DNA of 34,090 bases. It comes from a virus. Its lineage: Duplodnaviria; Caudoviricetes. Positions 1 to 34,090 of this stretch are shown in pieces. Under the pieces are notes generated by a model. The model was not told where the DNA came from. It did no database searches and worked only from the letters and a program-made list of their open reading frames with translations. Location: IMG/VR virus record IMGVR_UViG_3300012347_000486, positions 1 to 34,090 of that record, one strand, 5' to 3'. The position numbers were made by a program, and so were the translations under genes. How positions within the stretch are numbered: the first letter of the stretch is position 1; the number at the start of each line of letters is the position of its first letter.

Positions 1-14
1 TTCGGAGTTGGAGA

Positions 15-185
15 ATGAAACAATTCGACATTACTGTCAAGATTCGTGTCACTGTACTTGATGGTGACCAACAGGCTCAACATGAAGAGGCTAAGATTAT
101 TGCCGGACAATATGCCCAGATGGCTCTTACATATAAAAGCATCGGTGCTGATAAAATTGTTCGCGTCGATGTGGAGGAAGTATGA
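15..185 (+). CDS. hypothetical protein (56 aa)
   Basis: ATG at 15 after GGAG, open to TGA 183-185, overlaps next ATG (ATGA coupling); below the ORF-track size cutoff. Confidence 0.65.
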   Translation: MKQFDITVKIRVTVLDGDQQAQHEEAKIIAGQYAQMALTYKSIGADKIVRVDVEEV

Positions 186-439
186 ACGAACGAATTAAAG
201 AACTTGATAAGCAGGCTAAACTCTGGGCGATGGATAATACTAATTTTCCAATATCGTCACATATTCCTGCTGGTTATACAGAAAAGTTCGCCGAGTTGAT
301 CATCCAAGATTGTACTAAAGTGTGTGCAGATAATGGAATGCGTGCTGGTGGTGCTGGTACTATCGTTGGTGAGACGTTCCTAGATGCATCCAAGTTGATC
401 AGAGGCAACTTCGGATTAGATACGTTTGGATTGTACTAA
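182..439 (+). CDS. hypothetical protein, MNERI..FAELI.EC..FG paralog family
   Basis: GGAGG RBS; shares N-terminal, FAELI and C-terminal FG motifs with 439..660, 949..1131 and 1398..1649. Confidence 0.8.
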   Translation: MNERIKELDKQAKLWAMDNTNFPISSHIPAGYTEKFAELIIQDCTKVCADNGMRAGGAGTIVGETFLDASKLIRGNFGLDTFGLY

Positions 440-660
440 TGAACGAACTGACCAAAGAATTGGCTGAGCAAGCTGGCGGACACTATCCAAATGGCATATA
501 CCCAAAGGCAGTAATGTTCTATCCACATGAGTTGGAGATGTTTGTTGAGTTGATTGTGCAGGAGTGTGTGAATGTTGGTAGTCTGTCGTGGTTATCGGAC
601 AATTCAAAAGTGCCGACGTTCCCTGCTAAGCAGATTAAAGAACACTTTGGAGTGAAGTAA
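439..660 (+). CDS. hypothetical protein, same paralog family
   Basis: MNELTKELAEQA...FVELIVQEC...IKEHFGVK; TAATG coupling. Confidence 0.8.
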   Translation: MNELTKELAEQAGGHYPNGIYPKAVMFYPHELEMFVELIVQECVNVGSLSWLSDNSKVPTFPAKQIKEHFGVK

Positions 661-794
661 TGTTGATTTTTATTGGTTGTTTGTTTATTGGTGTTGCTGG
701 TGCGTTGTTGCATGAGGTGCCTCTTCTTAGGTTCCTCGCAGCAATGATGTTGTTGTCGGCTGGCCAGGTGTTTTTGGCATTGGGGCTGAAGTGA
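660..794 (+). CDS. small membrane protein (44 aa)
   Basis: TAATG overlap with previous stop; almost entirely hydrophobic; stop overlaps next GTG. Confidence 0.55.
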   Translation: MLIFIGCLFIGVAGALLHEVPLLRFLAAMMLLSAGQVFLALGLK

Positions 795-952
795 ACGAAC
801 AGTGGTGGATAGTTAGAGTATATGATGCTGGATCACGATCCTTTACCGAACTGAGCAAGTTTGGCGAATTGCAGAATATAATTGATGAGTTGAAGGAAGA
901 CGGTCTTTGGGAGTTTGTTTCAGCAATACCAGAGCCAGAGGAGTGGCAATGA
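791..952 (+). CDS. hypothetical protein (53 aa)
   Basis: GTGA coupling at 791, open to TGA 950-952, fills the gap between coupled genes. Confidence 0.55.
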   Translation: MNEQWWIVRVYDAGSRSFTELSKFGELQNIIDELKEDGLWEFVSAIPEPEEWQ

Positions 953-1131
953 ACGAAATAATTAAGCAATTGGCCGATCAAGCGACCGTGGTTGAGCATG
1001 GTGCGGACAACGGATTTGACCGAGTGGTCTTCGATGAAACGTTGTTTGCTGAGCTGATTGTGCGGGAATGTGCATCGTTGGCATATGATGGGCCAGCGGG
1101 CATCTTGGAACACTTCGGGATCACAGAATGA
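949..1131 (+). CDS. hypothetical protein, same paralog family
   Basis: GAGGAG RBS before ATG 949; MNEIIKQLADQA...FAELIVREC...EHFGITE. Confidence 0.8.
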   Translation: MNEIIKQLADQATVVEHGADNGFDRVVFDETLFAELIVRECASLAYDGPAGILEHFGITE

Positions 1132-1394
1132 ATATTTTGATTTGGAAATCTTATGGTGACATTCGTGTGTATGATGTGTCCACGCCTGAAAAACTAAAGG
1201 CCCAGATTGAGGATGCGGTCGTCTGCGTTCAAGGCTGGGGGTTAGATAAGACTGTTGATGTGGTGTCGAGTCATATTGAAAAGTTTCCTGACGACATTAA
1301 GGAACTGACTAGAGCATTCAACACTATCAAAAACGCGGTCAATCCCGGATCTCACGAAATGTTCGAAGATTTTTATATTGGCAAGCTGGAGTAG
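1128..1394 (+). CDS. hypothetical protein
   Basis: ATGA-coupled ORF in a dense + strand run. Confidence 0.75.
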   Translation: MNILIWKSYGDIRVYDVSTPEKLKAQIEDAVVCVQGWGLDKTVDVVSSHIEKFPDDIKELTRAFNTIKNAVNPGSHEMFEDFYIGKLE

Positions 1395-1397
1395 GAA

Positions 1398-1649
1398 ATG
1401 AATGATCGAATCAGGGGGCTTGAGAAGCAGGCAACAGAGATTGTGAGGTGCGGGTTGAACGGTACTTCTACAGCAGAAGTGTTCGATCGTAAGAAGTTCG
1501 CCGAGCTGATTGTGAAGGAGTGTATTAAAACGATAGAAGAACAATTCACTCGTCATTCCGTTACAAGGTCTGTGAGAAATACTGACTATAATATTGGGTT
1601 GTCTACCGCAGTTGAAGCGATAGAAGAGCATTTCGGAGTGACAGAATGA
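1398..1649 (+). CDS. hypothetical protein, same paralog family
   Basis: MNDRIRGLEKQA...KFAELIVKEC...IEEHFGVTE. Confidence 0.8.
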   Translation: MNDRIRGLEKQATEIVRCGLNGTSTAEVFDRKKFAELIVKECIKTIEEQFTRHSVTRSVRNTDYNIGLSTAVEAIEEHFGVTE

Positions 1650-1873
1650 CGTTTGAGCAACAAATCCAGCGTAAGTTGAAGGTAATTGAGAAGCATCAGT
1701 TGGAATTGAAGCAACTGTATGCACAATGTACGCATGAAGGGACGATGGAAGAGAAATCTTCGTACTTCTCCGGAAGCTATAATGACACGGCATACACGTC
1801 GTATTGGTCACAATGTCGTCTTTGTGGGCATAGGACGCCGTACACAACGAAGGATCACTCATATTATGGATAA
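1646..1873 (+). CDS. hypothetical protein, possible Zn-binding (CxH...CxxC)
   Basis: ATGA coupling; CTH and CRLC motifs. Confidence 0.7.
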   Translation: MTFEQQIQRKLKVIEKHQLELKQLYAQCTHEGTMEEKSSYFSGSYNDTAYTSYWSQCRLCGHRTPYTTKDHSYYG

Positions 1874-2042
1874 TCAACTAGAAGATCAGATTAAGCAGTA
1901 CCTGAGGGACAATCTTAGGCTTGACACTAGGACAGATTCCGTGTACAATGGTGGATTCGCTAGTGGTGGTCAGATGTATGATCAACGCCATAGCGTGCAA
2001 TTGATCCTAGCCGGTGAAATCATCAGTGAAGTGACATTATGA
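1866..2042 (+). CDS. hypothetical protein
   Basis: start shortened to ATG 1866 (AAGGA upstream); coupled to neighbours. Confidence 0.65.
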   Translation: MDNQLEDQIKQYLRDNLRLDTRTDSVYNGGFASGGQMYDQRHSVQLILAGEIISEVTL

Positions 2043-2248
2043 ACATTCAAACGGTAGCAGACAATCTGCGTAACACAATTGCTGGTAAGGAAGAAGCGTT
2101 GAAAAGAATGGTAGGCAACTACTGTATGTGGAGTGAAGGCGAGCGGTTGGCTATGGAAGCGACTCGGTCGTACTTAAAGATCAATATTGACGAGCTCACA
2201 CGCATCCTCAACGATGTTGAACAGTGCTTGCCCAAGGCTGCCAAATAA
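2039..2248 (+). CDS. hypothetical protein
   Basis: ATGA coupling; predicted helical. Confidence 0.7.
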   Translation: MNIQTVADNLRNTIAGKEEALKRMVGNYCMWSEGERLAMEATRSYLKINIDELTRILNDVEQCLPKAAK

Positions 2249-2412
2249 TGTTCAGACCGTATATCAGATATGTTGACCATTTGTGGTATCCGATATTGAT
2301 ACCGTCCGGTGGTGGCCACCGTATTGTGGAGATGCTCGGTGCAGATGTAAATGCGTGGAATGATAGGTTGCACAGACAATATCCAGTTAGAATACCAATG
2401 GGGTGCATATAG
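2248..2412 (+). CDS. hypothetical protein
   Basis: TAATG coupling at 2248. Confidence 0.5.
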   Translation: MFRPYIRYVDHLWYPILIPSGGGHRIVEMLGADVNAWNDRLHRQYPVRIPMGCI

Positions 2413-2429
2413 CACAAAGAAACATCATT

Positions 2430-2774
2430 ATGAATAAAATCAAACAATTCCTCATCACAGTCCTGGCATCAGCAGAACTCCATATTTCACTAGCAATACT
2501 GAACTACAGCATCTTCACATATAGGATGATGACAGATACAATAACAGTATGGCATACAATAACACTAGCAACCGCAATGGGATCAACAATGATCGCAGTA
2601 TGGTTAATAGAACAAAAGCAGAAGGCAGTACTAAAGAATATAACAGAATCAGTATACAATCTAGTACAGTACGAAGCTAATGTGAGACAACAAAATATAG
2701 ATGATCTATACGATACAGTAACAGAAGTAATAAAGATACAGAGTAGAGTAATAGACAAGCTAGCAAAGAAGTAA
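2430..2774 (+). CDS. hypothetical membrane protein (2 TM segments plus coiled-coil-like tail)
   Basis: ATG 2430; two hydrophobic segments; strongly A-biased codon usage. Confidence 0.6.
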   Translation: MNKIKQFLITVLASAELHISLAILNYSIFTYRMMTDTITVWHTITLATAMGSTMIAVWLIEQKQKAVLKNITESVYNLVQYEANVRQQNIDDLYDTVTEVIKIQSRVIDKLAKK

Positions 2775-2822
2775 ACAGATAGGGAGCTCCGCATAGGGGC
2801 TCTTCCTACGTCCGGGCCTAGG

Positions 2823-3216
2823 CCAAACACATTTTGGATTATCACGACATCCAACAGGATTTTGGATTCGCTGGTGGATTCGCCCGTCCTTTTAACTCTC
2901 GGACCAAAAGTTATGCACAGGTTATGCAATTTGTGCGGAAAAAGATGTGGGAAATGTATAGAATTCCGCTGAAACTTCCTGGATCACGTGGCGTCTATTG
3001 CGTGATCTAAACGCAGGACACGCTGGAGTACCAGGAGGATTCGCGATCGCTTCTGCACGGTTCTGACGCGTTTAAACCCTATGCATAACCTGTGCATAAC
3101 TCAGGACATCCAAACAGATTTTGGCCAAACGACTTTTGGATATACGCTGCACATACACTGTACCATCCTGCACGGTACTAGAACATCCAAACAGATTTTG
3201 GCCAAACGTACTTTGG
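2823..3216. repeat. six CCAAA-N5-TTTGG palindromic sites
   Basis: 2823-2837, 2851-2865 (CCAAC variant), 3110-3124, 3125-3139, 3187-3201, 3202-3216. Confidence 0.85.
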
Positions 3217-3694
3217 ATTCCAGCACGTCTCAGCACAGTACAACGGCCACAGTACAATCCTGAGGAAAAAATCCCCAGGCGAAAGTGAACAACTTTACGC
3301 TAAGTCGAACAGCTCATGTGACTCTGCTGCGGGGATGTAGAAGTCACTCTGAGGGTTATAGTACTGCCCAGCCTTGGGATCATAGTAGTACACCTGACCA
3401 GCTCGGCTCCAGAACGGTCCTTCCAGTCCAGGACGTTCCTGGTACTTGCTGCGCTGCTCTGGATCAATATTCAATACGACGTAGCCCATTGCTGCTTCCT
3501 GTTCTGCTGTGTGTGGATAACTTTGTGAGTATCCTGTGGATAACCTGTGCATAACTTTCTGGACACAAACTAGCTACTTCCAGCCCTGTGCAGCACATCC
3601 TAGCCCGTAGCAAAAAAGTGCCATGGCTCAAAAGTGCTACTCGGTGGCTGGAAAGTGCTACTCTGTGCATAACCTGTGCATAACGTTATGCACA
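2911..3694. promoter_or_regulatory. cluster of DnaA-box matches (TTATNCACA); candidate origin or genome-end element
   Basis: matches start at 2911, 3091, 3512, 3535, 3546, 3664, 3675, 3686; those at 3512 and 3535 are TGTGGATAA (= TTATCCACA); several are 11 bp apart. Confidence 0.65.
3295..3489 (-). CDS. small phage protein with YYYDPKxGQYY motif (64 aa)
   Basis: ATG at 3489 preceded on the - strand by CAGAACAGGAAG, resembling the early-cassette leader; protein-like aromatic motif. Confidence 0.7.
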   Translation of the reverse strand: MGYVVLNIDPEQRSKYQERPGLEGPFWSRAGQVYYYDPKAGQYYNPQSDFYIPAAESHELFDLA

Positions 3695-3863
3695 TGGATA
3701 TTCTTTGCTACTTGGTAGCACGAAAGTGTCACCGTAGCTACAATTAGCCATACAGTAGCCATTATAGCCCATTAGCAGCTATAAAGACCCATATATGGCA
3801 TTTTAGTATCAGAGTGGCTATTTTGTTTCCAGATCGATTTCCTATGCATTTCGAAGGTTTGTC

Positions 3864-3892
3864 ATTGTACAATGACCAAGCGCACAAGTCAA
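3864..3892 (-). promoter_or_regulatory. leftward sigma70-type promoter
   Basis: - strand TTGACT-17 bp-TACAAT; its -10 lies within the 16-bp palindrome GTCATTGTACAATGAC (3861-3876). Confidence 0.6.
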
Positions 3893-4042
3893 CAGCTGAA
3901 TAATGAGCTTACAAATTGGTAGGGATTCTGTTGACCAAGTTGAAAAATGGTGTACAATGGGTAGCGGGAGGATCCCGAAGTTTGCTGGAATTGCTTTGGC
4001 GCGCAGCCGCCGTCCATCCCAGTCCTGCTTTCGAATGCCTCT

Positions 4043-4072
4043 ATTATACATCCAGATGTTCTGGTTGGTCAA
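4043..4072 (-). promoter_or_regulatory. leftward sigma70-type promoter
   Basis: - strand TTGACC-18 bp-TATAAT, back-to-back with the rightward promoter at 4119. Confidence 0.5.
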
Positions 4073-4176
4073 CTTTTTAATAATGTCCTGACGTTCTAGT
4101 AGGGTATTAAAATAAATGTTGACCAAAGTCTGAAATGTGCTATACTGAGCTCATCAACAACAACTGGAGTATTAGC

Positions 4177-4428
4177 ATGAGCACAAAGACACGTTCAGCA
4201 GCACGCATGGTGTGTGAAGCCGTTGGCAAGGGTCACGTGATATTTAATGACAAGATGGCCGATGGCCGCCGCAGCTTGAAGGTCTGGGGCTGGGGTGAGG
4301 CTGAGTATTACCATGCTAAGTCAATGCTCGAAGTGATGGGCTGCACAGTCAAGCTAATTGTGAAAGAGCGTTTCGATGCTCGCTGGGGTGGCAACATCAT
4401 CGTGCGCCGCTTACACGTAACTGAATAA
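4177..4428 (+). CDS. early hypothetical protein
   Basis: GGAG RBS from the promoter module; ATG 4177. Confidence 0.8.
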   Translation: MSTKTRSAARMVCEAVGKGHVIFNDKMADGRRSLKVWGWGEAEYYHAKSMLEVMGCTVKLIVKERFDARWGGNIIVRRLHVTE

Positions 4429-4528
4429 GAAGTCAACGGTTACTGAATAACCTTGCCCGGTGTAGGGTTATTCGTTGACCGAGATTTGAATTGTGCTATA
4501 CTGGGCGCAACAACAACAGGAGTATGAC

Positions 4529-4741
4529 ATGACACAGACATATAAGATTGGTGATGAGGTGGGCTACGGTTTCAACGGTGACCGATACTCTGCTGGTAAG
4601 ATTGTGAAAATCACTGCACGATTCATTCACACCGACCAGGGCGACAAGTTCACCAAGAGCGGTGAGTACTACCACAAGACAGGCATGAAGGGCTGGACAA
4701 TGAGCTTGGGCAGCCACGAGAAACAAAATCCTCACTTTTAA
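4529..4741 (+). CDS. early hypothetical protein, possibly SH3/KOW-like beta fold
   Basis: module RBS; YKIGDEV...GKIVKIT pattern. Confidence 0.8.
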   Translation: MTQTYKIGDEVGYGFNGDRYSAGKIVKITARFIHTDQGDKFTKSGEYYHKTGMKGWTMSLGSHEKQNPHF

Positions 4742-4758
4742 TCAGCTGGAGAGATATC

Positions 4759-4938
4759 ATGGCAAAGAAAATCACACAAGAGCGCGCAGACGAGATTCTG
4801 GAGCAGCTAGACGAGATCTATAATGAGCTGTTCGCGGCTGGGCTGACTTCACAGGGCAACACAGCGATGGGGCTCTGTGATGAGCTGGTCGACGTGTTTG
4901 AAGAACAAGCAAATAACACTAACCCATTCTCGGAGTAA
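4759..4938 (+). CDS. hypothetical acidic protein (59 aa)
   Basis: GGAG RBS, ATG 4759, TAA 4936-4938; absent from the track because of its size. Confidence 0.7.
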   Translation: MAKKITQERADEILEQLDEIYNELFAAGLTSQGNTAMGLCDELVDVFEEQANNTNPFSE

Positions 4939-4945
4939 AGTCAAC

Positions 4946-5113
4946 ATGCCACTCGCACAATTCAACCAAATCATCTCCCTGCAGCGATCTGAGAGGATGC
5001 TGCTGCAAGCAATCGAACGCTCGAGTGCTATTGGTCACAAAAAGCAAGCTCAGTATCTGAGTGAGCAACTTACTACAACAAGATCGATGATCAGTCAACT
5101 GCAAAATCAATAA
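4946..5113 (+). CDS. hypothetical protein
   Basis: GGAG upstream of ATG 4946. Confidence 0.6.
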   Translation: MPLAQFNQIISLQRSERMLLQAIERSSAIGHKKQAQYLSEQLTTTRSMISQLQNQ

Positions 5114-5201
5114 CCTTACAGTTTGGTCAGGAATTAAAATAATTGTTGACCAAACTTTGTGAGCCGTTATAATAGACGCATCAACAACAGGAGTAGATGA
5201 A

Positions 5202-5609
5202 ATGACAGTCAATTTGAAAATCGAGAATCAGCCAATCGGCAGCGACCAGACACCATCGCACATGGTATCGAAGACGGTGATGAAAGTATTCGACAATCCG
5301 AAACTAGTCGCTGCGTGGATGATGCTAAGCATGCTGGAGGGGCACATCGACATGTGCGCCGATTATAAAATGACAACAGCTGAAATCGAAGGCTTGCTGT
5401 CTGCACAAGCACTACGCGAATGCACAAAAGACATGTTCACCGACTACATCGACTGTTTGCGTGCATCCGTCGACGCAGTAATCGCTGATCCAGAATTCTG
5501 CAAGACTGCTATCAAATCGATGACAATGGCACGCAACGACGATGGCACATATGCACTCGACGATGCTGTGGTCGATCTGACATTCGATTTCAAAGGCACT
5601 CGCACGTAA
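5202..5609 (+). CDS. early hypothetical protein
   Basis: module promoter and RBS. Confidence 0.85.
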   Translation: MTVNLKIENQPIGSDQTPSHMVSKTVMKVFDNPKLVAAWMMLSMLEGHIDMCADYKMTTAEIEGLLSAQALRECTKDMFTDYIDCLRASVDAVIADPEFCKTAIKSMTMARNDDGTYALDDAVVDLTFDFKGTRT

Positions 5610-5707
5610 AAAGTCAACAGGGCAATAATAACCTTACAGTTCAGTACGGTATGTGTTGCCCAGTTGACCAAAGTCACAGATAATAGAGTCATCAACAACA
5701 GGAGTAG

Positions 5708-6292
5708 ATGATGTATAAAATCGCTGAGTATGATCTGGAGCAGATCGGTCGCAACGGAATGGGTTCGATTCGCTGCAAGGTGACTGGATTCTGGAGCGGA
5801 GATTCGGTCACTCTATATGCCAGCCGTGACTTCGGCAGGGGCTGGAAGTTTACGATATCCAATTCCTCCGGCGGCCGCGACACGGACGAGGTGGCAGACG
5901 ATATGGATGCATACAAGAATTTCGCTGCGGCAATGGATGCCATGTGCGATGTCGGCAAGATGCTCAAGATGAACGTGCCCGTGCTAGAAGCTGCATACGA
6001 AGCTCAACGAGCGATCGACCGAGCTGAGCATGAGGCTGAGAGAGCTGCACAAGCGGCTGCATTCGAAGCTGATGAGCGATTGGGCGATGTCGCTGCCACT
6101 CTGCTGGTAGATGAGATGGCCACCACAGGCAAATCCGTACGCGCTTTCCGCCGAGCAGACAACTGGGCAATTGAAGTCACAGTCGCTCGCCGGGAGAAAA
6201 CGAAATTCTATCATGCTGGCAGCACGATCTCCAAGAAGGAACTGATTGCCAAATTAGCTGAGTACTCACATCGGACAGCAATTTCCGAATAA
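5708..6292 (+). CDS. early hypothetical protein
   Basis: module promoter and RBS; 194 aa. Confidence 0.85.
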   Translation: MMYKIAEYDLEQIGRNGMGSIRCKVTGFWSGDSVTLYASRDFGRGWKFTISNSSGGRDTDEVADDMDAYKNFAAAMDAMCDVGKMLKMNVPVLEAAYEAQRAIDRAEHEAERAAQAAAFEADERLGDVAATLLVDEMATTGKSVRAFRRADNWAIEVTVARREKTKFYHAGSTISKKELIAKLAEYSHRTAISE

Positions 6293-6389
6293 AGTCAACA
6301 GCTGAATAATACCAGTACGGTTTGATTGGGTATTCGTTGACCGAGTGCCCAATTGAGCAGATAATTGAGTCATCACACAAAGGAATGAT

Positions 6390-6707
6390 ATGATTACAGA
6401 ACATGAATTTGAAGAGCTGTTGAACGAGAGCAGCACATCCGTCCTCGGTCGTTGGTTTGGTAACGGTACGATCTTGCGCAAGTGCGATCCTGTTTCATTC
6501 CACGTTGAGTATCACACGTACTGTGCATCAGTCGAAGATGCGATTGAAGAGGAGAAGGAGGCTGACAAATTGGAAGCTGCACTCGCTCTGCTCAATCTTT
6601 ACATCGACCGTGGTGTGGAGTATCCTGACGCGCTGTACAGAACGACAGTCCGTTATCATACAGTAAAGAAGGAGGAATTGCAACAAGCATATGATTCTCA
6701 ATTCTGA
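6390..6707 (+). CDS. early hypothetical protein
   Basis: module promoter; AAGGA RBS. Confidence 0.8.
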   Translation: MITEHEFEELLNESSTSVLGRWFGNGTILRKCDPVSFHVEYHTYCASVEDAIEEEKEADKLEAALALLNLYIDRGVEYPDALYRTTVRYHTVKKEELQQAYDSQF

Positions 6708-6779
6708 CCAAACCCGTTGACCTCTTGAGCAAGTGCTCATACAATTGATTTTCCACACAAACTGAATAGGATTTTTATC

Positions 6780-7106
6780 ATGACCAAAGCAATCGCAACC
6801 AAAGCCACCGCAACTAAGACAGCCGCTAAGCCACGTTCACGTGCTAAGAAGCCAGTCGCTGCACAGATCGTGACCAAAGCAACTGCTAAGGAAACAAAAG
6901 TGCTGGCCGTAGCCAAGGAAACAAAAGTGGCAAAGGTAGCTGCTGTTAAGGAAACAAAGGTTTCCAAGAAACAACTCGCAATGAACATCATGTCTGCAAA
7001 CAAAGACGCCAAGCGTTCAGACATCATGGGCAAGTTTATGTCCGAGCTGGGCATGAGCAAAGTTATGGCCAACACGTACTACTACAACGTCAAAGCCGCT
7101 CTGTAA
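6780..7106 (+). CDS. Lys/Ala-rich basic protein with C-terminal LxMxxxxAxTYYYN domain (paralog 1)
   Basis: KETKV repeats; C-terminus similar to 9526..9801 and 9878..10261. Confidence 0.85.
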   Translation: MTKAIATKATATKTAAKPRSRAKKPVAAQIVTKATAKETKVLAVAKETKVAKVAAVKETKVSKKQLAMNIMSANKDAKRSDIMGKFMSELGMSKVMANTYYYNVKAAL

Positions 7107-7137
7107 TCCATTTTTCAACCACTAGGAGTATCCTCAC

Positions 7138-7428
7138 ATGTACAAGAATTGTATCCCCAACAAGCTGTTCAACTTGTTGACCAAGACTGGCAAAGGCTTC
7201 ACGAACAGCCAGCTCGCTTCTAAGTTTGACACATCAGAAGTGCACATCCGCAATGCTGTACGAGCCATCCGTCAGACCGGAACTCCGGTTGTCAAGAAGG
7301 TGACGTTCGATAAGCGCACCAACAAGATGAACCCTGCCAAGTACTTCATCCCAGTGTCGCAAGACATCACAACGTTGGAAGATTGCCCGATCGGCCGTCC
7401 TTCACGAAAGTACGCTGTTCCAGCCTAA
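7138..7428 (+). CDS. putative winged-helix/HTH DNA-binding protein
   Basis: AGGAG RBS; TNSQLASKFDTSEVHIRNAVRAIRQTG is HTH-like. Confidence 0.65.
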   Translation: MYKNCIPNKLFNLLTKTGKGFTNSQLASKFDTSEVHIRNAVRAIRQTGTPVVKKVTFDKRTNKMNPAKYFIPVSQDITTLEDCPIGRPSRKYAVPA

Positions 7429-7446
7429 CAGGTCAACAGCTCCCGG

Positions 7447-7478
7447 AAAGCCCGATCGTTTTGGTCGGGCTTTTTTTT
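7447..7478 (+). terminator. intrinsic terminator
   Basis: AAAGCCCGATC/GGTCGGGCTTT stem followed by T8. Confidence 0.85.
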
Positions 7479-7539
7479 CGTTTGTTGACCAAAGGCTGCA
7501 CAGCCCTTATAATAGAGTCATCAACAACAGGAGTATACG

Positions 7540-7743
7540 ATGAACAAACATGAATTTGCAGCAGCTGCACATGCAGCAGTCGAGACGGTCACTAAGAGCG
7601 AAAGCAACTTCTACTGCGGTTCGCTGTTCGTACGATGCGACTCGCTTACCGCAGCGAAGATCAAGACAGCTTTGCGTGAGGCATTGGGCTGTGGTGTGGT
7701 CGTCAGCAAAGTCGGTCCAGAGTTTGCATTCGACTTCATCTAA
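7540..7743 (+). CDS. early hypothetical protein
   Basis: module promoter and RBS. Confidence 0.8.
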   Translation: MNKHEFAAAAHAAVETVTKSESNFYCGSLFVRCDSLTAAKIKTALREALGCGVVVSKVGPEFAFDFI

Positions 7744-7824
7744 GAGCTTACATTCTGGTTGGGTATTGCTTGACCAGACTGACGATCTCACAGATAATTG
7801 ACTCATCAACAACAGGAGAATGAT

Positions 7825-7989
7825 ATGGCAGCAGGACGAGCATCAGCAAAGCTGGTGGACATGGCAGAAGACGGAATTGTGAGCTGGGAGAAGCTGGCAC
7901 GTGACTTATTGGAATGGATGATGGAATCGGACGTTGAGCGCTTTGCAGAGATCAACGATTACTTCGAGACACCTGAGGAGGATGAGTAA
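7825..7989 (+). CDS. early hypothetical acidic protein
   Basis: module RBS before ATG 7825. Confidence 0.75.
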   Translation: MAAGRASAKLVDMAEDGIVSWEKLARDLLEWMMESDVERFAEINDYFETPEEDE

Positions 7990-8195
7990 TGTTTAAAGTT
8001 GGAACCAAAGTAGTCATCGAGAATGTTGAGTGCGAGGGCACCGTTGTCGGGCACGGATTCTATGAGTCTGCTCACTTCGTCACTATGCACCCAGCATACA
8101 TCATCCGCTTGGACAAAGGCCAGTGGACAGAAGACCGTAAGGCATTCATCGACACAATCGTTGTGCATCCTAATAATGTGCAGGAGGTTGAATAA
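7989..8195 (+). CDS. hypothetical protein, possibly SH3-like
   Basis: TAATG coupling; MFKVGTKV...GTVVG pattern. Confidence 0.75.
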   Translation: MFKVGTKVVIENVECEGTVVGHGFYESAHFVTMHPAYIIRLDKGQWTEDRKAFIDTIVVHPNNVQEVE

Positions 8196-8293
8196 TAAGT
8201 CAACGGTTGCTTAATACCCTTACACACCGTAGGGGTATTAGTTGACCGAGTGCCCAAGTGCCCTTATAATAGAGTCATCAACAACAGGAGTAT

Positions 8294-8740
8294 ATGATGA
8301 GCAAAGTTTCAACAGAATGGTTCCCAGCAGGCAAGTACTACATCGGCGACTTGTGCTACGTGATGCACGAGAAGTGGGATGAGGTGTGTGACAAGATGTT
8401 TGCAGGCCGTACAGACATGGGCTGCAATCAAGGTGAGCTCACTTTGAACAACGGTAGTCGTTTTGTTTCCTTTAGCACATCATACGGTGACGGCACATAC
8501 TACGACAATCGTGGTCGTGATTACAGCGTCGATGCTGGACTGATTGGACTGATTGCTGTTGACTTCCTTGACCTTTCAGTGGAAGACAACTTCACAACCG
8601 GTGGTCAGATCGTTGAATTCACACAACCATTCAATTGCGAGTGTGAGGACGGCATGATGCGATTCGGCAACGTGATGATCGACACGGATTCCACGGAAGA
8701 AGAGTATGTGGAAGACGACTACGATTGCGACGAAGAATAA
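8294..8740 (+). CDS. early hypothetical protein (paralog of 21171..21557)
   Basis: PAGKYYIGDLCYVMH..W.E.C motif shared with 21171..21557. Confidence 0.85.
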   Translation: MMSKVSTEWFPAGKYYIGDLCYVMHEKWDEVCDKMFAGRTDMGCNQGELTLNNGSRFVSFSTSYGDGTYYDNRGRDYSVDAGLIGLIAVDFLDLSVEDNFTTGGQIVEFTQPFNCECEDGMMRFGNVMIDTDSTEEEYVEDDYDCDEE

Positions 8741-8820
8741 GCTGACGGGGTGGTTGGGTATTGGTTGACCAATTATCCAACTGCCCTTATAATTGAGTCA
8801 ACAACAACAGGAGTATTGAA

Positions 8821-9189
8821 ATGTCAACACGATCATTCATCGGCCACAATATCGCATCTGGTGTACGTGGCATCTATTGTCACTACGATGGCTACCCCAG
8901 CCACACCGGCATGGTTTTGAACGAGCATCACAACTCAATGCACAAGTGCGAAGGACTCGTCGGTAACGGCCAGATCCGACGACTGGACGGTGACGGCTTG
9001 GTAGATCTCTTTCACACAGGCGATTACGAGGAGTACTCATCTGTAGAGGAGGCTCTGACGCAAGGATTCGACTACGCGTACATCTACAACGAGCAGTTCG
9101 GCTGGCAGTGCTACACATTCGAAGGATGTTTCAATCGACGCAAGATCGTCTCCGTTCAAATCCCAGAACAGTTAGCAGTCACCGAATAA
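8821..9189 (+). CDS. early hypothetical protein (MSTRSxI...YCHYDGYP type)
   Basis: module promoter and RBS; HxDGYP motif. Confidence 0.85.
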   Translation: MSTRSFIGHNIASGVRGIYCHYDGYPSHTGMVLNEHHNSMHKCEGLVGNGQIRRLDGDGLVDLFHTGDYEEYSSVEEALTQGFDYAYIYNEQFGWQCYTFEGCFNRRKIVSVQIPEQLAVTE

Positions 9190-9274
9190 CCTTCTTCTTT
9201 GTATGGGAATCAGTTGACCAAACTTCAGATTCCCGTATAATTGGACACATCACAAACACAACTGAAAGCACATT

Positions 9275-9481
9275 ATGAACAACTTTGATTTCCTCGTCTG
9301 CCAATTGTCAATCGGATGCGAGAGCAAGCCTACACCACAGAGCACCGACATCGCATGCTCAATTGTCGAGCAATACTTCCTGGCCGGTCAACAGGTGACC
9401 AGCTCACTTGTGCACTACGCGAACGCTCCTCAAGAGGATGCTGAGCTGGAAGCAGAAGTTGAACAAATCGCTGTTGACTAA
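9275..9481 (+). CDS. hypothetical protein
   Basis: downstream of the module promoter at 9214. Confidence 0.65.
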   Translation: MNNFDFLVCQLSIGCESKPTPQSTDIACSIVEQYFLAGQQVTSSLVHYANAPQEDAELEAEVEQIAVD

Positions 9482-9525
9482 TTCTGTAGTCCCAGTATAA
9501 TAACTCTGTTACTCATCGGATCTCT

Positions 9526-9801
9526 ATGAATACCCCTGAATCACAACCTGCATTCAACCCTCTGCAAGCATTGGTTGACATCGCACTGAACCAGCCTGCC
9601 AAGAAGGCTAAGGCTGCCCGACCACGTACTGCACGCAAGGAAGGTGCTGCACCGAGCAAGCGTGAGCTAGCAAAGGTACTGTACAAGACGCATATTGCTG
9701 AAGGCCGCAATGCAGTACTGAAAGCATTCAAGACCCAGCTGAACATGACTGATGCTGGTGCCAATTCGTACTTCTACGCAACGAAGAAGGCGTTATCCTA
9801 A
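9526..9801 (+). CDS. basic protein with LNMTxAGAxSYFY domain (paralog 2)
   Basis: PSKRELAKVLY...QLNMTDAGANSYFY. Confidence 0.8.
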   Translation: MNTPESQPAFNPLQALVDIALNQPAKKAKAARPRTARKEGAAPSKRELAKVLYKTHIAEGRNAVLKAFKTQLNMTDAGANSYFYATKKALS

Positions 9802-9829
9802 TTTCCTCCTGGGCATGTTGTTGCCTTTA

Positions 9830-9860
9830 ATCCCCCGGCCACGTGCTGGGGGATCTTTTT
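9830..9860 (+). terminator. intrinsic terminator
   Basis: ATCCCCCGGC/GCTGGGGGAT stem followed by a T-run. Confidence 0.75.
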
Positions 9861-9877
9861 CAAACGGAGTTTAGACC

Positions 9878-10261
9878 ATGACACACAACGCACATAGCGA
9901 CTACCTGACACGCAAGCTGGCACACTACAATGAGTGGCTGCTGGACAACAAACGAGAGATCGGAGTGCCGTACGGTGGCTTTCCGGAAGACCAGAAGGCT
10001 GCTAAGTGGGCAGATCGTGATCGTGTTGAGCGTCCTGCACCAAAGGCTGAACAACCAGCTGCCCCTAAGCCTGTCGCTGTGAAGAAGGCTAAGAAGGCTA
10101 AGCGTGTGCCGGGTGCTGGACCGACCAAGCAAGAGCTCGCTACTGCAATCTACAAGCAATGCAACGGCGACAAGGCTGCCACTATAGCACAGATTCAGAG
10201 CCAGCTCAACATGACGCTCGCTGGTGCTACGACCTACTACTACAACGCTCGCAAGGGCTGA
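9878..10261 (+). CDS. basic protein with LNMTxAGATTYYYN domain (paralog 3)
   Basis: GGAG RBS; PTKQELATAIY...QLNMTLAGATTYYYNARK. Confidence 0.85.
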   Translation: MTHNAHSDYLTRKLAHYNEWLLDNKREIGVPYGGFPEDQKAAKWADRDRVERPAPKAEQPAAPKPVAVKKAKKAKRVPGAGPTKQELATAIYKQCNGDKAATIAQIQSQLNMTLAGATTYYYNARKG

Positions 10262-10504
10262 GTGCTGAGCTGAGAGCGTGCTGCCCAGAGCAGGACGCCT
10301 CAGAGACGGGCTGGGGGGCGATTTAGTAGCACCCTGGTTTCTATAAGGGGGTTACAGCGGTGGCCGGAAATCCAGGATGTTCAAACTTCGTTCTGAATTT
10401 TTTTTCCGGCGGGGGGCGGGATTTCAAAACTTTTCCAAAACACGAGCTTCAAAAATTTTTCCGCGCGAAAATCGCCCTCTGAAACTTTCGCTGACCAATC
10501 GCTG

Positions 10505-10533
10505 TTGTTGTTCTGAACAAGTACTGATAGAAT
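10505..10533 (+). promoter_or_regulatory. sigma70-type promoter, probably giving a leaderless mRNA
   Basis: TTGTTG-17 bp-TAGAAT with TG extension; ATG 10540 is 6 nt downstream and has no SD. Confidence 0.45.
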
Positions 10534-10539
10534 GCTGAC

Positions 10540-10824
10540 ATGGAAAACCTATACTACATTCAAGATACACGATCATACATCGGCAACTGCGTTGTGTGGT
10601 GGCGTGCGGGCGGACGTGGGTACACAACAGATCTGGATGATGCTGGCTTGTATACTCAGCAAGAGGCGCTAGCGCAGCACCGTTCTAGAGAGACCGACGT
10701 ACCGTGGTTGTGTTCTGAGATTGAGCCTCTTGTGAGGAGAACTATTGATATGCAGGACGTTCACTTTGATGTTCGTGGAATCGTTGGGCAAGTTGCTGCA
10801 CTAGCAAAGATGGAGAAAGAATGA
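10540..10824 (+). CDS. hypothetical protein
   Basis: WW..GG.GYTTDL..AG.Y motif typical of a small phage protein family. Confidence 0.8.
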   Translation: MENLYYIQDTRSYIGNCVVWWRAGGRGYTTDLDDAGLYTQQEALAQHRSRETDVPWLCSEIEPLVRRTIDMQDVHFDVRGIVGQVAALAKMEKE

Positions 10825-10994
10825 CACCTACACTGTTTATGTGGGCACTGATGATGACGAATGGTCACGGTGTGATGCAGCCAACGATTGAATTCCGTAG
10901 CGCGGAGCTATGTGAAAAGGCAGCGGCTCAATACAATGAGAAGTATGTTGGATGGGGCCGCGTTCCGGCTGTATGTTGGAAGGTGCAAAAATGA
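10821..10994 (+). CDS. hypothetical protein (57 aa)
   Basis: ATGA-coupled at both ends; GGAG RBS. Confidence 0.6.
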   Translation: MTPTLFMWALMMTNGHGVMQPTIEFRSAELCEKAAAQYNEKYVGWGRVPAVCWKVQK

Positions 10995-11251
10995 ATAATC
11001 AATTTGTTGCGCTCGCTAAAGTGATCGGCGAACACCGCGTTGATGAAGACGGTAACGAATCGTGGGTGTTTGAATCTACTGATACACTATCGGCATTTGT
11101 GCGAGCAGTCGTCATGCATGCCGCTGCTCAGCTTCCTGAAATGAATGCACATGTTCCACGATACCACGACAACTACAGTCAGGGCGTGATTGATTGCATC
11201 GAGGCGTTGAATGATTTGGTGAAGGAAGAGGATGATGAATATGATCAATAA
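10991..11251 (+). CDS. hypothetical protein
   Basis: ATG 10991 coupled to the previous stop. Confidence 0.75.
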   Translation: MNNQFVALAKVIGEHRVDEDGNESWVFESTDTLSAFVRAVVMHAAAQLPEMNAHVPRYHDNYSQGVIDCIEALNDLVKEEDDEYDQ

Positions 11252-11510
11252 GCTGGTGCTATCTGCACTTGTGCTGCTACTGACTGGATGTGGTCCGGAC
11301 GGTGGCGGAGGCGTGAAGGTTGTTGATAAGGACGGAATGCACACTGTGTATCCTGATTGGAAGAATGCACCAACGACACACCGCTGCGACGAAAAGCAGT
11401 TCATCAAGGTGCAAACTGAATCCGACTACTGCATAGCACGTTCAGCGGGCAATGCGGAGTACTGCTTCAATACAGCGATTGTTCGAAATTGTGTTAAAGA
11501 GGTGAAATGA
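11241..11510 (+). CDS. putative lipoprotein
   Basis: signal peptide MINKLVLSALVLLLTGC with LTGC lipobox. Confidence 0.75.
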   Translation: MINKLVLSALVLLLTGCGPDGGGGVKVVDKDGMHTVYPDWKNAPTTHRCDEKQFIKVQTESDYCIARSAGNAEYCFNTAIVRNCVKEVK

Positions 11511-11740
11511 TGGAAGAAGAAAATAGCGCTGGTCTGGACCGTGCTGCGGAAATGGGCGCTCTGCGGAAAAAAATAGCGGCGTTGCCGCTGAGGGTGCTGA
11601 TTGCTATGGGCGTTCTGTTTGCGTGTTGGGTGACTGTCCTGATCGTTGACTATAAGTTCGGCGCGGGCATCACGTTTATCATTGCTTGTATGTGGGCAGG
11701 AATTACGTTGATCGACTATAAACTGAGTCGCAATGACTGA
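11507..11740 (+). CDS. hypothetical membrane protein (2 TM)
   Basis: GAGGTG RBS; two hydrophobic segments. Confidence 0.75.
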   Translation: MMEEENSAGLDRAAEMGALRKKIAALPLRVLIAMGVLFACWVTVLIVDYKFGAGITFIIACMWAGITLIDYKLSRND

Positions 11741-12107
11741 AGCAGAAGAAAACGCCGAGCGGTATCAGTGGCTGCGTAATGGCCGCTCTCGCAACGGCGG
11801 CTATGGTGGATCTGCTCCGTATGTCGTTGATCCCAATCGCAGCCGTTTGTATGCAATGGAGAAATTGCGCGGCGATTGGCTAGACCTACACGTCGATGCA
11901 GACATCTTTGACAATGAATGCATGCGTCTGCACTATAACAACGAAGTGGTAGAACGCGGATTGATGCCAGAAGGCGGAAGCGTCCACGACTTCGACGGGC
12001 CATATGGCCAAGCACTGACCAAACTAGCACAACAAATGCTCGGCTGGTCGGATAAGAGAATGCAGTTTGTCCTTGAATTGGAGAATGAGCGAAATGCAAC
12101 TAAGTGA
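11733..12107 (+). CDS. hypothetical protein
   Basis: AERYQWLR motif common in phage accessory proteins. Confidence 0.75.
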   Translation: MTEAEENAERYQWLRNGRSRNGGYGGSAPYVVDPNRSRLYAMEKLRGDWLDLHVDADIFDNECMRLHYNNEVVERGLMPEGGSVHDFDGPYGQALTKLAQQMLGWSDKRMQFVLELENERNATK

Positions 12108-12312
12108 AAAGATGATTGCAAAGCTGGTAACGCTTGCAAGTACCAGATGTTTCTATGACGACGCTGACGAAGACGTGATCATCGATGATTATGCTGGCGG
12201 AAATGTAGATGATGCATTCCAGATTGGCGAGTATGCAGGTGAAATTATGCTGGCACGTGTTGTGTTGAAGCATATTGGTGTTGGTTGGTCAGTCGAAACT
12301 GAAGACAATTGA
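12094..12312 (+). CDS. hypothetical protein
   Basis: GGAG upstream; ATG 12094. Confidence 0.7.
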   Translation: MQLSEKMIAKLVTLASTRCFYDDADEDVIIDDYAGGNVDDAFQIGEYAGEIMLARVVLKHIGVGWSVETEDN

Positions 12313-12331
12313 GTTTTTAAAGGAGTTAGTT

Positions 12332-13183
12332 ATGATTATGATGGCATTTTTCCTGTTAGTAGCGATTGCGATCGTTGCAGCAGGGTTTATTCTCCAGCGC
12401 GGTAAGCTCGGCTTGCTGGCCGGTGTGGTGTTTTTCACTGTTTACCTTGCATTCGAGTCGTTTACGATCGTTAGCGCAGGTAAAGTTGGCGTGCAAGTGA
12501 CGCTTGGTAAGGTCAATCCAGAGGTGCTGGTCGAGGGTACGCACTTTGTTAACCCGATCAGTGATGTAAAAACGATTGATGTCCGCTTGCAGAAGGCTCA
12601 ATTGCAGAATGCATCGGCAGGTACTAAGGACTTGCAACAAGTTCATACCGACATCGTTGTCAATTTCCGCTTGGATCCACAAAAAGTACCGTACATCTAC
12701 AAAGAATTTGGTTTCAACGTCGATGAGAAGGTCCTTGGCCCTGGTATCAACGAAGCATTCAAGTCGGTTACTGGTCATTACACCAGCGAAGAACTGATTA
12801 CAAAGCGTGAATCTGTCTCCAACGACATTTTGACACAACTGCAAGGCAAGATGGCACCGTTCAACATTACGGTTAGCAGCATCAGCTTGGTTAATTTCGG
12901 CTTCAGCAAGGCTTATCAAGAGTCGATCGAAGCAAAAGTGATTGCTACACAGAATAAATTGAAGGCTGAGCAAGATCTCGAGCGTATCAAAGTGGAAGCA
13001 AAGTCACGTATTGAAGAAGCTATGGGTGAAGCTAAGGCTATTCAGATTCAAGCTCAGGCTATTAGCCAACAAGGCGGCGACAACTACGTCAAGTTGAAAG
13101 AGATTGAAAAGTGGGATGGTCGTTTGCCAGAGACTGTAGTCAACGGCAATGGCGCTAGCATGATGATGAGCTTGAAGAAGTAA
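12332..13183 (+). CDS. SPFH/Band 7 (prohibitin-like) membrane protein
   Basis: N-terminal TMs, VGVQVTLGKV..EGTHFVNP, C-terminal coiled coil and IEKWDGRLP; AAGGAG RBS. Confidence 0.92.
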   Translation: MIMMAFFLLVAIAIVAAGFILQRGKLGLLAGVVFFTVYLAFESFTIVSAGKVGVQVTLGKVNPEVLVEGTHFVNPISDVKTIDVRLQKAQLQNASAGTKDLQQVHTDIVVNFRLDPQKVPYIYKEFGFNVDEKVLGPGINEAFKSVTGHYTSEELITKRESVSNDILTQLQGKMAPFNITVSSISLVNFGFSKAYQESIEAKVIATQNKLKAEQDLERIKVEAKSRIEEAMGEAKAIQIQAQAISQQGGDNYVKLKEIEKWDGRLPETVVNGNGASMMMSLKK

Positions 13184-13187
13184 CATC

Positions 13188-13736
13188 ATGGAATTAGCAG
13201 ACATCTTACCGATTGTCCTCATGGTCGTAGTCGCGGCCATGTTGGTTGGAATCTTGATGAAGCTCCGCTCGATGGTCAATAAGTCCAAAGAAGTGGATCG
13301 CAAGAATCAAGAAGCACGCGATAAGTTCACTGAACGAATGGCTGCTGTGCCAAAAGCGCGTGCAGGCGGCGTGCCAACATCAGCGTCGATCAAGTCGTCA
13401 CCATCGGTCACTCGACAAAGTGTGGTAACACAACCTAGTTCGTCCACAGCGACGTATAGAGATGATAGCGGAACAGACTTCATGGCGGCTGTTCTGATTA
13501 ATCAGATGATGAGTACCGACCATGATCGAGCGCGGGCCTCAGTGGACTACAGCGACAATGGATCTGCGACAGCAGTCGTACAAACGTACTCTGCACCAGA
13601 GCCAGCGAAGTCGTCCTACAGTTCAGGTAGCTCCGATTCATCGTATTCGTCCAGCTACAGTTCTAGTAGTTCCGATTCGTCCTACAGCTCAAGCAGCTCG
13701 GACTCATCGTACAGTTCATCGTCGAGTTTCGATTAA
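13188..13736 (+). CDS. membrane-anchored protein with Ser-rich low-complexity tail
   Basis: N-terminal TM; SSSDSSYSS repeats. Confidence 0.8.
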   Translation: MELADILPIVLMVVVAAMLVGILMKLRSMVNKSKEVDRKNQEARDKFTERMAAVPKARAGGVPTSASIKSSPSVTRQSVVTQPSSSTATYRDDSGTDFMAAVLINQMMSTDHDRARASVDYSDNGSATAVVQTYSAPEPAKSSYSSGSSDSSYSSSYSSSSSDSSYSSSSSDSSYSSSSSFD

Positions 13737-13752
13737 TGAACAAAAAGCCAGG

Positions 13753-13837
13753 TTGACTTATAGTTGGCCTGGCTATATAATTAACACAAGCAAAGAGATA
13801 GACTCTGCGCTACCAATTATTCTAAGGAGCTTAGAAT
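13753..13837 (+). promoter_or_regulatory. promoter plus structured leader (GATAGAC hairpin, SD-occluding hairpin)
   Basis: TTGACT-17-TATAAT (13753-13781); AGA-GATAGAC-TCT; TTCTAAG-GAG-CTTAGAA covering the SD and start. Confidence 0.7.
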
Positions 13838-14855
13838 GTCAAAACCATATGGCACTCTCGTCCTCATCGGACGCTTTCAACCGTTTCACAATGCTCACCT
13901 TGAGATTATCAAGCGTGCTACTGCATTGACTGACAGCCTTGTTATCATAACAGGTTCAGCAAACCAACCACGTACATATAAGAATCCGTTCACATCAGCT
14001 GAGCGCGAACAGATGATCAAAGCCGCAACAGGCGGTCTGACTCTGAAGATTCATATCGAATCCAACCCCGACACAATCTACAACGATCAGGCATGGGCCG
14101 TTCGTATTCAATCGATTGTTAGTCGCTACCGTATCCTCGGTACACGCACCGCCATCATTGGCCACAAGAAAGATGACAGCTCATTCTACTTGGATATGTT
14201 CCCACAATGGGAGTATGTCGATGTGGAAGAGATCGAACCTCTGAGTGCAGTCAACATTCGTGACTTGTACTTCAAACGCGACGCCAACATGAACTTCATC
14301 AAGGCAGTCGTGCCACAAACTACATTCGTGTATTTGGATGCATTCAAAGATACACCAGAGTATGAGCAGATCATCAAGGAACGAGAGTTCGTTGAGAGCT
14401 ACAAGAAGCAGTATGCGTCTTTGCCATACCCACCGATCTTCTCTACAGCTGACACTGTAGTGATTCAATCTGGCCATGTGTTGCTGATCAAGCGACGTGC
14501 TGAGCCAGGCAAGGGTCTGTGGGCAATGCCAGGCGGATATGTCAACGCCAATACAGATAAGTCTGTAGAGGATGCTGCAATCCGTGAACTGCGCGAAGAG
14601 ACAATGATTAAAGTCCCAGCACCAGTTCTGCGTGGCAACATCGTTCGTAGCAAAGTGTTCGATGCAATTGATCGCAGTCCTCGTGGCCGCATCATCACGC
14701 ACGCATTCTTCATCCAATTGCCAGACGGTGAGTTGCCTAAAGTGAAAGGCTCTGATGATGCTGAGAAGGCACGTTGGGTTCCGATTGCTGACATTAAACC
14801 AGAAGAGTGTTTCGAAGATCACTACGAAATTCTCCAACACTTCTTGGGAGCTTGA
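13836..14855 (+). CDS. nadM: bifunctional NMN adenylyltransferase / ADP-ribose pyrophosphatase (NadM-Nudix)
   Basis: GRFQPFHNAH HxGH-type motif, KNPFT..ER, Nudix box PGGYV...AAIRELREET, GSDDA. Confidence 0.95.
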   Translation: MSKPYGTLVLIGRFQPFHNAHLEIIKRATALTDSLVIITGSANQPRTYKNPFTSAEREQMIKAATGGLTLKIHIESNPDTIYNDQAWAVRIQSIVSRYRILGTRTAIIGHKKDDSSFYLDMFPQWEYVDVEEIEPLSAVNIRDLYFKRDANMNFIKAVVPQTTFVYLDAFKDTPEYEQIIKEREFVESYKKQYASLPYPPIFSTADTVVIQSGHVLLIKRRAEPGKGLWAMPGGYVNANTDKSVEDAAIRELREETMIKVPAPVLRGNIVRSKVFDAIDRSPRGRIITHAFFIQLPDGELPKVKGSDDAEKARWVPIADIKPEECFEDHYEILQHFLGA

Positions 14856-14856
14856 T

Positions 14857-14994
14857 ATGGATAAAGATCTTGAATGGTTCAATCTGCGCGGGTATTGGGT
14901 AATCCGAAAAGTCCCTAACACCAAGGATCAATTCTACGTTGCTGGTGCAGTGATGCCTCCAGCTGACGTGATGAAAATTTACGGGATCGCGTAA
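14857..14994 (+). CDS. hypothetical protein (45 aa)
   Basis: GGGAG upstream of ATG 14857; coupled to the next gene. Confidence 0.55.
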   Translation: MDKDLEWFNLRGYWVIRKVPNTKDQFYVAGAVMPPADVMKIYGIA

Positions 14995-15191
14995 TGGTAA
15001 CCGTAGTAAGCACTGACCCTCACCCAAGTGTGGTGAAAGAAGCAATCTGCAGGAACTGTGGTGCAACGTTGAATTACGTTCCGGCAGATATCAAACATGT
15101 GACCCATACCGACTACACAGGCGGCAAGGATTATTCGTATCACATTAAATGTCCTCCATGTGGGCATGAAGTTACAGTAAAGAGGTTTTGA
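14994..15191 (+). CDS. zinc-ribbon protein
   Basis: CRNC...CPPC. Confidence 0.75.
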   Translation: MVTVVSTDPHPSVVKEAICRNCGATLNYVPADIKHVTHTDYTGGKDYSYHIKCPPCGHEVTVKRF

Positions 15192-15192
15192 T

Positions 15193-16137
15193 ATGTGGAC
15201 CAATATTAATGTATTTGAGGATGAGAAAGAGCATGTTAAAAAATACGTGTTTGAAAAAGATGACATTGCTGTGGAATCAGTGTTGTATCGGTATCCTACT
15301 TACGATGAACGCACTGTTCTCTGTATTTCTACTATGTGTGGGTGTCCCATGGGTTGTCGCTTTTGTGGAACCGGTGACTATTTTGTCCGTAATCTTACTG
15401 CTGATGAGATTGTCGGACAAGCGGAGTACATCTTAGACACCCAGATCGACGGATTGGATCCTGACAATATCAAGAAGCTGCAGATCATGGTAATGTCGAT
15501 GGGTGAGCCTGCTTTGAATAAGGCTCTAGAAGAAGCATTCGAACATCTGCATGCAAGATACCCCAACGCAGCATTGCTGATTAGCTCAAGTGGTCCGAAA
15601 GTGGATTACACATGGATTCGCAATATGAGCGTTCGTATCCCTACAGTCGGATTGCAGTTCAGCATCCACGAGAGCACAGACGAAGCCCGCGACAAGTTGA
15701 TTCCTTTCGAGAAGAAACTCAACTTGCAGGAAATTGCTGATCAAGGTGTTCGTTGGTACTTGGACACTGGCCGCAAGCCATACTTCAACTACTGCGCACA
15801 CGAAGGCAACAACACATACGAAGATGTCAGCCGTCTGCTTAAACTATTCCAGCCCGCAATCTGGAATGCGACTGTGTCGGTTATTTGCGAGCGTGATGCG
15901 CACGAAGAAGCCACGAACGACAAACAACGCGAACTGGCGATTGACTTTGGCAACAAGCTCGTGGCTAATGGATACGACGTCCGTGTGTTTGATCCTGCTG
16001 GTCAAGATACAATCGGCGGTGGCTGCGGTCAGCTGTGGTACGTGCAAGACTGGATGAAAGATCACCCAGAGTACGTCAAGCCATCTGTTGGATGTGGCAT
16101 GCAGAAAGTGCACACACCAAAGGAATGGAATCTGTAA
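15193..16137 (+). CDS. RlmN/Cfr-family radical SAM RNA methyltransferase-like protein
   Basis: CISTMCGCPMGCRFC (CxxxCxxC), MSMGEP, C-terminal GCGQL; lacks the RlmN N-terminal extension. Confidence 0.85.
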   Translation: MWTNINVFEDEKEHVKKYVFEKDDIAVESVLYRYPTYDERTVLCISTMCGCPMGCRFCGTGDYFVRNLTADEIVGQAEYILDTQIDGLDPDNIKKLQIMVMSMGEPALNKALEEAFEHLHARYPNAALLISSSGPKVDYTWIRNMSVRIPTVGLQFSIHESTDEARDKLIPFEKKLNLQEIADQGVRWYLDTGRKPYFNYCAHEGNNTYEDVSRLLKLFQPAIWNATVSVICERDAHEEATNDKQRELAIDFGNKLVANGYDVRVFDPAGQDTIGGGCGQLWYVQDWMKDHPEYVKPSVGCGMQKVHTPKEWNL

Positions 16138-16355
16138 TGGCGACAAAGGCTAAGGCAGCCCCAGCAGTCCTGGTTGATGAACCGATCGACAGGACTGGTT
16201 GGAAGTATCGTTGGAATGATGACCTCGTAGACGAGGACACATTCAACACTCTGACTGCAGATCATCATGCTTGGATTGCTGAGCAAGAGAAGCTGAAGAC
16301 CGCAATCATCAAAGAAGATGCTAAGGTCGATAAAAAGAAAGCGAAGAAAAAATGA
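16137..16355 (+). CDS. hypothetical protein
   Basis: TAATG coupling at 16137. Confidence 0.65.
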   Translation: MATKAKAAPAVLVDEPIDRTGWKYRWNDDLVDEDTFNTLTADHHAWIAEQEKLKTAIIKEDAKVDKKKAKKK

Positions 16356-16837
16356 TAAAGTATCTCAAGGGCGATCTATTCGCTTATGCAGAAGCTGGTA
16401 TGTTTGATATTGTGGTGCATGGATGCAACTGCATGTGTACTATGGGGTCCGGCATTGCCAAGCAAGTGCGCGAGAAGTATCCTGAGGCATACCATGCCGA
16501 CCAGGCAACGGAGCCTGGTGCAATCTACAAGCTAGGCCATTACACTAAAGCAACGATTGTATTGCGCAATGGTGGTCCAACGTTCTCCATTGTTAATGCA
16601 TACACCCAGTACGATTACAATCGTCGTGGCGAATCGCTGGATCGATTTGAGTATGCTAGCTTCGAAGTAATCTTGAAGAAGCTTGCCCACACGTATGGCG
16701 ATAAGGAATTTGGCTTTCCGTTGATCGGAATGGGCCTTGCTGGCGGCACGCCATCACGTATTATTGGACTACTTGAGTGGTTCAGTGAAGAGGTAGAGCG
16801 ACAAGGTGGTACTGTTACAATGGTAGAGTTGCCATAA
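16352..16837 (+). CDS. macrodomain (ADP-ribose binding/hydrolase) protein
   Basis: KGDLF...HGCNC..MGSGIA...NAYTQ...PLIGMGLAGG. Confidence 0.9.
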   Translation: MIKYLKGDLFAYAEAGMFDIVVHGCNCMCTMGSGIAKQVREKYPEAYHADQATEPGAIYKLGHYTKATIVLRNGGPTFSIVNAYTQYDYNRRGESLDRFEYASFEVILKKLAHTYGDKEFGFPLIGMGLAGGTPSRIIGLLEWFSEEVERQGGTVTMVELP

Positions 16838-16914
16838 GAGTTGGTCTAGAATATAATCATCCCAAGCCCTCTTGATAGACGAGAGGCATTTTAACTGTTA
16901 AGGAGTTTAACATG
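16829..16914 (+). promoter_or_regulatory. promoter plus structured leader (GATAGAC hairpin, SD-occluding hairpin)
   Basis: TTGCCA-17-TATAAT (16829-16857); CCTCTT-GATAGAC-GAGAGG; TGTTAAG-GAG-TTTAACA. Confidence 0.7.
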
Positions 16915-18312
16915 AAACTGAGTAAAAACATCTTATTGAATACTGATAGCTACAAAGCCAGTATGTTCAAGCAATATCCTGCTGGCACTTCGCATGTGTA
17001 CAGCTATATTGAATCCCGCGGCGGTCGTTATGACAAGACCGTTATGTTTGGCTTGCAAGCCTTCATCAAGGAATACTTACTTGACCCCATCACACAATCC
17101 GACATTGACATTGCCGACGAGATTCTCACCGCTCACGGAGAGCCATTCAATCGTGAAGGCTGGCAGTATATCCTCGACGTGCACAACGGATATCTTCCCA
17201 TCGTCATCCGAGCCGTTGCCGAGGGTACTGTGGTACCGGTGTCGAATGTCCTCGCAACCGTCGAGAACACAGACCCCGAATGTTTCTGGCTGACCACCTA
17301 CTTAGAGACTTCATTGCTTCGTGCTGTATGGTATGGCACGACTGTGGCAACACAGAGCTGGAGCATCAAGCGAGTTATTAAAGACTTTTTGGAGAAGACT
17401 GGTGATCCTGGACTTATTGATTTTAAGTTGCACGACTTTGGTGCTCGTGGCGTGTCTTCTATGGAGTCTGCGGGGATTGGGGGAGCCGCACACCTTGTTA
17501 ACTTCATGGGTACAGATACCATCACTGGTATTTTATATGCTCGTGAGTATTACAACGCTGGAGTTGCTGGTTTTAGTATTCCTGCAGCCGAACACAGTAC
17601 TATTACTTCTTGGGGCCGTGATAACGAAGTAAAAGCCTATGAAAACATGCTTAAACAGTTTGCTCGTCCTGGATCTATTGTTGCTGTTGTTAGCGACAGT
17701 TACGATGTTTTTAATGCCGCTTCAAAACTCTGGGGTGAAGAACTTCGCCAACAAGTTATTGACAGTGGTGCCACCATTGTTATTCGTCCAGATAGTGGCG
17801 ATCCTGTTGCTGTTAATCGTCAGCTGGTTGAAATTCTAGGAGAGAAGTTTGGATACACCACAAACGCAAAGGGCTTCAAAGTTCTTAACAATGTCCGACT
17901 TATCCAAGGGGATGGGGTCAATGAAATGTCCATCCGTTCTATCCTTGGTGCATTCATGGCGATGGGATGGTCAGCCGACAACATTGCCTTCGGTATGGGC
18001 GGTGCATTGTTACAACAAGTCGATCGAGACACCCAACGATTCGCAATGAAGTGTTCTGCGGCCTTTGTTATGGGATATGGTTGGGTCGATGTCCAAAAAG
18101 ATCCAGTGACAGATAGCGGCAAGAAGTCGAAGGCTGGTCGTGTGACTTTGTGGCAATCAGGTGGTGAGTTTGCATCTGGTATCAAGCCACCAGCTGGATG
18201 GACCGATAAAGGTTATGGTGGATGGGTCGAAGCCATGCAAACTGTATACCGTGATGGCAAGATCGTTCGTGAGTATGATTTTGCGGAAGTCCGAGCTAAC
18301 GCTAACGCCTAA
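16912..18312 (+). CDS. nadV: nicotinamide phosphoribosyltransferase (NAMPT)
   Basis: TDSYK, LHDFGARG, SIPAAEHS, VSDSYD, IRPDSGDP, IQGDG, FGMGG, KKSKAG. Confidence 0.96.
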   Translation: MKLSKNILLNTDSYKASMFKQYPAGTSHVYSYIESRGGRYDKTVMFGLQAFIKEYLLDPITQSDIDIADEILTAHGEPFNREGWQYILDVHNGYLPIVIRAVAEGTVVPVSNVLATVENTDPECFWLTTYLETSLLRAVWYGTTVATQSWSIKRVIKDFLEKTGDPGLIDFKLHDFGARGVSSMESAGIGGAAHLVNFMGTDTITGILYAREYYNAGVAGFSIPAAEHSTITSWGRDNEVKAYENMLKQFARPGSIVAVVSDSYDVFNAASKLWGEELRQQVIDSGATIVIRPDSGDPVAVNRQLVEILGEKFGYTTNAKGFKVLNNVRLIQGDGVNEMSIRSILGAFMAMGWSADNIAFGMGGALLQQVDRDTQRFAMKCSAAFVMGYGWVDVQKDPVTDSGKKSKAGRVTLWQSGGEFASGIKPPAGWTDKGYGGWVEAMQTVYRDGKIVREYDFAEVRANANA

Positions 18313-18387
18313 CCTGCCACTTTGTACCCCGTAGCTGATTATTTGGTCACGGGGTACAATCGTTCCTATCAACTAAGGAATAACATC

Positions 18388-18840
18388 ATGTTTAAGTGGC
18401 CCTGGAAACGCGAACGTAAAATTGCATTCATTGATGGCGATCAACGCCTGCCTGGACTAATCAAGGCCTATCAAGAGCACGTAGTCGGCACAAACACCGA
18501 GACACACCTGATTCGTTTGATGTCCAAGTCTGATAGAAACAACGAACCTCACATTCTGCGTAAAATCGAGGGTATCAATAAGATTTACCTCGAAGGATTC
18601 ACTACAGGTAAAGAGGTGACCGATAAGTTCATCGGTGCGTATATCCAAAAAGCAATCAGCGATGGATATACTCATATCACGGTAATATCTGGTGACTATG
18701 ACTTCATTGATATCTTTAAGATGGCAGCGATCGTTGATAAGAAGGCATCCAAGTTGACATTTCGGATGATCGTACCTGACGCACAAGGTCGAATGAAAGA
18801 TCTTCCAGACCACATATTGAATATTGAAATTGTTAAGTGA
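18388..18840 (+). CDS. NYN/PIN-like ribonuclease domain protein
   Basis: AFIDGDQ, GKEVTD, ISGDYDF acidic motifs; AAGGA RBS before ATG 18388. Confidence 0.75.
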   Translation: MFKWPWKRERKIAFIDGDQRLPGLIKAYQEHVVGTNTETHLIRLMSKSDRNNEPHILRKIEGINKIYLEGFTTGKEVTDKFIGAYIQKAISDGYTHITVISGDYDFIDIFKMAAIVDKKASKLTFRMIVPDAQGRMKDLPDHILNIEIVK

Positions 18841-18847
18841 GAATGAA

Positions 18848-19858
18848 ATGAGAAAACTAGCTACTATTCGTAAGATCGATGAACTGAATCCAATCGAGGG
18901 CGCAGACGCTATTGAGTGTGCTGTTGTTGGGGGTTGGAAAGTTGTTGCACAGAAGGGCCTCTACCAAGTTGGTGACCTTGCTGTGTATTTCGAGATCGAC
19001 TCTTGGATTCCTACTGAGCTGGCTCCGTTCCTAAGCAAAGGTAAAGAGCCTCGTGAGTTTGAAGGTGTTAAGGGCGAACGCCTGAAGACTATCAAGCTTC
19101 GTGGTCAGTTGTCTCAGGGCCTGTTGATGCCACTGAAAGAAGTGTTTAATGTTGATGTCTTTGTTCCGGGCGAAGGCGAGGATGTCACCGAAGCCCTCGG
19201 CATCAAGAAGTGGGAAAAGCCGATCAACGCTCAACTCGCTGGTGTGTGTCGTGGCAACTTTCCGTCATTGATTCCTAAGACCGATCAAGAGCGTGTGCAA
19301 AACTTGAAGAAGGAAATTGCTGCTGCTCAGGGCATGATGTTTGAGGCTACCGAGAAATTGGAAGGCTCTTCCATGACGGTATACCAACTCAAAGGTGAGT
19401 TTGGTGTCTGTTCTCGCAATATGGACTTGAAGGAGTCTGAAGGCAATGCGTTTTGGGCTACTGCTCGCAAGGACGACATCGAAGCCAAGATGCGCGCTGT
19501 CGATGAGTTCTGGGATTTTGCTATCCAGGGCGAGTTGATTGGTCCTGGTATCCAAGGTAACATCTACAAACTATCACAACCCGAATTCCGCGTCTTTGAT
19601 GTGTATAATATTATGAAGGGCGAGTACCTGTTACCCGAGGCTCGTCGCGAGTTGGTTCATAAGATGGGACTGAAGCACGTGCCAGTAATTGCTCCATACT
19701 TCACGCTGAACGCTGATGTGGATCAGTTGCTTGCGATGGCAGAGTTTAAGTCCGAACTCGCTAGTGTAGAGCGTGAGGGTGTGGTGTTCAAGCAAAATGA
19801 TGGTGGTATGACTTTCAAAGCCATCTCCAACAAATACCTGTTGAAATCTGGAGATTGA
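18848..19858 (+). CDS. ATP-dependent RNA ligase, DRB0094/Rnl5 type with N-terminal OB fold
   Basis: MRKLATIRKI...IEGADAIE; motif I TEKLEGSS, QGELIG, FDV, EGVV, FKAISNKYL. Confidence 0.92.
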   Translation: MRKLATIRKIDELNPIEGADAIECAVVGGWKVVAQKGLYQVGDLAVYFEIDSWIPTELAPFLSKGKEPREFEGVKGERLKTIKLRGQLSQGLLMPLKEVFNVDVFVPGEGEDVTEALGIKKWEKPINAQLAGVCRGNFPSLIPKTDQERVQNLKKEIAAAQGMMFEATEKLEGSSMTVYQLKGEFGVCSRNMDLKESEGNAFWATARKDDIEAKMRAVDEFWDFAIQGELIGPGIQGNIYKLSQPEFRVFDVYNIMKGEYLLPEARRELVHKMGLKHVPVIAPYFTLNADVDQLLAMAEFKSELASVEREGVVFKQNDGGMTFKAISNKYLLKSGD

Positions 19859-19860
19859 TA

Positions 19861-20808
19861 ATGGATAAAGTGAAGCGTGGGTTCAAGCGTAAGACGATTG
19901 AGCAGACAATCCGAAACAAGATGAAGGCTTGGTTTGCATCGATCGAAGATATCGACTTGCGTGCTGAGCTCAAAAAGCACTACATCGTAACTGGTGGTGC
20001 AATCACTTCAATGTTGCTTGGTGACTTGCCAAACGACTACGATGTGTATATCGACAACACTGCTACGGCAGCGAAGCTCGCTAACTACTACGTCAGCCGC
20101 TTGCCGACTCCGGACAATGAGTGCACCAAGACTCCGATCGTGTCTGTACCACCAGAAGGCGGTCGAGTAGAGATCAAGGTGCAGTCGGCTGGTATTGCTG
20201 GCGAGGAGATGGACCAGAAGCAGTACGAATACTTTGAGTCATACCCAGACGCAACAAGCCGTACAATGGCATATCTGGAAGGTGCGGCTGCTCGCAGTAC
20301 TGGCAAGTATAGTGCGCTGGCCATTACTACGAACGCAATCACTCTATCCGATCAGGTTCAGGTGATCTTGCGATTCGTCGGCCCAGCTAACGAGATCCAC
20401 AAGAACTACGACTTCATCCACACGACCAATTACTTCACTGAAGAACAGGGTGTCGTGTTCAATGAGCCTGCTTTGGAAGCAATCCTTGCTCGTGAGTTGA
20501 AATATGTTGGTAGCCGTTATCCGATCTGCTCAATGTTCCGTCTCAAGAAGTTCCTCAATCGTGGATGGACAATCACGGCAGGCGAGATGTTGAAGATCGC
20601 GTATGATATTGGCGCGCTTGATCTCAATGATGCTAAGGTACTGCAAGATCAGTTGACTGGCGTCGATGCTGCTTACTTCAATCAGATCCTCGAGTTGATC
20701 AAGAAAGAGGACAAGCCAATCGACCGTACATATTTGTTTGAGCTCGTCAACCGAATCTTCGATGAGGATTGGGAAGTTGATGCGGCCGTCGAGAAGGCAG
20801 CTGAGTAA
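19861..20808 (+). CDS. nucleotidyltransferase (Pol beta superfamily, GG...DxD)
   Basis: IVTGGAITSMLLGDLPNDYDVY; YDF motif; RLKKF..RGW. Confidence 0.75.
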   Translation: MDKVKRGFKRKTIEQTIRNKMKAWFASIEDIDLRAELKKHYIVTGGAITSMLLGDLPNDYDVYIDNTATAAKLANYYVSRLPTPDNECTKTPIVSVPPEGGRVEIKVQSAGIAGEEMDQKQYEYFESYPDATSRTMAYLEGAAARSTGKYSALAITTNAITLSDQVQVILRFVGPANEIHKNYDFIHTTNYFTEEQGVVFNEPALEAILARELKYVGSRYPICSMFRLKKFLNRGWTITAGEMLKIAYDIGALDLNDAKVLQDQLTGVDAAYFNQILELIKKEDKPIDRTYLFELVNRIFDEDWEVDAAVEKAAE

Positions 20809-21161
20809 TGGACGTACGTACACGGATAGTACTGCGTAACATACTGAAAACGCCGGTTGTTCTATGCATTCGGCTGCCAGTAGTGTTGGTGCTATTGGTG
20901 ATGATTAAGATTGGTGATATCGGTAACTGGATATTCGATGAGGTTGTAAGTCGTCTTCCAGCATGGGATATGTTCCCAGATACAAAGGAAGACGAGCGCA
21001 GAAGCATCGAGCGATATCTGTCTTCAGTGCAGGTCGAAGGCGAGCAACCACTCGTCCAAGATAAGAAGACAGGCGAGTGGTATAATCCTAAAGCTAAATG
21101 GGAAGAACTACAGCGCCAGCAATGGTATATTGATCTAATGGTCCGAATGAGTAAGAAGTGA
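20808..21161 (+). CDS. hypothetical protein
   Basis: TAATG coupling; N-terminal hydrophobic stretch. Confidence 0.7.
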   Translation: MDVRTRIVLRNILKTPVVLCIRLPVVLVLLVMIKIGDIGNWIFDEVVSRLPAWDMFPDTKEDERRSIERYLSSVQVEGEQPLVQDKKTGEWYNPKAKWEELQRQQWYIDLMVRMSKK

Positions 21162-21170
21162 GGTTTTGAT

Positions 21171-21557
21171 ATGATGCCAGCAGGCACTTATTTTGTTGGA
21201 GATCTGACTGCAGTGATGCATGATGATTGGAATGAGATTTGCTACTACACCATAAGTGAAGAAGGCAAACGGTTAAGCGGTGAGTTTGAACTTGGCGACG
21301 GTCGACAGTTCGCTTTGTATACTGTACCGGGCCAGAAGGTGTACTTCGATCAGGATGGTCGCAAGTACAATGTTCAGTCCGACTCCATTGGATGTATTGA
21401 TCTGTTCAACTTCAACTACAACGGCGATCATCGTCATGCGTACGAAGATGGTCATATTGTTGAATTTAAGAAACCATTCGTTACGTTAATGGTCAATGGC
21501 ATCTTGACGTTTGGCGACGTCCACATTCACATCGAAGAAAGCACAGACACACAATGA
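21171..21557 (+). CDS. hypothetical protein (paralog of 8294..8740)
   Basis: PAGTYFVGDL..VMH..WNEIC...FGDVHI. Confidence 0.8.
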   Translation: MMPAGTYFVGDLTAVMHDDWNEICYYTISEEGKRLSGEFELGDGRQFALYTVPGQKVYFDQDGRKYNVQSDSIGCIDLFNFNYNGDHRHAYEDGHIVEFKKPFVTLMVNGILTFGDVHIHIEESTDTQ

Positions 21558-21985
21558 GTTTACCAGACGATTTCAGCGACCACACTATCAATTACGACCG
21601 TGTAGTGGAGCATACTAAGTTCCTGGCAGTCACTCGCATGCTTGCAATCACATTGCGTGAGCAGCAATACATGACTGTAGGTGACTTTCTTAAAAACATC
21701 TCAGATGGTGACTTGATTACCCTCATGCATATATCAGAGAACCACGAAGATCCTAGATATGAAGAGATCTTACTGATCTCGCAAATGTTGGCTGAAGGCG
21801 AAGGCATTTCCGACATGACCCTCGATGGATTCACGCTCCGCACGAATATGCTAGGAACATATCTCGTTATCGAATCGTTGGCACGCAAGGGACTAGTCAA
21901 GTTCCATCGCGAGAACGTGTCGTTCGATACCGATCAAGGCCATAAGCTGATCGTCGAGAAGATGACTCCGCCCGATACAAAGTGA
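21554..21985 (+). CDS. hypothetical protein
   Basis: ATGA coupling; 143 aa. Confidence 0.8.
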   Translation: MSLPDDFSDHTINYDRVVEHTKFLAVTRMLAITLREQQYMTVGDFLKNISDGDLITLMHISENHEDPRYEEILLISQMLAEGEGISDMTLDGFTLRTNMLGTYLVIESLARKGLVKFHRENVSFDTDQGHKLIVEKMTPPDTK

Positions 21986-22024
21986 GATAGATAAAACTAT
22001 CATCCACTTACCATAAGGGCCGAC

Positions 22025-22168
22025 ATGCAATCTACTCAGTGCTTCCGTTTGACTACCTCAGCAGGAATTGTTAAAGATTACTTTCTTGAGTCATGTGCTC
22101 AGTTGTTTCAACAGGTGCATGGGGGTACAATAGAGGCTCGCCCTATCCAGGAATTTCAGTCGCTCTGA
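22025..22168 (+). CDS. hypothetical protein (47 aa)
   Basis: AAGGG before ATG 22025; fills an intergenic gap. Confidence 0.45.
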   Translation: MQSTQCFRLTTSAGIVKDYFLESCAQLFQQVHGGTIEARPIQEFQSL

Positions 22169-22183
22169 ACAACCTAATATATT

Positions 22184-22447
22184 ATGAAAACCCAATCATC
22201 AAGCGTTCCTCGATTGAAGAACGACACATTAGGCGATCAAGCTCTACGCGACTTGTACGCAACTTACAATAAGACGCAGGATTTAGAAATCTTCCGTGCA
22301 TACTGTGAGTGTGTTGTTCAGTCTGGGGGTGGCAAGCAGGCCACTAAGGATAGCATTATTGCAGAGATCAACGAAGCAACGACCAAAGACAAGATGGTTG
22401 GTAAAGTCCAGAACTTCATTTTAGCTGGCATGGGTCTCGGCGTATGA
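22184..22447 (+). CDS. hypothetical protein
   Basis: 87-aa ORF in the + strand run. Confidence 0.75.
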   Translation: MKTQSSSVPRLKNDTLGDQALRDLYATYNKTQDLEIFRAYCECVVQSGGGKQATKDSIIAEINEATTKDKMVGKVQNFILAGMGLGV

Positions 22448-22644
22448 GAGTCAAGCATGGATCGATAGTACAACTAGCAGATGGCCGATACGGTACTGTT
22501 TCATACATCAGCGATAATATTGCATCCATTAGCGTGCACGATAAAGCATGGCCGTTTCCTGTATACGAAACCGCGTTTATTCAAACACTTACAGTTATCC
22601 CACCACTTACCGTATCGCAACGATACGAGGAAGCACCATTTTGA
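22444..22644 (+). CDS. hypothetical protein
   Basis: ATGA coupling. Confidence 0.65.
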   Translation: MRVKHGSIVQLADGRYGTVSYISDNIASISVHDKAWPFPVYETAFIQTLTVIPPLTVSQRYEEAPF

Positions 22645-22901
22645 ACCGTCCCCATGTAGCCATACTCAGCGAAAAGAATGAGTTGGAATTGATTAGCGGC
22701 ATTACAGACAACCAACAACAGCAAGAGTTTGCCTCGATGTGGTATGACGACTTAATGGCCGTGTATAACAACAAATCTGCCCTGATTAACGCGGCTAACA
22801 CATTGCTGACGTACTTTGCATGCTCCAACCGTGTGTCGGACGTAGATTACGATTATGAATCTGATTGTTTGTTGTGGGAAGTTCAACTAGCAGTTGCCTG
22901 A
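22641..22901 (+). CDS. hypothetical protein
   Basis: TTGA-coupled start at 22641 (GAGG upstream), in the frame of track ORF 22548..22901. Confidence 0.5.
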   Translation: MNRPHVAILSEKNELELISGITDNQQQQEFASMWYDDLMAVYNNKSALINAANTLLTYFACSNRVSDVDYDYESDCLLWEVQLAVA

Positions 22902-23043
22902 CGGGCAAACGTAGCTATATAATCTACCCTTGTAAAAAGGTATTCTACTGGTTTCCGCTTTATTGCGTTTTACAGTAGCCAAGTGTCTGTCGGTCCTTGC
23001 CAACCCCTTCCACCGACGTAAAATAATAACCTGAAGGAGATGT
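22894..23043 (+). promoter_or_regulatory. promoter and structured folE leader
   Basis: TTGCCT-18-TATAAT; hairpins CTACTG/CAGTAG and GTCGGT/ACCGAC; loop CCTTC complementary to the SD GAAGG. Confidence 0.5.
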
Positions 23044-23727
23044 ATGTCACATCCAGCACACAAATCGGATGCCAACTTAGGTATCCAAGTCCACGAGTAT
23101 TTGGTTAGCAAAGGACTCGAAACCCCAATCACCGCAAAGGTGCTTGAAGATAACGACAAGAAGATTGCCGCTATCCAAGGCCACTTTACCGAGATCATGG
23201 ATCTTCTCGGTCTAGACCTGCGCGACGACTCTTTAGTTGACACTCCAAAGCGTGTTGCTAAGATGTACGTCAATGAAATCTTCTGGGGATTGGATTACAC
23301 GAAGTTTCCGAAGTGCACTGCTATCGATAACAAGATGGCGTACAACGATTCTTTCGTTCTCGAGCGCAATATCAACGTCCAATCGAACTGCGAACATCAC
23401 TTTGTGGTAATTGACGGCGTTGCTACCGTTGCTTACATTCCACACAAGAAAGTACTCGGCCTGTCGAAGTTGAACCGTATTGTTGAGTTCTTCTCGAAGC
23501 GCCCACAAGTACAAGAGCGCTTGACTGAGCAGATCAAGGCCGCTATTGAATTTATCACCGAGTCGGAAGACGTGGCAGTCTATATTGACGCTGCTCACTA
23601 TTGCGTCAAGTCTCGTGGTATCCAAGACACCGGTTCGCGTACAGTAACTCTGGCATGTGGTGGTGTGTTTGCAGCTCAGAATTCTGAGATTCGCAAAGAG
23701 TTCTTGGCAATCGCTCGCCAGGCTTAA
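23044..23727 (+). CDS. folE: GTP cyclohydrolase I
   Basis: [44 protein letters not shown]. Confidence 0.97.
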
Positions 23728-23739
23728 TTGAATACAGTG

Positions 23740-23770
23740 GCCACTCCTGTATTAAGAGTGGCATCTTTTT
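23740..23770 (+). terminator. probable intrinsic terminator
   Basis: GCCACTC/GAGTGGC stem followed by ATCTTTTT. Confidence 0.55.
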
Positions 23771-23785
23771 ACTATGGAGTATACT

Positions 23786-23986
23786 ATGACACAGAAGACT
23801 AAACTGATCAGCGCCCTCAAGAAGGGTACCGCATTGTCCAGCAAGCAAATTACTGCACGCTTGAAAATCGCATCCCCTTCCAAAGTCGTCAGCCGCTTGC
23901 GCTTGGACGATGGCTACAAGATCCAGAGCAAAGTACATACCGACACGCGCGGCCGTACTACTCGCAAGTACCAACTGGCAAAGTAA
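23786..23986 (+). CDS. small basic winged-helix/HTH-like protein
   Basis: GGAG RBS; LSSKQITARLKIASPSKVVSRLR. Confidence 0.7.
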   Translation: MTQKTKLISALKKGTALSSKQITARLKIASPSKVVSRLRLDDGYKIQSKVHTDTRGRTTRKYQLAK

Positions 23987-24016
23987 TAACAGGGAGGCTT
24001 GTCCTCCCTATTGCCT

Positions 24017-24463
24017 ATGAATAAAACCGATAAATTCGGACAAGCGGGCGCAAAGGGATCTCTCGGCGAACAGAAGATCATGGAGTACTACAATAAGATC
24101 GGATACGATGTTGATGACCTTACTGCAGACACAACCGGATCGTTTGAATATGAGTCGAGAGGTATCGATTTTAGAATCAAGAAGTCGTCCTGGAAGAATT
24201 GGATGTATTGTGACTCGAAGGCTAACCTTTCGGGCAACACAACATTCCTCGAGGTAACAAAAGATGGAAAGCCTGGCTGGTTCTGCTCATCGCAGTCCAA
24301 TAGGATTAAACATTATGATGTTGTCTCCCAGCGAATGGCGTATTATGATCTGCCTGAAATGCGACTAGAAGTAATCAAGCAAGGATTGATACCAGACGCA
24401 CGAGGTCTAATTAAGATTGATATTAACGATTTTCCTAACATAAGAGTGATAGCTATAAAATGA
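24017..24463 (+). CDS. putative PD-(D/E)xK-like nuclease-fold protein
   Basis: GSLGEQ...GIDF...DSKAN...FLEV pattern. Confidence 0.55.
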   Translation: MNKTDKFGQAGAKGSLGEQKIMEYYNKIGYDVDDLTADTTGSFEYESRGIDFRIKKSSWKNWMYCDSKANLSGNTTFLEVTKDGKPGWFCSSQSNRIKHYDVVSQRMAYYDLPEMRLEVIKQGLIPDARGLIKIDINDFPNIRVIAIK

Positions 24464-24840
24464 ACGAAAAGAGCTTTATTTGGGTTACCTTCCAAAAAGA
24501 AGGCATTCACCGCTACCCTGCTGCTGCAACCGATCCAAAACTTGCAACCGGAGACTGGCTTGACGTCAGCTTCTTGGCTGACCCCCACCGACACATCTTT
24601 CATTTCCGTGTAGAGATGGAAGTGTTCCACGACGACCGTGATGTTGAATTCATTCAAGCAAAACGCATCATGGAAAACTGGTTCACCGACGGCACGTTAG
24701 TGTTGAACCACAAATCATGTGAAATGATTGCCCGTGAGCTGCACGCCAGCTGCGTATCCCAATGGCCCGCCCGCGACTATGTCGTTGAAGTGTCAGAGGA
24801 CGGCGAAAATGGTTGCCGTATGTACTTTACAGCGGAGTAA
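24460..24840 (+). CDS. queD: QueD-like 6-carboxytetrahydropterin synthase (T-fold)
   Basis: GIH...HRH, SCEMIA, EVSEDGENG; close to folE. Confidence 0.8.
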   Translation: MNEKSFIWVTFQKEGIHRYPAAATDPKLATGDWLDVSFLADPHRHIFHFRVEMEVFHDDRDVEFIQAKRIMENWFTDGTLVLNHKSCEMIARELHASCVSQWPARDYVVEVSEDGENGCRMYFTAE

Positions 24841-24843
24841 GCA

Positions 24844-25692
24844 ATGATTAACTTCTGCCACATCTCCCCAACCCACTACCTCGAGAAGTACACGAGGAAT
24901 AATGGTGCACACTTGATCCTAGCACACCTAGTTGAATCCGATCCTGTGTACCGCGACTACTATGCCAATCTTGATGATGGCAAGTATAAGATCATGGACA
25001 ACTCAGCCTTTGAGATGTTCAAGCTCGGCCGTCCAATGTACGAATCAGACAAACTGATCGAAATGGGTAACGCATGCCGTGCAGACTGTATTGTTATGTC
25101 GGACTACCCGAAAGAACACTCTTCTCGTACCAAGTACGCAGCAGAGGCTTTGATCCCCCAATTCAAAGCTGCAGGATTTGATACGTTCTTCTGTCCTCAA
25201 AGCCAGCTCGGCGATATCGATGACTTGGTAGGCGCAATTGCATGGGGTCTCAATAACCCCGACATCGACTTGATCGGCATGTCCATCTTGGCATGTCCAA
25301 TCGCGATGGGCGTAAACGAAGGCACATTCGAAGCCGGCGGCCGTAGTGATGCATACAAGATGCAACGCTTCATGTCTCGCTTTGCTGTGTTTGATGCTTT
25401 GGAGCGTGCTGGTCTATTGAATGACTTAGCAACTAAGCGCTTCCATTGTCTTGGCATGGTAGACGGTCCGAATGAGATCAGGTTGTTGAGCCGTTTCGAG
25501 AAGTACATCTTCTCTTGGGACTCTAGTGCTGCTGTATGGGCTGGCATGAACAACATCCAATTCGACTCTTCTCCAACAGGCCTGCAAAATGGCAAGTTTG
25601 AAAAAGAAGTGGACTTCGAGTATAATGGTGCTACTAATGATGTAGCGGTATACCATAACATTGCCTACATTGACCAATTGCTTATCAAATAA
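24844..25692 (+). CDS. TGT/DpdA-like transglycosylase-fold protein
   Basis: IMDNSAFE (cf. DSGxF), PQ, HCLG, SWDSS motifs in TGT-like order; folE/queD context. Confidence 0.55.
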   Translation: MINFCHISPTHYLEKYTRNNGAHLILAHLVESDPVYRDYYANLDDGKYKIMDNSAFEMFKLGRPMYESDKLIEMGNACRADCIVMSDYPKEHSSRTKYAAEALIPQFKAAGFDTFFCPQSQLGDIDDLVGAIAWGLNNPDIDLIGMSILACPIAMGVNEGTFEAGGRSDAYKMQRFMSRFAVFDALERAGLLNDLATKRFHCLGMVDGPNEIRLLSRFEKYIFSWDSSAAVWAGMNNIQFDSSPTGLQNGKFEKEVDFEYNGATNDVAVYHNIAYIDQLLIK

Positions 25693-25693
25693 T

Positions 25694-26284
25694 ATGACAA
25701 AATCTGGACTGAAAATCGTTGCTCTTACTGGACCGAAAGGTAGCGGTAAGGACACCGTCGCTCAGATGATTGTCGATAAGTATTCCAATCAGATGGATGT
25801 ACGTCTGGTAGCGTTTGCGGATCCAATCAAAAAGGTAATCCAGCATGTGTTCGGTTTGGATGTAAATTCAAACGACGAATATGATGCATTCAAACGCACC
25901 ATGCTGACTTTCAATCTGAAGGGTTCGCGCATGGCGGCACAACAGGGCCGTCATGTGGTTCGTGAAATTGGAATGCTGATGCGTGAGTATGACGACCGTC
26001 AGTTTACTGACTACGTTACATCACAATTCAGCGCGCATCCAGATGCACTGTGGGTAGTTACAGATCTCCGATTTGATAATGAGTACATGATGTTGCGATC
26101 TGCTGGATACGGAGCAAAGGTTGTTAAGATCATTCGCCCGCAATACGAATACGACGGGCACATTACTGAGCGTGCGTTTGATGATCACTTAGTCGATCAG
26201 ATATTGATGAACGATGGCCCATTAGACTTCTTAGAGGCCCGTGTTGATATCGTTATGAGAAATTTATTTAAGGAATGGGAATGA
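25694..26284 (+). CDS. deoxynucleoside monophosphate kinase
   Basis: P-loop GPKGSGKDT, FADPIK, VTDLRFDNE, HITE. Confidence 0.9.
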   Translation: MTKSGLKIVALTGPKGSGKDTVAQMIVDKYSNQMDVRLVAFADPIKKVIQHVFGLDVNSNDEYDAFKRTMLTFNLKGSRMAAQQGRHVVREIGMLMREYDDRQFTDYVTSQFSAHPDALWVVTDLRFDNEYMMLRSAGYGAKVVKIIRPQYEYDGHITERAFDDHLVDQILMNDGPLDFLEARVDIVMRNLFKEWE

Positions 26285-26781
26285 AGCATATTCTAGGACC
26301 CAACTCGCGATCTACGTTATCGTGTGTTGTGGAAGGCGACTCTCAACCAAATGCGGTTGACTTGCGCCTCGATAAGGTGTTCAAGATCAAGGAAGATCGA
26401 TTTGAGATCTCTAACGATTACAAAAAGCACCGAGGAACAGACTACGAAATTAAGATTGACCCAGAAGGGTACTTCAACTTAGAGCCAGGCCACTATGAGG
26501 TTGTGATGGAAAACATCATCCACGTAGGTGCTGGTGAAGCTGGATGGGTTATCACTCGTTCGACGTTGAACCGCAATGGGTTGTTCTTGACTTCAGGTTT
26601 ATACGACAGCGGATACCACGGTGTCATGGCTGGAGTACTTCACGTGACGATCGGCAATGCTCGTATCAAGCGTGGAACACGAATTGGACAGTACTTGAGC
26701 TTTGAAGCTGAAGCTCTGTCTCAATATGATGGTGATTATGGCATCAACAAATCACACGACAATAAGTATGGAGTAAAATAA
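26281..26781 (+). CDS. trimeric dUTPase / dCTP deaminase family protein
   Basis: QPNAVDLRL, RSTLNRNG, YDSGYHG, RIGQ. Confidence 0.85.
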   Translation: MKHILGPNSRSTLSCVVEGDSQPNAVDLRLDKVFKIKEDRFEISNDYKKHRGTDYEIKIDPEGYFNLEPGHYEVVMENIIHVGAGEAGWVITRSTLNRNGLFLTSGLYDSGYHGVMAGVLHVTIGNARIKRGTRIGQYLSFEAEALSQYDGDYGINKSHDNKYGVK

Positions 26782-27638
26782 TGGAAATCAAAGTTGAAAT
26801 CAGCGACTTGCAAAAGAAGAAACTCTTCGTCGCAGTCCCAATGTACGGCGGACAGTGTTCGGGTATGTTTACACGCAGTATCGCTGATCTATCAGCCATC
26901 TGTACGCGCTACAACATCCCAATGCAGCTGTACTTCTTGTTCAATGAGTCATTGATCACACGTGCACGTAACTACTGCGTGGATGAGTTTATGCGCTCGG
27001 GTGCAACCCACTTGATGTTCATCGACAGCGATATCGGTTTCAACCCACAAGATGTGTTGGCACTGTTGGCGTTGATGACAGACGAGTCTCCATACGACGT
27101 TATGGGTGGCCCATACCCTAAGAAGTGTATCTCTTGGGAAAAGATCAAGCAAGCAGTTGACAAAGGTGTCGCGGACCAAGATCCAAACGTGCTCGAGAAG
27201 TTCGTTGGTGACTATGTGTTCAATCCTAAGTCTAAGCAGACAGAGATTCCACTCGGCGAGCCAGTTGAGGTTATGGAAATCGGTACAGGCTTTATGATGA
27301 TCCGTCGTAAGACGATCGAGAAGTACCACGAAGCGTACCCACACCAATGGTATAAGCCAGACCACGTGCGTACCGAGCACTTTGATGGCACACGCGAAAT
27401 CATGGCTGTGTTCGATTGTATCATCGACCCAGTCAGCAAGCGCTACCTGTCAGAAGACTACATGTTCTGCTACAACGTAGACAAGATGGGCATGAAGGTT
27501 TGGTTCTGCCCATGGATGCAACTGCAACACGTCGGCGCATATGTGTTCGGCGGCAGCTTGGCAGACTTGGCATCGATTGGTGCATCTGCAACAGCAGACG
27601 TCGGCAAGCTTCGCGGCGACAAAAACAAGAAGAAGTGA
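26781..27638 (+). CDS. GT-A fold glycosyltransferase-like protein
   Basis: ESLITRARN, LMFIDSDI (DxD), GTGFMMI, SEDYMFC. Confidence 0.8.
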   Translation: MEIKVEISDLQKKKLFVAVPMYGGQCSGMFTRSIADLSAICTRYNIPMQLYFLFNESLITRARNYCVDEFMRSGATHLMFIDSDIGFNPQDVLALLALMTDESPYDVMGGPYPKKCISWEKIKQAVDKGVADQDPNVLEKFVGDYVFNPKSKQTEIPLGEPVEVMEIGTGFMMIRRKTIEKYHEAYPHQWYKPDHVRTEHFDGTREIMAVFDCIIDPVSKRYLSEDYMFCYNVDKMGMKVWFCPWMQLQHVGAYVFGGSLADLASIGASATADVGKLRGDKNKKK

Positions 27639-27643
27639 TACAT

Positions 27644-27666
27644 GAGCCCCTTCGGGGGCTCTTCTT
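27644..27666 (+). terminator. UUCG-capped hairpin, probable terminator
   Basis: GAGCCCC-TTCG-GGGGCTC-TTCTT. Confidence 0.75.
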
Positions 27667-27680
27667 AACGGAGTTATATT

Positions 27681-28340
27681 ATGCAAATCGATGCCCGCAT
27701 GCGCGACATCCTGAAGAACTTTTCGACCATTAACCAGTCGATCCTCTTCAAGCCAGGTTCAGTGCTACGAACCACATCCCCTCTGAAGACAGTCCTAGCA
27801 CATGCAAAGATTCAGTCTTCGATCGATAGCCAATTTGCTATCCATGACCTTAACCGTTTCTTGAGTACACTTTCGTTGTTTGAGCAGCCAGCATTGTCTG
27901 TTGAACAAACCAAGCTAGTGATCGCTGACGGTAAACAAAAAGTCAACTACACATTCGCTCACGAAGACTCGATCGTTGTTCCTACTTCTGACAAGAAGCC
28001 AACAATGCCGTCTACTGAGATTGTGTTCGACCTTTCTAATGAGACGCTGCAACAAGTACGCCGTGCTATGGGGGTATTGAGCTCACCAGAGTTGGCAGTT
28101 GTGGGTGACGGTGAGATCATCACCCTCCAAGCTGTAGACAGCAAGAAGCCAGGTAGCGATACGTTCGCGATTGAGGTTGGCGAGACTACTCACAAATTCA
28201 AGATGTTCTTCCGTGCTGACAATATCAAGTTGCTGCCGAACGACTATCATGTTGAAATCTCTTCTAGCCGCATTGCGCATTTCGAGAGTTCAGATGTAGA
28301 ATACTGGGTTGCTGTTGAAGCTAACTCGACATTTGGTTAA
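27681..28340 (+). CDS. gp45: DNA polymerase sliding clamp (T4 gp45-like)
   Basis: ILKNFSTINQSI, FAIHDLNRFLS, YWVAVE; synteny with gp44/gp62/regA. Confidence 0.95.
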   Translation: MQIDARMRDILKNFSTINQSILFKPGSVLRTTSPLKTVLAHAKIQSSIDSQFAIHDLNRFLSTLSLFEQPALSVEQTKLVIADGKQKVNYTFAHEDSIVVPTSDKKPTMPSTEIVFDLSNETLQQVRRAMGVLSSPELAVVGDGEIITLQAVDSKKPGSDTFAIEVGETTHKFKMFFRADNIKLLPNDYHVEISSSRIAHFESSDVEYWVAVEANSTFG

Positions 28341-28357
28341 TAACTGGAGTTTATATT

Positions 28358-28624
28358 ATGATTGAAATTGACAAAAAAGCCCTTCGTGATTACTTGGACG
28401 AAATGTCTGCCAGCATGTTCCGTGCTGGTGGCGAGCGCGACTTCCAGAAGGAAGCAACAAAGGATGCTGCTGAGAAGTTCGAAATGAAAGCCAAGCAGCT
28501 GAAGAAGATGGCACGTGTCTACCACAAGCAAAACTTCACCGATGAAGTTGCTGAGGCAGAAGAGTTCCAAAAGATGTACGAAGAGATCGTTCTGACCGCA
28601 GCTAGCGTTACGGGCCAAGAATGA
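28358..28624 (+). CDS. dsbA: dsDNA-binding protein (T4 DsbA-like)
   Basis: ARVYHKQNF..EVAEAEEF..MYE resembles the T4 DsbA C-terminal pattern. Confidence 0.7.
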   Translation: MIEIDKKALRDYLDEMSASMFRAGGERDFQKEATKDAAEKFEMKAKQLKKMARVYHKQNFTDEVAEAEEFQKMYEEIVLTAASVTGQE

Positions 28625-29559
28625 GAGACGATTTCCTCTGGTGCGAGAAGTACCGCCCTAAAACAGTAGCAGATACGATTCTGCCTGCTGACATGAAGGC
28701 TACGTTCCAAAAGTATGTGGATGACAAGAACGTCCCTCACTTGCTCCTTAGTGGACGTGCCGGCGTTGGCAAGACCACAATTGCACGAGCAATGTTGGAA
28801 GAGCTTGGTTGCGATTACATCGTGATCAACGGCAGCTTGAACGGCAACATCGATACATTGCGTAACGACATCATGCAATTTGCATCAGCTGTGTCGTTGG
28901 ACGGTGGTCGCAAGTATGTCATCTTGGATGAGGCTGATTACCTCAACGCCAACTCAACACAGCCAGCTCTCCGTAACTTTATGGAAGAGTTCTCAAAGAA
29001 CTGTGGCTTCATCTTGACGTGTAACTTCAAGAACCGAATCATCGAGCCGTTGCACTCCCGTTGTAGTGTTATCGAATTCAAGATTCCGAATGCCGAGAAG
29101 CCAAAGCTAGCCGCGCAGTTCTTCCGTCGTATGACTGACGTCCTCACTCAAGAGAATGTGGAATTCGAACCAGCCGCTGTTGCTGCTGTGGTAGAAAAGC
29201 ACTTTCCTGACTTCCGTCGTACATTGAACGAACTGCAACGATACTCGTCATATGGCAAGATCGATACTGGCATCATCGTCGATGTCAGTGAAGTGAGTAT
29301 GAAAGAGCTGGTAGGACTGCTGAAACGGAAGGACTTCACGAGTGTTCGTAAGTGGGTAGCGGAGAACACCGATACCGATCCTATCGTGCTATTCCGCAAG
29401 TTCTACGACTTGGCTACGGACTACCTCAAGCCATCAGCTATCCCTCAGCTCGTACTGATCATTGCTGATTACCAATACAAGCAAGCATTCGTTGCTGACC
29501 AAGAAGTCAACACAGTGGCCTGTCTAACCGAAATTATGGTGGAGTGTGAATTCAAATGA
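28621..29559 (+). CDS. gp44: clamp loader ATPase subunit (T4 gp44-like)
   Basis: WCEKYRP, Walker A GRAGVGKTT, ILDEAD, LHSRC, PDFRR. Confidence 0.96.
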   Translation: MRDDFLWCEKYRPKTVADTILPADMKATFQKYVDDKNVPHLLLSGRAGVGKTTIARAMLEELGCDYIVINGSLNGNIDTLRNDIMQFASAVSLDGGRKYVILDEADYLNANSTQPALRNFMEEFSKNCGFILTCNFKNRIIEPLHSRCSVIEFKIPNAEKPKLAAQFFRRMTDVLTQENVEFEPAAVAAVVEKHFPDFRRTLNELQRYSSYGKIDTGIIVDVSEVSMKELVGLLKRKDFTSVRKWVAENTDTDPIVLFRKFYDLATDYLKPSAIPQLVLIIADYQYKQAFVADQEVNTVACLTEIMVECEFK

Positions 29560-29732
29560 ACATCTTTAGTAACAGATTCAACCCAGATCCAATCTGGCAC
29601 CGTAACATCAGCTTCGTGAAGAGCGCATTGCGCATCATCGCTGGTGGATGCATGATCGGTGGTAGCTTGATGTTAGGTGGCGTGTTCTTGATCCTCGCAG
29701 AAGTACTTGGCGTCGTTGAAGAGATCGTGTAA
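29556..29732 (+). CDS. small membrane protein (58 aa)
   Basis: ATGA/TAATG coupled at both ends; hydrophobic. Confidence 0.65.
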   Translation: MNIFSNRFNPDPIWHRNISFVKSALRIIAGGCMIGGSLMLGGVFLILAEVLGVVEEIV

Positions 29733-30022
29733 TGAACGATATACTTCTGAGCACAATAAGATGGATTGGCGATGACTACAGAACGCACCCTTTCCGGTTC
29801 GGAGTAGAGATCCTCGCTTGGGCGATCTCTATCGGATGCTCCATCACTATGGCTCTGACTGTACCTAACCCACCATTGCTGATGATGTATCCTGTGTGGA
29901 TTGCTGGTTGTGCGCTTTATGCGTGGGCTGCCTGGACTCGTAAGAGTTTTGGCATGCTCGCCAACTACTTCCTGCTGGTCACCATCGACGTAGTGGGTCT
30001 CATCAGGATGCTTACACAATGA
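29732..30022 (+). CDS. small 3-TM membrane protein
   Basis: three hydrophobic segments; coupled to neighbours. Confidence 0.75.
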   Translation: MNDILLSTIRWIGDDYRTHPFRFGVEILAWAISIGCSITMALTVPNPPLLMMYPVWIAGCALYAWAAWTRKSFGMLANYFLLVTIDVVGLIRMLTQ

Positions 30023-30423
30023 CGCCATTCGACTACGTAAACGCAATCAACCAAACGAAGAAAGATTTGATGGAAGATAAGGATGATGCTTCGGCGGAAT
30101 CCGGTTATGTTCCGTTCATCACAAACAAGACCTTATCGTACTTTCCTGAAACTGTAATGCATGCAAACCGCATGAATACACTTCACCATATCGACAAAAA
30201 GCTGCAATTCCATTACTTTCTAAATAGTGTTAGATCTGGAAAAAGGTTCGCGAAGTGGTTGAAGAAGGATAGTGACGATTTAGGGATTGTATGTGAATAC
30301 TATGGCTATAGCACGGAAAAAGCTAGAGCTGCTCTTCGTCTGCTGACTCCTCAACAAATTGCCCTTATAAAAATAAAACTAACACAAGGGGTTGGAGATG
30401 AATTTAGTAGAAAAGATGGTTGA
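30019..30423 (+). CDS. gp62: clamp loader small subunit (T4 gp62-like)
   Basis: PFDYVNAIN, YVPFITNKTLS, QFHYFLNSVR..KRFAKW, EYYGYS. Confidence 0.92.
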   Translation: MTPFDYVNAINQTKKDLMEDKDDASAESGYVPFITNKTLSYFPETVMHANRMNTLHHIDKKLQFHYFLNSVRSGKRFAKWLKKDSDDLGIVCEYYGYSTEKARAALRLLTPQQIALIKIKLTQGVGDEFSRKDG

Positions 30424-30793
30424 GGTCAAACTCAAAGATGACGACAGCTTTCTAAAAGTAAAAGAAACACTTACACGTATTGGCGTAGCATCACGTAAAG
30501 ATCAGAAGCTATACCAATCGTGCCACATCCTGCACAAGCAGGGAAAATATTACATAGTACACTTTAAAGAATTGTTTGCGCTGGACGGTAAGCCGTCAGA
30601 CTTTTCGGAAGATGATATTGCAAGACGTAACACAATCGCTAATCTATTGGCAGAGTGGGCGTTGATCGATCTAGTCGACCCGCAAAGGTCAGCAGCTCCT
30701 GTTGCACCAATCAGTCAAATTAAAGTGCTACCACACAAAGAGAAGAACCAATGGGAATTGGTTGCGAAATATAACATTGGAAGAAAGACCTAA
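30398..30793 (+). CDS. regA: translational repressor RegA
   Basis: FLKVKETLTRIG, LYQSCHILHKQGKYYIVHFKE. Confidence 0.96.
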   Translation: MNLVEKMVEVKLKDDDSFLKVKETLTRIGVASRKDQKLYQSCHILHKQGKYYIVHFKELFALDGKPSDFSEDDIARRNTIANLLAEWALIDLVDPQRSAAPVAPISQIKVLPHKEKNQWELVAKYNIGRKT

Positions 30794-30796
30794 ATT

Positions 30797-31420
30797 ATGA
30801 ATATTCAATTTGTTCACTTGCCCGGCGATAGCCTAGATTATGATGTTTTGCAGGAAGCAGCAGCTTCAATCAAGGGTGTCGAGGGAACAATTTGTGAAAT
30901 CGGCACACGTCGTGGCGGCAGCTTGCGATATATTGTCGATGGTGTGCTTGGCAATCAAGACCACAACCGCAACGTAGTTTGTATCGATCCGTATGGCAAC
31001 ATCGACTATGCAGACCGTGAGCATGTGATGATGAAGCACGACTACACAAACGATATGCGTAACGAAACGCTACCAAACATCTACATGTATTTGCAAGGTA
31101 AGCCAATCAACGTTGTGTTTATGTGCATGGAAGACACCGAATTCTTCAACCGATTTGCAGACGGCGTCCCGTTCTACCAAGAGCACAAGATCATGTCCAA
31201 TCAGTACAGCTTGGTGTTCTTTGATGGCCCGCACGATACCCCTTCACTATTGAAGGAATTGGAATTCTTCTACCCACGTACCCCACAGGGTGCATATTTC
31301 ATTTTTGACGACGTCGCAGCATATCCACACGACATCATCCACGAAGATCTGTTGAAGAACGGATTCGAGGCTGTTAAATATGGTGAGCAAGGACGTAAGA
31401 TTAGCTACGTTAAGAAGTAA
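30797..31420 (+). CDS. class I SAM-dependent methyltransferase (TylF/Methyltransf_24-like)
   Basis: CEIGTRRGGS, IDPY, FFDGPH, IFDD. Confidence 0.8.
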   Translation: MNIQFVHLPGDSLDYDVLQEAAASIKGVEGTICEIGTRRGGSLRYIVDGVLGNQDHNRNVVCIDPYGNIDYADREHVMMKHDYTNDMRNETLPNIYMYLQGKPINVVFMCMEDTEFFNRFADGVPFYQEHKIMSNQYSLVFFDGPHDTPSLLKELEFFYPRTPQGAYFIFDDVAAYPHDIIHEDLLKNGFEAVKYGEQGRKISYVKK

Positions 31421-31425
31421 CCAGG

Positions 31426-31454
31426 TTGCCTCGCTAGTTTGGTCAACGTATAAT
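31426..31454 (+). promoter_or_regulatory. sigma70-type promoter
   Basis: TTGCCT-17-TATAAT. Confidence 0.65.
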
Positions 31455-31474
31455 TGACTGAAAGCGAGGTAACT

Positions 31475-31771
31475 ATGATTAGCATCGAAGATTCAACTTC
31501 TAAACCGGTTATTACGATTGAAGCAACGCTTCCGTCACAACCGGTCCGTGTCGAGGGATATTCCACTACCGCAGTTACAGTTCGTCATCCTAGCGTATAC
31601 GACATCGAACCTAATTGGGACAATGTCGCAAATGCAGGCTGGATAATATTGATTGCAGTATTGTTGATTCCTCGAGTATTCAACTTGGGCTCAGCCATCG
31701 GCTTTATAATTGGTGGCTTCGCATTTGCGGCTTCAGTTATAGCCAGTTGGTTTTTAATACTTACTGCATGA
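31475..31771 (+). CDS. hypothetical membrane protein
   Basis: GAGGT RBS; two C-terminal TM segments. Confidence 0.7.
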   Translation: MISIEDSTSKPVITIEATLPSQPVRVEGYSTTAVTVRHPSVYDIEPNWDNVANAGWIILIAVLLIPRVFNLGSAIGFIIGGFAFAASVIASWFLILTA

Positions 31772-32064
31772 CAGACATATCAATCATCGACCTCCTACTA
31801 TACGCGTGCGCTGCTACTATTGTTTATCGATTCATTGTCGACAGATTCACATCGGATGATGACCAGTATCCAATTGAAGTTGTCTTCCCAGTCAAACTCG
31901 AGTATACTGACACTCAATGGTACGGATGGGACAATGATGGAGAATTTCTCGGTCAGGCCCCAACAAAGACGATGCTAATGGATGCGATATCAAAAGATGT
32001 CGATCTTCCACTAGACAAATTTCAGATCCTATCAGAGTCGGTTCTTGTAAACCAAATAAAATAA
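31768..32064 (+). CDS. hypothetical protein with N-terminal TM
   Basis: ATGA coupling at 31768. Confidence 0.7.
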   Translation: MTDISIIDLLLYACAATIVYRFIVDRFTSDDDQYPIEVVFPVKLEYTDTQWYGWDNDGEFLGQAPTKTMLMDAISKDVDLPLDKFQILSESVLVNQIK

Positions 32065-32090
32065 ATTTCAATTATTTTAGGTGACCACAG

Positions 32091-32119
32091 TTGTCAAAAC
32101 AAAAAGTCGTCTATATAAT
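32091..32119 (+). promoter_or_regulatory. sigma70 promoter P1 of the tRNA-cluster leader
   Basis: TTGTCA-17-TATAAT. Confidence 0.8.
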
Positions 32120-32161
32120 ACACAAATCAATTAAAAACTTTCCTTTCGGAGTATTTCAGAA

Positions 32162-32293
32162 GTGTCCTCAATAATCATTACAACAGTAAAACACGAGCAA
32201 CCGAGCTATCTCAGCTTGGCCGCACGCTCATGCTTTATTGGTAATGGACGCGATTGGTCTACCCCAGGGTCTGAAGGATCCGGTTACGCATAA
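32162..32293 (+). CDS. putative attenuator leader peptide (43 aa) containing all 20 amino acids
   Basis: GGAG at 32148-32151, GTG start, MSSIIITTVKHEQPSYLSLAARSCFIGNGRDWSTPGSEGSGYA*; overlaps the antiterminator strand. Confidence 0.65.
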   Translation: MSSIIITTVKHEQPSYLSLAARSCFIGNGRDWSTPGSEGSGYA

Positions 32294-32314
32294 ACAGTAA
32301 CTACACTCTTCAAG

Positions 32315-32349
32315 AAACCCTGGGATCTCAAAAGGACCCAGGGTTTTTT
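32315..32349 (+). terminator. intrinsic terminator (attenuator) with a competing antiterminator
   Basis: AAACCCTGGG/CCCAGGGTTT stem plus T-run; a second CCCAGGGT at 32263-32270 can pair with the 5' arm. Confidence 0.85.
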
Positions 32350-32409
32350 ATTGCGCGAGTCTATTTCAGTTTGCAATAATGTAAATTAAAATTGATTCTG
32401 ACCAGCCAG

Positions 32410-32438
32410 TTGATGTTAAGATTAGTTCCTAATACAAT
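32410..32438 (+). promoter_or_regulatory. second sigma70-type promoter P2 before the tRNA cluster
   Basis: TTGATG-17-TACAAT. Confidence 0.55.
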
Positions 32439-32468
32439 CGGCAACAGAACAAAACGATTATCTAATCG

Positions 32469-32503
32469 GATCAAATTTAGGTTTGATCATATGCTCATTA
32501 ACA
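32469..32503 (+). promoter_or_regulatory. rrn-like boxB/boxA antitermination signal
   Basis: hairpin GATCAAAT-TTAG-GTTTGATC followed by TGCTCATTAACA (one mismatch to TGCTCTTTAACA). Confidence 0.6.
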
Positions 32504-32544
32504 TTTAAATGACTTTGGGTGGCCGCTTCGGCGGCCACAATTAT

Positions 32545-32619
32545 ACTGCGTTCGTCTATCGGTTAGGACATCAGGTTTTCAACCTGAGAAGAGGGGTTCG
32601 ACTCCCCTACGCAGTACCA
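32545..32619 (+). tRNA. tRNA-Glu(TTC)
   Basis: ACTGCGT/ACGCAGT acceptor, TCAGG-TT-TTC-AA-CCTGA, GGTTCGA T-loop, CCA. Confidence 0.95.
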
Positions 32620-32740
32620 TTAATTGAATCTTCTGTAAGCTCAGAGGATCGATCATTCGTTATGTAACTGCGTCAATACGCCGTAAGCCTGCAGTAAAGC
32701 GTGCTGAGATGTAGCAAATAGTGCAGTGGATTCAATTAAT
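32620..32740 (+). ncRNA. unassigned structured RNA between tRNA-Glu and tRNA-Asp
   Basis: ends form a perfect 14-bp inverted repeat CCATTAATTGAATC/GATTCAATTAATGG (32617-32630/32729-32742). Confidence 0.5.
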
Positions 32741-32815
32741 GGCTCTGTCATATAGTGGTTATTATACCGGCCTGTCTAGCTGGATATCGGGGTTCGATTC
32801 CCCGCAGAGTCGCCA
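32741..32815 (+). tRNA. tRNA-Asp(GTC)
   Basis: CCGGC-CT-GTC-TA-GCTGG anticodon arm, T-loop, GCCA end. Confidence 0.92.
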
Positions 32816-32821
32816 AGTTTT

Positions 32822-32895
32822 ACCCGGATAGTTAAATGGTATAACGTGCGCTTGATAAGCGCTTATCGCAAGTTCGATTCTTGCTCTGGGTACCA
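32822..32895 (+). tRNA. tRNA-Ile(GAT)
   Basis: ACCCGGA/TCTGGGT acceptor, GCGC-TT-GAT-AA-GCGC, ACCA. Confidence 0.92.
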
Positions 32896-32903
32896 AGTTT
32901 TTT

Positions 32904-32979
32904 GCTCGCGAAGTATTAGTTGGTGGTATGCCGCTTTCGTAATGCGGAGGATCGGGTTCGAGGCCTGACGTGAGCACCA
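32904..32979 (+). tRNA. tRNA-Thr(CGT)
   Basis: GCTCGCG/CGTGAGC acceptor, loop TT-CGT-AA, ACCA; some non-canonical pairs. Confidence 0.85.
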
Positions 32980-32990
32980 AGAGTTTTTAT

Positions 32991-33066
32991 CTCCGTATGG
33001 CGTAACCTGGTAGCGTCCATGCTTTGGGAGCATGTGGTGAAGGTTCAAATCCTTCTATGGAGACCA
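32991..33066 (+). tRNA. tRNA-Pro(TGG)
   Basis: CATGC-TT-TGG-GA-GCATG, GGTTCAAATCC, ACCA. Confidence 0.95.
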
Positions 33067-33071
33067 TAGTT

Positions 33072-33270
33072 TTTGTAAGTGTTAGCAAGAGAAAGACACA
33101 CCTCTAAGGATTCTTCGAAGGTCCATTGGTGTAAAGTGGGGACGGTTCGAATCCGGTATCGACGGCCTAACGGAGGCACCTATGTCAAGTATTCCAAGTA
33201 ACGTACCGACCTCCCTGTGCACATAACCGATGGGTGAATGGTTCCGATAACGTGGCGGAACGCTTGCGAA
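33072..33270 (+). ncRNA. unassigned ~200-nt multi-hairpin RNA with a T-loop hairpin
   Basis: 12-bp closing stem TTTGTAAGTGTT/AACGCTTGCGAA (3 G-U pairs); internal CGG-TTCGAAT-CCG and other hairpins. Confidence 0.55.
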
Positions 33271-33278
33271 TTTATTTT

Positions 33279-33352
33279 CTGGGTATAAGATAGTGGCAGT
33301 CTCCGAGTCTTGGATACTTGATGTGGAAGTTCGATTCTTCCTACCCAGACCA
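33279..33352 (+). tRNA. tRNA-Pro(TGG), second divergent copy
   Basis: CTGGGTA/TACCCAG acceptor, CGAGT-CT-TGG-AT-ACTTG, ACCA. Confidence 0.88.
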
Positions 33353-33358
33353 CTTTTT

Positions 33359-33429
33359 AGGATGAGTTCTGCAACAACAATAGAACACCAAACTTTTAAT
33401 TTGACATGTTCGTCAAAATCATCCTGTTA
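33359..33429 (+). ncRNA. CWGCAA-stem RNA 1: displays a tRNA-Lys(UUU) anticodon stem-loop
   Basis: AGGATGA/TCATCCT closing stem; CTGCAA; GAACA-C-CAAA-CTTTTAA-TTTG-ACA-TGTTC. Confidence 0.65.
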
Positions 33430-33435
33430 TATTAG

Positions 33436-33566
33436 TCGGCGTAATTAACCGAGACAGTAAGTAGTAGATGACCTCGCCACCACGGTCGTCTTTGCAGTGT
33501 ATACTGCGTCAGGAAGCTCGAAAGGGTAACTTGAGAAACACTGGGGTAAGAATCCCAATTGTTGGT
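33436..33566 (+). ncRNA. unassigned structured RNA
   Basis: consecutive hairpins AGATGACC/GGTCGTCT, GCAGT/ACTGC, GCTC-GAAA-GGGT, TGGG/CCCA. Confidence 0.4.
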
Positions 33567-33578
33567 GTGCAGAATTAT

Positions 33579-33657
33579 TCCGGAAAACCCGAGCAAGGTG
33601 CATGGGCTTGACTGTTAATCAATGGTTAGGTGGGTTCGATTCCCACATCCGGAGCCA
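33579..33657 (+). tRNA. tRNA-Asn(GTT)
   Basis: TTGA-CT-GTT-AA-TCAA, GTGGG-TTCGATT-CCCAC, GCCA. Confidence 0.9.
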
Positions 33658-33662
33658 GTTAG

Positions 33663-33781
33663 AGGATACTTGCAGCAATGTCTAACGACACGTTGGTTCG
33701 AATCCAACTCCACGCGATTCGCGTAGATCGCTCAGCGGTTGAGCAAAAGCTTCAAAAGCTTTCGAAAAAGGTATCCTGTTA
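33663..33781 (+). ncRNA. CWGCAA-stem RNA 2: circularly permuted tRNA-Leu(CAA)-like cloverleaf
   Basis: AGGATACT/GGTATCCT stem; order is variable arm, T arm, loop-closed acceptor, D arm, anticodon arm AAAGC-TT-CAA-AA-GCTTT. Confidence 0.75.
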
Positions 33782-33794
33782 TATTTGACCATCT

Positions 33795-33917
33795 AGGTTT
33801 GTTTCAGCAATTTTAAATAATCTTTCTATGAAAAAGAAGTTCTGGGTTCGAATCCCAGCGTTAGAGTTGGTCTTCTAATGTGGTGTAATGGTAACACGTA
33901 AAAAAGCAAACCTGTTA
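33795..33917 (+). ncRNA. CWGCAA-stem RNA 3: circularly permuted tRNA-like cloverleaf with an ATG anticodon
   Basis: AGGTTTGT/GCAAACCT stem; order is anticodon arm TCTTT-CT-ATG-AA-AAAGA, T arm, loop-closed acceptor, D arm. Confidence 0.75.
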
Positions 33918-33924
33918 ATTTTGT

Positions 33925-33999
33925 TGGCGTGTGGTGTAATTGGTAACACAACAGACTTTGACTCTGTCGTCTCAGGTTCGATCCCTGACACGCCTGCCA
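33925..33999 (+). tRNA. tRNA-Gln(TTG)
   Basis: ACAGA-CT-TTG-AC-TCTGT, TCAGG-TTCGATC-CCTGA, GCCA. Confidence 0.95.
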
Positions 34000-34011
34000 G
34001 AATACTTAGGT

Positions 34012-34082
34012 GTGACTATGATGTAGCGGTAGCATCTCAGATTGTGATTCTGATCGTACGGGTTCAACTCCCGTTAGTCACC
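34012..34082 (+). tRNA. tRNA-His(GTG), no encoded G-1 or CCA
   Basis: GTGACTA/TAGTCAC acceptor, TCAGA-TT-GTG-AT-TCTGA, C73 discriminator. Confidence 0.9.
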
Positions 34083-34090
34083 CCTAAGTA

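Follow-up and report, generated by a model that had tools for sequence, protein, structure and literature searches.

The window, by which we mean the whole stretch of DNA analysed here (34,090 bases), is a virus record that is ∼16% complete. It encodes sliding clamp, clamp loader and RegA-type repressor genes of a T4-like phage, and the best match of the clamp loader among 2,602 records is that of Stenotrophomonas phage DLP_6 (65% identity). Between 0.32 and 0.64 of the words of the region occur in 14 DNA runs (11 freshwater, two wastewater and one aquatic metagenomes), and six RNA runs contain merely 0.07–0.19 of them; the near-strain comparison of the leader region draws on four runs, all of them DNA contigs. 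The window also encodes, at 13836–14855, 16912–18312, 18824–19858 and 23044–23727, an NAD salvage pair (cytidyltransferase/NUDIX-type and nicotinamide phosphoribosyltransferase), an RNA ligase and a GTP cyclohydrolase, which are candidates for counter-defence or RNA repair. Toward its end lies a tRNA array preceded by a short leader unit with the following features.

32091..32119, + strand: P1, sigma-70-like promoter, TTGTCA-17-TATAAT, 11/12
32148..32151, + strand: Shine–Dalgarno-like GGAG, 10 nt upstream of the GTG
32162..32293, + strand: leader ORF of 43 codons with a GTG start and all 19 non-Met amino acids
32183..32257, + strand: codons 8–32, the shortest stretch with all 19 amino acids (25 codons), ending at Trp32
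32185..32239, + strand: predicted stem-loop within the leader ORF (inner hairpin 32201–32219)
32263..32324, + strand: predicted antiterminator, 32263–32277 pairing with 32308–32324; the arms covary in homologs
32314..32349, + strand: intrinsic terminator (5' arm 32317–32324, 3' arm 32337–32343, U-tract 32344–32349)
32410..32438, + strand: P2, promoter-like site behind the terminator, 9/12, which would bypass the attenuator
32545..34084, + strand: first part of the tRNA/ncRNA array (Glu, Asp, Ile, Thr, Pro, Pro, Asn, Gln, His), cut off by the contig end

The positions of P1, the GGAG and its spacing, the ORF, the repeated arm, the terminator and P2 are all as given in a preliminary description of the locus. 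P1 is the top-scoring of 11 promoter sites in 29000–34090, from which we infer a transcription start close to 32126. Trp, the 19th and last non-Met residue to appear, is codon 32 (at 32255), and a recount of the first 32 codons again gives 27 different codons (26 excluding the start). Codons 8–32 are predicted to be the sensing window of the leader; most amino acids occur there in a single copy, and a tandem run of control codons for one amino acid is absent. The stem-loop at 32185..32239 is, on the basis of the fold, a possible pause hairpin. The arm copy behind Trp32 is exact: across the whole window CCCAGGGT is found solely at 32263 and, as the 3' arm of the terminator, at 32337, and its partner ACCCTGGG is found solely at 32317. 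Both proposed conformers were folded, with predicted energies of −21.9 kcal/mol for the terminator and −26.2 kcal/mol for the exclusive antiterminator fold, whose inner hairpin (32282–32302) carries the leader stop codon in its loop. A terminator scan with a loop limit of 8 misses 32314–32349, which has a longer loop; folding and a second finder detect it.

The chance of the full amino-acid set in the leader is 0.05–0.2%. All 19 residues are contained in 11 of 5,266 31-codon windows from 29 genes of the window (0.2%), in 0.05% of independent-residue draws of 31 codons and in 0.05–0.1% of stop-free random DNA of that length. A complete 25-codon stretch occurs in two of 5,440 gene windows and in 13 per million independent draws.

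In near strains (runs X1, X4 and X11), the substitution 32414 T>C brings the −35 element of P2 nearer to the consensus. A perfect 8-pair G+C hairpin with a UUCG loop (32519–32538, −16.9) lies directly before tRNA-Glu and is possibly a 5' protection or processing signal of P2 transcripts. Three RNAs between the tRNA genes (33359–33429, 33663–33781 and 33795–33917) have a common closing-stem motif, which occurs 16 times in 62 strands with at least 10 tRNAs and once in 326 tRNA-free strands; the middle one has a weak Rfam match to YrlA (Y RNA-like; 21 bits versus a gathering score of 69, E = 0.21), and the three are possibly divergent Y RNAs. Two further inter-tRNA segments (32620–32740 and 33072–33272) have long closing stems (−31.8 and −53.0 kcal/mol) and no Rfam match; the second includes a stretch resembling a T-arm and could be a tRNA with an intron, a degenerate tRNA or an RNA of another kind. 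Elsewhere, tRNA genes with a CUA anticodon ('Pyl' in ARAGORN, amber suppressors) are present in G001 (L113) and DLP_6 (L241), and XacN1 (L244) has two annotated tRNA-Sup.

Conservation of the leader in related phages

A search with RegA returned 80 loci, 12 of them with tRNAs and two with a leader (L040 and L056). L040 lies in the complete 234.9-kb genome G002 and has the same leader ahead of an array that begins Glu-Asp-Ile, as in the window phage. Further members came from pattern and profile searches, and nine were compared, identical or near-identical copies being excluded. A terminator-pattern scan returned 13 loci, of which the three with tRNAs (two distinct) have 18/19 and 19/19 leaders and the other ten have none; a search with a methyltransferase-like neighbour gene returned three loci, none with tRNAs. 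The leader gave a single weak tblastn match (E = 5) among cultured phages, and in a blastn search with the leader plus tRNA-Glu the best 40 of 271 matching records match the tRNA part alone. GTDB genomes yielded a lone 10-residue match without a start, terminator check or tRNA, which we regard as chance.

The start codon keeps its position and frame in all nine members (ATG in seven, GTG in two), and a TTG..-17-TATA[AC]T promoter site stands at the same place in seven aligned homologs. GGAG recurs as the Shine–Dalgarno region in L099, the others having A-rich AAAG/GAAAG. Residues that are present once in codons 2–28 are invariant at nine of ten positions, compared with eight of 17 fixed redundant positions (Fisher p = 0.04), and the Lys, His, Gln and Pro codons among these single-copy residues vary synonymously across the family. 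The Trp/Asp/Arg end is reordered in four members, all four of which are still complete; one of them, in which Val6 and Leu19 are lost, has Leu6 and Val20. Two members, L099 and L108, have no internal Val codon; the array behind L099 (genome G001) has two tRNA-Val genes among 36 tRNAs despite this. Codons 10–28 are conserved across the family, and codons 21–26 and 28 show no change at all, synonymous sites included, for which RNA structure could be an alternative explanation.

The pairing arms change together. The terminator 5' arm, 3' arm and antiterminator arm read CCCTGGG, CCCAGGG and CCCAGGG in the window phage, CCCCAGG, CCTGGGG and CCGGGG in L040, and CCCCGG, CCGGGG and CCGGGG in L099; this covariation was taken from per-sequence folds because the MAFFT alignment is one column off at the terminator 5' arm. 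Among the changes listed for near strain X4, seven fall in 32137–32159, two change codon 9 from Val to Thr, and three lie in the terminator loop, with none in the stem arms. The arrays of G001 and G002 (36 and 40 tRNA genes) cover all 20 amino acids and have one strong terminator in front and none comparable inside; in G002 a complete leader precedes a complete array.

Leaders ahead of other tRNA arrays

For a survey blind to leader content, loci were chosen by a 20-base tRNA-Glu pattern, giving 120 viral loci of ∼670 (80 with flanks) and 50 distinct arrays with at least five tRNAs and 1,300 bases upstream. The best upstream ORF of 25–50 codons holds 19/19 amino acids in 15 of the 50 arrays, and in 12 of the 24 with at least 15 tRNAs, compared with 0/50 on the opposite strand and 0/44 farther upstream; in 13 of these 15 arrays a terminator lies 20–33 nt behind the stop. 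The other 35 arrays have no complete upstream ORF.

Sixty-two terminators were found upstream of tRNAs, of which nine end long genes, 14 have no ORF and 39 have a short ORF, chosen by length under a rule blind to content. At least 18 amino acids are held by 23 of the 39 ORFs (2.6 expected for ORFs of their length and base composition) and all 19 by 15 (0.43 expected). Among 82 control terminators, which come from a stricter finder than the relaxed one used for the leaders, 19 have short ORFs, two with at least 18 amino acids (1.5 expected) and one with 19, the latter being the family member L112. The 39 ORFs form 34 clusters, some of them apparently distantly related, so that the independent cases are fewer. 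The family member L120 is absent from the blind set since the content-blind rule took the wrong frame (14/19; the family frame has 19/19). Missing amino acids do not correlate with absent tRNA types (p = 0.12, for arrays ending inside their locus), and in L129 a 19/19 leader stands ahead of merely six tRNAs.

These data bear on two readings in which the attenuator has no part. According to the first, the element is a structured non-coding RNA whose ORF and full amino-acid set arose by chance. The low folding energy of the leader RNA (z = −4.3 versus shuffles) and the near-invariant DNA of codons 21–28 would fit such an RNA. On the other hand, GTG and ATG replace each other in place, single-copy residues change synonymously only, and the enrichment is confined to frame +0 (23/39 with at least 18 amino acids, compared with 1–6 of 39 in the other five frames, which also have 0–1 complete stretches each), so we give this reading hardly any weight. 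According to the second, the function resides in the leader peptide, which would be an arrest peptide or a small protein of incidental composition. The conservation of codons 10–28 would suit an acting peptide, but the order of residues is shuffled within the family, the 34 clusters of the blind set have diversity and geometry in common and not sequence, and the peptide has no PHROGs match and one 38-residue homolog in the protein collection; this reading, too, appears extremely improbable.

Ten cultured-phage regions were examined and two contain leaders. DLP_6, the closest cultured relative, is among the eight without one, together with RsoM2USA, XacN1, ACP17, DC31, immuto_2-6A, Ccr10 and phiPsa374 (regions, some of which may miss the array start). 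Inspection by eye places a two-piece tmRNA-like element with a tag-like frame before the DLP_6 array in place of the leader (L241:1334–1560). In Vibrio phage phi-ST2 a leader of 37 codons with 17/19 amino acids, followed by a terminator, precedes a dense tRNA block. The leader region of phi-ST2 matches 50 Vibrio phage records, and all five that were fetched (KVP40, D482, 1.081.O, nt-1 and F86) have a leader of 37–38 codons with 18/19 amino acids despite substitutions. The Vibrio phage case is weaker, since the antiterminator begins at the stop codon and that of phi-ST2 is not above shuffles (22/100 reach it). Cellulophaga phage phi4:1 has three leader–terminator units that end 10–11 nt before tRNA blocks, and 11/14, 15/16 and 12/16 codons of the leaders match their own block, compared with 0–4 for the other blocks; the coordinates of these units were picked after the region had been viewed, and the antiterminator of the second unit is not above shuffles.

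A few arrays show other arrangements. Six of the 33 leaders described below (L056:2428–2587, L132, L144, L180, L194 and L198) have, at most 70 nt upstream, an octamer that we take by its consensus to resemble the T4 late promoter, so some switches may act late in infection. Near-complete leaders in L009/L012 and L011 have a terminator 400–770 nt ahead of the first tRNA found; in L009/L012 a reading frame begins directly behind it, and the controlled gene may encode a protein. In L143, L148, L150 and L156 a Trp-rich ORF of 22–26 codons, which is not amino-acid-complete and recurs in several related phages, precedes the first tRNA with a terminator of its own.

Predicted folds and the position of the switch

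Folding was examined in 33 leaders with at least 18 amino acids, 23 from the blind set and ten from earlier searches; 29 start with ATG and 25 have a promoter-like site within 110 nt upstream of the start. The terminator 5' arm is predicted to be sequestered before the 3' arm is made in 33/33 (mean P of 0.90 versus 0.56 in shuffles), and in 1/33 once the sequence up to 12 nt past the stop is removed. All 23 blind leaders have a predicted antiterminator: in a fixed 75-nt window P exceeds 0.75 in 23/23, compared with 20/81 control terminators (p = 3e-10). In 22/33 leaders the residue that completes the amino-acid set lies 6 nt or more ahead of the antiterminator arm (2,000 shuffled orders: mean 6.2, maximum 13). 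First occurrences of residues are concentrated in codons −9 to −3 (129/231; null mean 86, maximum 109) and drop from 16/33 at codon −3 to 2/33 at codon −2, a drop to which the codons of the G-rich arm itself, being restricted, may contribute. The number of distinct residues in the last 12 codons is marginal only (10.1 versus a null of 9.7, maximum 10.2).

With a modelled ribosome assumed to cover 8 nt past the A-site codon, sequestration in the window leader is 1.0 up to codon 31, 0.59 at Trp32, 0.14 at codon 33 and at most 0.24 thereafter, and L040, L099 and L109 switch at their completing codon as well. Without a ribosome and before the 3' arm is made, the modelled antiterminator has P = 1.0; no protector helix, which would make termination the default without translation, is predicted in the window leader. 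Full-leader equilibrium folding does not distinguish ribosome positions: the finished terminator wins with or without a ribosome (0.93–1.0 without), so that any switching must be kinetic. In a model that permits pairing across the ribosome, the arm of the window leader re-pairs with a ribosome on the stop codon (P = 1.0) because the tail after the completing codon is 11 codons here versus six in L040; such a re-formed antiterminator would, according to the model, raise basal read-through. Homologs, the blind survey with its controls and the folding models accordingly back three points of the earlier interpretation: the attenuator anatomy, the selection for amino-acid breadth and the position of the last new residue immediately 5' of the antiterminator.

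The proposal that the unit gates the array went too far. A promoter-like site lies between the terminator and the first tRNA in 20 of the 33 leaders (5.2 expected), and all eight family members listed have one to three such sites, so that in this family the unit is more likely to be a booster than the sole gate. The same sites would accommodate a stand-alone, always-terminated leader RNA made from P1, with the array transcribed from P2 and a switch that has no effect on tRNA or merely occludes P2, as would the dominance of the terminator at equilibrium. Yet 13/33 leaders have no downstream promoter-like site, the phi4:1 terminators end 10–11 nt before a tRNA, and the antiterminator arms covary and exceed controls. 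We consider such a stand-alone RNA very unlikely and retain the attenuator.

Proposed mechanism and relation to known attenuators

The unit is probably a ribosome-coupled attenuator that senses slow decoding of any amino acid and has most likely been selected by loss of host tRNA, as sequence comparison and folding models suggest. A ribosome moving at normal speed along the leader would block the predicted antiterminator, and transcription would stop at 32344–32349; if the ribosome were slowed at Trp32 or earlier, the antiterminator would stay free, and transcription would continue into the tRNA array, read-through from P1 likely adding to a basal supply from P2. Folding predicts two exclusive folds with the switch point at codons 31–33, and antitermination as the default without a ribosome, so blocked initiation would also yield read-through. 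The leader ORF is presumed to be translated and coupled to the host RNA polymerase, and the choice between terminator and antiterminator to be kinetic. The natural trigger would be the loss of host tRNA or damage to it, because a plain shortage of amino acids could not be remedied by additional tRNA genes. Because the same design recurs in many phages, it likely raises phage tRNA production when ribosomes slow for lack of tRNA. The earlier idea of a response to any host tRNA is overstated, in that only 26 of the 61 sense codons occur in the sensing stretch, which thus samples amino acids and not every isoacceptor, and in that two members have no internal Val.

The attenuator might instead gauge host nutrition or overall translation rate (starvation, antibiotics or late shut-off), tRNA output being a response of timing or growth state. 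Coverage of amino acids and not of all anticodons would fit this, as would the predicted default without a ribosome, by which any translation block would open the attenuator; the E. coli toiL uORF responds to five antibiotic classes (PMC12121999). Against it, the codons of each phi4:1 leader correspond to the tRNA block immediately downstream, an indication that tRNA supply is what the leader senses, and more tRNA would presumably not relieve a lack of amino acids. We judge this reading unlikely and prefer tRNA loss as the selecting condition.

The leader appears to work like a trp/his-type attenuator that is devoid of two defining features, tandem control codons and a protector helix. A promoter and a short ORF with a start and a ribosome-binding site (pattern evidence) are found, as are a terminator before the regulated genes and a predicted antiterminator that is exclusive with it and overlapped by a translating ribosome. 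The trp, ilvGMEDA and thr leaders are transcription attenuators of amino-acid operons, those of ilvGMEDA and thr being multivalent. Such leaders likewise have a promoter, a short ORF, an antiterminator overlapping the ORF end and an intrinsic terminator, and stalling opens the operon; they have tandem runs for one to three amino acids, whereas the phage leader has one codon each for up to 19, and its target is the phage tRNA genes, often with a bypass promoter. The E. coli pheST attenuator, with leader pheM, senses charged tRNA(Phe) and controls a synthetase. It resembles the proposed phage unit in that its leader peptide responds to charged tRNA and governs a component of the translation machinery, but pheST senses Phe only, and the phage leader would control tRNA genes in place of a synthetase. 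T-box riboswitches also tie a terminator/antiterminator switch to tRNA charging, but bind tRNA directly and need no ribosome. A T-box, with its specifier stem and antiterminator bulge, was considered for the leader and rejected: the leader has no Rfam match at the gathering score or at E up to 5.

In the Salmonella his leader, swapped-in codons and stops de-attenuate through stalling, engineered stalls at any of seven positions lower attenuation, central ones most, and the untranslated leader terminates (PMC4046918). Early codons of the phage leader may by this position effect count less, and the phage leader, with no predicted protector helix, differs from his in its predicted read-through without translation. 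A functional analogue is the Anabaena trn operon, a 26-gene tRNA array that is silent until translational stress, with the repressor TrcR at its promoter; control there is by a protein, the abstract mentioning no leader peptide, whereas the phage unit would use one (PMC10272220). Like the proposed phage leader, the toiL uORF of topAI-yjhQ serves several purposes and registers stalls at various codons; it differs in its translational control, Rho-dependent termination, toxin–antitoxin target and antibiotic sensing (PMC12121999).

The purpose of phage tRNA arrays is a 50-year-old question. Phage tRNAs have reportedly been studied as acting against PARIS and retrons. One current answer is that arrays offset host tRNA depletion and anticodon nucleases, and the words 'attenuat' and 'leader' are absent from the paper that gives it (PMC10264068). 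Attenuation of phage tRNA genes or an all-amino-acid leader did not come up in the literature searched, which contains few subscription papers, as judged by titles and abstract openings. A wider proposition, which we hold to be about evenly balanced, is that large phages have repeatedly evolved a test message with one codon per amino acid, which would keep watch on the entire decoding machinery of the host and by attenuation switch on a full set of replacement tRNAs when any tRNA class is cleaved or depleted. This would be an inducible, protein-free counter-defence against tRNA-targeting immunity, and block-specific where arrays are split.

KVP40-like Vibrio phages and Cellulophaga phi4:1 are cultured cases in which the design is testable. 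The leader is unannotated both in KVP40 and in the related phage nt-1, for which Vibrio natriegens serves as host. If the proposal is true, the leader unit would be a compact reporter of translation stress, and attenuation, so far a matter of single amino acids and of enzymes, would be extended to the whole amino-acid set and to tRNA genes. A tRNA switch that acts on slowed decoding would then be direct evidence that phage arrays respond to tRNA loss, and the codons of the leader would name the tRNAs at stake.
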